54,732 bases of DNA from a virus (lineage: Duplodnaviria; Caudoviricetes): positions 1 through 54,732 of IMG/VR virus record IMGVR_UViG_3300025450_000037; one strand, given 5' to 3'. Shown here piece after piece: positions 1 through 54,732 of the stretch (position 1 is the first letter of the stretch; each line of letters opens with the position of its first letter). Made by a program: the position numbers and the translations under genes. The notes below the pieces were generated by a model, which was not told the DNA's origin, ran no database searches, and worked only from the letters and a program-made list of their open reading frames with translations.

Positions 1-300
1 GGCGGAGGTGGTGGCGGTGCCACGTATGGAGGCGGAGGTGGCGGAGGTGCCACGTATGGAGGCGGAGGTGGCGGAGGTGCCACGTATGGAGGCGGAGGTG
101 GTGGCGGTGGTGTAACACCAGTATAAATAGTAGGCTGACCAGAAATAGGGAATCCACCTTGTGGGGGAACCGTATATGGAGGCGGAGGTGGTGGAGGTGC
201 CACGTATGGAGGCGGTGGAGGAGGTGGCGGATTGTATCCTACTGGCGGAGGTGGTGGCGGAGGCGTATAGCCTGGAGGCGGAGGTGGTGGTGGTGTGGTG
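1..300 (-). repeat. Polyproline coding repeat array (PPPPP[P]YVA and variants), block 2
   Basis: Tandem GC-rich 24-27 bp units such as ggcggaggtggcggaggtgccacgtatgga. Confidence 0.95.
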
Positions 301-3300
301 TATGAACCAACAACAAAATCACCTGGTATTGATGGGGACAAAGATGTACAAAAACCAAATTTTCCAGTAAATAATTTTTGTGAACTAGTATTTAAAATAT
401 TTACCTTTTGAACTAAACCAGTGATGGTATTTTTATTTGGAGATTTCCAACTTCTAGAAGCGGTTACTCCATCATCAGTTACAAAAGCATTATTTGAATT
501 TGTTTCTGGAATTTGCCAACCAGTTATTTGTATATTATTTAAATATACATCTATAATTTGACCTTGTATTTCTCCATCTGTTCCGTCAGAAAAATTTGTT
601 ACAACCTTTAAATTATATTCTTGATCTGTTGCAACAGAATATGTATAATTATTTGAAGAATTTCCTGGAACTTTTGTTAAAACTTTTTCCCATCTTGCTT
701 GAACATCTGCAACAATACCATCAACTTCAGCCATAGCTATCATTGAAGAATTTCCAGAGGACAAATTTTTTGCAGTTACAGTTATAAAATAGCTGTATTT
801 TTGAGAAGACGAAGTAGTTCCCGAATTATAACCTTGAGGAGGCGGAGGTGGTGGCGGTGCCACGTATGGAGGCGGAGGTGGAGGCGGAGTAACGGGTGGC
901 GGAGGTGGTGGCGGTGCCACGTATGGAGGCGGAGGTGGCGGAGGTGCCACGTATGGAGGCGGAGGTGGCGGAGGTGCCACGTATGGAGGCGGAGGTGGCG
1001 GAGGTGCCACGTATGGAGGCGGAGGTGGTGGAGGTGCCACGTATGGAGGCGGTGGAGGAGGTGGCGGAGTAGCGGGTGGTGGAGGTGGCGGAGGTGCCAC
1101 GTATGGAGGAGGTGGAGGTGGTGGTGTAACACCAGTATAAATAGTAGGCTGACCAGAAATAGGGAATCCACCTTGTGGGGGAACCGTATATGGAGGCGGA
1201 GGTGGTGGCGGTGCCACGTATGGAGGCGGAGGTGGTGGCGGTGCCACGTATGGAGGCGGAGGTGGAGGCGGAGTAACGGGTGGCGGAGGTGGTGGCGGAG
1301 GTGCCACGTATGGAGGCGGAGGTGGCGGAGCAACAACATAAGTATTTGTTGCTAGGGAATTTCCTACCTGTACTAATTCCACACGATATTCTGTATCTGA
1401 AGAACTAAAAAATACTCCACCAGACACAGGACTTACTGCATTTAAATCAAATTTAGCTGAATAGGTTTTGTAACCTGGATTAATAACAGAATTATTATAT
1501 ACATACTGCATGGCATTTGAATTTGGCACTGTAGCAATTTTTGATATTACTGGATTATCTGAGCTAGCTAGATTTTCCGTTATAACAGATGTTCCACCCT
1601 GAACAGAAGTTAAATTCTTTTCACTTATGTTAGATGGTATATTGTGTGTTGATGCAACTGTTCCAAACATTCCTCTTTGAACATTTCCAATTTTGCCAGT
1701 TGGAGTAATTTTAACATCTAAAGCATTTGTATTTATTGACCCATCACTTGTTACCAATTTAATTTGATGAAGTTTTATAAATTGATTAATTGCTGAAGAT
1801 AACTCTAAATCATTTTTTGGATAAACAAGCTGTGTAATTCCTGTTGATATCTGTTTTAATTCATACTCTTTGTAAATAAAAGAAACGATTTCGTTTTCAA
1901 TTGCAGCGTATCCATCAGTATTTAAAAGATATGTGTGAAATACATCAAGCAAGCTATTATTATTCATTTGGAAGAAATTATCAGACTCATTCATTGAAGT
2001 TGAAAGGTAATTTGCGCCGACAGAATCTGGATCCTTTTGAGTCCATAAAACTTCATTTGATGTTGTGTATACAAATGATGGAGATTTTTGAACAGATGGA
2101 TCAGTAGCATTTTGCAAAGCAAGAGATTGTGTAACTTTTGGTTCTTGATAGCTAATAGTAATTGCACCTGGTTTTGCTTTATTTGTTATAGAATATCCAC
2201 CTTGAATAATGCTGGCATCGTTAAATCCTACAACTGAGTCTTTGGCCCTTATAATATCTGAAAGGCTTAAAAATTTCATGATTCCAAACTCATCTATATA
2301 TGCACCTATTTGATGAGCTAAGAAAAGTTCAGATATTGCGTCATAAAGCGTAACCGATTGAGAGTTACAATAATAATAATATAGGTCCATTTCTGTATAA
2401 GAGTCATTTGTTACCCTATATAAACTGTCATAATCGTAATCTGTGAACCCCGCCAAATCTAAAACATTTGTTAAAATGTCAAAAATACTTTTATTACTTG
2501 CAACATAGTCTGGAGCTGGAAGTGTTTGTAGATAATTTACTATATCAAAACATGAAACTTTAATTGTTTGAATATCTGTTTCTGTCCATGTATCTACCCA
2601 ATAAATTCCAGCTGGTATGAATGCGTTTGGAATCTGTTCTGTACCCTGAAAATATTCTTGAAGATTCCAGTTTATGTATATCTTGATGTTTTTCTTCATC
2701 ATATTGTACAAAACTGAACCTTGGTTTTGACTAGAAAATATGGGTACTGGGGAGTTGTTATGGGTTAAGGGAATTCCAGACAAAGTAATTGAGGCATCAT
2801 TTGGGTTAATTGATGAAATTGGAATATAGTTATTTTTTGAATCAAGCTGCTTTGTTATATCAAGATCCATAACGTACGGAGTTAAATCAACTTCAATTCT
2901 TGGAGAAATTTCAATAACTTGCATTCTTGTTAAATCTGAAGCTACGTATGCACTTGAAGTATAGGATGCAAAATCTGAAGTTGGCGTAGTTGAAGTTTGA
3001 GTAACAGTTATTTTACTAAAGCTTTTTAATAAAGAAATTGTTCCATCATTATTAAATGATGGCATAGTAGACCATTTATTTTGTGACCACGTAGATCCAT
3101 TATAGTAAAGAACAACAACTCCATTTGAAGGAACCACCAGTCCTGTTGCAATCGCAGTTCCGTCCAAAAGCACATTAATTGTAGGTATACTTTGTATTGT
3201 ATTAAATTTTAAAACAATTTTGTTTGCATTAGTATTTGGTTGGTATATTCCACTTATGCTTGGGTTTGGGGTGTTTGCTGATGCATCAGAAACAAAATAT

Positions 3301-4121
3301 TTGTATGGAGCCATATCACTAGGCATCACATTTTTATACATAGGTGTTGGAGGTGTTGCTAAAGCAAAATGTGGATTTTGTGTTATTGGAGATACTGGAG
3401 GATATATTCCAGTTTTTCCATTTATAGTCTGAGTACTTATTTGTCTAAAGTTTGAAGGAAGTGATACTGAGCTATTTCCTGTTTGAACATAAGATTCTCC
3501 AGGTCTAAAGAAACCAAAAGGGCTGTCAGTTGGCCATAAAGAATCGTTTTGATAGCTGTAATAAGATATAGGAAACACTTCTGGTTGCGTATAATACACA
3601 TTAATTGGTGTTGATATTGAATTAGAATTATAAGTATTTAAATTAATGGTATATTTCATAGAAGAAATTGTGTCGGTTGGTCCCGAAGATCCAACATAAG
3701 TTACAAGCTTCATATATCCAAATGCATTAATATCAACAGTTGATGAGCCAAATTGGCTTGCAGAGCCTTTTGCATAAGCATTAGCCATTATTGGTAAATC
3801 ACTGTCAGTTTTAATATAAGTTATTATTTTATATGCTGGAGAGCTTGTTGCTGTATTGAACGTATAAGACAATGAAGTATTTGTATTAGACATTTTAAAA
3901 GATTTTGTTATTGATCCCGCCATAGCTTCTGTGGTGTTTGTAACATCTGAAACTGTTATTGAAGGATTTCCAATATTTTCTTGTACACCCGTTCCCGCTA
4001 CGGTTATGTATGGCTGACTAAATAAGTTTTGATTCCATTCAGCAGAAACTATTGGAAACAAAGTAACTGAAGATGCAGGGTTTGATCCAGTAAATACGTT
4101 TGTATATTGACTGTTTAACAT
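1..4121 (-). CDS. Large minor tail / tail-tip protein with polyproline (PPPPPYVA)n arrays; 3' end runs off the window (>1370 aa)
   Basis: Absent from the ORF track, presumably because it has no stop in the window. ATG at 4121-4119 overlaps the upstream stop (TAATG) and reads MLNSQYTNVF. I spot-checked the same frame at 1346-1323 (NTYVVAPP), 839-783 (PQGYNSGTT) and 32-3 (PPYVAPPPPP). It lies two genes after the tape measure gene. Confidence 0.85.
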   Translation of the reverse strand, partial: MLNSQYTNVFTGSNPASSVTLFPIVSAEWNQNLFSQPYITVAGTGVQENIGNPSITVSDVTNTTEAMAGSITKSFKMSNTNTSLSYTFNTATSSPAYKIITYIKTDSDLPIMANAYAKGSASQFGSSTVDINAFGYMKLVTYVGSSGPTDTISSMKYTINLNTYNSNSISTPINVYYTQPEVFPISYYSYQNDSLWPTDSPFGFFRPGESYVQTGNSSVSLPSNFRQISTQTINGKTGIYPPVSPITQNPHFALATPPTPMYKNVMPSDMAPYKYFVSDASANTPNPSISGIYQPNTNANKIVLKFNTIQSIPTINVLLDGTAIATGLVVPSNGVVVLYYNGSTWSQNKWSTMPSFNNDGTISLLKSFSKITVTQTSTTPTSDFASYTSSAYVASDLTRMQVIEISPRIEVDLTPYVMDLDITKQLDSKNNYIPISSINPNDASITLSGIPLTHNNSPVPIFSSQNQGSVLYNMMKKNIKIYINWNLQEYFQGTEQIPNAFIPAGIYWVDTWTETDIQTIKVSCFDIVNYLQTLPAPDYVASNKSIFDILTNVLDLAGFTDYDYDSLYRVTNDSYTEMDLYYYYCNSQSVTLYDAISELFLAHQIGAYIDEFGIMKFLSLSDIIRAKDSVVGFNDASIIQGGYSITNKAKPGAITISYQEPKVTQSLALQNATDPSVQKSPSFVYTTSNEVLWTQKDPDSVGANYLSTSMNESDNFFQMNNNSLLDVFHTYLLNTDGYAAIENEIVSFIYKEYELKQISTGITQLVYPKNDLELSSAINQFIKLHQIKLVTSDGSINTNALDVKITPTGKIGNVQRGMFGTVASTHNIPSNISEKNLTSVQGGTSVITENLASSDNPVISKIATVPNSNAMQYVYNNSVINPGYKTYSAKFDLNAVSPVSGGVFFSSSDTEYRVELVQVGNSLATNTYVVAPPPPPPYVAPPPPPPPPVTPPPPPPPYVAPPPPPPPYVAPPPPPPPYTVPPQGGFPISGQPTIYTGVTPPPPPPPYVAPPPPPPPATPPPPPPPPYVAPPPPPPPYVAPPPPPPPYVAPPPPPPPYVAPPPPPPPYVAPPPPPPPVTPPPPPPPYVAPPPPPPPQGYNSGTTSSSQKYSYFITVTAKNLSSGNSSMIAMAEVDGIVADVQARWEKVLTKVPGNSSNNYTYSVATDQEYNLKVVTNFSDGTDGEIQGQIIDVYLNNIQITGWQIPETNSNNAFVTDDGVTASRSWKSPNKNTITGLVQKVNILNTSSQKLFTGKFGFCTSLSPSIPGDFVVGSYTTPPPPPPPGYTPPPPPPPVGYNPPPPPPPPYVAPPPPPPPYTVPPQGGFPISGQPTIYTGVTPPPPPPPPYVAPPPPPPPYVAPPPPPPPYVAPPPPP
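837..1340 (-). repeat. Polyproline coding repeat array (PPPPP[P]YVA, PPPVTPPPP), block 1
   Basis: Tandem units, plus a ~70-bp non-repetitive segment (YTVPPQGGFPISGQPTIYTGVT) that is duplicated at about 109-180 and 1123-1194. Confidence 0.95.
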
Positions 4122-4666
4122 TATACCTCCGTAAATTCTATAGACAAATCAACGTGGTCATACCCTACTCCAGCAGTTGCAGCATTTCCACGCATTCTTT
4201 TTGTTACGTCATAAGTAAATGTTGTCATAAAAGCTTGATATACGTTCCAAGGATTTCCAGTCGTTGGGTTAACACCGCTGGGGTTTTGTTTTGAAGATGT
4301 ATAAGTTCCGTCTACAGGTAAACCATTTACTGTTGGTTGCTGCTGTGCAAATATAAACCTTACATATATTGGGTTATTATAATTACCTTCATAAAAAGCT
4401 TTTATCCAAGCGGGGCCGTGTGAAGTACCACCCGCCCCATTGTAATCAACAAGATATGGGTCGTATGTTGGAACATCTTTCCAGTCAATCTTGTGTGTAA
4501 ACTTTCTGGCAATTACATATTTTCTCATAGTTCCATTTGCCATTCTATCTGCCTGCTCAACAAGAGTATATGTAATATTTATTGGTTGGCGATTATGGTC
4601 TGTTAATGGATACCATGTTACACCATCAAGAGATACATCAACTCCTTGTGCAATTTGATATGTCAT
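4121..4666 (-). CDS. Minor tail protein (distal-tail-like)
   Basis: 181 aa, immediately after the tape measure gene and translationally coupled to it. RMANGTMRKY motif is typical of siphovirus minor tail proteins. Confidence 0.65.
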   Translation of the reverse strand: MTYQIAQGVDVSLDGVTWYPLTDHNRQPINITYTLVEQADRMANGTMRKYVIARKFTHKIDWKDVPTYDPYLVDYNGAGGTSHGPAWIKAFYEGNYNNPIYVRFIFAQQQPTVNGLPVDGTYTSSKQNPSGVNPTTGNPWNVYQAFMTTFTYDVTKRMRGNAATAGVGYDHVDLSIEFTEV

Positions 4667-7600
4667 TATTTAGCCCCCGCTTTTATTGTTGATCCCGATT
4701 TAATTTTAGATCCACCTTTTATAATTTTTGTACTTGTTGATGTTGTTGGATGAGAAGATGTTGTTGATGTTGAATCTACCGTTCCAGTAACGTTAATTAT
4801 AGTGCTTACAGTTGGTGCACCATTTGCAATACCAGCAGACACTGATTGTGCTCTTACTGTACCCAATTTTGTAGCAGCTAATATTGATGCTGGAACAACT
4901 GTTTTACTATTGCCAATCAAATCTTTAAGGTCTGACAACGCTTGATTAATTGCATCTGCATTTGGCTGCATTTTATCTATCTGATCTTGCATTTTTGCAG
5001 CAACAGATGTAGCATTAAAATCTACTTTTGCGCCAGATATTTGTTGCTTAATAGTAGCTGCTTGCAAATAGTCACCACTAATCATAGCAGTTCTTGCATC
5101 ATTTTGCAAGCCATTTATTTGTTGTTGATATTGCATTTGAGCTTTAAGTTCTTGAGAAACTTTTTGTTGTATTGAAAGTTGATCTTTAACTATTTTTAAT
5201 TGTGCATTTTGTGTAGACAACATTCCTTCAAGCTGTTTTTGCAAACCTTTTTCTTGTGCTGTTGGTACAAAAGGAGCTGGCGTTCCTCCGCCTAAGTTCC
5301 CGCCAGACTGAGGTCCAGTAAGAGAAATGTTTGCAGCATCCATAGCTTTTTTATACTCTGGAGAATTATAATAAGCGTCAACAACTTTTGTCATAGCTGC
5401 TGTAATTTGAGCACCCGTTGCGTTACCAGCAATGATACCCATTTTCTTTCCCCAAGTTACTAGGTCTGCTTGGTTCTTTACATTTAAAACTGTTTGATAT
5501 TTTGTAATTTCAGATGCAGAAAGCTTTGCTGCTGGGCCAGCAGCCTTAATCATTGATTCAATATCGTGAAGTCTTTTTATATCATCAGAAGTTCCAGTTC
5601 CAATAATTGATTGTTCTAACGCTACTAGGTTTACACCAGTGTCGTTTGCTGACTGTGACATACCCTTTATTCTTTGATCTGCTTCTGCAAAAGACAAAGA
5701 GCCGTTAGAAACTTCTGCATAAAGATTTTTCATTTGATCTGCTAAAGCTTTAGCATTTCCTTGCAGATCTTTATATGCTTTTGGAGTAAATTGTCCTGCT
5801 AGGCTCCCTGCGTCCGCTTGCTGAAAACCTTCTGGCCCATTTGCATTATCGTTTGCTTTGTTTCTACTTAAATAATCAAGAGACGATGTTGTTGCTTTTG
5901 CAGTATTAGCTTTTCCAGTCTTTTCACTAAATCCTATTGCTTTTGATACTTCTTTCCACACAGTGCCAAAATCTGAAGATCGTCCTGCTGCTTTTAACGC
6001 TGCAAAAACATAACTTTTAGAATCTTCTGGTTTTAATCCTCCAGTTGAAATTGCATTTTGTACGCTTTTTCTTATTTCTCCAGTAACGCCCGATGTTGTG
6101 TAATTTGGATCTTTTTTAATTGCTTTTACAAGGTCGCCTAACGGGTCTCCTGTAGGCAAATCTCCAATTGCTTTAACCATTGCATCAATGTGTGGCGAAA
6201 GGTTGCTTATTGCACCACCCAGATTTGAAATGCTGGAAGCTGCTGTATTTGATGTTGTAGTTAATGTTGCTGTTTCACCGACCATATTTTTTGTAGAAAT
6301 AGATGTATTTGCAACAGTGCTTCCAAATATTGATAAGTCTGCTTGAGATGTTGTTGTAGCATCAGTCCATGCTTTTGCTGCTTCTGCTGCATGCTGTTTC
6401 ATTATATTAAATACAGTCATTATGCCACCGATAGCTGCTCCAGCAGCTGCTCCATAAGGACCGAACATCATTCCCATTCCAGCGTAACTTGACATATTAT
6501 TTACTGCTTGTCCAGCAACGCTTCCTTTTGGCAAAGAGTTTCCTAGCATCTGTCCGCCCATCATCAATGCGGTTCCTATACCAGCTTTTGCTCCAGCATT
6601 CAACTTTCCATCTTCTTTTTTAAATTTGTCAGTAACTCTTTCTGTAATATTAGAAAGTTTTTGTCTTGCAGTGTCAAGTCTTGATGATATTCTTGATGAT
6701 TCTTCTTCACCCATAATTCCTGGAGCAATTTCTCCAGAATAGAAGCCTCCGTTTGCCATTCTTGGACCAATCTGAGGCGTAAGATCTGGTGTTTGGAATG
6801 AAGATAATGGAAGTTGCATTTGTTCTGCTTGAACAGCTTCATTTGCTTTTGATACAGATTCAGTCATAGTATTTTGCATTGCTGATTCTATATCTGATTG
6901 AGATTTTTCAATTTGTGTAACAACGCCATCAACTATATTTTTTGTTGCTTGCTGAGTTTCTTTTGAAGGTGAAGCAGATCTTGAAGCTTCATTAAGTCCT
7001 TCTGCAAATGATTTTTCAAATGAAGATAAAGCATTTTTTCCAGCAGTTTTACCAGCACCTGTAATATAGCTACCATCTCCTGCCATAGAAGCATTTGCAA
7101 CTCTACCATTTGCCCTAACTTGACCAACAGCACTTGTTCCATATGTTGCTTGGTCGGCAAACCTTACATTTAATCCCTCTCCCGATCCATCAAGATTTTG
7201 TCTTGTTAATACACCAGAGTCTAGCCCTTCTTTTATTGCTTTTGTTCCAGCATTTGCACGAATTTCGCCTATTGATTTTGAAGCTTTGTCAAGAGATGCG
7301 GCAAATTTACCTTCAGCACCTTCTGAATTTTTTCTTGCATCAATTTCAGACCTTACAGCTTTTTGAAGGTCTTCATCTAAAATTCCTTTTTCAAGAGTTC
7401 TTCCTTCTGCTGCTGCAGCTAATTCTTTGGCCTTTCTTTCTTGAATTACTCTTTGCTTTACAGCATCATCAAAATCTTTTGCTGCCTGGCTCATCGCTGG
7501 ATCTGACATGTCGGCACCATGTCTTCCTGCAGAAGCTACAAACTTACCAGATCCACCCTCGTCCCAACCTCTGCTAAATTCATCTATACTTGCCCCGCCT

Positions 7601-9978
7601 TTATTTGCTCTTAACTTTAAGTTAAGCAATTTTGATGTATCAGCAGTAAGATCTGGTGTAACCTTTACAGATCCATGCTTTGCTGCCCAAGCTAATGCTG
7701 GATCATTTGCAATTAAATTATCATACTCTGGTGAACCTGGCTCAAAGTTTCCTGCCATATGTGATTGATCTATATATTGTCCAGTTAAACCAGTTCGGCT
7801 TGGAACACCCATTTTACCGCCATTAAATCCTGGAATTTTCTTTCCATTTACAATTGCATTAATAACAGCTAAATTATCTTTTGTTTGTTGTGCAGTAAGA
7901 ATTGTTTCGCCATTTGAAACTCTTGCGACTATACTATCTGATGTTCCAGTTCCTGGTCCAATTATTATTCCGCCATTTGTACCACTTGCAAATCCTGGAA
8001 TAGACATTTGAGAAAATATCCCAGCTTCTACTTGTGCTGTTGCACCAACTGCTGATTTAAGTCCTTCAATTCCTGCGCCAACATTCATTTGGTCTTTCAT
8101 TATTGCAAGCTTATCTGTTAAATCAGTAATAGCTTGTGTTAAAAGTTGAACCTGGTCTACATCGCCCTTAAGTCCAGCAGCAAATAAATCTGTTGCATTT
8201 TGTGCTGCAACAATTTCTGGAGTAAACAACTGCCTCATTGTTTTACCACCACTTACTAAATCTTTAAGATTAATCACTCCCTTTAAAATATTACCGACAA
8301 AGTTAGCCATTAAACCAGTTAACATCAATATAGGTCCAGCTAGTACGGTAACTCCAGCAAATATTGCCATTAATAATTTTATTGGTCCAGGTAATCCTTG
8401 GAATAAGTTTGCTATTTTGTTTCCAAATTCAAGTACTTTTGTAGCAATTTTCATTATTTCTTGACCAACTGGGTATAAATCTGCCTTAAAAGTATTCAAT
8501 GCTTTTGTCCATTGAGCTGATGGAGAAGATGTTGCTTGAGCAATTTCTTGATTTGCAAGCTTTGCAATTTGATCGGACGATGCTGCAGCGACTGTCATAG
8601 CATTTGCAGTTTGTGAACCAACTTTTCCAAAGTTATCAATCAATGCAGAAACCCTAGAGAACTGGTATTTACCAAATAATTTTTCAATAAGTTGTTCTTT
8701 AATTAATGGGTTAAGATTTTGCAACGCTCCTTGAAGCTCTTGAATCATTTGAACGGGTCCGCCAGCATTTTTAATCTGAGCTAAGTTAATTCCGTACTTT
8801 TGAAATTCTTTTGTTGCTGCTGAGGTTGGAGCAATAATTGATGCAAAAGCAGATTTAAGTGCGTTTGCGCCTTGTGCTGCTGGAACACCAGCTTCCTTCA
8901 TTGCAAGCAACATAATAGCAGTATCTTTATAACTACCGCCCAATTGATCAATAATTGGACCAACTCTACTTTCAGCATCAACTAGGTCGTTCATAGAAAG
9001 AGAAGTTTGTTTCTGAATTGCTCCAAAATAATTTACTGCATCAGCAAGCTGTGTTGTACTTAATTTATAAACATTTTGTAAAGCAATCACTGCCGTGGTT
9101 GCAGTTTTTTGATCTAAGTTGCCTAACTTTGCAAGTCTATCTGTCTGTTCTGTCATTGTTGTAAGATCAGTTCCCATTTTACCCATTGCAGCAAAAGACG
9201 AAGCAACTTGAACAGTAAATTCTTGAGATATTCCCAAAGTTGCTGCCATATTTCTTCCTAAATCAAGAACTTGTTTAGAAATTTGATCAATTGAATTTTG
9301 GCTTGGAGGAACAAGTCCTTCTCCATAAACTTTTTGAAATTGGGTTAATGCTGTGTTTACGCTATTAAATGCAGATACTGCTTGTTGAGCAAATAAAACC
9401 ATTGGCATAGAGAGACCAACAGTTAACTGACGACCAGCCCACTGAGTATTTTTACCCCAGTTAATTAATTCATTTGCGCCTTGCCTAATTGCAATATTAT
9501 AAATATTTTGTGCATTTGCAGCTATTTTTGTAGCATTAGCAACTGCATCAATACTTTTAGGTGTAAAAACTGAATAGAAACCCTGCTTAGAGGGATCTGC
9601 CATAATTACAGAATTTTGTAACTTTGTTTGTTCTACGGCTAAAGCTTTTACTGAATCTGTAGCTGCGCCCTGCTGCTTAGTTAATATTTGATAATAACTT
9701 GTTAAACCAAGAGTTCCTTTTTGAAGTGATTGGCCAAACTTTTCTGTTTCTGTTTGAAGTTGTACAGTTTGTTTTGTAAAAGATCCACTTGCTGTTAGAG
9801 CATTACTAAATTCGTTTGATAAAGCATTTACACTTTTAGCAGCTTTATCAAATGATGCTCCCGTTGCTCCCGCTAATGAGGTGTTGAGTGCAGCAACTTG
9901 CGCTTTAAGTTTTGTTATTTGATCTGATACAGATGTAAAATCACCTAACGCAACTATATTTAATTCAATATTTGCCAT
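4666..9978 (-). CDS. Tape measure protein
   Basis: 1770 aa, Ala/Gln-rich and helical, with TP901-like core, hydrophobic segments and FASG...GPGTGTSDSI motif. It follows the tail chaperones. Confidence 0.95.
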   Translation of the reverse strand: MANIELNIVALGDFTSVSDQITKLKAQVAALNTSLAGATGASFDKAAKSVNALSNEFSNALTASGSFTKQTVQLQTETEKFGQSLQKGTLGLTSYYQILTKQQGAATDSVKALAVEQTKLQNSVIMADPSKQGFYSVFTPKSIDAVANATKIAANAQNIYNIAIRQGANELINWGKNTQWAGRQLTVGLSMPMVLFAQQAVSAFNSVNTALTQFQKVYGEGLVPPSQNSIDQISKQVLDLGRNMAATLGISQEFTVQVASSFAAMGKMGTDLTTMTEQTDRLAKLGNLDQKTATTAVIALQNVYKLSTTQLADAVNYFGAIQKQTSLSMNDLVDAESRVGPIIDQLGGSYKDTAIMLLAMKEAGVPAAQGANALKSAFASIIAPTSAATKEFQKYGINLAQIKNAGGPVQMIQELQGALQNLNPLIKEQLIEKLFGKYQFSRVSALIDNFGKVGSQTANAMTVAAASSDQIAKLANQEIAQATSSPSAQWTKALNTFKADLYPVGQEIMKIATKVLEFGNKIANLFQGLPGPIKLLMAIFAGVTVLAGPILMLTGLMANFVGNILKGVINLKDLVSGGKTMRQLFTPEIVAAQNATDLFAAGLKGDVDQVQLLTQAITDLTDKLAIMKDQMNVGAGIEGLKSAVGATAQVEAGIFSQMSIPGFASGTNGGIIIGPGTGTSDSIVARVSNGETILTAQQTKDNLAVINAIVNGKKIPGFNGGKMGVPSRTGLTGQYIDQSHMAGNFEPGSPEYDNLIANDPALAWAAKHGSVKVTPDLTADTSKLLNLKLRANKGGASIDEFSRGWDEGGSGKFVASAGRHGADMSDPAMSQAAKDFDDAVKQRVIQERKAKELAAAAEGRTLEKGILDEDLQKAVRSEIDARKNSEGAEGKFAASLDKASKSIGEIRANAGTKAIKEGLDSGVLTRQNLDGSGEGLNVRFADQATYGTSAVGQVRANGRVANASMAGDGSYITGAGKTAGKNALSSFEKSFAEGLNEASRSASPSKETQQATKNIVDGVVTQIEKSQSDIESAMQNTMTESVSKANEAVQAEQMQLPLSSFQTPDLTPQIGPRMANGGFYSGEIAPGIMGEEESSRISSRLDTARQKLSNITERVTDKFKKEDGKLNAGAKAGIGTALMMGGQMLGNSLPKGSVAGQAVNNMSSYAGMGMMFGPYGAAAGAAIGGIMTVFNIMKQHAAEAAKAWTDATTTSQADLSIFGSTVANTSISTKNMVGETATLTTTSNTAASSISNLGGAISNLSPHIDAMVKAIGDLPTGDPLGDLVKAIKKDPNYTTSGVTGEIRKSVQNAISTGGLKPEDSKSYVFAALKAAGRSSDFGTVWKEVSKAIGFSEKTGKANTAKATTSSLDYLSRNKANDNANGPEGFQQADAGSLAGQFTPKAYKDLQGNAKALADQMKNLYAEVSNGSLSFAEADQRIKGMSQSANDTGVNLVALEQSIIGTGTSDDIKRLHDIESMIKAAGPAAKLSASEITKYQTVLNVKNQADLVTWGKKMGIIAGNATGAQITAAMTKVVDAYYNSPEYKKAMDAANISLTGPQSGGNLGGGTPAPFVPTAQEKGLQKQLEGMLSTQNAQLKIVKDQLSIQQKVSQELKAQMQYQQQINGLQNDARTAMISGDYLQAATIKQQISGAKVDFNATSVAAKMQDQIDKMQPNADAINQALSDLKDLIGNSKTVVPASILAATKLGTVRAQSVSAGIANGAPTVSTIINVTGTVDSTSTTSSHPTTSTSTKIIKGGSKIKSGSTIKAGAK

Positions 9979-10298
9979 TACTCTTCACCTCCTATAGACA
10001 TAAATCCTAAGCCCTGACCTATACCGAAACCTTCTTGGTTTGCTGCATATCCTTTTAGATCAGCAATATCCAAAACTGCCACTTCCTCTTCTAGTTCAAC
10101 ACCCTGAAGTGCTGCACTAAACTTTTTATCTTCACGATCTTTTTTTCTTGAGTAATCTAACAAAGCTGTTAGTTCATCAAGAGAAAGTGAAGATTCTAAC
10201 TCGTCAAAGTTTTTCCAATGACCGAGCAAGAAAGCTTCAGACTCTAAGGAGCGTAGATCTAGTTCGTCCCAACTAGAGCCGCTCCCAGAAGGTTTGGG
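9978..10298 (-). CDS. Tail assembly chaperone, frameshifted C-terminal (GT-like) part
   Basis: The ORF-track 83-aa frame stays open upstream to the slippery site (PKPSGSGSSWDELDLRSLESEAFLLGHW), in the -1 frame relative to 10259..10594. Confidence 0.75.
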   Translation of the reverse strand, partial: PKPSGSGSSWDELDLRSLESEAFLLGHWKNFDELESSLSLDELTALLDYSRKKDREDKKFSAALQGVELEEEVAVLDIADLKGYAANQEGFGIGQGLGFMSIGGEE

Positions 10299-10594
10299 TC
10301 TGTTAGTTTCAGACCGCCGACAACCTCAAGGATTTTCATCATTGTAGGAGTTTCAATGATTTCTTCAAACTTATCTTGATCTTCTGCAAGATCTGGTCTT
10401 GTAGATTTTAAGCAAATCATAGCTGCTTTAATAAAAATTTCCATTGCTGCATCGGCAGAACCATCTTCTACATCCTGCATAGCATTAATTATTTCCATAA
10501 ATTTTCTTAATTGTTTAATAGGCAGAGGTTTAAGCTCGATAGTTGATCCATCGCTTAATTCAATATCTAGTACATCATATACTGTTGTTGCCAA
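10259..10594 (-). CDS. Tail assembly chaperone (G-like)
   Basis: 111 aa between major tail and tape measure genes. TTG start with AGGAG RBS. Confidence 0.8.
   Translation of the reverse strand: MATTVYDVLDIELSDGSTIELKPLPIKQLRKFMEIINAMQDVEDGSADAAMEIFIKAAMICLKSTRPDLAEDQDKFEEIIETPTMMKILEVVGGLKLTDPNLLGAALVGTN
10292..10298 (-). other. -1 programmed ribosomal frameshift heptamer C CCA AAC
   Basis: X XXY YYZ heptamer in the correct phase (GAC CCA AAC). A -1 slip joins the two chaperone ORFs. Confidence 0.75.
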
Positions 10595-10648
10595 TTTATA
10601 GCTCCTTTGTGTTAGTTAAATTATACCAATATTATAAGGTAATACAAA

Positions 10649-10682
10649 TTCAAGACCCCCCGATTTCTCGGAGGGCTTGAAA
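10649..10682 (-). terminator. Hairpin terminator after major tail gene
   Basis: Imperfect inverted repeat ttcaagacccccc-gatttctc-ggagggcttgaa. Confidence 0.55.
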
Positions 10683-10714
10683 TTCTATATTAAGTTTTAT
10701 ATACTAATCTGGGA

Positions 10715-11440
10715 TTAGTTTGTTCCCCATACACGGTCAATTACGACGCCGTATTCAGAACCACCGTATGATGCCTGAGAATCATCAGGGAGCAAACGAA
10801 ATGCAACTGGGAATACAGTTGCTGCGTCACGCTTCAAAGAGTGCATTGTAACATCCATTGAAACTGCACGACGACCGATGTAGATACGCTCTTTATTGCG
10901 TCCTGCATAAGTTTGTGTTGCATCTCCGATTGCATATGGAGCATTACCAACAGCGACAATAACACGTTCTACTGGAGCATCTCCAAGAGAACCTGCTGCC
11001 ATGTTGAGAGTTGCACCGACTTCACCTGTGATAGGATCTGTAAGTTTCAAAGCGTCAACTGCACTGCCTGCTGCATTATAATAAGAATCCATTTGACCCC
11101 ATGCGAGTTGTAGGTTTTCAAGTGTTGCTTCTGAAAGCTCTGTCTTGAGTTCTACTTTAATATCTGACTTAAAAAGTCTAGCTGCGTCAAGTAGTTGATC
11201 AACTTTAACTTCAGCATATGTTGGCTGATAGTTAAGTTCCAAACCAGTGTTTGTCAAACCGACGTTGCGGTATGATGCATTACCATTGAGTGCTGCTGCT
11301 GCTGAAGTACCTGTTGAAGTACCTAGAAGAGTTTTGATATCATTTGGTGTAGTAGTAGGGCGTGGGCTATTGATTCCGTCATTATTAGAGACGAAAATCT
11401 GAGCTGCACCAACTATTACGTTTCTTGTATTTGTAGCCAT
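10715..11440 (-). CDS. Major tail (tube) protein
   Basis: 241 aa. NVIVGAA..., VGLTNTGLELNYQP and VDQLLD motifs; position before the chaperones. Confidence 0.85.
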   Translation of the reverse strand: MATNTRNVIVGAAQIFVSNNDGINSPRPTTTPNDIKTLLGTSTGTSAAAALNGNASYRNVGLTNTGLELNYQPTYAEVKVDQLLDAARLFKSDIKVELKTELSEATLENLQLAWGQMDSYYNAAGSAVDALKLTDPITGEVGATLNMAAGSLGDAPVERVIVAVGNAPYAIGDATQTYAGRNKERIYIGRRAVSMDVTMHSLKRDAATVFPVAFRLLPDDSQASYGGSEYGVVIDRVWGTN

Positions 11441-11538
11441 ATTTTTTATTTCACCACCTTATTTTATTTGTAATAAAACTAGATGACAACTTGCTTCCTC
11501 ATATAGAATCATAGCATTATTTTAAAATAAATCAAATT

Positions 11539-12054
11539 TTAAGAGTATCTTCCAGTGTAGCTGTTTGCTATATCACGTGTATACGAATAGCCTATAGTTA
11601 GTACACCACTCATATATCCACCCTCGTCTGTAAATGGTTGAACTGGGTCCGAGTACTCTATATTAAAAGTAAGGAAATTGAAGGGGCTTCCTTCAGATAG
11701 TTGCAGATTAATATCTTTAGCCGATAGATCATATCTTCTGAACAGATCTGTCAAAAAGTTGCTTATGGTCATAATTCTAGCATTATCCCTAGAAACGATC
11801 ATGAGTGTAATTGACTCATATGTTATCCACCATTGCGGATTTGCTCGCTTTTGAGCTATATCATAGGTTAAAAAATCTTTTCCTGGAAGCAAATTATTTA
11901 TTTCTGGTATTTGCTGTGCAGGGATAATAGGGATCAAAGGCTCGGGAAATCCATCAGGATAATAATCATTTATATCAAAAAGTCCCGCTGCCTGCAATTC
12001 ACTCCAAATAGCATTTCTTACATCATAAGCTGCTACTAACGTATAGTCTGTCAT
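11539..12054 (-). CDS. Tail terminator-like protein
   Basis: Synteny (gene before major tail) and size of 171 aa. Confidence 0.55.
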   Translation of the reverse strand: MTDYTLVAAYDVRNAIWSELQAAGLFDINDYYPDGFPEPLIPIIPAQQIPEINNLLPGKDFLTYDIAQKRANPQWWITYESITLMIVSRDNARIMTISNFLTDLFRRYDLSAKDINLQLSEGSPFNFLTFNIEYSDPVQPFTDEGGYMSGVLTIGYSYTRDIANSYTGRYS

Positions 12055-12770
12055 ACTATAACCTCCTGGTCTAGACCCATTGAAATTATTGAATCTGATA
12101 CCGCTCTTTTTACTGTATTAATGGTAGCATTGTTTTGATTTAATGCAATAGAAACGTTGTTGGATATTTTTTCAAAAAACCCAGAATTGTCCATTGCACT
12201 GTATCCATTATTTGTATACCATTCTAATAAAAATTCTGAAAATGCACCATTTACTCCTTTGCCACCTGGATGTAGTATGTTTATTTGAGTACCAGGCTTT
12301 ACAAAAACTAATCCGCTATCGCCAACAAAAGACAATATTCTTTTTGCAGTAAAAGATACAGATCTACCTTCTTCCATTACTGTTGCTTTATCTGCAAATA
12401 TACTTCTTCTTGTTACAATTTTTCCATTTTTTCCTTGTTGCAAAAGCTCTGGATTGATTGGAACTGGCATTCTAGAAGGTAAAAATTTTGCATTAATTAT
12501 TAATGAGCCATTTAAAACTGAATTTCTTTCAAGAACAAACAACCTACCAGATGGCTCCCCAACTTTACCCCACTCATAAACGTGGTGCATTTTTTTAGGA
12601 TTCATCCTGGCATATCTATCTACAGATTTAACAAACTCTTCACCAGTTACAGTAAATATTCCTTTTGAAATTTCGCTTACAACTGAAGGATTTGTAATTT
12701 GTTTTACATTGCTTAAAAATCCATCAAGATCTGACACTATTTGTTTAGAATCAATGTTAAGAGATATCAT
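12051..12770 (-). CDS. Neck / tail completion protein
   Basis: Synteny in the head-tail connector block; HHVYEWG motif. Confidence 0.5.
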   Translation of the reverse strand: MISLNIDSKQIVSDLDGFLSNVKQITNPSVVSEISKGIFTVTGEEFVKSVDRYARMNPKKMHHVYEWGKVGEPSGRLFVLERNSVLNGSLIINAKFLPSRMPVPINPELLQQGKNGKIVTRRSIFADKATVMEEGRSVSFTAKRILSFVGDSGLVFVKPGTQINILHPGGKGVNGAFSEFLLEWYTNNGYSAMDNSGFFEKISNNVSIALNQNNATINTVKRAVSDSIISMGLDQEVIV

Positions 12771-13203
12771 TATTTTGTGCCTGAACTCTTAGAAGCACAG
12801 CTTCATAATAAGCAATTCTTCCAAATGGATCAAGTGTTGGATGAGAAGAAGTTACTTCAAATATTGTATCTGGATCACCAAACCTATCCATTTCAATAAA
12901 TATTGGTTTATTATCGCTTGAGCGTATATTTTCTATACGCCATCTTTTACTTAAAAGCTCATTACATTTAATTTTAAGCTGAAGTTTTTCGTTATAATCT
13001 CCCTCAGAACCACTTTTAAAAACCTTATTATCTGTTCGTGTTGAAGCACCATGAACTTTTACTGGCTCAATTTTACAATCTATGGTTTTTGCATAAGACC
13101 AACTTCTTAACACAGCACCAGTGTTGGGATCTTGACTGTACTCTTGTATGTATATATCAGCTTTAGTGTTCATTATAGAACCCATTATTGATGCATTAAA
13201 CAT
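12757..13203 (-). CDS. Head-to-tail stopper-like protein
   Basis: Synteny; beta-rich 148 aa. Confidence 0.55.
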   Translation of the reverse strand: MFNASIMGSIMNTKADIYIQEYSQDPNTGAVLRSWSYAKTIDCKIEPVKVHGASTRTDNKVFKSGSEGDYNEKLQLKIKCNELLSKRWRIENIRSSDNKPIFIEMDRFGDPDTIFEVTSSHPTLDPFGRIAYYEAVLLRVQAQNNDIS

Positions 13204-14153
13204 TATATCAACATCATATTAATGTTACGATATTGATCAAGGATGTTATCCACAGTGATATTACCCGTACCATTAAATGCTCCTTTTGACATTTCAAATG
13301 AAATTTCGCTGAGATCAACTTTAGAAAGATATTTATTTCTCCAGTTATAATCATTAGACAATATGTCGTTTACAAGTAGCATAGATGCAATTTTAATATC
13401 CTCTGGCACATATTTATATCCTATATTTCCAACAAATTTGTACCTAGATCCGTCTCTAAATCTTCCATAATAAAGAACGTTTGCATCAACTTCGTTATCG
13501 TATCTAATGTCCCACCCTGGATCTATTAATCTTGCAACGTATCCAGTTTGCGTTAATTCAATATTGTACCCAAATTGATTATAAGCTGGTTGCTGCGTAT
13601 TATCAATAACAAGAATGTCATCTTCATACATCTTATCAACACTTGTCATTCTTTCAACAAGTTGAAGTGCATCAGATCCATTTGCAAACATCTCTTGAGA
13701 ATCATTTCTTAAATAAAATTTAAGACCAGTATATCCGTCAATAATTGTTCTTGCTAATTTTTCTGCATTTTGTATCTCAGATATTGGATGATAATTTATA
13801 TCTGATGGAGTAGCCCCATAGTTTAAAAAATCTATTATCTCGCTAATAGTCGAATAAACTGGTTGAATTTGATAAAAATCTGTTTGAGTTACTGAAAGAC
13901 CATTTATTACATATGTCCATCTTAACTCTAAAACACGAACTGTGTTTGTAACCAGTTGCGTTAATAAAAACCCATACTTACCAGGTTCTGGCTCATCAAT
14001 AACGTTTGACGAATTAAATCCTGATATTGGTAATGCATCATTATCTGCATCATAAATTGATAAAGTTGGGGGGTGATCTGCTTGAGTAAGCACTCCATCA
14101 CTATATACGTAAATGTATACTTTCTCTTGACTTCCTACCTGGATATTCTGCAT
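13203..14153 (-). CDS. Head-to-tail adaptor
   Basis: AEKLARTIIDGYTG and GYKYVPEDIKIASMLL are gp6/gp15-like motifs; it has an extra N-terminal Ig-like region. Confidence 0.7.
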   Translation of the reverse strand: MQNIQVGSQEKVYIYVYSDGVLTQADHPPTLSIYDADNDALPISGFNSSNVIDEPEPGKYGFLLTQLVTNTVRVLELRWTYVINGLSVTQTDFYQIQPVYSTISEIIDFLNYGATPSDINYHPISEIQNAEKLARTIIDGYTGLKFYLRNDSQEMFANGSDALQLVERMTSVDKMYEDDILVIDNTQQPAYNQFGYNIELTQTGYVARLIDPGWDIRYDNEVDANVLYYGRFRDGSRYKFVGNIGYKYVPEDIKIASMLLVNDILSNDYNWRNKYLSKVDLSEISFEMSKGAFNGTGNITVDNILDQYRNINMMLI

Positions 14154-14181
14154 TCAGATTACCCCCCTTTTTATTTATTTT

Positions 14182-14580
14182 TTAGCTGTAAAACTCCTGG
14201 GCTTCTCTAGGCGTTGCTAATCTGAAGCCAGTCTGTCTATCAAAAATTTGTTGTGCATTCTCTTCTGGCATAGCTACAAATGGGTGTTGATCCGTAAAAG
14301 TATATCCCCCCACTTGATATGAATGATTTGTTCTTTCCATTTTTACTAAAACAGAATTAGATTTGTTTGCTGAAGTTGCTGACCGCTTCTTTTGTTCTAT
14401 TGCTGGTACTTTAACTTCTTCTTTTTCGGCATTATTAAACTTATCATACATCTGCCATGTGATTCCTTCTTCAGCAAGACGTGAAACAACCTCATTTTTG
14501 GTTTTTATATCTGAAATATCAACACCAAATGAGTCTGCAATCTTTTTTAATTCTGGCAACTTTAGTTCTGTAAATGACAT
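14182..14580 (-). CDS. Conserved head-region protein with N-terminal Rho-N/HeH-like helix pair
   Basis: LKLPELKKIADSFGV...KTKNEVV pattern; located directly after the capsid gene. Confidence 0.5.
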   Translation of the reverse strand: MSFTELKLPELKKIADSFGVDISDIKTKNEVVSRLAEEGITWQMYDKFNNAEKEEVKVPAIEQKKRSATSANKSNSVLVKMERTNHSYQVGGYTFTDQHPFVAMPEENAQQIFDRQTGFRLATPREAQEFYS

Positions 14581-14622
14581 ATATTTCCTTTCGTCATTGT
14601 TAATTATACCATTAAATGGCTA

Positions 14623-14645
14623 AGGGGAATACATAGTATTCCCCC
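14623..14645 (-). terminator. Hairpin after major capsid gene
   Basis: ggggaatac-ata-gtattcccc inverted repeat. Confidence 0.55.
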
Positions 14646-14664
14646 GCCTTGCATCTAATTAAAA

Positions 14665-15786
14665 TTAGAATGTGTTTCCGTTTAATCCGCCAGTTACATT
14701 TGCACCGTTTGAAACAGAACCTTGGAAATCAAAGCCTGCTACGGAACCTGCAACCTTAACGTTCTTAACGATAACGTGTGCATCGTAGTTCTCCATTTGT
14801 GCGCCAACACGGATAAAGAGAGTGTACTCAATTGTATCCTTCTTTGGCTGGAACAAACGATAGACTGTTACATCACGCTTGATACCAACAATGAAGTTCT
14901 GTGGGAATGTGAGGTGAAGATCACCGTGATCCCCTGCAGCACCTGAGTAGTCACCAGCAACGGTCTCTGTCATCAACGGAACGTTGATAACTGGAATACC
15001 AAATGCAAATGGTGTTACTGTGCCTGGGCCACCATCGTTAGCAGCAACATCACCACGGACGATACCTGAAGCGATATCAAATGGTGTGAAACCTGAAGAG
15101 GTTTCAGCTGTTAGATTATATAGATAATCTTGAACCAAGTTCGATCCTGTGAAGAAGCGAAGTTGATTACGGCGTTGCTTGTACTTACGTGGAAGAGTCT
15201 TGATAGCAAGATTGAAAATTGCTTTGTCAAGACCATTACCTTGTGCATCAACAACGTGAGCGTTGTCAACTGCGAGTTGACGGAATCCCTTGAAAGCTGA
15301 CATAAGACCAGAGCCTGATCCTGTACCATTGATTAGAACATCCTCAATGTCGTTACCAGCCTGGGTAGCCATCAAACGTGCAATGTGATCTTCGAGATCT
15401 GGACCTTCAATATTGTCTTCAAGAGACTCTGAAGAAAGTTCCCAATCAAGACGAAGCTTACGAGTTGTAAGCGAGATCTTATTAAATGTAGCTGCAGCAT
15501 TGGTATAACCCTGAACATAATCACGAGGATTATCTTCTTGTGCAACTGTCATGATGCGCTGTCCAACTGCAACACGATCAATCTCGGTTGTGTTAGAACG
15601 CATACGGATAGTACGAGCTGCCTTAGCAAGAATCGTAGCATCCCACATGTAATCTAGGAAACGGTTAGCCTGATCTGGATAGAGGAGACCATCACCGCTG
15701 AGATTTGAAGAATCTCCAGAAGCATTAACTGCTGAAGAACCTAGATTTGTTGTGTCAATTACTTTTTGTAAAAGTTCATTACTCAT
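14665..15786 (-). CDS. Major capsid protein (HK97 fold)
   Basis: 373 aa. GLLYPDQANRF, ELSSESLEDNIEG and EDVLINGTG motifs; follows the protease/scaffold gene. Confidence 0.93.
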   Translation of the reverse strand: MSNELLQKVIDTTNLGSSAVNASGDSSNLSGDGLLYPDQANRFLDYMWDATILAKAARTIRMRSNTTEIDRVAVGQRIMTVAQEDNPRDYVQGYTNAAATFNKISLTTRKLRLDWELSSESLEDNIEGPDLEDHIARLMATQAGNDIEDVLINGTGSGSGLMSAFKGFRQLAVDNAHVVDAQGNGLDKAIFNLAIKTLPRKYKQRRNQLRFFTGSNLVQDYLYNLTAETSSGFTPFDIASGIVRGDVAANDGGPGTVTPFAFGIPVINVPLMTETVAGDYSGAAGDHGDLHLTFPQNFIVGIKRDVTVYRLFQPKKDTIEYTLFIRVGAQMENYDAHVIVKNVKVAGSVAGFDFQGSVSNGANVTGGLNGNTF

Positions 15787-15820
15787 TTATTTATTTCACC
15801 ACCTTATTTTTTTTGTAGAT

Positions 15821-17185
15821 TTAGTTTAAGCTATTAACCTTGAGGAAGGCTCCTTGCCATACACTTTTATTTATTTTTTTATTTGTCTCCAATGATCCAT
15901 TTAGGTCACTGGACTTCTTAACTGCAGATGCGGATTCAAAGTTGGTTAATTGATGATTTACATATTCAATTTTTCCATACATATCCGTAACTGACTTATT
16001 TAGGGCTTCATATTTTTCGCCCAAATCGGCAATCTGCTTAGCTAAATTAGCAGATGTTTCCTCAAACATCTTGTTAGTAGCTTCTACAGCTGCAGAACTA
16101 TCTGAGTAGTTCTTTGTTAAAGACTCACCAAAGAAGGTTTTTAGGTCAGAAACCATCTTCTCAAAATCAAAAGCATTTTCAACTTCTGAAATAGAAACGG
16201 CTTTTTCAATTGACTCTTCAGCAGCTACTGCTACCTCTTCAATTACCGCAACTTCTTCGGCGGGAGCTTCTGCATCAATTGACTTTTCAATTGTAGCATT
16301 TGTATCTTCTGCCATTGTGTTACCCCCTTCAGCGAGTGAAATATCATCACTCTTAGTTACCTTGTTTTTTTCATTTTGATCAGGATACATAAGTGTTGCA
16401 ACTGTTGAGTCAACTACATTTATATTACCTGCCAAACCTGGAGCTGCTGACTCCGTTGCTTCGTGTGCTGATGTTGGAGCATCATCTTTTGTAAAATAAG
16501 AGTCAATTACTTTTTCAATTGCTTCAAATTTTTCAGTATCAGATTGTTCTACCCAACCAATATTTGTCATGTTTGTATCACAAACAACACAGCTTTTTGT
16601 TGTTGCTGTTGATGTTGATGCAACTTCATCTGTTGAACACCAAAATACATTTTCTGTAATTATGCCTTCTGCCATTTTTTGAATAGAAAAGAAATTAGAT
16701 AGTTGATTTGCTGGTGAATCAACAATGCTAAGTTCGTGCAAATCAAAATTATGAATAACTCTGTGAGACTCTGTTCCATCATCTGATTTCTCCATCTTTG
16801 CATCTACAATATTTCCGCCAATAGAAAAACCTGAATAAGTTCCATCCAAACATTTTTCCCAAGCATCTTGTGCGCCTTTTGATATGTATGCTGTTACATA
16901 AATACCAGAATATTTCTTTTGTGTTGATGGATCAAAAAAATTATCTTCTTTAAAGTTGACCATCTTGCCAACTGCTGAGGATCCATGCATTTCACGAATG
17001 TTTCCTCTAAAATTATCAAAAGCTTTTTTACTTGCTTCTGCTGTTACTATGTCTCCGTGACGATCTAAATTGTCTAATGTGGCAAAACCAGAAACGGTTC
17101 TCTTCTCCTTGTTAACCTTTGTAATAGGAAAGTGGAGGGCCATTGAATTTTCGCTGTTTGTCCAGTACGTTTTTTGAATGTCCAT
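15821..17185 (-). CDS. Prohead protease with C-terminal scaffold
   Basis: VSGFAT..NLDRHGDIV, IREMH, YSGFSIGG and ELSIVDSPAN are HK97-family protease motifs; acidic coiled-coil C-terminus. Confidence 0.9.
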   Translation of the reverse strand: MDIQKTYWTNSENSMALHFPITKVNKEKRTVSGFATLDNLDRHGDIVTAEASKKAFDNFRGNIREMHGSSAVGKMVNFKEDNFFDPSTQKKYSGIYVTAYISKGAQDAWEKCLDGTYSGFSIGGNIVDAKMEKSDDGTESHRVIHNFDLHELSIVDSPANQLSNFFSIQKMAEGIITENVFWCSTDEVASTSTATTKSCVVCDTNMTNIGWVEQSDTEKFEAIEKVIDSYFTKDDAPTSAHEATESAAPGLAGNINVVDSTVATLMYPDQNEKNKVTKSDDISLAEGGNTMAEDTNATIEKSIDAEAPAEEVAVIEEVAVAAEESIEKAVSISEVENAFDFEKMVSDLKTFFGESLTKNYSDSSAAVEATNKMFEETSANLAKQIADLGEKYEALNKSVTDMYGKIEYVNHQLTNFESASAVKKSSDLNGSLETNKKINKSVWQGAFLKVNSLN

Positions 17186-17227
17186 ATGTAAATAAATAAT
17201 AGCAAGTTTTATAAATAAGTCATAATT

Positions 17228-17578
17228 TTAGGGGATATTTTTTATTATATTTGAATTGATTTTTATGACCTTTTTAATATCGGCACCTTCTGGCTTGTAG
17301 GTTTCTCCCGATAAAATTGGATCTGGAACTGATTTAGAATTATCATTTATGTTATTGGCATACGGCGTTTCTATGTGCGATGGAGGCAATACACCAGGGT
17401 CATTAGTTGAATTATGAGATACTAGCCCACCCGTAACAAAGCCAATTATCGGATATGCTAAATGGGCTATATCACGCTGAAAGCCTGTTGCTGCCCAAGC
17501 TGAAATTGCTCCAGTAAAGGCTATACTGAGTTGTTTTGCGTCTCCAACTGTGAACTTAAAATGATGTTTTAGCCTCAT
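17228..17578 (-). CDS. Putative holin
   Basis: Two short hydrophobic segments at the N-terminus; overlaps the endolysin stop. Confidence 0.45.
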   Translation of the reverse strand: MRLKHHFKFTVGDAKQLSIAFTGAISAWAATGFQRDIAHLAYPIIGFVTGGLVSHNSTNDPGVLPPSHIETPYANNINDNSKSVPDPILSGETYKPEGADIKKVIKINSNIIKNIP

Positions 17579-18423
17579 AATGTTCCTTTAAGGTTGTCAT
17601 AAACTATTTGTGGAATTGTATTATTTGCAACCGTTATACCCAATGCTTTTTCATATTGACTTAAACCTGTTATGGTTTGTTTATTCATTGTTCCAGTATC
17701 GTAGGCTTTTGGTAAAAGTCCCGCTTTTTCTAAAGCTTTTTGAACAGTCCAAACTGCATCGTTTGTTTGGCTAATAGCAAAGGAAGCTTGAGATGTGGGA
17801 AATGGTGGAGCAACAAAAACTGTTGTAGATTTAGATAAAGATCCAGAATTTGTTGTTCCTGGATGTGTCGCTAACATGCCTCCAGTTATTGCAGTTGCAG
17901 TTGCTGCAACACCTGCTGTTGCTTTCTTTGTAGTTATTTTAGATACTGCTGGCTGAATTGGCACTGGGTATTTTGGTCTTATTACTGCAATCACAAAAAG
18001 ATAATTTCTATGAACTCTAAAGCATCCTTCTTTTGTAGGATCATTTGGATTACCTGTATTAAATGCAATTGTGGTAAATCCTCCAGGACTTGCATTTTCA
18101 CATAGTTCTACGTGATCTGCTACCCCGTCCCCATTCCAGTCATACATTACCAAATCCCCTGGTTGCATCTGCATCTTATTAACAATAAGGCCTTGCATTT
18201 GAAACCAATGGAGTGCTGCAGGATTAAAAGAAAATCCTTTTGGAGTTTGTGCAGCAATTAAATGTGATAAACCAACTTGCGCAAAGCACCAGCTAATTCC
18301 CATTGCACAATAAGGAGCATTTTTTATACCATACCAATCACCGTATGGATTTTCATTATTAGCACCTTCATAGAAACCAATTTGACTTCTAGCAATATTT
18401 AATACATCTATTGCTGTAGCCAT
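17575..18423 (-). CDS. CHAP-domain endolysin with C-terminal peptidoglycan-binding domain
   Basis: PYCAMGISW (catalytic Cys), PGDLVMYDW..DHVE (His), and C-terminal VWTVQKAL...QYEKALGI PG-binding-1-like pattern. Confidence 0.85.
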   Translation of the reverse strand: MATAIDVLNIARSQIGFYEGANNENPYGDWYGIKNAPYCAMGISWCFAQVGLSHLIAAQTPKGFSFNPAALHWFQMQGLIVNKMQMQPGDLVMYDWNGDGVADHVELCENASPGGFTTIAFNTGNPNDPTKEGCFRVHRNYLFVIAVIRPKYPVPIQPAVSKITTKKATAGVAATATAITGGMLATHPGTTNSGSLSKSTTVFVAPPFPTSQASFAISQTNDAVWTVQKALEKAGLLPKAYDTGTMNKQTITGLSQYEKALGITVANNTIPQIVYDNLKGTL

Positions 18424-18425
18424 TA

Positions 18426-20012
18426 TTAGTTACCTTCTTGGGGACCTTCGCCTTTTGCATTACGAGCTGTACCCATTTTATCTGGCGCATTCAATGTTCT
18501 ATTTTGATCACGTGTCTTATTTCCACTAGCGTCTGATTTTGCATCACCAGCATCTTTTGGATTTAACACAAGAACTGTATCTCCTGTGGCAATAGGAGGA
18601 AGTCCCTTACGTGCACGAACTTCGTTAGGAAGAATAACTTGATCCTTAAGGTAACGATCATCAATTCTTGATTGTGTTTCCTCATCTGTAAGTGCAAGCT
18701 CATTAAATCTAAGAACAAAAGCATCAGTTATTTCACTGATAATCTTGTTAATCTTATACTCAAGTTCTTCTTGTCGTGGACGACATACCTGCTCTTTAAA
18801 TGTTTTATCTGCATCTTTAGCATTTGCCAATGACACGTTTGCTGGCATTCCGAGCTTAGATACTGGAACACGATGTGCAAGGAGAATGCGATCTCTATTT
18901 TCTACAGCATAATTCTTGAATGAAGAATCTTGAATTCCCGCTTCAATTGGCTCCATGTTGAATTCAACACGAGAGTTTTCTCCATCTGATGGAAGAGGAA
19001 TATATAAAGTTCTATGATTGCGACCACGAAGACCAGTCTGGAAGAACTCAAGCAATTTGCGTTCTGCATCAGCAGTAAGTTTTGCTCCCTTTACGGTAAT
19101 TATATAACGTGGTACAGCTTTATTTTCAAAATAGTCTAAGTTAAATCTTTGTGCAAATTCGTCACCCGCAAGTGCGTTTTTGGCAGAAAGAATATCTGGT
19201 ATTCCATAGTATGTATTTGATGGTGAGAATACCTTGAAATGAATTACTTCGTTTGGTTGTGGGTCAGTTCCGATCTGATCTGGGGTCTCAGTATCTCCAA
19301 AATTTCTAAAGAAGGTGTATCGGTTATAAACAACTTGAACAAAACCGTCACGGTGACGACGTATTCTCATAGTTGTTGCAGGTATGTGTCCTAGGTATCC
19401 GATCTTTCCAGTTGCGGTTCTACCAACTTCTAGGTAGCCGTTTCCTGTTGATTCTAAATCAATAAATACTTTTTTCATATTTTCAATAAAAGAATCGTCT
19501 GAGTTCATTGACTCAAGATATCCTCTTAAATCTTCTTTTGATTTTTCAAGCTTTGTACGAAGCTTATCAAGCTTTTTAGGATCAGACATTGCTGATTCAA
19601 CTTTTTCCTTTGTTGCCCAAGTTTCTTCAAACTTGTATCCTAAACCTACAACGTTTGCTGCTTTAGCATTTACAGCAGAGTGATGATATGGAGAAACATC
19701 ATATAATTGTGCAAGATATAAGACGTTGTATGGAGGTTGAACAATTTGAAATAATGAATAGCCTGTTAAATCAAGCGGATCTAATTTTTTAGATTTTGCA
19801 TCTTTTACTCCAGTAAAGGACTTTTCAAGTCTGTTAGCTCTGCGTCTAAAATTATCATTTAGGCCTTCTGATTTTTTAATTTCTTCCCAGCTTACATTGA
19901 ATGGGTCGTCAAATGTTTCTTCAGACTTTGCAACAAGATTAAAATCTTCTCCTGTATAAATTCTTTGTGTGCCGTCCTGATCATCATCATCAGCGGTGGT
20001 TAATCTAGCCAA
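18426..20012 (-). CDS. Portal protein (PBSX/HK97-like)
   Basis: DLESTGNGYLEV, NEVIHFK..YYGIPD, YFENKAVP and ILPNEVRARKGLPP motifs. Confidence 0.93.
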   Translation of the reverse strand: MARLTTADDDDQDGTQRIYTGEDFNLVAKSEETFDDPFNVSWEEIKKSEGLNDNFRRRANRLEKSFTGVKDAKSKKLDPLDLTGYSLFQIVQPPYNVLYLAQLYDVSPYHHSAVNAKAANVVGLGYKFEETWATKEKVESAMSDPKKLDKLRTKLEKSKEDLRGYLESMNSDDSFIENMKKVFIDLESTGNGYLEVGRTATGKIGYLGHIPATTMRIRRHRDGFVQVVYNRYTFFRNFGDTETPDQIGTDPQPNEVIHFKVFSPSNTYYGIPDILSAKNALAGDEFAQRFNLDYFENKAVPRYIITVKGAKLTADAERKLLEFFQTGLRGRNHRTLYIPLPSDGENSRVEFNMEPIEAGIQDSSFKNYAVENRDRILLAHRVPVSKLGMPANVSLANAKDADKTFKEQVCRPRQEELEYKINKIISEITDAFVLRFNELALTDEETQSRIDDRYLKDQVILPNEVRARKGLPPIATGDTVLVLNPKDAGDAKSDASGNKTRDQNRTLNAPDKMGTARNAKGEGPQEGN

Positions 20013-20334
20013 GGTCCATCTCCTTCATATCTCTTACATATTCCATCATAGCTGGCATATCTTGTGGATCTGGAACAAGTCCAATTTGTGCACGTGCTTT
20101 TTGTTCTTCAAGTTCATCATCAGTAACTCTTCTATGACCAGAGAAAAACATTGGATGACCTTCATCTAGGCCTAGCTCTTTTGCAACTTTTTTAAGTTTT
20201 TGAATCTGGCTAATATCTCCACGAATTGCGGGAATGTTTAGAGTGTTATCATCTTCATCTCTAACAATAGAGCCATCTGGCATCTGCCAGACATATATTC
20301 CCCAATTAACTTCGTCTATAGGTGTTACTTTCAT
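20005..20334 (-). CDS. Hypothetical protein upstream of portal (probably leaderless)
   Basis: 109-aa ORF; TGGTAGAAT ends 6 nt before the ATG. Confidence 0.7.
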   Translation of the reverse strand: MKVTPIDEVNWGIYVWQMPDGSIVRDEDDNTLNIPAIRGDISQIQKLKKVAKELGLDEGHPMFFSGHRRVTDDELEEQKARAQIGLVPDPQDMPAMMEYVRDMKEMDLG

Positions 20335-20374
20335 AGTTAAATTCTACCACACTACTGCCACAAAGCTTAAAAAA

Positions 20375-20596
20375 CTATTCTGTAGCTGCCACTTCTTCCC
20401 ACTTATACGTATTTACTCTACGCCATTTTCCATAAAGATTTGGTGTTGGAGATCCTATGTATTGTTGACCTGTTTCCATATCAATCAAAAGCCATTTTTC
20501 AGGGCATTTTGTGTGTATAGTTAAATCAATGGCCTCATCATATTCTTCTGCTGTTCCGCCATTTGCTAAGTCTCTCAAATTACTCGACCATATCAC
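20375..20596 (-). CDS. Hypothetical protein
   Basis: 73 aa; overlaps the stop of the last oxygenase gene. Confidence 0.6.
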   Translation of the reverse strand: MIWSSNLRDLANGGTAEEYDEAIDLTIHTKCPEKWLLIDMETGQQYIGSPTPNLYGKWRRVNTYKWEEVAATE

Positions 20597-21422
20597 TAAA
20601 GAATGTTTTTGCTAAATCTGTGCCTTCCAGGCCTGATTCTTGATAAACTTTAAGCTTTTCTTTACTAAATTGAGGATTTATTTTTAAAGGATCCATCCAA
20701 GCCCTTATCTCTTCGTGAGTTTTGTTACCGATCTGCTTATAATATTCTGGGGTTCCATATATATTAAATGTTCCTGGAGCATCTTCTTTTTTTAAAGAAA
20801 AGTTAGAAAAAACATATCTTGTACCAGAAGTGACCTCTCTCACTCCATGTGCGTACGGCTCAAAAGCACTATGAATTACTATATCTCCCTTTTGTGGCTT
20901 GTACTCAAAACATCCTTTTTTAAAATCTTCAGGAGTTGTTTTTATTGTTCCATCTGGATTAATTTGTGGATAAAAAATTTCTCCGCCTTCATAATCACCA
21001 AAATAAGCACATATTCCATAATCTAATTCGCAGCAAGTACTCCATAAATCATTTTGTGACAAAAGATGACATTGTCCTTTACCTGGACTATCGGAGTGAA
21101 TAAACATTCCATTATCTCCAGGCCTTACTCTTAAATAAGCGTTTTGAGGATGAATAATCCAATTTGGACCTATAAGCTCGCTCATAAATTCCCATAGCTC
21201 TATTGTGCCAGGCACTCCTGGAGCCATTTTTTCTGTATACCAGCTCATTAAACCCTGATCATACTTAGGGATTTCATTTGGCAGAGCATTTAGCCCATTT
21301 TCAATTTTTTCAACTAATTCTTCTGGAACTATATTTTTAAAAATAAAAATTCCAGATTTTGTTCCATATTCATCAACGTATGGAGATGGATTTAAGCAAT
21401 CTGGTCTATCATAAAAAAACAT
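20580..21422 (-). CDS. 2OG-Fe(II) dioxygenase (prolyl 4-hydroxylase-like) #6
   Basis: HSD...DYEGGEIFYP...PQKGDIVI...AHGVREVTSGTRY; Cys-rich insert after HxD. Confidence 0.9.
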   Translation of the reverse strand: MFFYDRPDCLNPSPYVDEYGTKSGIFIFKNIVPEELVEKIENGLNALPNEIPKYDQGLMSWYTEKMAPGVPGTIELWEFMSELIGPNWIIHPQNAYLRVRPGDNGMFIHSDSPGKGQCHLLSQNDLWSTCCELDYGICAYFGDYEGGEIFYPQINPDGTIKTTPEDFKKGCFEYKPQKGDIVIHSAFEPYAHGVREVTSGTRYVFSNFSLKKEDAPGTFNIYGTPEYYKQIGNKTHEEIRAWMDPLKINPQFSKEKLKVYQESGLEGTDLAKTFFSDMVE

Positions 21423-21467
21423 TCATACCCCCGATATAACTAAATTATATCATAAATTTATTATAGA

Positions 21468-22124
21468 TTAAATTTTCCAAGCAGATACTGTAGACATGTA
21501 TCTATCACCGCTTATAATAGGCTTTACTTCGTGTATAAAGGGCGTTTGAGAAGGAAACATTATCATACTACCTTTCTTTGGCTTAATCGTTATATTGTGG
21601 CCTGGAAAGCTTATTTCTCCCCCCTCATAATTTTCATTAAGGTAGCAAACCAAAGAAAATGCCAAATCTTTATTGCCATCATAACCATCAGCATGAGGAC
21701 CCATATTTGCGCCTTCTTGCCATTTTTTAACAGGAATATTGTCTGTCTCTAATCTATATTCATCTTTATTAATTTTATGACCGTCCATATATCTTGAATA
21801 ACACATTTCAAAGGCCATTTCTAAGCTATTGTAAATATATAGGATTTTTTGATCAGTTTTTTCATCCCCACAACCCCATTTAGACTCATCTTTATTAATG
21901 TTTTTGGTTGCACCATAAATTAAATCATTATTATTACTTGCTGTCCAAACATTCCATGGAGATATGGCTTTATGAGACATTTGATTAGAGTCTATATTAT
22001 TAATAAATTGAACTAACTCATCAGGGTAACTAATAACATTATCCCAATACCAGATGTCTGGATGCAAAACATCTAGGTCAAACATTATATATTGTTCTTT
22101 ACCGCCTAAAAATTTTTGCTTCAT
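21468..22124 (-). CDS. 2OG-Fe(II) dioxygenase (prolyl 4-hydroxylase-like) #5
   Basis: HAD...YLNENYEGGEISFP...MFPS...HEVKPIISGDRY. Confidence 0.92.
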   Translation of the reverse strand: MKQKFLGGKEQYIMFDLDVLHPDIWYWDNVISYPDELVQFINNIDSNQMSHKAISPWNVWTASNNNDLIYGATKNINKDESKWGCGDEKTDQKILYIYNSLEMAFEMCYSRYMDGHKINKDEYRLETDNIPVKKWQEGANMGPHADGYDGNKDLAFSLVCYLNENYEGGEISFPGHNITIKPKKGSMIMFPSQTPFIHEVKPIISGDRYMSTVSAWKI

Positions 22125-22861
22125 ATCAAATCTTTCTCTGAAATTTTATTTCCATCTGGTGTCAATCTTTTTCCTTCTTGACGTATTCCTGACCATTCTA
22201 CTGCTTGATCTGCTTGCATCGCTCTTACCTCAGCAAGCTCTTTTGCCCACGCATCCCTAGTTTCTTGAGGATAATCTGATTCCTCACGATCATCAAAAAA
22301 AGAACCTATAGTGTATCTGTTTGATTTTTTAACAACCTTAACCTCATGCATGTTTTTATGACCACCATGAAAAGCTGCCAACATGCCTGTTTTTGGTAAA
22401 AACTCAAGGTTATGTTCAGAAAAAGATAGTTCTCCTCCTTCAAAATCATCATTTAAATATAAGAACGCTGCATAACGACTTCTTGTAAATGCTCCCATAA
22501 CACCATCATTATTGCTGTTATCTGAGTGAAGCGGAGCAAATGCGCCTGGCTCCCATTTTTGTGAATGAAAACTTATTTTTGAAAGCTGTGGTTCTGGAAT
22601 ATTAGCTACTTCTGCAACCGCATCTCTAAATCTTTTATACAAGCTAGAAAACCAATTATTTGGCAAACCAAACTCAGCAAGTATTGGATCATTGTCTTCT
22701 GGATAACCAGAGGAATATGATTCATAAAATGAAATTGGCTTCCAAAAATCTGGCCTTATTTCATTTAATCTATTTAAAAGAGCAATTGTTTTTTCAGCTT
22801 CTTCTTTTGTTATAAAATCTTCAATCAACAGCAAATCATCTAAAACAAAATTTTTATTCAT
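22121..22861 (-). CDS. 2OG-Fe(II) dioxygenase (prolyl 4-hydroxylase-like) #4
   Basis: HSD...YLNDDFEGGELSF...HEVKVVKKSNRYT. Confidence 0.92.
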   Translation of the reverse strand: MNKNFVLDDLLLIEDFITKEEAEKTIALLNRLNEIRPDFWKPISFYESYSSGYPEDNDPILAEFGLPNNWFSSLYKRFRDAVAEVANIPEPQLSKISFHSQKWEPGAFAPLHSDNSNNDGVMGAFTRSRYAAFLYLNDDFEGGELSFSEHNLEFLPKTGMLAAFHGGHKNMHEVKVVKKSNRYTIGSFFDDREESDYPQETRDAWAKELAEVRAMQADQAVEWSGIRQEGKRLTPDGNKISEKDLI

Positions 22862-23714
22862 TTGTCTGAGTTATACCTAACTTTTCTGCCCTAATTTTTT
22901 GTGCTTCAGCAAAAGTAATTTTTGTTCCGTTACTTAAATAAATCATATTTTCATCATCTTCTTTTTCAATTCTTTCCCATTCCATCTTAGACCATTTATA
23001 AGCACCAATTGTTCTTTGCTTTTCTAGCCATTCTTCTGATCCTGGGTAATTTGTCATAACAAAATTTCTAACAAAGTACTTGTTTCCATTAGAAATTCTT
23101 TTAACTCCATGATAATAAGGATCTGTAGAAGGAAATACAACTAAATCACCAGCTTTTGGTTTATGATTAATAATATTGTTATCAATATAAAATTCTAAAT
23201 CCCCACCATCATAATCGTCATTTATATAAAATGTCATTGTTGTGTGAAATTTATCTCCAGGCATGTCTCTTTGAGAAATGATATAATCTGTATGATATTG
23301 CATTGTCATATTATTTTTTAAATCATCAATTTCATCAAAATATTTACAATAAGAATTTCCGCTAAAATGTGCGTCTTCTGGAAATTTTAAACCTGTATGA
23401 TTAGTATAATGAGATGCTGCTTTTTCGTAAGCTGCAATCAATTCGTCTTGTAAGGATTTTTCATCATCAAACATTTCTCCTTGTTCAACATTATTTAAAT
23501 CTTCTCCCCATTTTATTTGAGTATAAGTTCCAAATTGAGCCCACTTTGTCCAAGGTTTTAAAAAATATTTTCCCTCAGAAGCTGATTCTGATTTAGACAT
23601 AGTTTCATAAGCTTTTTGAGGATTAGAAAGCATATTTTTATAAACAATTACATTTGGATAAATTTCTTCAAACTCTAAATCTTTAAAATCATCTGTAAAC
23701 TTAATATTATTCAT
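22854..23714 (-). CDS. 2OG-Fe(II) dioxygenase (prolyl 4-hydroxylase-like) #3
   Basis: HTD...YINDDYDGGDLEF...VFPS...YHGVKRISNGNKY. Start moved to ATG 23714, which overlaps the upstream gene end and has a GGAG RBS. Confidence 0.9.
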   Translation of the reverse strand: MNNIKFTDDFKDLEFEEIYPNVIVYKNMLSNPQKAYETMSKSESASEGKYFLKPWTKWAQFGTYTQIKWGEDLNNVEQGEMFDDEKSLQDELIAAYEKAASHYTNHTGLKFPEDAHFSGNSYCKYFDEIDDLKNNMTMQYHTDYIISQRDMPGDKFHTTMTFYINDDYDGGDLEFYIDNNIINHKPKAGDLVVFPSTDPYYHGVKRISNGNKYFVRNFVMTNYPGSEEWLEKQRTIGAYKWSKMEWERIEKEDDENMIYLSNGTKITFAEAQKIRAEKLGITQTNE

Positions 23715-24456
23715 TATTCTCCTTATTTTCAAAAAGCTTTTTATATTCTGGATTATCGAATCCACCAATAAAACCTGCAGGTGGTTGTTTTTCACCTGTA
23801 TGCTCCATTATTGTCCAAAAAAATGGAGAAGTAAATCTATTACCCGATTTTATTGGTCTTACTCCATGGGCATAATATTTGTCTCCAGGAAAGAAGTACG
23901 CCGCCCTTGGCTTTGGTTTAAACTCTATTCCATGTTGGGGAAAATAAAGTTCTCCACCCACATAATCGTCATTAAAATAAAATAGGCCAGCTATATCATA
24001 CCAGGGAAAATCATTTGGTCTGCCACGTTCTTCTCCTACATGGAACTCTTTGTCTGCGTGAGGCTCTTGTCGTGCTCCAACAGGCCATCTAACAATTGCT
24101 GGTCCAGTGGCTTGAACATTTACATTAAAAAATTTGTCAACTTCAATTTTTAAACGATCAATTAAAGAATAGATAAGATTTAATATTGATGGATCTGATG
24201 CCATTAAAGAATTATATGTGCAAACACGGTCTTCCCAAACTGTTGCATCATATAAAACTAAACCATCTTGGTCAACATGTGTTTCTGTTTTATCCCAAAT
24301 TTTATTGTTTAAAGCAAATCTCATCAAGCTTTCTTGTTCTTTTTCCGTAATAAAATTTTGTAACTCAACAATATTTTCAATTGAATCTCCAAAAAATCCA
24401 GACGGGGTTATTGATTTTGGCAAATCATTTTTATTCCAATTATTAGCTAATTCCAT
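23707..24456 (-). CDS. 2OG-Fe(II) dioxygenase (prolyl 4-hydroxylase-like) #2
   Basis: HAD...YFNDDYVGGELYFP...FFPG...AHGVRPIKSGNRF. Confidence 0.92.
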   Translation of the reverse strand: MELANNWNKNDLPKSITPSGFFGDSIENIVELQNFITEKEQESLMRFALNNKIWDKTETHVDQDGLVLYDATVWEDRVCTYNSLMASDPSILNLIYSLIDRLKIEVDKFFNVNVQATGPAIVRWPVGARQEPHADKEFHVGEERGRPNDFPWYDIAGLFYFNDDYVGGELYFPQHGIEFKPKPRAAYFFPGDKYYAHGVRPIKSGNRFTSPFFWTIMEHTGEKQPPAGFIGGFDNPEYKKLFENKENNE

Positions 24457-24495
24457 TGCTTCTTCTTTCTATATAAAATAATTATATCATAGATA

Positions 24496-25188
24496 CTAGT
24501 TAGTTACGCTTAGCCTTATTGCTTTAACCTGATGCTCACCAAGCTTTTTGCCTTTATGATCAACCCCATCACGGTAAAAATTTGTCCATTTTCCATTTCT
24601 ATTAATTTCATATATTGTATTACCATATTCATTCATATCTACTGATTGAGGCTTTTTTTGATCTATTGGTAAAAGATCTATTTCAGAACCCTGAAGTTCT
24701 GATAAATCAATTGGTAGTATTGCAATAATTGGAGTATTTGCTTTTATTGTTATCTCAACATTTGGCCTAGTTATTATCCATGCACATGGCAAATCTTCAT
24801 TAAAAAAAGAAGTTGACATAATTGTAGAAAAAGGAGTAATACCATCTCTTGGATAGTTTGGTACGGGCATAGATAAAATACTAACATTTTTTTCTGTTTC
24901 AAAACTTATACCAGTATTAAAACTAATAGTGGCATTAGCTCTTCCAGTTGAAACATATTTTTCTCCAGACATAATTTTTACATGCTCTGGTGAAGAATCA
25001 TTTATTCCATCCCAAATAAAAGATATGTCTTCTGGAAAAGATATGCCCCACCCCAACTGATTTGTTAAGCCGATTGGAAAACAGTGATAGGCGTGTGAAT
25101 TCCAAGTATTATCCATCCATTCTCTTTTTATTGATAGTGGAGATAAATTTCCATAGCCTTCTCTTTTAAAGGCCTTTATTTTGTGCAT
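24496..25188 (-). CDS. DUF6065-like protein
   Basis: KREWMD...HAYHCFPIGLTNQLGW pattern recalled as DUF6065-like. Start moved to ATG 25188. Confidence 0.55.
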   Translation of the reverse strand: MHKIKAFKREGYGNLSPLSIKREWMDNTWNSHAYHCFPIGLTNQLGWGISFPEDISFIWDGINDSSPEHVKIMSGEKYVSTGRANATISFNTGISFETEKNVSILSMPVPNYPRDGITPFSTIMSTSFFNEDLPCAWIITRPNVEITIKANTPIIAILPIDLSELQGSEIDLLPIDQKKPQSVDMNEYGNTIYEINRNGKWTNFYRDGVDHKGKKLGEHQVKAIRLSVTN

Positions 25189-25846
25189 CTCTTGCGACCC
25201 ACTTTTCACGCATCTGCATAAACTCATCATTATGCGCATGATCATTATAATCAAGCATTGTAACAATAGAGTATTTTGTTCCTTCAGAAACTGGAAGGGC
25301 AACATGTGAAAATAGGTATGTTGATGGGAATATATAAAGATCTCCTGCTTTTGGTTGAATATCAATATTAAGTTTTGGGAATCTTAATCCACCGCCAACA
25401 TAACCATCATTTGGATACCCAACCAATGAAACTGTTGCGCTATACGAAAATCCATGGTCTGCGTGTTCTTGGAAGTGTTGTCCAGGACCATATTTAACAA
25501 AATTCATTACTTCCCAATAATCCATCTTTGAATTATACATTGCGCAATAATCATTAACAGCATCAATTTGTGCTAAGTACGCATCTTTCCAGATGTCCTG
25601 CAAAGTTTGAAAATCTGGATTTTGTAGCATTGATTGATCTTTAATTTCGCCAATTTTAAAATCTACACAATCTCTATATTCTGGGCGAGATTCCATGTAG
25701 CCAACAGTGGCTCCAGACCATTTAAAATCAGAATTATTGTTTGCAATTAAGTTTTCTACACGTCCTATTAAATCAACTTCTTTTTTAAATACATCTTTAT
25801 AAACCCAAATTCCTGGGAAAAGCATTTCTTTAGATGAATAACTCAT
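25166..25846 (-). CDS. 2OG-Fe(II) dioxygenase (prolyl 4-hydroxylase-like) #1
   Basis: KYGPGQHFQEHAD...YPNDGYVGGGLRFP...IFPS...SHVALPVSEGTKYS. Confidence 0.92.
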   Translation of the reverse strand: MSYSSKEMLFPGIWVYKDVFKKEVDLIGRVENLIANNNSDFKWSGATVGYMESRPEYRDCVDFKIGEIKDQSMLQNPDFQTLQDIWKDAYLAQIDAVNDYCAMYNSKMDYWEVMNFVKYGPGQHFQEHADHGFSYSATVSLVGYPNDGYVGGGLRFPKLNIDIQPKAGDLYIFPSTYLFSHVALPVSEGTKYSIVTMLDYNDHAHNDEFMQMREKWVARDAQNKGL

Positions 25847-25883
25847 TTTAACCCTATCTATTAGTACAATGATTATAACATAG

Positions 25884-25922
25884 CTGTACCCATAATGTCT
25901 AATTTAAAAATTATGGGTACAG
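25884..25922. terminator. Inverted repeat between Hint protein and oxygenase cluster
   Basis: ctgtacccataat-N13-attatgggtacag, perfect 13-bp arms. Confidence 0.55.
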
Positions 25923-25934
25923 TGTATGTTTAAT

Positions 25935-27956
25935 TTAATTTATATCAAAATCTGGATAACCATTGTTTACTACTACTCCATCTGCAACAATTAATCCAAA
26001 TGGCGTTCTATTAAACTCATAGACCTCTGTAATTTCATCAATTACATCTATTGATTTAACATCTAGAAGGTATATCTCATTATCGTTAAGATCACTTTCT
26101 ACAGTAACAATTTGATCACCTGGAACTAAACGATTTGCATTAGTTAATCTGTATTGACCATCTGTTAATACAAGAATTTCTTCTAATACTGAGAATCTTT
26201 TAGCTTTATCTCCATTTATTATAATTGTTTCTTTTTGTGTAGCAACTGTAATATCTGTAACTTCAGATTCAATAAATTTGAAATTATTTAATTCAGCTAT
26301 ACTAAATGCTGCTATTTCTTTAAGACTTACATCTCCAAGTATCCCGTCAAAAACCTTGGTAAGAAGTACGTCTCCTACAGATATGTGTTTTGCTGCTCTA
26401 TATCCTGTAGTTGTAAGAACAAGAGTGTCTTCATGTATACAGAAACCTGGTGGTGCAAAGAACCCTGGTGGGGCAAAGAACCCTGGAGGTGCAAAGAACC
26501 CTGGAGGTGCAAAGAACCCTGGAGGTGCAAAGAACCCTGGAGGTGCAAAGAACCCTGGTGGGGCAAAGAACCCTGGAGGTGCAAAGAACCCTGGAGGTGC
26601 AAAGAACCCTGGAGGTGCAAAGAACCCTGGTGGGAAGAATGGTGGGAAGAACGGCGCAAGTGTTGTTACAGTTCCCGAAGCTGCAGAAGTGGCAGAAGTT
26701 CCGTTTGCGTTTACTGCTTGAACAGTATAATAATCAGAGTTTCCAGCTGTTTCTGTAAAGTTATAAGGAGAAGATGTTACTCCAGTTACAGTTCCGTGTG
26801 CACTTGAAATTACATTATAGCTTGTAATACCAGATCCACCATTATTTGGTGCGGTCCAAGATACCTGATCATAGTTTATTTGAGCTGATGCAGTTACTCC
26901 TGTAGGAGCTGCTGGAATTGTTGTTGGTGTAACGGAAGCGGCTGATGAAGCCAATGATGTTCCATTTGCATTTGTTGCAGTCATTGTAAATGAATAGTTT
27001 GTTCCACCAGTCATTCCAGAAACTGTGATTGGCGAAGTTGTTCCACTGGCAGTTTGAGATCCGCTAGAAGTTACGTTATAACTAGAAACAGCTTTTCCTC
27101 CAGTTCCTCCTGCCGTGAATGATATTTTTGCTTGTGCATTACCAAAAGCTACACCTACTCCAACATCTGCTGCTGAAATTGATTGTGGTGCTTGAGGAAT
27201 TGTAGTAACAGTCACAGAAGAAGATGTTGTTGGACTACTTGAATAAAGAGATGGTGATGCTGCGCCAGATTTTATTGCGCTGGCACTATTGTAGTTTGTT
27301 TTAGAAGCAGTAATAGTAATATTTGAACCCTGATTTGCAGAAAGTCCAGATACTGTTACTCCAGAACCTGATATGGAAACAGAACCAGCAGAAGATGATG
27401 CAGAGTATGTTTGTGTTGCATCATAATTTGTTATGGTAAATGTAAATCCATTAGCAGTGGATGTGGCTGATGAAAATGTTGGAGTTGACAAATTTGCAGT
27501 CAAAGCACTTGATGTTACTGTTAAAGGAGTAGATGTGTATGTAGATTGTGTTTCATTTATAGTAACAGTTGCAGCTTGATTTGAAGTTAAACCAGTAACT
27601 GTAAATGTTGTTCCTGAAACAGTTACGGTACCCACCGTAGTAGTTGCGGAATAAGTTTCAACTCCATTTGAGTTTGTTACAGAAAAAGTAAATCCATCAG
27701 CTGTTTGAGTTATTGCTCCTATTGTTGGCTGAGGAAGTGGTCCTCCAAAAGCTGGTGGTGCAAAGAACCCTGGTGGTGCAAAGAACCCTGGAGGTGCAAA
27801 GAACCCTGGAGGTGCAAAGAACCCTGGTGGGGCAAAGAACCCTGGAGGGGCAAAGAACCCTGGAGGTGAGAATACGTAAGGCGGAGGTGGCGGAGTAACA
27901 GGAGGCGGAGGCGGGGTTACTCCAGTATAAATTTGATCTTGAGGTGATGTTGACAT
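25935..27956 (-). CDS. FN3/Ig-repeat protein with two (PPGFFA)n arrays and a C-terminal Hint (intein-like) domain
   Basis: FN3 motifs (YSFTMTATNANGTS, VSWTAPNNGGSGITSY). Hint N-terminal block CIHEDTLVLTTTGYRAAKHISVGD and C-terminal block EVYEF...IVADGVVVNN. Confidence 0.85.
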   Translation of the reverse strand: MSTSPQDQIYTGVTPPPPPVTPPPPPYVFSPPGFFAPPGFFAPPGFFAPPGFFAPPGFFAPPGFFAPPAFGGPLPQPTIGAITQTADGFTFSVTNSNGVETYSATTTVGTVTVSGTTFTVTGLTSNQAATVTINETQSTYTSTPLTVTSSALTANLSTPTFSSATSTANGFTFTITNYDATQTYSASSSAGSVSISGSGVTVSGLSANQGSNITITASKTNYNSASAIKSGAASPSLYSSSPTTSSSVTVTTIPQAPQSISAADVGVGVAFGNAQAKISFTAGGTGGKAVSSYNVTSSGSQTASGTTSPITVSGMTGGTNYSFTMTATNANGTSLASSAASVTPTTIPAAPTGVTASAQINYDQVSWTAPNNGGSGITSYNVISSAHGTVTGVTSSPYNFTETAGNSDYYTVQAVNANGTSATSAASGTVTTLAPFFPPFFPPGFFAPPGFFAPPGFFAPPGFFAPPGFFAPPGFFAPPGFFAPPGFFAPPGFFAPPGFFAPPGFCIHEDTLVLTTTGYRAAKHISVGDVLLTKVFDGILGDVSLKEIAAFSIAELNNFKFIESEVTDITVATQKETIIINGDKAKRFSVLEEILVLTDGQYRLTNANRLVPGDQIVTVESDLNDNEIYLLDVKSIDVIDEITEVYEFNRTPFGLIVADGVVVNNGYPDFDIN
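25938..26441 (-). other. Hint domain
   Basis: Starts with Cys (codon 26441-26439) directly after the last PPGF unit. Block A and F/G-like motifs are visible, but the canonical TxxH and penultimate His are not. Confidence 0.75.
26442..26657 (-). repeat. 18-bp tandem repeat encoding (PPGFFA)x10, preceded by APFFPPFF
   Basis: Unit tgcaaagaaccctggagg with synonymous variation; 26454-26633 is 10 units. Confidence 0.97.
27759..27866 (-). repeat. 18-bp tandem repeat encoding (PPGFFA)x6
   Basis: Same unit as the C-terminal array. Confidence 0.97.
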
Positions 27957-28010
27957 TATTACTCACTCTCCTTCTGTTTTAAATTATTAATTAATTGTAT
28001 CATGATTTTA

Positions 28011-28334
28011 TTAAGCATAAGAATTAGCAACAATTGAAAATGTATATGCTGTATTCGAAGCTAGCCCTTCAAAAAGATATGATGTTGCAGGAGCATTAAC
28101 TGTAGCTGTATAAGTTGTTGGGGTTGTTGTTATTGTATAAGAAACTATAGGCAGTGTATTTGTATCTGTCCAAGATAGCTGTGCAGCAGCTCCCTGACCT
28201 GAAGCAGAAGCTTGATTTGAAACAGCGGTTGCAAGATATGCTCTATTTGTTCCAACATCTGTAGCAGTTATAGAAACTACTGCCTTTGGTGGTACCTGCT
28301 CTCCTTGTCCCGCATTAGTTGCATGTTTTGCCAT
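28011..28334 (-). CDS. Single FN3-like domain protein (possibly a detached N-terminus of the downstream gene)
   Basis: LSWT..SYTITT..FEGLASNTAYTFSIVA FN3 signature; it ends just before the expected last strand. Confidence 0.7.
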   Translation of the reverse strand: MAKHATNAGQGEQVPPKAVVSITATDVGTNRAYLATAVSNQASASGQGAAAQLSWTDTNTLPIVSYTITTTPTTYTATVNAPATSYLFEGLASNTAYTFSIVANSYA

Positions 28335-28363
28335 TTATATTTCCCCTTTTCTATTTTTAATTA

Positions 28364-31300
28364 TTAAGCTGAAAGATCTCCATAAAGAATCCAGGATGTT
28401 GCTGAAACCTTCATGGCTGTTGCTACCGAGTTTGTTGCTCTTAACTTTAAGCCTGGAGTTCCAGAAATTGTAGCACCAGATGCTGATCCTGATCCTGATA
28501 CTGCAATCGCTGCAAGAGTACCAGTATATTGCCAAAAGTTAACTGATGTTCCAATTGCACAACCTGCGTCAGCTATAGTAAATGTGTTTGAACCTGATAC
28601 AGGAATAAACTGATCTCTATAAGTTGCTGGGTTAAATGAGGCTGAAGATGCTTGTTGAGAAGCAATTGTTGTAAGTGATGGTACACCTGCAGTAGTTTGG
28701 TTTGTTCCATCTGCAAATGTTATAGATCCACCTGAAGCATAAGTTGTGGTTCCAGACATTGTTGCATTTGAAATTGATGGTGAAGTCAAAGTCTTATTTG
28801 TAAGAGTTTGAGTATCTGTTAAACCAACAATTGCAGACCCTGGAATTGTTTGTCCACCTACTGCTGTAGTTGAAAGAACAGTAGTTCCATTAATCATGAA
28901 TGTTTTACCAGAAGCGATATTTAAGCTTTCTGATGAGTTAAATGATCCTGTAGATGAGTACCACTTAAGGGTTTTATCTGTAGCACCCTTAATTGTGATT
29001 CCCGCACCATTTGCAGTTACATCTGTTGGAGTAGCTGTATTAGAGATAACAAGAACTTGCTCTGTTGTATTAAGAGTAGTTGAGTTAATTGTGGTTGTTG
29101 TACCGTTAACTGTCAAGTTACCACCAACGGTTACATCTCCAGTTGTGCTGATAGTTCCAGCACTTGAAAGTGAGAGTCCAGATATTGATGTTACTGTTGC
29201 GCCAGAAGCTATTGATGTGGTACCTATAGTAGGGGCATTATAACCTGCTGGTACGTTAGACCATTGCACTCCAGTTCCAGTTGACTGTAAGTATTGACCA
29301 GTTATTCCTGTGCTTGAGTTTGCAGTCAAAGAACCTGTAAGTGTTGCTGATGCAATTGAAGGTGATGTAAGAGTTTTGTTTGTAAGATTTTGTGTTCCAG
29401 TTAGCGTTGCTACTGTTGAATCTATTGCAATTGTGACTGCTCCTGAACCATCAAACGATGATCCTGAAAGTCCCGTTCCAATTGTAAGAGGATTTGTAGT
29501 AGATGCTTTTATGCTGATTGCAGCCGAACCATCAAAAGTAACACCATTTATGCTTCTTGCTACTGCAAGTTTTGTTGCAGTATCAGCATTACCAGTTACA
29601 TTACCAGTAAGTGCTCCAACAAATCCTGTTGATGTTACAGATGTAAGGCCAGCAAGGGTGGTTGCAGTTGCACCAAGTGCAATATTTGTTGAACCAACAG
29701 TTAAGCTTGGATTAGTTAATCCAGAATTTGGAATTGTTGATACTGAGCTAATTACACCAGAACCAGAAGTTGTTACATATCCAGATGTTGTTAATGGAAG
29801 CGTTACAGTTCCTGTAAATGTAGGTGATGATGTTGTTGCAATTCCTGTTACTGCTCCTGTTGAACCATTTACGCTAAGTACGCCAGTGTTAGCAATTGTT
29901 ACTGCTCCCGAGCCATTATATGAGGTTCCAGAAAGACCTGTTCCAATTGTAAGTGCATTTAGATTAGATCCAAGTGATACGCCTGAAATTGTTGAGTTTG
30001 TAAGTCCAGCATTTGGAATTGTTGCTACGCTTGAAATTACGCCCGCAGAAGTTGTTGTTACATATCCCGAAGTTGTGAGCGGGAGTGTGACAGTTCCTGT
30101 AAATGTAGGAGAAGCATTTGTAGCAAGTCCAGATATAGATCCACCAAGTGAAACTGCTGTACCATTTATGCTAATTGAAGAATTTGTAAGGCTTGAATTA
30201 GCAATATTAGAAATAGTGTTTGATAAACCAGAAATTGTCTTATTTGTAAGCGTATCATTAGTTGCACGTCCTACAAGAGTATCTGTAGATGTTGGCAATG
30301 TAAGTGTTCCTGCATTGCTGATTTGAGCAATTACTGGAGAAGTCAATGTTAATCCCGCCACAGTTGAAACAGTTGCTCCCAAAGCTACTGAAGTTGAACC
30401 TATAGTAACTGAGCTATTTGCAAGATTTGCATTTGAAACTCCACCTGATGCAAGCGATACAACACCTGAGTTAACCGAAAAATTAGAAGGCGTAAACGAT
30501 GCAATACCTTGTGTTGATGTAGTTGCAATAGCCTGGGTTCCTGTTGTATAACCAGTTATACGACCATATGAGTCAACTGAAATTGCTGTAACACGTGTAG
30601 GAGAAACCCCACCTGTTGTATTTGTTTGAGTAACGTTGGCAAGATCTACAGAATCAGCAGTAACATTAAGAGTTGAAGAAACAACATCTACTTCGTTTCC
30701 TGTTCTTGTAAGACCATTTCCTGCAATAAATGTTGCTGCTCCAGAGAACTGAGTCCATGTTAATGAATCTGTTCCAAGTAACAGTGCCCCATTAGTTCCA
30801 GTTCCTGTTGCTGTTTCTACAAAGCTTTGGTTTCCATTATTAGAACCATAAAGAACATATACAGCATCTCCAGAAACAACCTGTCCAGTAATATGGTTAT
30901 CTGAATCTGTGGCACGTGTCAACGTCCACTTCGAAGAAGTTCCGCCATTTGATGTAACTATATATATACCATTTTGAGAAGCTGTTGCTTGGTTTTTAAC
31001 AAGAACACGGTTTCCATTGCTTACAGAAACTCCATCTACAGTAAGTGCTCCGTTTGCTGTTGCAACTAATGTTGCACCGATTCCTTTTCCACCATTAGCA
31101 TCTGTTGTTCCATCTGTATATGTTGAGGCAGGAAGTACGCCAGCGGTTGCTGCCTGAACTGCTGAGTGCCAGTTCATTCCTGCAGTTAAGTTATCAACAT
31201 ATGCTTTAGAAGCAGCATGTCCAGCTGATGTAGGTGTTTGGTTAATTGTAATTAAGTTTGCACTAAAGTTACCAGATGCATCACGAGCAACTATTGTTGA

Positions 31301-34267
31301 TGCTGTATTTGCATCTGTTGCAGTTGTTGCAGAATTTGCAACCTTGCCAGATGTTGAAATTGTATTAAGCTTGGTATCTGCAATAGATCCTGCAAGCATT
31401 GTATTTGTAACTGTTGCTGTATCTGCTTGTGTTACTGCAGTTCCCGCAATTTTTGTTGCAAGAATTGCTGCGGAAGTTGAGATATCAGCATTAACAATTG
31501 TTCCATCTGCAATCATGGCGGAAGTAACAGAGCCAGTATCTGTTGTTTGAACCATATGCTGAGTAGCATTAGAAATTGCGGTATTGCGGTTAGATACTTC
31601 TGTAGCAATTGCAGTATCAGTATATCCTTCAGATGTTGAAATTGCTTGCGATTTAGCAGTATTTATAGCTGAGTTGCGATTTGTAACTTCTGTTGATATA
31701 GCAGTATCTGTATATCCTTCAGCAGTTGTAATAGCATTTGCTTTAGCATTATCTGTATAAGTCTCAGCTGTAGTAAGTGCAGTTGCAATTGCAGAATTAC
31801 GATTTGTAACTTCAGTTGATATTGCTGAATCTGTATATGACTCAGAGGTTGAAATAGCTTGTGACTTTGCGGTAGCAATTTCTCCCGTAATTGTTGTATG
31901 AAGAGTTGAATCTGCAGCAGTAGCAAATGCTTCTGCAGTTGATATAGCAGATGCTTTTGCAGTATCAGCATAACCTTCTGCAGTTGTCAAAGAGGTTGCA
32001 ATTGCTGTGTTTCGGTTTGTAACTTCTGTTGAGATTGCAGAGTCTGTGTAACCTTCTGCAGTTGTAATTGCTTGCGACTTAGCAGTATTTATAGCAGAGT
32101 TACGGTTACTAACTTCAGTAGAAATTGCTGCATCTGTATATGTCTCAGATGTTGAGATAGCTTCTGCTTTCTTTGTATCCGCATAAGATTCGGCGGTAGA
32201 AAGAGAAGTTGCAATTGCTGTATTTCTATTAGAAACTTCACCAGATATAGCATTGTCTGTATAAGTTTCTGAAGTTGATATTGCTGCATTTTTAGCAGTA
32301 TTTATAGCTAAATTACGATTAGTAACTTCTGTTGCAATACTTGAATCTGTATATGCTTCAGCATCTGATTTAGCTGTAGCGATATGGTTTGATACAGTAA
32401 CCACAAAGCTTGGATCATCACCTATTGCATCTGCAAGTTCTTTAAGTGTGTCTAAAGTTGAAGGTGCAGCGTTTACAAGGTTTGAAATTTGTGCATCTGT
32501 ATAACCTTCTGATGTAGATATTGCTTGAGATTTAGCTGTTGCAATTTCTCCAGTAATGGTTGTGTGTAATGCTGAATCTTGAGAATCAGTATATGATTCA
32601 GCTGCTGCAATAGCCTCAGATTTCTTTGTATCAGCATAAGATTCAGATGTTGAAATTGCTTGAGATTTAGCAGTTGCAATTGCGTTATTTCTATTGGAAA
32701 TTTCTGTAGAAATTGCTGAGTTAGTATAGTTTTCGGAAGTTGTTATTGCGTTTGATATATCAGTAGATCTTGTTGATGCTTCTGATGCTATAGCTGCATT
32801 ACGATCTAACACTTCTTGATCTATTGCATCATCAACGTAGTCTTTGTCTGCTAATGCTGCTGTGTCATCAATTCCGTGAACATTTGTTGTAGATGATTCA
32901 TGATTAGAAAGGTTTCCTGAATTTAAATTTAATTGATTTTGGATATTTGATGTTAATCCTGAAAGGTAAGATATATCTGTAGATGTAACTGTTCCTATAG
33001 AGGTGGTAGATGGAAGAGAAACGTTACCAGTCAAAGTTGTATTGTGTGATGAAGCTAAAAGCCCTAGTTCAGTGCCTAAATCTGTAACTTGTGAAATTGT
33101 TACAGAATTAATTTTTGAAGAACCAATTGTTCCTTCTGCAATGTTTGATCCTGTTATTGTTTCTGAAGCAATATTAGATCCCAATATTGTTGCTGAGCTA
33201 ATTTTTGAACCATCTATCGTTCCAGAAGCAATCTTTGCACCAGTTATTGCATTGTCTGCAATATTTACAGTTTCAATTGCATTCGAAGCAACTTTTGCAC
33301 TTGTTACTGAGCTATCCGCAATATTTACAGTTTGAATTGCATTTGTAGCAATTTTTTCATTTGTTATTGTTTGATCGGCAATTTTATCTGCTGTAATTGT
33401 TGCAGTAGCAATTTTTGCATCTGTTATTGCTTGATCAATAATATTTGATGTTGAAACTGAGTTGTCTCCAAGTTGTACATTTGTTATAGAACCAGAAGCA
33501 ATCATTCTTCCCGCCACAGAACCTGAAGGTCCAACTATTAACCCATCAAAATTTGCATCTCCATTAATTGTTGGATTATCTATTGTTGGATTATTAAGTG
33601 TTGTTCCAGTAAGGTTACCGTTAGTTATAATTGCGCCAATCTGAGCAGAAACATTTGCTGCAAAGTTGTTATCATCGTTAATTGCATCAGCAAGTTCTTT
33701 AAGGGTATTTAAAGTAGATGGAGCAGAATTAACCAAATTTGCAATTGCTGTATCAGCATAATTTTCTGAACTTGAAATAGCTTGAGATTTAGCAGTTGCT
33801 ATTTCACTTGTAATGGTTGTGTGTAATGTTGAATCTGCAGAAGTTGCAAAAGATTCTGATGCAGAAATTGCTTCAGACTTTTTTGTGTCAGCATAAGATT
33901 CAGCTGTTGCAATAGCTTCGGCTTTTTTTGCATCAGCATATGATTGAGATGTTGAAATTGCTTGAGATTTAGCAGAATCAATTGATGATTCACGATTAGT
34001 TACTTCTTGTGCAATAGCATTGTTTAAATCTACAATTGTAGCAAAATTTGTATCAACAGTACCTGTTAATGCTGCATTAATAGCATCTGTAAGGTTTGCT
34101 GGGGTAACAGTTGCATAACCAAGATCATTCCAATTATTTGTTCCATCACCAATTTTAATTTGTAGAGTATCTGTCTCTACTCCTGCTTCTCCCGCTGCTA
34201 GCACGGGATTTACTGAGGTCCAATCTGTTGATGTTCCTCTGCGAATCTGAATTCTTACTGTTGACAT
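28364..34267 (-). CDS. Giant tail-fibre/adhesin-like protein (1967 aa)
   Basis: N-terminal IQIRRGT..W..NPVLAAGE.GVETDT..KIGDG (Mtd-N-like), APSTLDTLKELADAI fibre motifs, 10-aa IADxxITxxK repeats, AISTEVTNRNxAI repeats, RVLVKNQ...QNGIY module and TLTNKTLTSP repeats. Confidence 0.85.
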   Translation of the reverse strand: MSTVRIQIRRGTSTDWTSVNPVLAAGEAGVETDTLQIKIGDGTNNWNDLGYATVTPANLTDAINAALTGTVDTNFATIVDLNNAIAQEVTNRESSIDSAKSQAISTSQSYADAKKAEAIATAESYADTKKSEAISASESFATSADSTLHTTITSEIATAKSQAISSSENYADTAIANLVNSAPSTLNTLKELADAINDDNNFAANVSAQIGAIITNGNLTGTTLNNPTIDNPTINGDANFDGLIVGPSGSVAGRMIASGSITNVQLGDNSVSTSNIIDQAITDAKIATATITADKIADQTITNEKIATNAIQTVNIADSSVTSAKVASNAIETVNIADNAITGAKIASGTIDGSKISSATILGSNIASETITGSNIAEGTIGSSKINSVTISQVTDLGTELGLLASSHNTTLTGNVSLPSTTSIGTVTSTDISYLSGLTSNIQNQLNLNSGNLSNHESSTTNVHGIDDTAALADKDYVDDAIDQEVLDRNAAIASEASTRSTDISNAITTSENYTNSAISTEISNRNNAIATAKSQAISTSESYADTKKSEAIAAAESYTDSQDSALHTTITGEIATAKSQAISTSEGYTDAQISNLVNAAPSTLDTLKELADAIGDDPSFVVTVSNHIATAKSDAEAYTDSSIATEVTNRNLAINTAKNAAISTSETYTDNAISGEVSNRNTAIATSLSTAESYADTKKAEAISTSETYTDAAISTEVSNRNSAINTAKSQAITTAEGYTDSAISTEVTNRNTAIATSLTTAEGYADTAKASAISTAEAFATAADSTLHTTITGEIATAKSQAISTSESYTDSAISTEVTNRNSAIATALTTAETYTDNAKANAITTAEGYTDTAISTEVTNRNSAINTAKSQAISTSEGYTDTAIATEVSNRNTAISNATQHMVQTTDTGSVTSAMIADGTIVNADISTSAAILATKIAGTAVTQADTATVTNTMLAGSIADTKLNTISTSGKVANSATTATDANTASTIVARDASGNFSANLITINQTPTSAGHAASKAYVDNLTAGMNWHSAVQAATAGVLPASTYTDGTTDANGGKGIGATLVATANGALTVDGVSVSNGNRVLVKNQATASQNGIYIVTSNGGTSSKWTLTRATDSDNHITGQVVSGDAVYVLYGSNNGNQSFVETATGTGTNGALLLGTDSLTWTQFSGAATFIAGNGLTRTGNEVDVVSSTLNVTADSVDLANVTQTNTTGGVSPTRVTAISVDSYGRITGYTTGTQAIATTSTQGIASFTPSNFSVNSGVVSLASGGVSNANLANSSVTIGSTSVALGATVSTVAGLTLTSPVIAQISNAGTLTLPTSTDTLVGRATNDTLTNKTISGLSNTISNIANSSLTNSSISINGTAVSLGGSISGLATNASPTFTGTVTLPLTTSGYVTTTSAGVISSVATIPNAGLTNSTISGVSLGSNLNALTIGTGLSGTSYNGSGAVTIANTGVLSVNGSTGAVTGIATTSSPTFTGTVTLPLTTSGYVTTSGSGVISSVSTIPNSGLTNPSLTVGSTNIALGATATTLAGLTSVTSTGFVGALTGNVTGNADTATKLAVARSINGVTFDGSAAISIKASTTNPLTIGTGLSGSSFDGSGAVTIAIDSTVATLTGTQNLTNKTLTSPSIASATLTGSLTANSSTGITGQYLQSTGTGVQWSNVPAGYNAPTIGTTSIASGATVTSISGLSLSSAGTISTTGDVTVGGNLTVNGTTTTINSTTLNTTEQVLVISNTATPTDVTANGAGITIKGATDKTLKWYSSTGSFNSSESLNIASGKTFMINGTTVLSTTAVGGQTIPGSAIVGLTDTQTLTNKTLTSPSISNATMSGTTTYASGGSITFADGTNQTTAGVPSLTTIASQQASSASFNPATYRDQFIPVSGSNTFTIADAGCAIGTSVNFWQYTGTLAAIAVSGSGSASGATISGTPGLKLRATNSVATAMKVSATSWILYGDLSA

Positions 34268-34321
34268 TTTATTTACCCCTTTATTTTTTAAATTATATCA
34301 GCTTGTCTTACAAATCCAGAA

Positions 34322-34681
34322 TTATACAATAATTCCAGAATCGAATAAATACTGAGCTGATGTTGTTGACGGATTACCCCCGTCAAGGAATTTAGAAGTG
34401 CCTGATGGCGAAACGCCATTTGCTTGTACTATATAGGTTGGTTGACCATTGTAATCAATTGATAAGCCAATGTCCATAAAAGATATATCGTTTGCTGAAT
34501 TTGGAATATCTGACGTATAGGCAACTGGAATCCAGGTGCCGTTAATCTGAACTTGAAGTCTGTTGTTTACAGAATCGTATGATATAGGGGTATTTCCTAG
34601 TATGACATTGGAATCAAATGTGGCATCTCCCGCCACTTCCAGCCCATTCTTAACTCTAAAATCTTTATTACTTGTTGTCAT
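34322..34681 (-). CDS. Small fibre-associated protein
   Basis: N-terminal KDFRVKNGL motif shared with the neighbouring gene; LDGG motif. Confidence 0.6.
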   Translation of the reverse strand: MTTSNKDFRVKNGLEVAGDATFDSNVILGNTPISYDSVNNRLQVQINGTWIPVAYTSDIPNSANDISFMDIGLSIDYNGQPTYIVQANGVSPSGTSKFLDGGNPSTTSAQYLFDSGIIV

Positions 34682-34713
34682 TTTTGGTTCACATATCCCC
34701 TAAAAATTTGTGG

Positions 34714-34735
34714 TGGGGGATTTTAGAGATCCCCC
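34714..34735 (-). terminator. Hairpin after the 505-aa fibre gene
   Basis: gggggat-N-atccccc inverted repeat. Confidence 0.5.
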
Positions 34736-34747
34736 GAACTCTTTTAA

Positions 34748-36265
34748 TTACTGAATAAGTGTTGCGTAAGTCATAACATCTGTTGAAGACTGGTTTGTTG
34801 TAACTGTGATATAAACCACACCAGCTGCATAGTTAGCAGTGATTGTTCCAAGTTCCCCGTTTGTTCCAACTTCACCAAATTGAGTGATTGCAATGTTATT
34901 TGCTGCGTCAAGTGTAAGAAGGACTTCTGTAACTTGAGTATGAGTTGCTGTTGCAAACTTAACCAAAGCCTTGGCTGTTGAATAAGCTGTTGCATCCCAT
35001 GAATAAGCAGTTGCTGAACCTGCAGTAGGTACTTGTACCTTGGCAGAAGCAATTAATGAAACTGAATTTACATTAAGAGCTTCATAAGTAGGCGTTGCAG
35101 TTGAATTACCTGCAGCAACTTGTGAGTCTGTATATGAATTAGCATCTGAAAGAGTTGTTGTTGCTTGAGAAGAAATTGCAGAATTTCTGTTTGTAACTTC
35201 TTGAGCAATTGCTGTGTCTGTATAACCTTCAGATGTTGTTATTGCACTTGTAATATCTGAAAGTAAAGTTGCAGAGAATGTTGCATCATTGTTTATTGCT
35301 GCATCAATTTTAGCAAGTGTATCTAGTGTTGATGGAGCTGTTGAAACAAGACCAGCAATTTTTGTATCTGTATATGCTGCAGCATTTGACTGAGCTGTGC
35401 CAGAAACAGTGTCTGCATAAGATTTTGCTGCATTTTCAGCATTTGTAGCTGCAGCATCAGCATAGCTTTCGATTGATGTTGTAGCTGAAGCAACTGCAGA
35501 ATCTGTATAGCCAGCTGCTGCGGTTTGTGCATTTGCTGCAGATCCTGCTGCATCATATGCTCCATTTGCACGGGAAACTTCAGATGAAATTGCAGAATCT
35601 GTATAGCCTTCAGCTGCATTTTGTGCATTTGTGGCTGCAGTATCTGCGTATCCTTCTGCGGTTGAGAGAGAAGCAGCAATTGCAGAGTTACGGTTTGAAA
35701 CTTCTGTGCTGATTGCTGAATCAGTATAAGAATTTGCACTATTAAGAGCATTTCCTGATACTGTATCTGCATAATTTTCTGCTACTGTAAGTGCTGAATT
35801 AATTGCTGTTTGACGATTTGAGGCTTCTGTTGAGACTGCTGAATCTGCATAAGACTCTGAAGTTGAAAGAGCTGAATCTGTGTATGACTCTGCTGTTGAT
35901 AATGCTGTTGCTATAGCTGAGTTACGATCTGATACCTCAGTGCTAATTGCAGAAGAAATTGCAGAGTTTCTATTTGAAACCTCTGTTGATATAGCAGAAT
36001 CTGTGTATGAATTAGCATCTGATAATGCTTGTGAAGCTGCACCATATGCATCAAAGGTATTAGCATTGACTGTAAGCTTACCTGAACCGTCAACGTTAAA
36101 TACTAATGTATCAACGGATTTAACAAGTGTAGCTCCGCCAACAAGATTAAGGATATATGAATCGCCTGCTGATTCTGTTAGGATATTATGTCCATTGATT
36201 GTACCTGTGGTACCTTCAACGACTAATCCATTTTTAATTCTAAAGTTTTTATCTACTGTTGCCAT
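34748..36265 (-). CDS. Fibre-like protein, repeat paralog of the 1967-aa protein
   Basis: YTDSAISTEVSNRNSAI repeats and APSTLDTL motif. Confidence 0.75.
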   Translation of the reverse strand: MATVDKNFRIKNGLVVEGTTGTINGHNILTESAGDSYILNLVGGATLVKSVDTLVFNVDGSGKLTVNANTFDAYGAASQALSDANSYTDSAISTEVSNRNSAISSAISTEVSDRNSAIATALSTAESYTDSALSTSESYADSAVSTEASNRQTAINSALTVAENYADTVSGNALNSANSYTDSAISTEVSNRNSAIAASLSTAEGYADTAATNAQNAAEGYTDSAISSEVSRANGAYDAAGSAANAQTAAAGYTDSAVASATTSIESYADAAATNAENAAKSYADTVSGTAQSNAAAYTDTKIAGLVSTAPSTLDTLAKIDAAINNDATFSATLLSDITSAITTSEGYTDTAIAQEVTNRNSAISSQATTTLSDANSYTDSQVAAGNSTATPTYEALNVNSVSLIASAKVQVPTAGSATAYSWDATAYSTAKALVKFATATHTQVTEVLLTLDAANNIAITQFGEVGTNGELGTITANYAAGVVYITVTTNQSSTDVMTYATLIQ

Positions 36266-36290
36266 GCTGGGTTATGCTCCTTGTTTTAAT

Positions 36291-36836
36291 TTATTTTTTT
36301 AAAGCAGTTCTATAAAATCTTACTGATACAGAACCTGAAATTGGTGTCACTACTAAATCAATTATACTTCCATTATATACAAAATCAAAGTTGGCGGGAT
36401 TTGTAACGCCATCGCTTGAAGTTATAATATTGAATTCTGAAACATTAGTTCCAGTTGGGGTGAATAAAGCATTTATTTCTGATGAATAAATGTCAGAACC
36501 TTTTGTTACTTGCAACTTGTATTCAGCTGATTGCCAAACACTTGTATCTAGAGTATCTATTACTGTTGGATTTTCTATTCCATAAACTTCTAAATCATTA
36601 TTACCCTGAAGTCCTAAAACTTCTACTGTTGTAGTCCCGCCAGCTGCTTCGAGCTGAGAAACTTTATAATCAAGAGAATTTGGATCTGTTGAGCCATCAA
36701 CACCAATTTTAGCCTCAAGAGCTTCAATTGCAGTATTAGCAAGTATATGCTGTTCTGAATGTGATGGATTTGATAAAGGATTTGTTGAGCTTGGATTTAC
36801 TATGTTGTCAATATCTGCTGGGAAATTAGTTGTCAC
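36291..36836 (-). CDS. Virion structural protein (fibre-associated)
   Basis: TNFPADID...HSEQH..ANTAIEALEAKIG N-terminus; C-terminal beta domain resembles that of 34748..36265. Confidence 0.6.
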   Translation of the reverse strand: MTTNFPADIDNIVNPSSTNPLSNPSHSEQHILANTAIEALEAKIGVDGSTDPNSLDYKVSQLEAAGGTTTVEVLGLQGNNDLEVYGIENPTVIDTLDTSVWQSAEYKLQVTKGSDIYSSEINALFTPTGTNVSEFNIITSSDGVTNPANFDFVYNGSIIDLVVTPISGSVSVRFYRTALKK

Positions 36837-37203
36837 TTACTGAGCCACCATCCAATAAACTAAGATTTGAGTTTGATGGTACAGTAAATACTGCATTTGG
36901 ACCACCGCCGTCAAATCCAATTATATCAGGTAATGTTTCAGAAGTTAAACTATGATTATTAATATTTTTTGTTGGAACAATTATGTTATTTACTTCTATT
37001 GTATGTACATCGCCATCATATGTATGAGTGTGTTCATAAAAAGGAATTGGGTCATCTGATTTCATTATTGTAACCCAAACAGCACCATTATAAATTCTAA
37101 TACTTTTATCAACCGTATTAAAATATGTATCTCCTTCTACACCAGAAGATGGATCAGATGCTCTCGTTAAGAGATTTAATGGGGTTAACATTTTTCTTGA
37201 CAT
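36826..37203 (-). CDS. Small fibre-associated protein
   Basis: DPSSGVEGDTYFNT..IRIYNG.W fibre motif; DGG motifs. Confidence 0.6.
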   Translation of the reverse strand: MSRKMLTPLNLLTRASDPSSGVEGDTYFNTVDKSIRIYNGAVWVTIMKSDDPIPFYEHTHTYDGDVHTIEVNNIIVPTKNINNHSLTSETLPDIIGFDGGGPNAVFTVPSNSNLSLLDGGSVSDN

Positions 37204-37226
37204 CTGATCCTCCTCTGACTTTTTTA

Positions 37227-38903
37227 TTATCCTACGATAATAACTTTATACGCATTTAGTGCTGGGGCATCTGTAAATGCAATTGTAACAGTATTTGCGT
37301 CTTTCATCTTAACGTCGGTTTCAACAAGCTCATAGTCAGAATTGTTCATACGAACAGCAACTGTAATATCTTGTGTACCTAAATTGTGAACGACATCAAA
37401 TGATGTATTTGAAGCATCACCGATAGCAAAAACTGCTTTTCTGGCAATACCGAAGTAATTATTTCCATCATTTGTAAGTGTCCAGTCTTGGTTTCCTTCT
37501 GACCAAACAATTCCTACAGTATTTGCACTTCCACGCTTTACCTGAATAGCTGCATCTTGAGATGGAGTTCCAGTTGTTACGTTTGAATTAAGTACAAGGG
37601 TATTGTCCGAAATATCAATTTCAGTTTTATTAATAGCAGTCAATGTACCTTGTACATTGAGATCACCATTAATATTTACATTACCACTGAATGTAGAAGT
37701 ACCTGCAGTTACTGAAAGATCTGTGTCTGCAGTAATTGCAATAGCACCAGAAGTACCATTGATCTGAAGTGTTCCAGAGTCTCCGTTCAGGTTTCCAACT
37801 AGGCTTCCTGATCCGTCAGTAATTCCTACTGGGCCATTTAATGTTGGAGAAACAAGAGTTTTATTGCTAAATGTTTCAGTCTCACCTAACGTTGCAACCT
37901 GGTTATTTGCACCCGCTGAATTTTGACCATTATAACCAATAAATACATTACCAGTTCTTCCAGAAGTACCACCTGTATAAAGGATGATATTTCCTTCTCC
38001 ATCATTTGCTCCCGAACGAAGAGCAAGGTCTCCATGTGATTCTAAGTGTAATGCTGGTACTGATTGAGATCCGCCTTCAGCATTTACAAACAAATAACCT
38101 GTTGGCTCATTGCCTTCTGAACTTAACTGTATAAAACCATTGATATCAATAGTTTTTGTACTTGTATAAGAGTTGTAGCCATGGTAAGACAATCCAGATG
38201 CTGGGGCACCTGAATTTACTACCAATACATCTGCACCATTAGAATCCTGAACAGTAAGAACACCATTGGTTCCACCGCCACCGATATTAACATTATCAGA
38301 TGTTAACTGGATTATTCCAGCTTGTACATTTACATTACTTCCAGATGAAAGATTAATATCTTGTCCACCTGCTGAAGACAATGAAATTGGACCAGAATTT
38401 GTTTCAATCTGTACTCCATTGCCAACACCAGTAAGTCTTAATGAACCATCAGATTGGGCTGCAATTACTCCCTGTTGGGAGCCTTCACGCCAATACGATG
38501 TTTTTTGTACTTGAATTTCACCATTGTCAATAACAACTAGTGAAGGCAAAGAAATTGTTGTGGTATTTCCAATATCATTAACAACAATCTGGTTTTCTGT
38601 TCCAGATACGTTGAGATGAGTATTTAAAGTAATAATTCCTGTGACTGGATCAACGCTTGCACTTCCCGTTACATCTCCTGTGAGTGTTACGGTTGAAGCT
38701 GATGCTCCTCCTACAGAAAGGTCATACCATTTTGCTCCTTGCAAGGAGTCGTTACGATAAACACGAAGTGTTTTGCGTGTATTGTCGTAGTAAATTCGAC
38801 CTTCCGTATTGCCACTGGATGGGGCAGAGGAAAGGTTTTGAATCACGGCATTTTGTAGCTCGTTTGTATTCAGGTCAATATTTGTTAGAAATAATCTAGA
38901 CAT
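37227..38903 (-). CDS. Tail fibre-like protein
   Basis: APSSGNTEGRIYYD, LTGDVTGS and GNVNINGDLNVQGT beta-repeat motifs; C-terminal VVHNLGT domain. Confidence 0.7.
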   Translation of the reverse strand: MSRLFLTNIDLNTNELQNAVIQNLSSAPSSGNTEGRIYYDNTRKTLRVYRNDSLQGAKWYDLSVGGASASTVTLTGDVTGSASVDPVTGIITLNTHLNVSGTENQIVVNDIGNTTTISLPSLVVIDNGEIQVQKTSYWREGSQQGVIAAQSDGSLRLTGVGNGVQIETNSGPISLSSAGGQDINLSSGSNVNVQAGIIQLTSDNVNIGGGGTNGVLTVQDSNGADVLVVNSGAPASGLSYHGYNSYTSTKTIDINGFIQLSSEGNEPTGYLFVNAEGGSQSVPALHLESHGDLALRSGANDGEGNIILYTGGTSGRTGNVFIGYNGQNSAGANNQVATLGETETFSNKTLVSPTLNGPVGITDGSGSLVGNLNGDSGTLQINGTSGAIAITADTDLSVTAGTSTFSGNVNINGDLNVQGTLTAINKTEIDISDNTLVLNSNVTTGTPSQDAAIQVKRGSANTVGIVWSEGNQDWTLTNDGNNYFGIARKAVFAIGDASNTSFDVVHNLGTQDITVAVRMNNSDYELVETDVKMKDANTVTIAFTDAPALNAYKVIIVG

Positions 38904-38933
38904 TTATATTACCTACCCTTTCGTTTTTTTGTA

Positions 38934-39443
38934 TCAAGAAAGATATGCTTTCCCTGATACTTCCCCTATGAATTGTATTACCATTAGATTTTCATTGGGG
39001 TAGGATGTATCTCCTTCTACTACAGTTCCTGCAGTATCAATGCATGTAGCATTGGGATTATATCCAAGATTATGTTGTATTTCCCAAACTGATGCTGGGG
39101 ATGGTATTTCGTAAACTTGACCTAAAAGATCTTTGTTCAAACCTTCAAATAATGGTGTGGTAGGCCAACCAGTAATTAACTTTGGGCCATAAATAATTGA
39201 GGTGTTTGTATTTAGCCACATATCACCAACATTTCCTATCAAATTGGATGGAAGCCCTGGACCAGACCTTAGCATTGATCCTTGTGGACCTGGTGGACCT
39301 GCAACTCCTGAAGCTCTAACAATTACTTTTGTTGGAGATTCAACATTTACTACTTTTGAATTATTAAATTGTCCATTAACAGTAACTTTGTCGGGAGTTT
39401 TTACTTTTACAACTTTAGTTGTTTGATAGTATGGTTTAGCCAT
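38934..39443 (-). CDS. Fibre-associated protein with short collagen-like stretch
   Basis: GVAGPPGPQG, GNVGDMWLNT..IYGPK and IQHNLGYNP. Start moved to ATG 39443 (TAATG overlap). Confidence 0.65.
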   Translation of the reverse strand: MAKPYYQTTKVVKVKTPDKVTVNGQFNNSKVVNVESPTKVIVRASGVAGPPGPQGSMLRSGPGLPSNLIGNVGDMWLNTNTSIIYGPKLITGWPTTPLFEGLNKDLLGQVYEIPSPASVWEIQHNLGYNPNATCIDTAGTVVEGDTSYPNENLMVIQFIGEVSGKAYLS

Positions 39444-39784
39444 TATATATTGGTAGCCTCTAGTTCTACCCACCCATTCAATAAAGTGTCTGCAGTATCA
39501 ATAATTTTAATTTGATAATATGATTTTGGAAGAACAAATTTTTCAGTCATACTTCCTGGAAAAGTAGCAATAATTGTTGCTCCCGTTGAGTCACTGATAT
39601 CTGAAACAATTTGCCCATCTTCTGTGGTAATTGTTGCACAAACAACTTTTCCACCTGGTTTATCTCTAACCTCTGCAATAATATGATAATTTGATATATC
39701 TATTGGATTATTTTCTGCGTCGGTATAGGTAATTGTTAAGGGCCATGTGTCGCCCTGAATTATTTGAAAATTAGTATATGCCAT
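39443..39784 (-). CDS. Virion adaptor-like protein (first gene of the fibre block)
   Basis: IIQGDTWPLTITY..PIDISNY...EVR motif is common in baseplate/fibre adaptor proteins. Confidence 0.55.
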   Translation of the reverse strand: MAYTNFQIIQGDTWPLTITYTDAENNPIDISNYHIIAEVRDKPGGKVVCATITTEDGQIVSDISDSTGATIIATFPGSMTEKFVLPKSYYQIKIIDTADTLLNGWVELEATNI

Positions 39785-39862
39785 TTGTCACCCCAGATTT
39801 ATAGTTAAATTATAACAGGTCTGAGATACAAATCATAGAATGTTAAATGATATAATAAAATT

Positions 39863-40558
39863 ATGTTAAAAGCCACAATAATTGGCGATTGCCACTCAAA
39901 TAGGCTTCTTGAACACTGGAAGCCTGAAGACCTTGTTCAATTTAAGATTTGGGGTAGGGCTGGTCAGTCTGCTTGGGGGTTTAATACTGCTTCAAAAAAG
40001 CTTTTAAATCGAGAAAGCAGCAAAATTGAAAAATTGCCAAATTTTTTAACATCTTACGATTCTGAAGAAGAAGATAAAAATCAAAAAAAACTAAAATCTA
40101 TTTTTTCTAGCATCGTGGACGAAGGAATAGTTTTTTCTTGGCTGGGCTATATAGACATAAAAATTGATCTACCAGAAAATGACGATACAGAAGAATGTGT
40201 AATAAGATATATATCTAGTTTAAAAAATTATTTTAAAAAAGCAAAAGTTGTCGTAATTGAACCTTTTCCTCAATTCATACCATACATTGGAATTAAAGAA
40301 GAAAATCTTAAAGAATGGTCGTGGGAAGAAAGAAAAAAATACAACAACGAATTTATACATTATTTAAAAAAACATTCAGCAGGTTTTGCCGAGATAATAA
40401 CACAAGAACAAATCTTTAATTTTTTAAAAATTAAACAAAATGATATGACAATAGATATTGCTAGAAAAAATGAGGATGGGACAATTAGCGATGCTCTAAA
40501 TTCTTATTATATGAAAAAAATATACGATTATTTAACAAACTTTGTTTTAAAAATGTAA
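39863..40558 (+). CDS. Hypothetical protein, SGNH-like N-terminus; lone inverted gene
   Basis: IIGDCHS resembles GDSH; GYIDI block. TGATATAAT ends 6 nt before the ATG. Confidence 0.55.
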   Translation: MLKATIIGDCHSNRLLEHWKPEDLVQFKIWGRAGQSAWGFNTASKKLLNRESSKIEKLPNFLTSYDSEEEDKNQKKLKSIFSSIVDEGIVFSWLGYIDIKIDLPENDDTEECVIRYISSLKNYFKKAKVVVIEPFPQFIPYIGIKEENLKEWSWEERKKYNNEFIHYLKKHSAGFAEIITQEQIFNFLKIKQNDMTIDIARKNEDGTISDALNSYYMKKIYDYLTNFVLKM

Positions 40559-40611
40559 AAGCCTTTGCCACGTATCCGCCGTAGAAACAAAGGCTCTTAA
40601 TATAAATTATA

Positions 40612-42546
40612 TCAATTTTTACCAATATCTACAATTTCACATTCCCCAGATACGCAAGCTAGCGCCTGGGTTCCCGTTGTTGTATCTTCTAGCTCATACA
40701 AAGACAATGCTGACCAATTAATATTTACTGGCATTTTTGCAACCATATCGTCATAAGCAGCCTTATCAACTTCTTGATATGGGGCTTGAACATAAGTATG
40801 TTCTGAATATGGTAAGAATGAAATTCCTGAGCATTCATCAAAATGTTTATAAACCCATGCACCAACTTCCATCCATTCATCTTCTTTTACTGAAACTGTA
40901 ATAGAAGGTTTATGCTCACACCAATGACGTTGATATGTTAACCATACTTCCAGTTGTTGAATAGCAGTTAGCTTATCTCTAGTGATTGCATGCTTTGGTG
41001 CCTTTACTGGAAATGAGAATACAGTTGTATCATTTGGCTTCATTACATCATCTTCTGATGGAATACCTGAATCTTTTAGGAACTGGGTTATAGGGTCTTT
41101 CTTGTCCCCACGAACTGTACGAATATAATAATCTGAATGCCAAGCATGCATTCCTGAAGACACCCCGACCAATTGGGAAACTGTGCCAGAAGGCTTTACG
41201 CAAGTAATTGCTGCTGAAGCGGGAATCCCAATTTTCTCTGCTTCTTCAATATTTGTTGCAAGAGCATACTCACGAAGTCTACCTAGGACATCTCCAAGCT
41301 TTGGCAAACCTTCCTGTCCAGAAAAGAACTTATGGCCAAACTGTCCTGTAAGTGAAACTCCTAGTAGACGCTCTTCTTCTGTGTTGTCTTTCCAAATCTT
41401 ACGGATGTACTTAAAGTCTGTAAGTGTTGATTGCCATGTTCCAAGAATTGTTGCAAGGCGGACCTTATTAGCAACATCCTCAACTGTATCTTTTTCACGA
41501 AGTACGACTTCTGAAAGGTTGCAAAACTGATAAGGACGTAGGATAATTTCTGAGCAAGGGTTAGTTCCATAGTGAATATCTGCACTACGTCTTCCATACT
41601 TTGCTGCTTGGGCTTGGGCTGCTGCCACATTGTAGATACCTCTTTCGCCCGACTTTGAATCATATAGTGATTTCCATTCTGAAATAAACTGTGCCATCTC
41701 TGGCTTACGTGAATATGCAACAGAGTTATTTGCTAGTGCACGTTGAGCATTTGATTCCCACCAATTACCAGCTTTAGCTGCTGCCATTTCAATATCGTTA
41801 ATATTTGAAAGAGATATAAGTGCTGAACGACGTACTCCGCCAACAACTACAACTTCTCCAATCTTACACATAATGTCGTGACATTCAATTGGCTTAAGTT
41901 GACGGCCAAGTGCTCCCTTAAATACTTGAATTGTAAAATCAAAAAGATTAACTAATGGTTGAGGACCTGATGATCTTCCACCCATTGTTTTAAGACGTGC
42001 ACCTGAAGGACGAACTTTGCTAACATCAATCTGTGGAATCTGTCCTGCCCACAAAAGACCTAAGAGTTCACGATATGCTTTTGCCCAACCTTCTTTAGAA
42101 TCTCCAACAATAACTACTGTACTTGACTTCTCAAGAGTTTCTGGAAGAGCGGGAAGTTTATTTATGTACTTATACTCAACAGAAAATCCAACACCAGTTC
42201 CACACATAAGAATATACATTGCTTCATCAAATGAACGAGCATTATCTACTGGTATAAATGAACAGTTATATCCTGCAACATTTTCTCTTTCTAGTGCGGG
42301 TCCTGCAGTCATAACAGAACGCATTGATGGCATAACGTTACGGTTAAATACAGCATCACGCAATTCTGCAACAAGCTTTGCATCTGGCTTATAGTTGTTA
42401 TTTTTTTCAAGATGCTCAACCATAAAGTTAAAGTAGCGGTCTACAGTTTCACCCCATGTTTCACGACGATTTTCATCTTCAAGCCATCTCGCATATCGAG
42501 ATAAAGCAATAAAGTTTTCATATGGGTTTTCAATTGAATTAGACAT
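40612..42546 (-). CDS. nrdJ: Class II (adenosylcobalamin-dependent, monomeric RTPR-type) ribonucleotide reductase
   Basis: RRETWGETVDR, AGYNCSF, GTGVGFSVE, GGVRRSA, TNPCSEI, TCVKPSGTVS and C-terminal ACVSGECEI. Confidence 0.95.
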   Translation of the reverse strand: MSNSIENPYENFIALSRYARWLEDENRRETWGETVDRYFNFMVEHLEKNNNYKPDAKLVAELRDAVFNRNVMPSMRSVMTAGPALERENVAGYNCSFIPVDNARSFDEAMYILMCGTGVGFSVEYKYINKLPALPETLEKSSTVVIVGDSKEGWAKAYRELLGLLWAGQIPQIDVSKVRPSGARLKTMGGRSSGPQPLVNLFDFTIQVFKGALGRQLKPIECHDIMCKIGEVVVVGGVRRSALISLSNINDIEMAAAKAGNWWESNAQRALANNSVAYSRKPEMAQFISEWKSLYDSKSGERGIYNVAAAQAQAAKYGRRSADIHYGTNPCSEIILRPYQFCNLSEVVLREKDTVEDVANKVRLATILGTWQSTLTDFKYIRKIWKDNTEEERLLGVSLTGQFGHKFFSGQEGLPKLGDVLGRLREYALATNIEEAEKIGIPASAAITCVKPSGTVSQLVGVSSGMHAWHSDYYIRTVRGDKKDPITQFLKDSGIPSEDDVMKPNDTTVFSFPVKAPKHAITRDKLTAIQQLEVWLTYQRHWCEHKPSITVSVKEDEWMEVGAWVYKHFDECSGISFLPYSEHTYVQAPYQEVDKAAYDDMVAKMPVNINWSALSLYELEDTTTGTQALACVSGECEIVDIGKN

Positions 42547-42609
42547 TTCTTCTCCTAGTTTTTTGATTGAGGTTTAAGTGTACCACATTGACATTTTGAA
42601 AATCAAAAT

Positions 42610-43605
42610 TTAAAGATTTTTATATATTTCTTTTAATCTTTGAACAACTGGTTTTGTAACTTCAAGCCAATCGTACTCTTGATGTATTTCAAAAGCTTTT
42701 CTAAACGTTTCTTTTGCAACATTTTCATAATTATTTACACAGTTAATCATATTTGTTTTTAAACTTTCTTTATTTGGTTCATACATAAATCCAGGATGTA
42801 TATCTTGCCAAGGATTTGTAGAAAGATTTGTTTCAATTACAAAAGGAACATATTTTTTATAATCTGCCCAATCAACTGTGCTTATTACTGGCATTCCAGT
42901 TGCTAAAGCTTCTAAAGGTTGAAAACCAAAACCCTCTCCCCAGCTAGGGTAAACAAAAACATCCGACAAAGAATATAAATCAATCATTTGTTGATCAGTA
43001 AAAAAAACATCTATACAAACAATGTTGTCATACAAAGCTGACGGTGAAGACCAATACCCCCATTTATCTTTAACTTTAACATTATTCATTCTAGAAGCTT
43101 TCATTATCAATCTATATTTAGGATCATTACCAAACAATTCTATAAATGCTTCAGTTAGCATCTGTGCATCTTTTCTGGCAAAAGGCTCACCTATATGTAA
43201 AAATGTAAATGGATCATGAGCAGATTTTCTTTTTTTGGGAATAAATCTTTCATCAATGCCATGTTTATAATAAAAAACAGGTTTATCTGGAAAATGATGT
43301 TTAAAAATATTTGCTACCCATGGAGATGTGCCCCAAATTTCATCTGCTTCTTCAAAATTTTTAATTTGATCTTTTGTTAAACCAGTTGATTCCCAAGCAG
43401 AGTAAGCAATCTTGTAAGCATTTTTATTTTTAAATTTATGGCTCCATGGATCTGCCCATGAAATTTCAATATCTGGATTATCAATTTCAAAACCACAATT
43501 TACACCAAGTTTATTAAAAGATTTATATATCATTTGAGCTGCTTGACCATATCCAGCATTTTTAGACATATATCGCATTGCGTCACCAGTAAAGGAAATT
43601 TTCAC
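42610..43605 (-). CDS. GT4-family (GT-B) glycosyltransferase
   Basis: RKD, DVFVYPSWGEGFGFQPLEALATGMPVI. Confidence 0.92.
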   Translation of the reverse strand: MKISFTGDAMRYMSKNAGYGQAAQMIYKSFNKLGVNCGFEIDNPDIEISWADPWSHKFKNKNAYKIAYSAWESTGLTKDQIKNFEEADEIWGTSPWVANIFKHHFPDKPVFYYKHGIDERFIPKKRKSAHDPFTFLHIGEPFARKDAQMLTEAFIELFGNDPKYRLIMKASRMNNVKVKDKWGYWSSPSALYDNIVCIDVFFTDQQMIDLYSLSDVFVYPSWGEGFGFQPLEALATGMPVISTVDWADYKKYVPFVIETNLSTNPWQDIHPGFMYEPNKESLKTNMINCVNNYENVAKETFRKAFEIHQEYDWLEVTKPVVQRLKEIYKNL

Positions 43606-43635
43606 GCTTAATTAGGCTCCAAACTTGTTTTTCTA

Positions 43636-43653
43636 ATTGTATCATGATACGAT
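43636..43653. promoter_or_regulatory. Back-to-back divergent extended -10 promoters at the strand switch
   Basis: Near-palindrome attgtatca|tgatacgat reads TGATACAAT on minus and TGATACGAT on plus. Confidence 0.6.
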
Positions 43654-43687
43654 TGTGTTTACTACTCTTTCCTCAAGGAGGTTCAAA

Positions 43688-44371
43688 ATGAACAATGAGA
43701 ACAAAACAAGGATAAGAACAACGTGGACAATGGTGTGTGTGATGATTCTCACATTATTTTTTGGAGTAAATTCCGAAGCCCACGCTTTAACAGCAAAAAC
43801 TATCGTGTATAATAAAAATATATTATATATTAATAAATATATTAATTTAGTTAATATTAAAAATATTATTAATATAGATATATTAAATAATAATAAAAGA
43901 AATGCAAGCAATACAGTTTATTTTATTAATGATCTGTCCACTGGCAAAACTTTTGAAATGCCCGCTTATAGCAAAATGCTAAAATTAAATCAAAGAGTAG
44001 ATCCAAGGGTAATAATATCAAGACTTTCCAATGCAATTCTTTCTCAAGAGACTGGGGGAGTTGGTGCATATTATAGAAAGTCTTATTCCAGCAGTGCATG
44101 TGGAGCTTTCCAATACATGTCTACATCATGGAATAACTTTATGGGATACAAAAATGCTTGTGATGCACCAGAATGGGTACAGGATGAACGTATGATTGGC
44201 GAACTAAAATCGTCTTATGCGCTGTACCATGACTGGAGAAAAGCTGTAGCAGCACATTTGTGCCCATCAAGAGCAGGCAATATGGCAACCTGGTTCAAGC
44301 CAGTTTCAGGGAATCCTACTGTCTACCAATATGTCACATCTGTATTTCAGAAGGCAAACATAGCATACTGA
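43688..44371 (+). CDS. Secreted lytic transglycosylase-like (lysozyme-fold) protein
   Basis: Signal peptide ending AHA; AILSQETGG (catalytic Glu), SACGAFQYM..W and APEWVQD. AAGGAGG RBS before ATG 43688. Confidence 0.8.
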   Translation: MNNENKTRIRTTWTMVCVMILTLFFGVNSEAHALTAKTIVYNKNILYINKYINLVNIKNIINIDILNNNKRNASNTVYFINDLSTGKTFEMPAYSKMLKLNQRVDPRVIISRLSNAILSQETGGVGAYYRKSYSSSACGAFQYMSTSWNNFMGYKNACDAPEWVQDERMIGELKSSYALYHDWRKAVAAHLCPSRAGNMATWFKPVSGNPTVYQYVTSVFQKANIAY

Positions 44372-44601
44372 TGAAAATTCAAGTATTCTCTCAGTATTAC
44401 AACTTAGCGCAGGCGGGCAGGGTAAAACCTCTCGCCTGTCCTAATCATAAATCAGATTACACATTTAGCGATGTTATATATTGGCTTGTGCACAAAAGTG
44501 TAGAAGACGATATCGTGCTATACTGTACAGCATGTGGGTACGAGCAAATTGCAGGACTACAGCTATATGAAAATATTTTAAAGGAGATCAGAAATGCCTA
44601 G
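44371..44601 (+). CDS. Small Zn-ribbon-like protein
   Basis: CPNH...CTAC; ATG overlaps the upstream stop. Confidence 0.6.
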   Translation: MKIQVFSQYYNLAQAGRVKPLACPNHKSDYTFSDVIYWLVHKSVEDDIVLYCTACGYEQIAGLQLYENILKEIRNA

Positions 44602-45067
44602 TGTTGGCGATTATTTTGTAGTAAGAACAAATGGCTGGGCAGGCTGGCTAATAAGATTTGGTACTGGTTCAAAGTGGAACCATGCTGGAATCTATATCGG
44701 CGATGGCAAAATTGTAGAAGCAAGACCAGTAGGGGTCACTATAAGTGATTTTTCAAAATATGACGGGATGCCGATACTCTGGAATACTAAAGTTGATAAT
44801 GTTTTGCCTGAAGTTGGACAACATATTGCAAATAGGTCAAAACAGTTTGTTGGAGATAAATATGGGTTTTGGTCAATTGTAAACATTGCCCTTAAAATTC
44901 TATTTCTTGGCTGGTTTCCAAATATGCGACGTGCTGAAAACGAAAATAGCGTAATTTGCTCTCAACTTGTAGCTTGGGCATACTCAGTAGGTGGAATTAA
45001 AGTTTCAAATAAACAACATGCTCTTGTTACACCCAAAATTCTTGCAAATCGCTTGACGGAAAAGTGA
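44594..45067 (+). CDS. Permuted papain-like amidase (YaeF/YiiX, C92-like)
   Basis: WNHAGIYIG precedes ICSQLVAWAY (His before Cys). Confidence 0.8.
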   Translation: MPSVGDYFVVRTNGWAGWLIRFGTGSKWNHAGIYIGDGKIVEARPVGVTISDFSKYDGMPILWNTKVDNVLPEVGQHIANRSKQFVGDKYGFWSIVNIALKILFLGWFPNMRRAENENSVICSQLVAWAYSVGGIKVSNKQHALVTPKILANRLTEK

Positions 45068-45081
45068 GTCGGAAGTAGGAA

Positions 45082-45597
45082 ATGGACCTTTTGCCTATTG
45101 TAAACAATCGCTCATGTGGCGAATGTACAAAATGCTGTGAAGGTCATCTTAGGGGCGACATCAATCTGTCGGATGGTCGTAAATCCTGGATTGGTCAAGA
45201 AAAAGACGGCACTTTGCACCCATGTGGGTTCTTAAATCAAGGCGTTGGATGTGGGGCTTATGAAAATAGGCCTACAATCCCCTGCAAGGTCTTTAAATGC
45301 GACTGGCTAACCAATTCCGATATGCCAGAGTCGTTCAAGCCTAGCAACTCTGGAGCTATTTTCTCCACTCGCACTGTAAAAGGTCAAACATATACAAAAA
45401 TTATTGAGGCGGGACGAAAGTTAGACTCAGAAGTTTTGTCTTGGGCGATAGAATACTACCTTGCAAGAGGTGAAAACTTCTCTTGGCGTGTTTTAGACAA
45501 CATTTTTTGGCTTGGAGATGAAGAATTTAACAAGATGATGAATGAAGACTATCCATTATTGTCAGAAACAAATGCAAATGGCGAAAATAATCACTGA
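45082..45597 (+). CDS. YkgJ-like cysteine-cluster (Fe-S/Zn) protein
   Basis: CGECTKCC...CGFL...CGAYENRP..CKVFKC. Confidence 0.7.
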   Translation: MDLLPIVNNRSCGECTKCCEGHLRGDINLSDGRKSWIGQEKDGTLHPCGFLNQGVGCGAYENRPTIPCKVFKCDWLTNSDMPESFKPSNSGAIFSTRTVKGQTYTKIIEAGRKLDSEVLSWAIEYYLARGENFSWRVLDNIFWLGDEEFNKMMNEDYPLLSETNANGENNH

Positions 45598-45835
45598 ACG
45601 AGCGTACATTGAGCCGTTCGGGGAGGATGAACAGGAAAATTTTGCCATTTTGCTTCATATTAAGCAGGGAAATGATCATCATTACGCTGGAAAGGTCGAA
45701 TTAGACCGTAATATTCCATGGATTTATTTCGAAAATACGCCTGATGGCCATTTAGAGATCAATAATTCGGCGGGTATGGAGAATAATAAATGGGATCACA
45801 TAACATATTACATATTGGATAATAAAGATGAATAG
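45578..45835 (+). CDS. Hypothetical protein
   Basis: ORF overlapping both neighbours. Confidence 0.55.
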   Translation: MAKIITERAYIEPFGEDEQENFAILLHIKQGNDHHYAGKVELDRNIPWIYFENTPDGHLEINNSAGMENNKWDHITYYILDNKDE

Positions 45836-46574
45836 TTTTGCCTCAATGTGGTATGGATCACATTTAAATAATCTAGAAAAACTTACCATTAAGTCTTATT
45901 TGGCTAACGGATATGATTTTACCCTTTATGCTTACGATAAAAGCCTAGAAGTGCCATCTGGAGCGATATTAAGAGATGCCAGAGAGATAATGCCAGAAGA
46001 TATGATATACGGCGAGAAAGGATATTGGCAACCATTTTCGGATATGTTCCGATATAAGATGCTAATGGATACAGATCATATATGGGTAGATATGGATGCT
46101 ATATGTCTAAGAGATGATTGGAACTTTGGTGATTATATCCTAGGATTAGAAGAAGATCATGAGTATATATCCAAAGTAAACAATGCTGTTTTAAAACTCC
46201 CGCCCAATAGTGAAGCTTTAAAATACATGTATGAGTATTGCTTAAATGTAGACAAATCTGCAATTAATTGGAATCCTTCATATCCTGGACCACCTATTGA
46301 ATTAGGTCCTATATTGCTAGAGCAAGCAGTTGAAAAATTTAATTTGAAAAAGTATGTTCAGTCAGAGAAAACTTTTTACCCTATAAATTGGCAATATGCG
46401 CATATGCATTTTCATCCCGACCCTAAAGTAGCAGAAAAAATAAAAATCATATCAAAAGATAGTTATACTGCTCACATCACTTCTTCTGTAGCATCTACTA
46501 GAGTTAATAAAAATTTTTTTCCAAAAGATAGCTATATCGGATATCTTGCTAAAAAATATGGAATGGAGGTATAA
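45828..46574 (+). CDS. DXD-type glycosyltransferase (GT32/alpha-1,4-glycosyltransferase-like)
   Basis: FSDMFRYKML...WVDMDAICL...GPILL...FYPINW. Confidence 0.8.
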   Translation: MNSFASMWYGSHLNNLEKLTIKSYLANGYDFTLYAYDKSLEVPSGAILRDAREIMPEDMIYGEKGYWQPFSDMFRYKMLMDTDHIWVDMDAICLRDDWNFGDYILGLEEDHEYISKVNNAVLKLPPNSEALKYMYEYCLNVDKSAINWNPSYPGPPIELGPILLEQAVEKFNLKKYVQSEKTFYPINWQYAHMHFHPDPKVAEKIKIISKDSYTAHITSSVASTRVNKNFFPKDSYIGYLAKKYGMEV

Positions 46575-46578
46575 ACAT

Positions 46579-46821
46579 ATGAGTGAATTAAAAGAACCTA
46601 ATGTAGATCTAAATGAAAACATAAGAGATTTATTAGGAGCTATATTTATCCAAGAACAGCGTAATTATGATATGCTCATGATTATTGCTGATAAGTTAGG
46701 TGCAGATGCCAATAAATTATTAAAGATGCATGAACTTGGAGAAGTTCTAGCTCCCGCCCCATCTTTTAAATTTGAAGATGAAGCAAATCCTGATAAAGAT
46801 CTAATTCACGACTTTGAATAA
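46579..46821 (+). CDS. Hypothetical protein
   Basis: GGAGG RBS before ATG 46579. Confidence 0.6.
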   Translation: MSELKEPNVDLNENIRDLLGAIFIQEQRNYDMLMIIADKLGADANKLLKMHELGEVLAPAPSFKFEDEANPDKDLIHDFE

Positions 46822-46843
46822 ATAATGATATAATTATATTATC

Positions 46844-47002
46844 ATGAGCCCAAGATACAATAGACGCAATATGCAATCTCCTTACTTTGAGAAAAAACCA
46901 TATGGTCATGATAATCCAGGTGCAAAAGGTGCTGAATGGGAAGCTGCTATTGAAGCTTTTTTCTCCCGCCTAATTTCTAAAGTTAAATTCTGGTCTAAAT
47001 AA
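46844..47002 (+). CDS. 52-aa hypothetical protein
   Basis: MSPRYNRRNMQSPYFEKK...; TGATATAAT at 46826-46834; followed by a hairpin. Confidence 0.55.
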   Translation: MSPRYNRRNMQSPYFEKKPYGHDNPGAKGAEWEAAIEAFFSRLISKVKFWSK

Positions 47003-47010
47003 ACCATTTA

Positions 47011-47040
47011 AATGATCCATAATTTTAGTTATGGATCATT
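47011..47040 (+). terminator. Inverted repeat terminator closing the middle block
   Basis: aatgatccataa-N6-ttatggatcatt followed by T-rich sequence. Confidence 0.65.
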
Positions 47041-47316
47041 CTATTTTCTCAGGAATTTCTCAGTTTTAAATTTGATCAAAATGTTAATGTATATTTTTGA
47101 TGTATGATACATTTTTCTGGCACAAAAAGCAAAAAATAATAGTCCGCCCGAAATGTCCAATTTGTACACATAAATGACCAGTCACACTTAAAAATATTTT
47201 TTAATTTGTCCTATTTTGTCCGTTTTGCGACTTGATTTTTCCAAAATAGTATGCTAGTATTCTACTATAAGAGTTAATAAAGGTTATTAACACTAAAAAG
47301 AAAGTGAGTCTAACTA

Positions 47317-47556
47317 ATGACTACATATAATGAATACTATAATGAAATCCGTACCGATATTGCTAAAGAGTTTGGCTTAGAGTTTGGTGGATTCGCTCCA
47401 TCTCCCCGCCCTGCTTTATCAGTAAATCAGGCTCTATATCTTAACGCTAAGTATCAGAGCGACCCTCTTGCTCTTGAGCCTAACCAAAAGGCGGTTGAAA
47501 TCGCCCGCCGTTATGGTAGCCTAGTCAAGATGTGGCGTAACTCACAGACACGCTAA
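47317..47556 (+). CDS. Early-region hypothetical protein
   Basis: 79 aa; AAGAAAGTGAG leader. Confidence 0.65.
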   Translation: MTTYNEYYNEIRTDIAKEFGLEFGGFAPSPRPALSVNQALYLNAKYQSDPLALEPNQKAVEIARRYGSLVKMWRNSQTR

Positions 47557-47575
47557 CGGCGTGTCGTGTTGATTT

Positions 47576-47597
47576 TGTCAGTGCTATCTGATAGACT
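47576..47597 (+). promoter_or_regulatory. RecA-NDp/PafBC-type promoter 1
   Basis: TGTCAGTG-ctatctga-TAGACT. Confidence 0.8.
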
Positions 47598-47693
47598 ACC
47601 GTCATAACAATTAAATAAAGATAAATCCCGTGAGCCCTACACAGTAGGCAAATAATCGGGCAAGGAAAAGAACTACTAAAGAAAGGTGACAAA

Positions 47694-47840
47694 ATGTCAT
47701 ACTCATTTGATAACACTAACACAGATCGTTGGTCTGAATTGGCTGATGGATATCAATCAATGCTTGATGAATTAAATAATGAAGAATTAGAATCAGTATT
47801 TGTACCAGTTGATTCGTTTGATGAATTGGAGATTTTATAA
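47694..47840 (+). CDS. 48-aa acidic protein
   Basis: MSYSFDNTNTDRWSELADGYQSMLDELNNEELESVFVPVDSFDELEIL; GAAAGGTGA RBS. Confidence 0.65.
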   Translation: MSYSFDNTNTDRWSELADGYQSMLDELNNEELESVFVPVDSFDELEIL

Positions 47841-47957
47841 ATGATTATCCTAACCTATATTGTAAGAGGGCTAATGCTACTTGCACTCCCGCCCCTATGT
47901 ATGCTAATGTATGCTATTGTAAAAGACGTAAAGACTTGGGGGCAAAATGAAAACTAA
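47841..47957 (+). CDS. 38-aa membrane peptide
   Basis: MIILTYIVRGLMLLALPPLCMLMYAIVKD...; adjacent to both neighbours. Confidence 0.5.
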   Translation: MIILTYIVRGLMLLALPPLCMLMYAIVKDVKTWGQNEN

Positions 47958-48108
47958 GATAATCGTATTAGGTATAGCGTTAGCACTTATGCCAAATATG
48001 GCACAGGCTAAATCTAATAGTCATAAGTGGCATTACACTATGACCTACCACCGCCCGACCCACGTTCGGTGTCCATATGCTGGGTGTCGCTCAGACCTTC
48101 AACCCTAA
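47947..48108 (+). CDS. 53-aa putative secreted peptide
   Basis: MKTKIIVLGIALALMPNMAQA signal peptide, then a His-rich tail with CPYAGC. Confidence 0.5.
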   Translation: MKTKIIVLGIALALMPNMAQAKSNSHKWHYTMTYHRPTHVRCPYAGCRSDLQP

Positions 48109-48112
48109 CAAA

Positions 48113-48134
48113 TGTCAGTGGTCTATGGTAGACT
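48113..48134 (+). promoter_or_regulatory. RecA-NDp/PafBC-type promoter 2
   Basis: TGTCAGTG-gtctatgg-TAGACT. Confidence 0.8.
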
Positions 48135-48168
48135 ACTACTAACAACAACAAGAAAAGGATAAAAAATA

Positions 48169-48333
48169 ATGACAACAGAAAATCGTACATATCAGGTAGG
48201 CGATCTTTTTACTACACAACGTAGCAAGGTAACAGGCACGATCAAGGAGATCGTAAATGTTAAGCCTAATCAGTCTCGTGTTAAGTTGTCAGTAGACGGC
48301 AAGGATCGCTGGACTACTGTAACAATCAAGTAA
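48169..48333 (+). CDS. 54-aa small beta-barrel-like protein, paralog A
   Basis: MTTENRTYQVGDLFTTQRSKVTGTI...; GAAAAGGA RBS. Confidence 0.75.
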   Translation: MTTENRTYQVGDLFTTQRSKVTGTIKEIVNVKPNQSRVKLSVDGKDRWTTVTIK

Positions 48334-48419
48334 GTTTGGCAAATCGCCAAATATCCTGAGCAAGATATAAAAAGGCTCAACACAAAACCCAACAAAGAAA
48401 AAAAGAAAAGGAAAACTAA

Positions 48420-48590
48420 ATGTCACTCAACGGATATACATATCAAGTCGGAGATCTATTCACAACCTCAACAACAGGTGTAACAGGTCGCATTAACTCT
48501 TTCGCACCAATTAGCAAGACTGTAACTCGTGTTGGTCTTACTTTAGCAAATGGTCAAAAGCGTTTTGCAATGGTAAAAACAGCAAAGTAA
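48420..48590 (+). CDS. 56-aa small beta-barrel-like protein, paralog B
   Basis: MSLNGYTYQVGDLFTTSTTGVTGRI...; GAAAAGGA RBS. Confidence 0.75.
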   Translation: MSLNGYTYQVGDLFTTSTTGVTGRINSFAPISKTVTRVGLTLANGQKRFAMVKTAK

Positions 48591-48669
48591 TGATATAATA
48601 AATCTTGGCGGGACTGCCCACTAATACTGACACTCCCGCCATCTACTAATAAAAAGGATAGAAAATAAA

Positions 48670-48843
48670 ATGATGACAAGAAAAGACTATGTTGCAACTG
48701 CTGAAATTTTAAACTCTTATGGTTCAGAAATGAAATTAGAAGTGTTAGAAGATTTAGTAAATGATTTCATCGAAATGTTTGCAGCAGATAACGAGCGTTT
48801 TGATTCTGACAGGTTCTGGGACGAATGTTTCAAAAATCTATAA
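48670..48843 (+). CDS. 57-aa hypothetical protein
   Basis: MMTRKDYVATAEIL...FAADNERFDSDRF; AAAGGA RBS. Confidence 0.7.
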   Translation: MMTRKDYVATAEILNSYGSEMKLEVLEDLVNDFIEMFAADNERFDSDRFWDECFKNL

Positions 48844-48956
48844 TGGAAAAAGTTAAACGCATACAAGAGCTTAGGCGTAGCAATGCTGCTACGCCTCTGC
48901 AAAATAAAAAGAAATATAATCGCAAAACAAAATATAAAAACAAATTAGTTGAATAA
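48843..48956 (+). CDS. 37-aa basic peptide, paralog 1
   Basis: MEKVKRIQELRRSNAATPLQNKKKYNRKTKYKNKLVE; TAATG coupling. Confidence 0.7.
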   Translation: MEKVKRIQELRRSNAATPLQNKKKYNRKTKYKNKLVE

Positions 48957-48978
48957 TCAACTAATTTTTGTCGATGCG

Positions 48979-49011
48979 TTATCCACAGGTTTATCCACAG
49001 ATTGTGGATTA
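48979..49011. promoter_or_regulatory. DnaA box cluster
   Basis: TTATCCACA at 48979 and 48991; inverted one-mismatch copy TGTGGATTA at 49003. Confidence 0.75.
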
Positions 49012-49237
49012 TAATTAACCTTAAGTTCACCTAAAATATACGGCGTGTCGCTTGATTTTTCCGTTTAAGTGTGATAAACTTCCAGTTATAAAATTAAATA
49101 ATGCTATAAAGCGTGTGGCTTATATCACACCGCTAAGCGTCTCAAAGGTTGAGACTACTAGCCAGTATACTTGATAGTAGCGAAAAAGTATGTTAAACTA
49201 GCGATAGTTAAACAGTTAAAAAAGAAAGGTGGTCAAA

Positions 49238-49426
49238 ATGACTACACTAACAAATATAGGCTTAGCCTTAAATATCCCTGCTACCTTAGAAAATCGTATT
49301 ATTCACGATTTTAACAATGGGGGATGTACCTCATCTTATGGCTTATCTACGCCTCAGCGTATAGCCTTATTAAAAATCCTCTTGGGTGGTAATGCCCCTA
49401 AGTGTGAGTGTATCCACTGCCTCTAA
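49238..49426 (+). CDS. Hypothetical protein
   Basis: GAAAGGTGG RBS before ATG 49238; C-terminal CECIHC. Confidence 0.6.
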   Translation: MTTLTNIGLALNIPATLENRIIHDFNNGGCTSSYGLSTPQRIALLKILLGGNAPKCECIHCL

Positions 49427-49448
49427 TGTCAGTGGTCAATGCTATAAT
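49427..49448 (+). promoter_or_regulatory. RecA-NDp/PafBC-type promoter 3
   Basis: TGTCAGTG-gtcaatgc-TATAAT. Confidence 0.8.
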
Positions 49449-49482
49449 TACCAATTAACAAGAAAGAAAGAAGGTAGCAAAT

Positions 49483-49707
49483 ATGCTAATCTCAGAAGCC
49501 TTAGAAGGCAAATATGTAAAGTCCTCAAAAGGACAAGGCATAATCCAATATGCAGATTTCCGAAAGGATATGCACCACTCTACACCAGAGGGTTATCTTG
49601 CTTATGCTTGCAAGGTTCGCCCTACGTATAACCCCGAAGTGCATAAGTTTATTCCAGAAGATTTCTGGACAACAATTTATGTCGGATTGGATAGTGAATT
49701 ACTATGA
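49483..49707 (+). CDS. Hypothetical protein
   Basis: 74 aa; GAAGGT RBS. Confidence 0.65.
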   Translation: MLISEALEGKYVKSSKGQGIIQYADFRKDMHHSTPEGYLAYACKVRPTYNPEVHKFIPEDFWTTIYVGLDSELL

Positions 49708-49910
49708 CAATTAAAATTGGTGGGCTAGGGCAGGAGATTTCTGCCTATTGCCCAGTATGCTCACAAAAGATGACCCATATGTGTATTGCTACACTTGGAA
49801 CGGGTCGCACAATTCGCTATGCTTGGGAATGTCAGCCTTGCGAATTATCTCTTAAATCCGATAAAGATGGCAATGCTCATCTTCTAACAGAAATGGCTTA
49901 CTATGTCTGA
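49704..49910 (+). CDS. Small Zn-ribbon protein
   Basis: CPVC...CQPC; ATGA overlap. Confidence 0.6.
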   Translation: MTIKIGGLGQEISAYCPVCSQKMTHMCIATLGTGRTIRYAWECQPCELSLKSDKDGNAHLLTEMAYYV

Positions 49911-49951
49911 TGCAATATTTATATGCGATGATTGCGATACTCTTGCAACAG

Positions 49952-49973
49952 TGTCAGTGGGGTCTGATACAAT
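49952..49973 (+). promoter_or_regulatory. RecA-NDp/PafBC-type promoter 4
   Basis: TGTCAGTG-gggtctga-TACAAT. Confidence 0.8.
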
Positions 49974-50018
49974 AACTATAAATCCCTGCAAATGTGTAAC
50001 ACTAGATTGGAATAACTA

Positions 50019-50225
50019 ATGTATAAAATTACAACAACCTATGACGAAAATCCCGTCCCACACTCTATTCACTCTTATGCTGATGCACTTGATGCGTTTG
50101 ACTCGTTTGGTCGTTGCACCGATTGGGGATTTGCAGATGAATATGCAACCTACAATTTAACTTTACCTGATGGAAAAATGTACACAAAGATTTTTTATCG
50201 TAGCGGAAAAGTTGGTGGAAAGTAA
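50019..50225 (+). CDS. Hypothetical protein
   Basis: 68-aa ORF downstream of promoter 4. Confidence 0.6.
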   Translation: MYKITTTYDENPVPHSIHSYADALDAFDSFGRCTDWGFADEYATYNLTLPDGKMYTKIFYRSGKVGGK

Positions 50226-50297
50226 TGGTAACAACAATTCACCTTGGTGGAATAGAATCAGAATGTGAGAAGTGTCGTGAAATTGCGGGAGAAAATA

Positions 50298-50399
50298 ATG
50301 AATAAAGTAAATCGTGTTCAAGAGTTGCGGAGATCAAATGCTGCAACTCCAATTCGTAACAAGAAAAAATATACACGCAAAATAAAATATAAAAAATAA
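50298..50399 (+). CDS. 33-aa basic peptide, paralog 2
   Basis: MNKVNRVQELRRSNAATPIRNKKKYTRKIKYKK; GGGAG RBS. Confidence 0.7.
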   Translation: MNKVNRVQELRRSNAATPIRNKKKYTRKIKYKK

Positions 50400-50514
50400 A
50401 TTTGACAATTAGCTTATTTTGGGTCGACCCGCCTGACTGGTCATTGTCAATACGACACGCCGTTTACGGCGTGTGATTTTAATCTCATAAATACTGGCGG
50501 GTACAAGTGGATAA

Positions 50515-50536
50515 TGTCAGTGGGTTCTGGTATACT
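50515..50536 (+). promoter_or_regulatory. RecA-NDp/PafBC-type promoter 5
   Basis: TGTCAGTG-ggttctgg-TATACT. Confidence 0.8.
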
Positions 50537-50567
50537 TCCAACTATCAAGAAAAGAAAGGGGCATTAA

Positions 50568-50795
50568 ATGTCTACTATTGCCACATATTGCAAAGATTGC
50601 AATAAGCGTTTATCTGATATTTCAGTATATGACGCTCCCTATACTTCCGATTCTACTTGCTGGGAGTGTATCTTCAAGTCCTGCGATTTTTGCTATGGTC
50701 AAGGAATTACTGGCTGGGTATCTCCAGATGGTGATTTTGATTTTGATTATTGCGAATGCAACCCACTATGCCTAACACTAGAGGAGGTCAAATAA
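50568..50795 (+). CDS. Cys-rich small protein
   Basis: CKDC, CWEC, CDFC and CEC motifs. Confidence 0.6.
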   Translation: MSTIATYCKDCNKRLSDISVYDAPYTSDSTCWECIFKSCDFCYGQGITGWVSPDGDFDFDYCECNPLCLTLEEVK

Positions 50796-50986
50796 TGACT
50801 AATGAAACTATTTTTGAAGTCGCTTGCCTATACTATGAAGTATGCGGTACAAGCGAAGTATTCTACTCTGAAGAAGAGTATGATATTTATGGGGATGATT
50901 ATGTATGCCCTGAATGTCAAGACTCTGTTGCAGAGTTTTACTCTGATTCCTTCCCGCTTTATCTTGAATATGATGAGGGGGAGTAA
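50795..50986 (+). CDS. Acidic Zn-ribbon-like small protein
   Basis: GGAGG RBS; C....C and CPEC; very D/E-rich. Confidence 0.55.
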   Translation: MTNETIFEVACLYYEVCGTSEVFYSEEEYDIYGDDYVCPECQDSVAEFYSDSFPLYLEYDEGE

Positions 50987-51064
50987 TGTCTGATAAGTCT
51001 GCTCAAGATCTGTTTAATGAAATGGATACCCTCTGGGATAATTTCAAGAAAGCCACTTGGCAAA

Positions 51065-51086
51065 TGTCAGTGGTACCTGCTACAAT
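51065..51086 (+). promoter_or_regulatory. RecA-NDp/PafBC-type promoter 6
   Basis: TGTCAGTG-gtacctgc-TACAAT. Confidence 0.8.
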
Positions 51087-51122
51087 AACATCCTCAACCC
51101 AACCAAAGAATGGAAACTAACA

Positions 51123-51596
51123 ATGAACACATCCCTAACCCGTGGCGAAGCCAAAGATACAATTGACTTCGCAATTGAACAATTTATCAACGAGATTGAA
51201 GTCTCTGACGGTATGCTATTAACGATTACCTATGCCGTAAATAATGACCTGCAGATTCGTGATTACTTCCTTGGTCTCCCGTCCGATTATGGTATGCAGG
51301 TATGCGTTGATTTTGTCAATTATCTTTCACGAGTAACTAATGCACGAGAAGGATATGCATATGACACAATTTCTGCGATGTATCATATTGAACAAGGCAA
51401 CACAGACTTGGCTAAGTCTCTGCTAGAAATTGCAGAAAAAAATAATCCTGATTATAATCTGATGAAACTTGCAAAGAGAATTCTTTCAGCAGGTTGGCCA
51501 GGTTCTGCATTAACTAGAATGCGTAATGAATTGCATTCTTCAGTTGTGGATACTATCACCGAAGAGCCAAATATTTTAATTGGGGAGGTGGCGTAA
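51123..51596 (+). CDS. Helical hypothetical protein
   Basis: Start moved to ATG 51123, downstream of promoter 6. Confidence 0.65.
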   Translation: MNTSLTRGEAKDTIDFAIEQFINEIEVSDGMLLTITYAVNNDLQIRDYFLGLPSDYGMQVCVDFVNYLSRVTNAREGYAYDTISAMYHIEQGNTDLAKSLLEIAEKNNPDYNLMKLAKRILSAGWPGSALTRMRNELHSSVVDTITEEPNILIGEVA

Positions 51597-51811
51597 TGGC
51601 TAAGCATCCACCAGTCGGGAATGCCAAATGGCATTCCGTGTTTGCAGATGACAATTGCAAAGTTTGGCAAGATGGCAATGATGATATTTTTTTCAAGGTT
51701 GCGATCAAGGGTCAACGTGTAAAATATTTTTACAATGAAACTGCACACAGTGACGTTGCACGTTACTGTTCAGACAATTTAGGAATTCGTTATTGGTCCG
51801 TGTTAGATTAA
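51596..51811 (+). CDS. Hypothetical protein
   Basis: GGAGGT RBS; TAATG coupling. Confidence 0.65.
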   Translation: MAKHPPVGNAKWHSVFADDNCKVWQDGNDDIFFKVAIKGQRVKYFYNETAHSDVARYCSDNLGIRYWSVLD

Positions 51812-52089
51812 TTTAAATGGGGTGGGTAATGACTGCAATGGCTTATATTTATGTATACGGATTAATATGGGCCATTGCTGCATTCTTAATTAAAGCTTGG
51901 GAATTATTAAAAGATAATTAGCGTGTTGCATTTGACAAATGCATTTTTTTGGGTCGACACGCTCGGGCGTGTCGTACACAGGTTGTGGATAAAGTTTGAC
52001 TAGTCAATTACGAGGTGATGTTTATCACATTCAAAAAATCGGACATTACGGACAAATGTTTGTTTATCTTGCTTTACGGAATAGACAAG

Positions 52090-52111
52090 TGTCAGTGCCA
52101 TCTGCTAGAAT
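52090..52111 (+). promoter_or_regulatory. RecA-NDp/PafBC-type promoter 7
   Basis: TGTCAGTG-ccatctgc-TAGAAT. Confidence 0.8.
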
Positions 52112-52141
52112 AGGCATACATTAACAAGAAAGAAGGAAAAT

Positions 52142-53179
52142 ATGACTAACCCTATGTCACAAGTTCACCGCTCAGAAGTTGAGTCTGGTGAAGTATCTCT
52201 CGCTGTATCTACCCGCACTAACCCTGCTTGGCATAGTTTTGCTAACAAGGTCTTCACAAAAGATGAAGAAGTAACAACCGCACAAATGCTAGAGGGTGCT
52301 AAGTTGTCTAATTGGAATGTTCAATTAGAGTCTGTGTCTGATTTGCTTGCAGATAATTATACTACTGTTAGCGAGAATTTTCTCGTTACACGTGATAACC
52401 CTTATACAGCAGGACAAAAAGATGTTCTCTCAGTTGTAGGCTCACGCTATAAGACAGTTCAGAATGAAGATTTATTCTCATTCGCAGATAACTTACACGA
52501 TGGCAATTCAGATGTCTATTGGGAAAGTGCAGGTTCTCTCAAGAATGGTCGTGTTGTATTCGGCACAATGTCAATTCCCCGCACTATGGTTCTTGACCCT
52601 AATGGTGCTAACGATCAGACTAATCTTTATCTCGTAGTCTACACTTCACACGATGGTTCTGTTGCTGTTCAGTCTGCAATTACCCCTGTTCGTGTTATGT
52701 GTCAGAATACACTTAATTTCGCTATGCGTAAGGCTAAGCAATCTTTCAAGATTCGCCATACTCAGACAGTAGATGGAAAGATCGCTGCTGCTCGTGAGGC
52801 TTTAGGCTTGACATTCTCCTATATGGACGAATTCGAAAAGCAAGCACAAGAGTTGTTCTCTCGTGAAGTTACCAATGCAAAGTTTTCTGAGATCATTAAC
52901 AAATTATATGTTAAGCCAGAGGCAGACGTTAAGGGTGCTGTAAAGAAGTGGGAAAACAAGGTTCTGCTCATAGATGAGTTGTACCATAACTCTCCTACTA
53001 ATGCTAATATCAAGGGTACAGCGTGGGGTGTTGTAAATGCACTTACCGAACGCCTTGATTATTATCGCACAGCCCGCAAGGGTGGCGATTCGCTAATGGC
53101 AGGTGCAAGTGGATTTGACCCTGTTGTTACAGCAGAAAAAAATAAAATTGTTAAGCAGGTTCTTGCACTTACCGCTTAA
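52142..53179 (+). CDS. DUF932-like phage/plasmid protein
   Basis: PAWH, Y..VQN, ESAGSLKNGRVVF, SHDGS, TPVRVMCQNTL and GTAWGVVNALTE motifs. Confidence 0.8.
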   Translation: MTNPMSQVHRSEVESGEVSLAVSTRTNPAWHSFANKVFTKDEEVTTAQMLEGAKLSNWNVQLESVSDLLADNYTTVSENFLVTRDNPYTAGQKDVLSVVGSRYKTVQNEDLFSFADNLHDGNSDVYWESAGSLKNGRVVFGTMSIPRTMVLDPNGANDQTNLYLVVYTSHDGSVAVQSAITPVRVMCQNTLNFAMRKAKQSFKIRHTQTVDGKIAAAREALGLTFSYMDEFEKQAQELFSREVTNAKFSEIINKLYVKPEADVKGAVKKWENKVLLIDELYHNSPTNANIKGTAWGVVNALTERLDYYRTARKGGDSLMAGASGFDPVVTAEKNKIVKQVLALTA

Positions 53180-53185
53180 TAAATC

Positions 53186-53207
53186 GTGAGGGGCGAAAGC
53201 CCCTCAC
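53186..53207 (+). other. GC-rich GAAA-tetraloop hairpin just before the tRNA
   Basis: gtgaggggc-gaaa-gcccctcac, a perfect 9-bp stem with no U-tract. Confidence 0.7.
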
Positions 53208-53213
53208 CATCAC

Positions 53214-53287
53214 GGTCTGTTAGATTAATTGGTTAAATCGCTACCCTGTCACGGTAGAGATCACGGGTTCAAGTCCCGTACAGATCG
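53214..53287 (+). tRNA. tRNA-Asp (GTC)
   Basis: Acceptor GGTCTGT/ACAGATC, D-arm, anticodon arm CTACC-CTGTCAC-GGTAG and T-arm ACGGG-TTCAAGT-CCCGT. Discriminator is G; CCA is not encoded (CAA follows). Confidence 0.92.
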
Positions 53288-53411
53288 CAAAAGTTTGACT
53301 GATCATCACGGCGTGTCGGGTTGACAAAGCTGCAAAAATGGGTCGACACGCTCGGGCGTGTCGGGTGTGATAATAAACACAGTTACGATATACGGCGTGT
53401 CGGATGGAAAA

Positions 53412-53433
53412 TGTCAGTGGGTTACGATATAAT
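53412..53433 (+). promoter_or_regulatory. RecA-NDp/PafBC-type promoter 8
   Basis: TGTCAGTG-ggttacga-TATAAT. Confidence 0.8.
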
Positions 53434-53457
53434 AATGCCCTGATGAAAGGAAAACTA

Positions 53458-54072
53458 ATGAACTGGTTTAAATGGGATTACGTTTGCCCATATTGCGATG
53501 CACATATTGAAATGACTATTAAACCTAATGGTCATCCACATAGCGAGATTTGCCCAAAATGCTTTGAGCGTTTAACACTAATGTCAGTGGTAGATGTTAC
53601 AATTAGTCCTATAACTACTAAGAAAGAAGATGAAATGGAAACTCTTACTAATCCCGCCGATATTTACAACCCAAATGCTTTGGTTACTTACAAGAAGATT
53701 GTAAATGGTCAGGCTGAGTATGTAACTATTAAAACAGTAGAACTTGATTGGGATATGAACCGAGCAAGACAAGATGCAAAGCAGGTTCTCAATGACTATG
53801 AGAAGGCAGTTGCACTTGAGGATATTATCAAGGAAAACTATCTTGAGTCTGGGGATCAGGGAACACTCCTCAAGATTGCAGAACTCTTTAATATTGCATT
53901 AACTAAAGATATTGAGTTTGTTGCAACTATCGAAATTGCAGGAACAGTTACAGTTGATATGACAGATGAAGATGCTTTGCAAACTTTGCTAGAAAATAGC
54001 ATAAATGTGTCTTCCTATGATGGTGATTTAGATGTGTCTGATTATGTTCTTATTAACTATGAGGAGAGATAA
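53458..54072 (+). CDS. Hypothetical protein with N-terminal Zn ribbon and a possible internal start at 53635
   Basis: GAAAGGA RBS before ATG 53458; CPYC..CPKC; in-frame ATG 53635 lies downstream of promoter 9. Confidence 0.65.
   Translation: MNWFKWDYVCPYCDAHIEMTIKPNGHPHSEICPKCFERLTLMSVVDVTISPITTKKEDEMETLTNPADIYNPNALVTYKKIVNGQAEYVTIKTVELDWDMNRARQDAKQVLNDYEKAVALEDIIKENYLESGDQGTLLKIAELFNIALTKDIEFVATIEIAGTVTVDMTDEDALQTLLENSINVSSYDGDLDVSDYVLINYEER
53582..53603 (+). promoter_or_regulatory. RecA-NDp/PafBC-type promoter 9 (intragenic)
   Basis: TGTCAGTG-gtagatgt-TACAAT. Confidence 0.75.
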
Positions 54073-54338
54073 TGGTAATCACTTTACAAGTCCCGACCAA
54101 AGCCCAAATGGGCTATGGTTTGGGCAAGTGTATTCAGTATGGCGTTGAATACAATGTCTTAAATGATTTACAAGTTGAATTAACTTCTGCTGATGAAATC
54201 AAACTAACTAAAATGGCAGTTGCCTTTCAAGGCAAGTTGCTTGATGTAAAACAAACTGAATATGTGGCTGGGGATCTTCCAAAGTATGAAGTCCAGTATG
54301 CTAGAACTAATAGACCTATTCAGACACGCCGTAAATAG
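54072..54338 (+). CDS. Hypothetical protein
   Basis: GAGGAG RBS; TAATG coupling. Confidence 0.6.
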   Translation: MVITLQVPTKAQMGYGLGKCIQYGVEYNVLNDLQVELTSADEIKLTKMAVAFQGKLLDVKQTEYVAGDLPKYEVQYARTNRPIQTRRK

Positions 54339-54403
54339 ATTTGCCAAAGGCAACCTGCCTATGGTAGAATAACACCTCACCCAACAACAGAAAAGGAAAC
54401 AAA

Positions 54404-54732
54404 ATGGCTAGAGCAATCTCCGTTAAAGTAGCAACACCAAAAGTAATTGCTGCACTAGAAGCAAAGTTAGCATCACTAGAGTCTACACTTGCAACATCAC
54501 AAGCAAACGAGGAAGCATACCAAACTGCTTGGAAACAATATCAGACACAGTTACAGAACTATTGTGTTGCAAATATCTCGCAAGCAACTAACTTCCGTGT
54601 ATCAAACCGCTCATATAATAATCTAGTGAACATTGACTATGATGTTCCAACTAACTTGGCTGGATTCCCAGTAGAGCCTAAGCGTGATTTTGAGGTAGTG
54701 TATGAGCATAACGTTACTTCTGCAAAAGAAGA
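54404..54732 (+). CDS. Hypothetical protein, truncated by the window end
   Basis: MARAISVKVATPKVIAALEAKL...; GAAAAGGA RBS; upstream TTGCCA...TGGTAGAAT promoter. Confidence 0.65.
   Translation, partial: MARAISVKVATPKVIAALEAKLASLESTLATSQANEEAYQTAWKQYQTQLQNYCVANISQATNFRVSNRSYNNLVNIDYDVPTNLAGFPVEPKRDFEVVYEHNVTSAKE

Follow-up and report, generated by a model that had tools for sequence, protein, structure and literature searches.

The small-gene block and its repeated motif

The stretch of DNA that we analysed (54,732 nt in full; henceforth the window) ends in a block of about 25 small genes on the plus strand (47317..54732). In the collinear complete relative G001 this block corresponds to a plus-strand island at 52.4-67.7 kb, flanked by two minus-strand arms. 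None of 20 small ORFs from the block reached the cut-off for any Pfam family (0/20), and judging from gene content and layout the block genes are probably early. Scanning both strands of the window, we found nine copies of the motif TGTCAGTG-N8-TAnnnT between positions 47576 and 53603, all of them exact and on the plus strand, starting at 47576, 48113, 49427, 49952, 50515, 51065, 52090, 53412 and 53582; the block thus holds every copy. An earlier note on this DNA, made from the sequence alone, had given the same nine coordinates, strand and fixed spacing, and each was recovered as an exact match (9/9). By comparison, 100 shuffles of the window yielded a mean of 0.07 and a maximum of 1 copy, and a blind repeat finder returned the motif as the top direct-repeat families (D1 and D3).

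The bare octamer, searched on either strand of the whole window, occurred at these nine places only (1.91 expected), and hence nowhere in the structural region, as the note had also said. The looser core TGTCRG-N10-TAnnnT recovered the identical nine sites (0.87 expected). Allowing up to two mismatches to the motif added 14 sites, and since the resulting total of 23 is close to the 21.85 expected, we concluded that the window contains no degenerate copies. The fuller consensus of the window copies, A(A/G)TGTCAGTG(G/C)-N4-TGnTAnAaT, includes an extended -10 element, and the nine sites would accordingly make up a single family of predicted promoters, here numbered P1 to P9.

Predicted promoters and their target genes

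All nine copies had been described as lying upstream of a gene start. This was correct for eight, in which a Shine-Dalgarno sequence and an ATG follow 25-46 nt past the -10, but not for P1 (47576..47597, plus strand, as are all the features below), where the next Shine-Dalgarno sequence and ATG, at 47694, come after a leader of 96 nt. P1 reads TGTCAGTG-N8-TAGACT and is by its sequence a hybrid copy with a -35-like hexamer, because TTGATT sits 17 nt ahead of its -10; its predicted targets are the small ORFs 47694-47840, 47841-47957 and 47947-48108. The intergenic P2 (48113..48134) precedes an ATG at 48169, 35 nt past the -10, and is predicted to serve ORFs 48169-48333, 48420-48590, 48670-48843 and 48843-48956. 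P3 (49427..49448) lies directly 3' of the stop codon of ORF 49238-49426, with an ATG at 49483 (35 nt past the -10) and predicted targets 49483-49707, 49704-49910 and 49903-50019. The last of these ORFs contains P4 (49952..49973), whose ATG at 50019 is 46 nt past the -10 and whose predicted targets are ORF 50019-50225 and then small ORFs to 50399.

P5 (50515..50536) is intergenic, 3' of a terminator-like hairpin at 50455-50474, and precedes an ATG at 50568 (32 nt past the -10), with ORFs 50568-50795, 50802-50986 and 50986-51120 as its predicted targets. P6 (51065..51086) falls within ORF 50986-51120 and is followed, 37 nt past the -10, by an ATG at 51123; it is predicted to drive ORF 51123-51596, which has a weak match to DUF4192 (E 0.0016, under the cut-off), and then 51596-51811 and 51817-51921. 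P7 (52090..52111) stands ahead of a DUF932 gene (52142-53179; ATG at 52142, 31 nt past the -10), its predicted target. Downstream of the DUF932 gene we observed a terminator-like hairpin (53186-53207) and then a tRNA-Asp gene (53214-53288).

P8 (53412..53433; ATG at 53458, 25 nt past the -10) is predicted to drive ORF 53458-54072, which encodes 204 aa, belongs to no family and is followed by ORF 54072-54338. The same ORF contains P9 (53582..53603), the third copy situated within a reading frame. This ORF also has an in-frame ATG with a Shine-Dalgarno sequence at 53635, 31 nt past the P9 -10, which suggests that P9 yields a shorter isoform; G001 shares this layout (motif at 63222 within ORF 63083-63724). 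The genes 3' of the predicted promoters are thus small phage ORFans, the DUF932 gene and the weakly DUF4192-like gene, and not DNA repair genes. The block also contains canonical -35/-10 promoters, e.g., a conserved one ahead of ORF 49238-49426, the 62-aa product of which recurs in 18 distinct relatives and keeps invariant H and C residues.

Conservation in related phages

The earlier note had suggested scanning relatives for the motif, and in a sample of 59 DUF932-anchored related loci (981,374 nt in total) it proved to be conserved in more than 50 contigs. Specifically, the core TGTCRG-N10-TAnnnT had 609 matches on the gene strand against 5 on the opposite strand, with 2-19 copies in every low-GC related locus (54/54), while the exact octamer form was found 259 times on the gene strand and never on the other. 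Spacing was equally constrained: on the gene strand the gap between TGTCRG and TAnnnT was N10 in 609 cases, N9 in 7 and N11 in 1, and 259 of the 261 gene-strand octamers had a -10 at N8. Across 545 distinct sites the core bases T1, G2, T3, C4 and G6 were fixed and position 5 was A (0.84) or G (0.16); the two positions after the core (7-8) were free (TG, AC, TC, TA or CC). In 48 distinct upstream regions orthologous to that of P7, TGTC was invariant and the -10 conserved, with variable flanks. A Shine-Dalgarno sequence and start codon lay within 60 nt downstream of 431 of 544 distinct sites (median 31), compared with 97 of 544 random positions. In each of five near-complete genomes, the copies were grouped on one strand in a single stretch of 7-9 kb.

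Promoter architecture

The extended -10, TGnTAnAAT, is a feature of the whole motif family, its TG being present in about 90% of related sites. It is therefore conceivable that these promoters might fire without any activator. At the -35 position, a match to TTGACA of at least 5/6, 16-19 nt from the -10, was found in 146 of 543 related sites (27%) vs. 21 of 540 random ones (4%), whereas 291 of the 543 (54%) matched at 3/6 or fewer; a generic sigma-70 scan flagged four of the nine window sites. The sequence logo of related sites shows a pyrimidine followed by A (0.63) 7 nt past the -10, and if transcription started there, TGTCRG would occupy -28 to -23.

Resemblance to PafBC (RecA-NDp) promoters

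The RecA-NDp promoters recognised through PafBC, which are defined as being without a -35 element, can be written as tTGTCRgtg-8nt-TAnnnT. The note had equated the phage motif with this class, and both sequence and spacing agree with the form tGTCgg(N10)tA(N3)T given in PMC8635444. According to the same paper, the -26 element lies at -23 to -28, PafB reads its GTC triplet, and the holoenzyme needs PafBC to recognise promoters of this kind. Streptomyces is known to have the RecA-NDp promoter (PMC5087735), which according to PMC8223512 reaches past mycobacteria into other Actinobacteria. Like the PafBC promoters described in PMC8635444 and PMC11804915, the phage sites combine a TGTC(R)G core with a 10-nt gap to TAnnnT and a predicted location at -28 to -23; they also keep GTC invariant, are free at the positions after the core and for the most part seem to have no consensus -35. 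Unlike them, the phage sites are phage-borne, occur as nine copies in 6 kb and stand ahead of ORFans instead of repair genes; about 90% have the extended -10 TG, about a quarter have a -35-like hexamer, and position 5, a G in the M. smegmatis motif, is mostly A. That a 6-nt core, an A/G wobble and a base-exact spacing should agree by chance with the activator motif of the host group seems to us improbable.

Phage affiliation, host group and search for an activator gene

WhiB, a family described as exclusive to Actinobacteriota (PMC10202952), was detected above the Pfam cut-off in three of five relatives (G001, G002 and G003; 36.8-38.8 bits vs. 23.6); neither the window (51% complete) nor G005 (66% complete) yielded a match. 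The best cultured matches are Streptomyces phages of the Stanwilliamsviridae (portal 56% and DUF932 53% identical), in which DUF932 matches occur at 2 places per record. Given WhiB in the relatives and Streptomyces phages as the nearest cultured kin, this is very probably an actinophage with a host in Actinobacteriota. As the GC content of the window is about 37%, a low-GC actinobacterium is the probable host; it may have a streamlined genome and is not of the Mycobacterium or Streptomyces type.

We searched the phage records for a recognisable transcription factor of their own. Profile searches found no WYL domain (PF13280; 0/5 records and 0/5 near-complete genomes), HTH_PafC (PF19187; 0/6 records), Sigma70_r2 (0/5 near-complete genomes) or AsiA (PF09010; 0/6 records at E ≤ 1), which leaves the near-complete relatives with no recognisable factor of these types. 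HTH_11 gave matches of 14.8 and 12 bits, below the cut-off of 25, in two of six records and outside the block. The interpretation offered in the earlier note is supported in part, as regards motif identity, a very probably actinobacterial host and restriction to the block, but its alternative of a PafBC-like WYL activator encoded by the phage itself was not borne out.

Competing readings of the motif

The leading reading, for which we judge the case to be evenly balanced, is that a PafBC-type WYL activator of the host drives the block promoters. The host primary sigma factor would read the extended -10 (TGnTAnAAT), while TGTC(A/G)G at -28 to -23 would replace the -35 hexamer, or add to one in about a quarter of related promoters. 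ssDNA arising in infection (possibly from end resection of the incoming genome, replication or host DNA breakdown) would switch on the activator, which by 'sigma adaptation' would then slot in between the -26 element and sigma region 4 and let the promoters fire; the canonical -35/-10 promoters in the block would provide PafBC-independent expression. We infer both that the host has PafBC and that the promoters depend on it.

Several observations count against PafBC. The 27% of related sites with a -35 match of at least 5/6 are unexpected, as PafBC promoters lack this element. The Streptomyces phages Jay2Jay and Wakanda have no motif cluster, although their host group has the RecA-NDp promoter, and their promoters seem to be canonical (TTGAC/TGnTAGACT); in 12 cultured actinophages pooled, the motif matched 9 times and a reversed-pattern control 12 times. 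An activator that depends on ssDNA is, moreover, a risky choice for first-wave genes. That the downstream genes are phage ORFans and not repair genes was also noted against this reading; DNA repair and stress genes are typical of a PafBC regulon but do not define it.

A second, unlikely but still serious explanation is that an unrecognised phage factor, i.e., a small early or virion protein, reads the -26 element and bridges to the host sigma factor as MotA/AsiA do in T4, the identity with the PafBC motif being convergence or mimicry by a PafBC-replacing protein. Such a factor could be produced first from the canonical promoters of the block, e.g., the one ahead of ORF 49238-49426 with its conserved 62-aa product, and nearly all small block ORFs are without a family, which leaves room for a DNA-binding protein. 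A lineage-specific factor would also fit the lineage-specific motif cluster, missing from cultured relatives on RecA-NDp hosts. Against this stand the near-complete genomes, in which the WYL, HTH_PafC, Sigma70_r2 and AsiA profiles found nothing, and the sub-threshold standing of the HTH_11 matches; the structure predicted for the 62-aa protein (pLDDT 79) matched no fold in the PDB at E ≤ 0.001, and the likeness to a host-group activator motif would have to have arisen in spite of its improbability by chance.

We consider it improbable that the sites are constitutive SigA promoters with an extended -10 (plus a weak -35), in which TGTCRG in the spacer is an operator for a phage or host repressor serving late shut-off or silencing. 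The frequent extended -10 TG and the -35-like hexamers would suit such promoters, operators are classically placed between -35 and -10, and cluster A mycobacteriophages are known to have repressor sites that are asymmetric and orientation-specific. A repressor, however, needs no single-base register, yet N10 prevails almost without exception and the octamer is nearly never without its -10. Something must also stand in for the -35 in the 54% of sites that match it at 3/6 or fewer, and since searches for integrase and resolvase found neither (0/6 records each), nothing points to a lysogenic repressor circuit.

Direct reading of the element by host polymerase, via an unusual or group-2 sigma factor or a spacer shape favouring the open complex, would agree with the primary-sigma type of -10 and the strict spacing, but no described sigma factor is known to read a -26 element alone. 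We regard it as very improbable, since the motif equals the site of a known activator and the published holoenzyme needs PafBC at such promoters (PMC8635444).

Returning to the host PafBC-type activator, the nine promoters look like the DNA-repair switch promoter of the host group, which suggests that the phage starts the block genes with the host's damage alarm. More broadly, and with slightly less than balanced confidence, we propose that a widespread uncultured virulent phage lineage of about 105-112 kb, infecting low-GC actinobacterial hosts, has wired some 10-19 promoters to host PafBC 'sigma adaptation'. If true, the host DNA-damage alarm, tripped by infection, would be the ignition key or timer for the takeover genes. 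No earlier case would then be known of a virus exploiting sigma adaptation, and the finding would also be the first evidence of that pathway operating in low-GC actinobacteria.

Comparison with known systems

The stoperators of cluster A mycobacteriophages are short and asymmetric, and occur in many copies with one orientation relative to transcription, scattered over the genome and untied to a -10. The phage element is likewise short, asymmetric, multi-copy and of a single orientation; unlike stoperators, it keeps a single fixed distance to a -10 and is restricted to one block. In gene content the block resembles the left-end (terminal-repeat) block of the Stanwilliamsviridae, e.g., that of Jay2Jay (portal 56% identical), which also consists of small genes including DUF932. 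The Jay2Jay block, however, has canonical-looking TTGAC-N17-TGnTAGACT promoters without the TGTCRG class that the window block carries.

A parallel among host promoters is that of SiwR in M. smegmatis, a second mycobacterial WYL activator which senses ssDNA and acts through a -26 element (PMC10693628). As described there, its triplet is GGA rather than GTC and it controls a single operon, unlike the phage block.

The T4 middle promoters, which pair a MotA box at -30 with a -10, share the basic design of the phage sites, in that an activator box (a predicted one in the window) replaces the -35 in fixed register to a good -10; PMC8635444 itself compares PafBC promoters with T4 'sigma appropriation'. 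Unlike in T4, AsiA was found in none of the six genomes here (0/6), and the box differs in sequence from the MotA box and equals the site of a host activator, which makes the activator more likely to be supplied by the host than encoded by the phage as in T4.

Nine copies of a promoter-like element in the small-gene block

We found nine matches to TGTCAGTG-N8-TAnnnT in the window, all on the plus strand and starting at 47576, 48113, 49427, 49952, 50515, 51065, 52090, 53412 and 53582, compared with a mean of 0.07 in dinucleotide-preserving shuffles. This exactly reproduces the copies reported in the earlier note, and its statement that none lies in the structural region also holds: the octamer TGTCAGTG alone was absent outside the nine sites when both strands of the window were searched. 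The looser core TGTCRG-N10-TAnnnT returned the same nine sites (0.87 expected), and the top families of a blind repeat search of the window corresponded to this element. Permitting two mismatches raised the total to 23 sites vs. 21.85 expected, meaning that the added ones are at chance level. The consensus of the nine aligned copies was A(A/G)TGTCAGTG(G/C)-N4-TGnTAnAaT, in which a box precedes an extended -10. A generic sigma-70 scan of 43000-54732 flagged four of the nine and gave 46 sites vs. 44.6 expected, hence no enrichment.

The copies had also been described as lying upstream of gene starts. This is true of eight, where a ribosome-binding site rich in purines and then an ATG come 25-46 nt later; the first copy has a 96-nt leader. 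Three of the nine are contained in short reading frames. One of these (53582-53603) lies inside an ORF of 204 aa (53458-54072), with an in-frame internal ATG downstream at 53635, an arrangement which suggests that an internal promoter and start produce both full-length and N-terminally shortened isoforms of this protein. The layout is matched in G001, a complete related genome, where the motif at 63222 falls within ORF 63083-63724.

Conservation of the element in related phages

Scanning relatives for the motif, a check proposed in the earlier note, gave a clear positive result. We anchored the relatives on the DUF932 gene (52142-53179 in the window), which yielded 59 loci of up to 21 kb each. 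Across 981,374 nt the core TGTCRG-N10-TAnnnT occurred 609 times on the gene strand vs. 5 on the opposite strand, and the exact octamer form 259 times vs. 0. All 54 low-GC loci held the core, with 2-19 copies each. In five DUF932 relatives at 49-50% G+C (DUF932 protein identity 54-55%) the TGTCRG promoter was not found on the gene strand; the promoters seen there are of the canonical TTGAC/TGnTAnAnT type, and GCGTGTCG stands before one. In five near-complete genomes the copies were confined to a single stretch of 7-9 kb and to one strand.

As the set included near-duplicate loci (e.g., L102-L104), we removed identical sites, which left 545 distinct ones. Among these T1, G2, T3, C4 and G6 were fixed and position 5 was A (0.84) or G (0.16), while positions 7-8 were variable (counts: TGTCAGTG 259, TGTCAGAC 119, TGTCGGTG 83, TGTCAGTC 65, TGTCAGTA 23 and TGTCAGCC 21). 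Spacing was strict (N10 in 609 cases, N9 in 7, N11 in 1), the -10 was in register for 259 of 261 gene-strand octamers, and about 90% of related sites had the TG of an extended -10. A ribosome-binding site and start codon followed within 60 nt in 431 of 544 distinct sites (median 31) vs. 97 of 544 random positions. Seven nt past the -10 the sequence logo showed a pyrimidine followed by A, which is a putative start-site signature. Upstream of DUF932, among 48 distinct orthologous sequences, the flanks had drifted but TGTC never varied and the -10 was conserved; a few orthologues carry TGTCACCC or TGTCGTAC at the element. The observation made in the window is thus confirmed, and is far stronger than a single sequence could reveal; we predict beyond reasonable doubt that the sites are promoters.

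Outside this lineage the pattern was different. Two Streptomyces relatives, Jay2Jay and Wakanda, had no match to TGTCRGTG-N8-TAnnnT and seem to use canonical promoters, and 12 cultured actinophages gave 9 matches vs. 12 for a reversed-pattern control, i.e., chance level. Together, these results point to an innovation of the low-GC lineage.

Separately, Mycobacterium phage Marvin (JF704100.1) carries one perfect site, TGTCAGTGG..TACAAT, at 36843-36864, whose -10 ends 7 nt ahead of the annotated gp62 start codon (36871). If it functions as a PafBC-type promoter, the gp62 transcript would be leaderless, in a phage of M. smegmatis that can be cultivated, although a single site may be due to chance.

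Phage lineage and predicted host

The window (54.7 kb; estimated completeness 51%; G+C about 37%) encodes the structural proteins portal, protease and capsid on the minus strand, as well as a class II ribonucleotide reductase and a glycosyltransferase, and its plus-strand small-gene block begins at about 43.6 kb. A portal protein search recovered 452 related viral contigs. G001, a complete relative of 108,356 nt, is collinear with the window and consists of a minus-strand arm (0.5-52.4 kb), a plus-strand island (52.4-67.7 kb) and a second minus-strand arm (67.8-108 kb; L165-L167) past the window's end. On the latter lie genes for DnaE, a DnaG-type primase, a divergent RecA-like protein and WhiB, together with GroES, Hsp20, glutathione peroxidase, thioredoxin and sugar-nucleotide epimerases. 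Searches of 6 records for an integrase or resolvase were negative, hence the phage looks virulent.

WhiB, which has been described as exclusive to Actinobacteriota and as an actinophage marker (PMC10202952), exceeded the Pfam cut-off in three of five relatives searched. Among cultured phages the closest are Stanwilliamsviridae that infect Streptomyces (portal 56% identical over 93%; DUF932 53% identical). Considering both WhiB and this kinship, the host is very probably an actinobacterium and, judging by the phage G+C, likely a low-GC one. A scan of genome contigs using aligned phage WhiB sequences also revealed four contigs of the lineage (L094-L097; one of 109,918 nt) in metagenome-assembled genomes labelled Bacteroidetes, Omnitrophota, cyanobacterium and Bacteroidia (G010-G013). 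Each of these has just 1-2 WhiB matches, the incoming contig included, so we rejected them as hosts and consider the contigs to be mis-binned phage.

Other elements in the block

The block holds a second repeated element, ACGGCGTGTCG, with 12 matches at up to one mismatch vs. 1.46 expected, 11 of them in 47.5-54.4 kb; it occurs at 47556-47566, 49040-49050, 50453-50474, 51950-51974, 53308-53318, 53339-53363 and 53392-53402. Some copies form hairpins or terminator-like stems, and an identical 25-nt stretch is found at 51950 and 53339. In relatives, exact GGCGTGTCG occurred 196 times on the gene strand vs. 88 on the opposite strand (918,732 nt). Among 176 distinct gene-strand copies, 87 had the TTGA of a canonical -35/extended -10 promoter 0-4 nt downstream, and 33 had a TGTCRG promoter downstream within 60 nt.

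Three DnaA-box-like nonamers lie within 33 nt at 48979-49011 (two are exact TTATCCACA; the third is inverted and has 1 mismatch), a further exact TTATCCACA lies upstream of the DUF932 promoter (51984-51992), and in the distant relatives L142, L144, L145 and L149 paired TTATCCACAG/CTGTGGATAA boxes are found upstream of DUF932. Across the window such boxes number 20 vs. 20.3 expected, i.e., chance; the cluster could mark an origin or a site regulated by DnaA. The block also contains a tRNA-Asp (GTC) gene (53214-53288) immediately past the DUF932 terminator-like hairpin, a 101-nt direct repeat (48840-48940 and 50295-50395; 72% identity) coding for basic peptides of 33-37 aa, and two adjacent paralogues (48169-48333 and 48420-48590; 54-56 aa) with a common YQVGDLFTT-like start.

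Candidate readers of the element

The earlier note read the sites as promoters of the actinobacterial activator PafBC, supplied either by the host or by the phage itself. This interpretation is partly supported: promoter architecture and the actinobacterial host group speak for it, while a PafBC-like WYL activator of the phage's own was not borne out, with WYL found in none of five records or five near-complete genomes and HTH_PafC in none of six records. Judging from the sequences, dependence on host PafBC would be the leading mechanism, at about even confidence.

Alternatively, the element could be read by an unrecognised phage activator, which we consider rather unlikely. Restriction to the low-GC lineage would also suit a lineage-specific phage factor, and the block encodes a 62-aa protein (49238-49426) that is a candidate small regulator; the canonical promoter and leader in front of its gene are highly conserved. 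The protein is kept in 18 distinct relatives with H23 and C56/C58/C61 invariant, and its AlphaFold model (pLDDT 79.4) shows three helices and a tail rich in Cys, with no fold match in the PDB at E <= 0.001. The model of another block protein (47317-47556; pLDDT 59.5) was too poor for fold search. Against such an activator, no recognisable reader emerged from the WYL and HTH_PafC searches or from those for Sigma70_r2 (0 of 5 records) and AsiA (0 of 6). HTH_11 gave sub-threshold matches only, in two of six records and outside the block; these are ORFs of 62-66 aa (G008:C1:67754-67816, minus strand; G009:C1:76111-76173, plus strand; 12-14.8 bits vs. a cut-off of 25) on the strand opposite to the promoter block. 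Among 20 small block ORFs none had a Pfam match above cut-off, and 10 of them searched against PHROGs gave two weak matches, to entries of unknown function. A Pfam scan of G001 covering 99 ORFs with a length of 60 aa or more (49.4-108 kb, leaving aside three border-cut ORFs and everything below 49.4 kb) showed no sigma, HTH or WYL family among the matches listed (for the second half, 25 of 36 families).

Some results speak against a simple PafBC reading, among them the lack of the motif in Jay2Jay and Wakanda and its chance-level count in the actinophage panel. In addition, a match to TTGACA (at least 5/6) was present 16-19 nt from the -10 in 27% of related sites vs. 4% of random positions, which indicates that some promoters are hybrids; these may fire without an activator. 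That TGTCRG is instead an operator placed in the promoter spacer appears improbable, and direct reading of the element by the host polymerase very improbable.

Comparison with PafBC promoters

To our knowledge, PafBC and its mode of action (sigma adaptation) have so far been known solely from DNA-repair genes on the chromosomes of mycobacteria and related bacteria, and a literature search at title and abstract level did not bring up any phage promoter of this class. If host PafBC does read the sites, the virus would borrow a host stress activator rather than carry its own sigma factor or activator, placing about 10 promoters before small takeover genes. Infection would then trip WYL sensors in Actinobacteria, a host silencing the phage would cripple its own damage response, and DNA damage (e.g., UV) is predicted to modulate infection by the abundant uncultured group represented by the portal-related contigs. 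The more than 500 natural promoter variants would also serve to map which mutations the -26 element tolerates.

In PMC8635444 the in vivo PafBC consensus is given as tGTCgg(N10)tA(N3)T, whose 3' part is the SigA -10; the -26 element (-23 to -28) is contacted by the PafB HTH, which reads the GTC triplet; and the promoters are described as lacking a -35 and as not recognised by the holoenzyme alone. PafBC is reported to become active when ssDNA binds its WYL domains (PMC11804915), and the RecA-NDp promoter to extend to other Actinobacteria (PMC8223512; PMC5087735). When transcription is assumed to start 7 nt after the -10, the phage TGTCRG spans -28 to -23. A second mycobacterial WYL activator, SiwR, is described as reading GGA at -26 (PMC10693628), which makes the match specific to PafBC. 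Phage sites and PafBC promoters agree in core, in wobble, in the freedom of the flanking positions, in spacing and in predicted position; as far as sequence can indicate, the phage sites are built like PafBC promoters, and the predicted host group fits.
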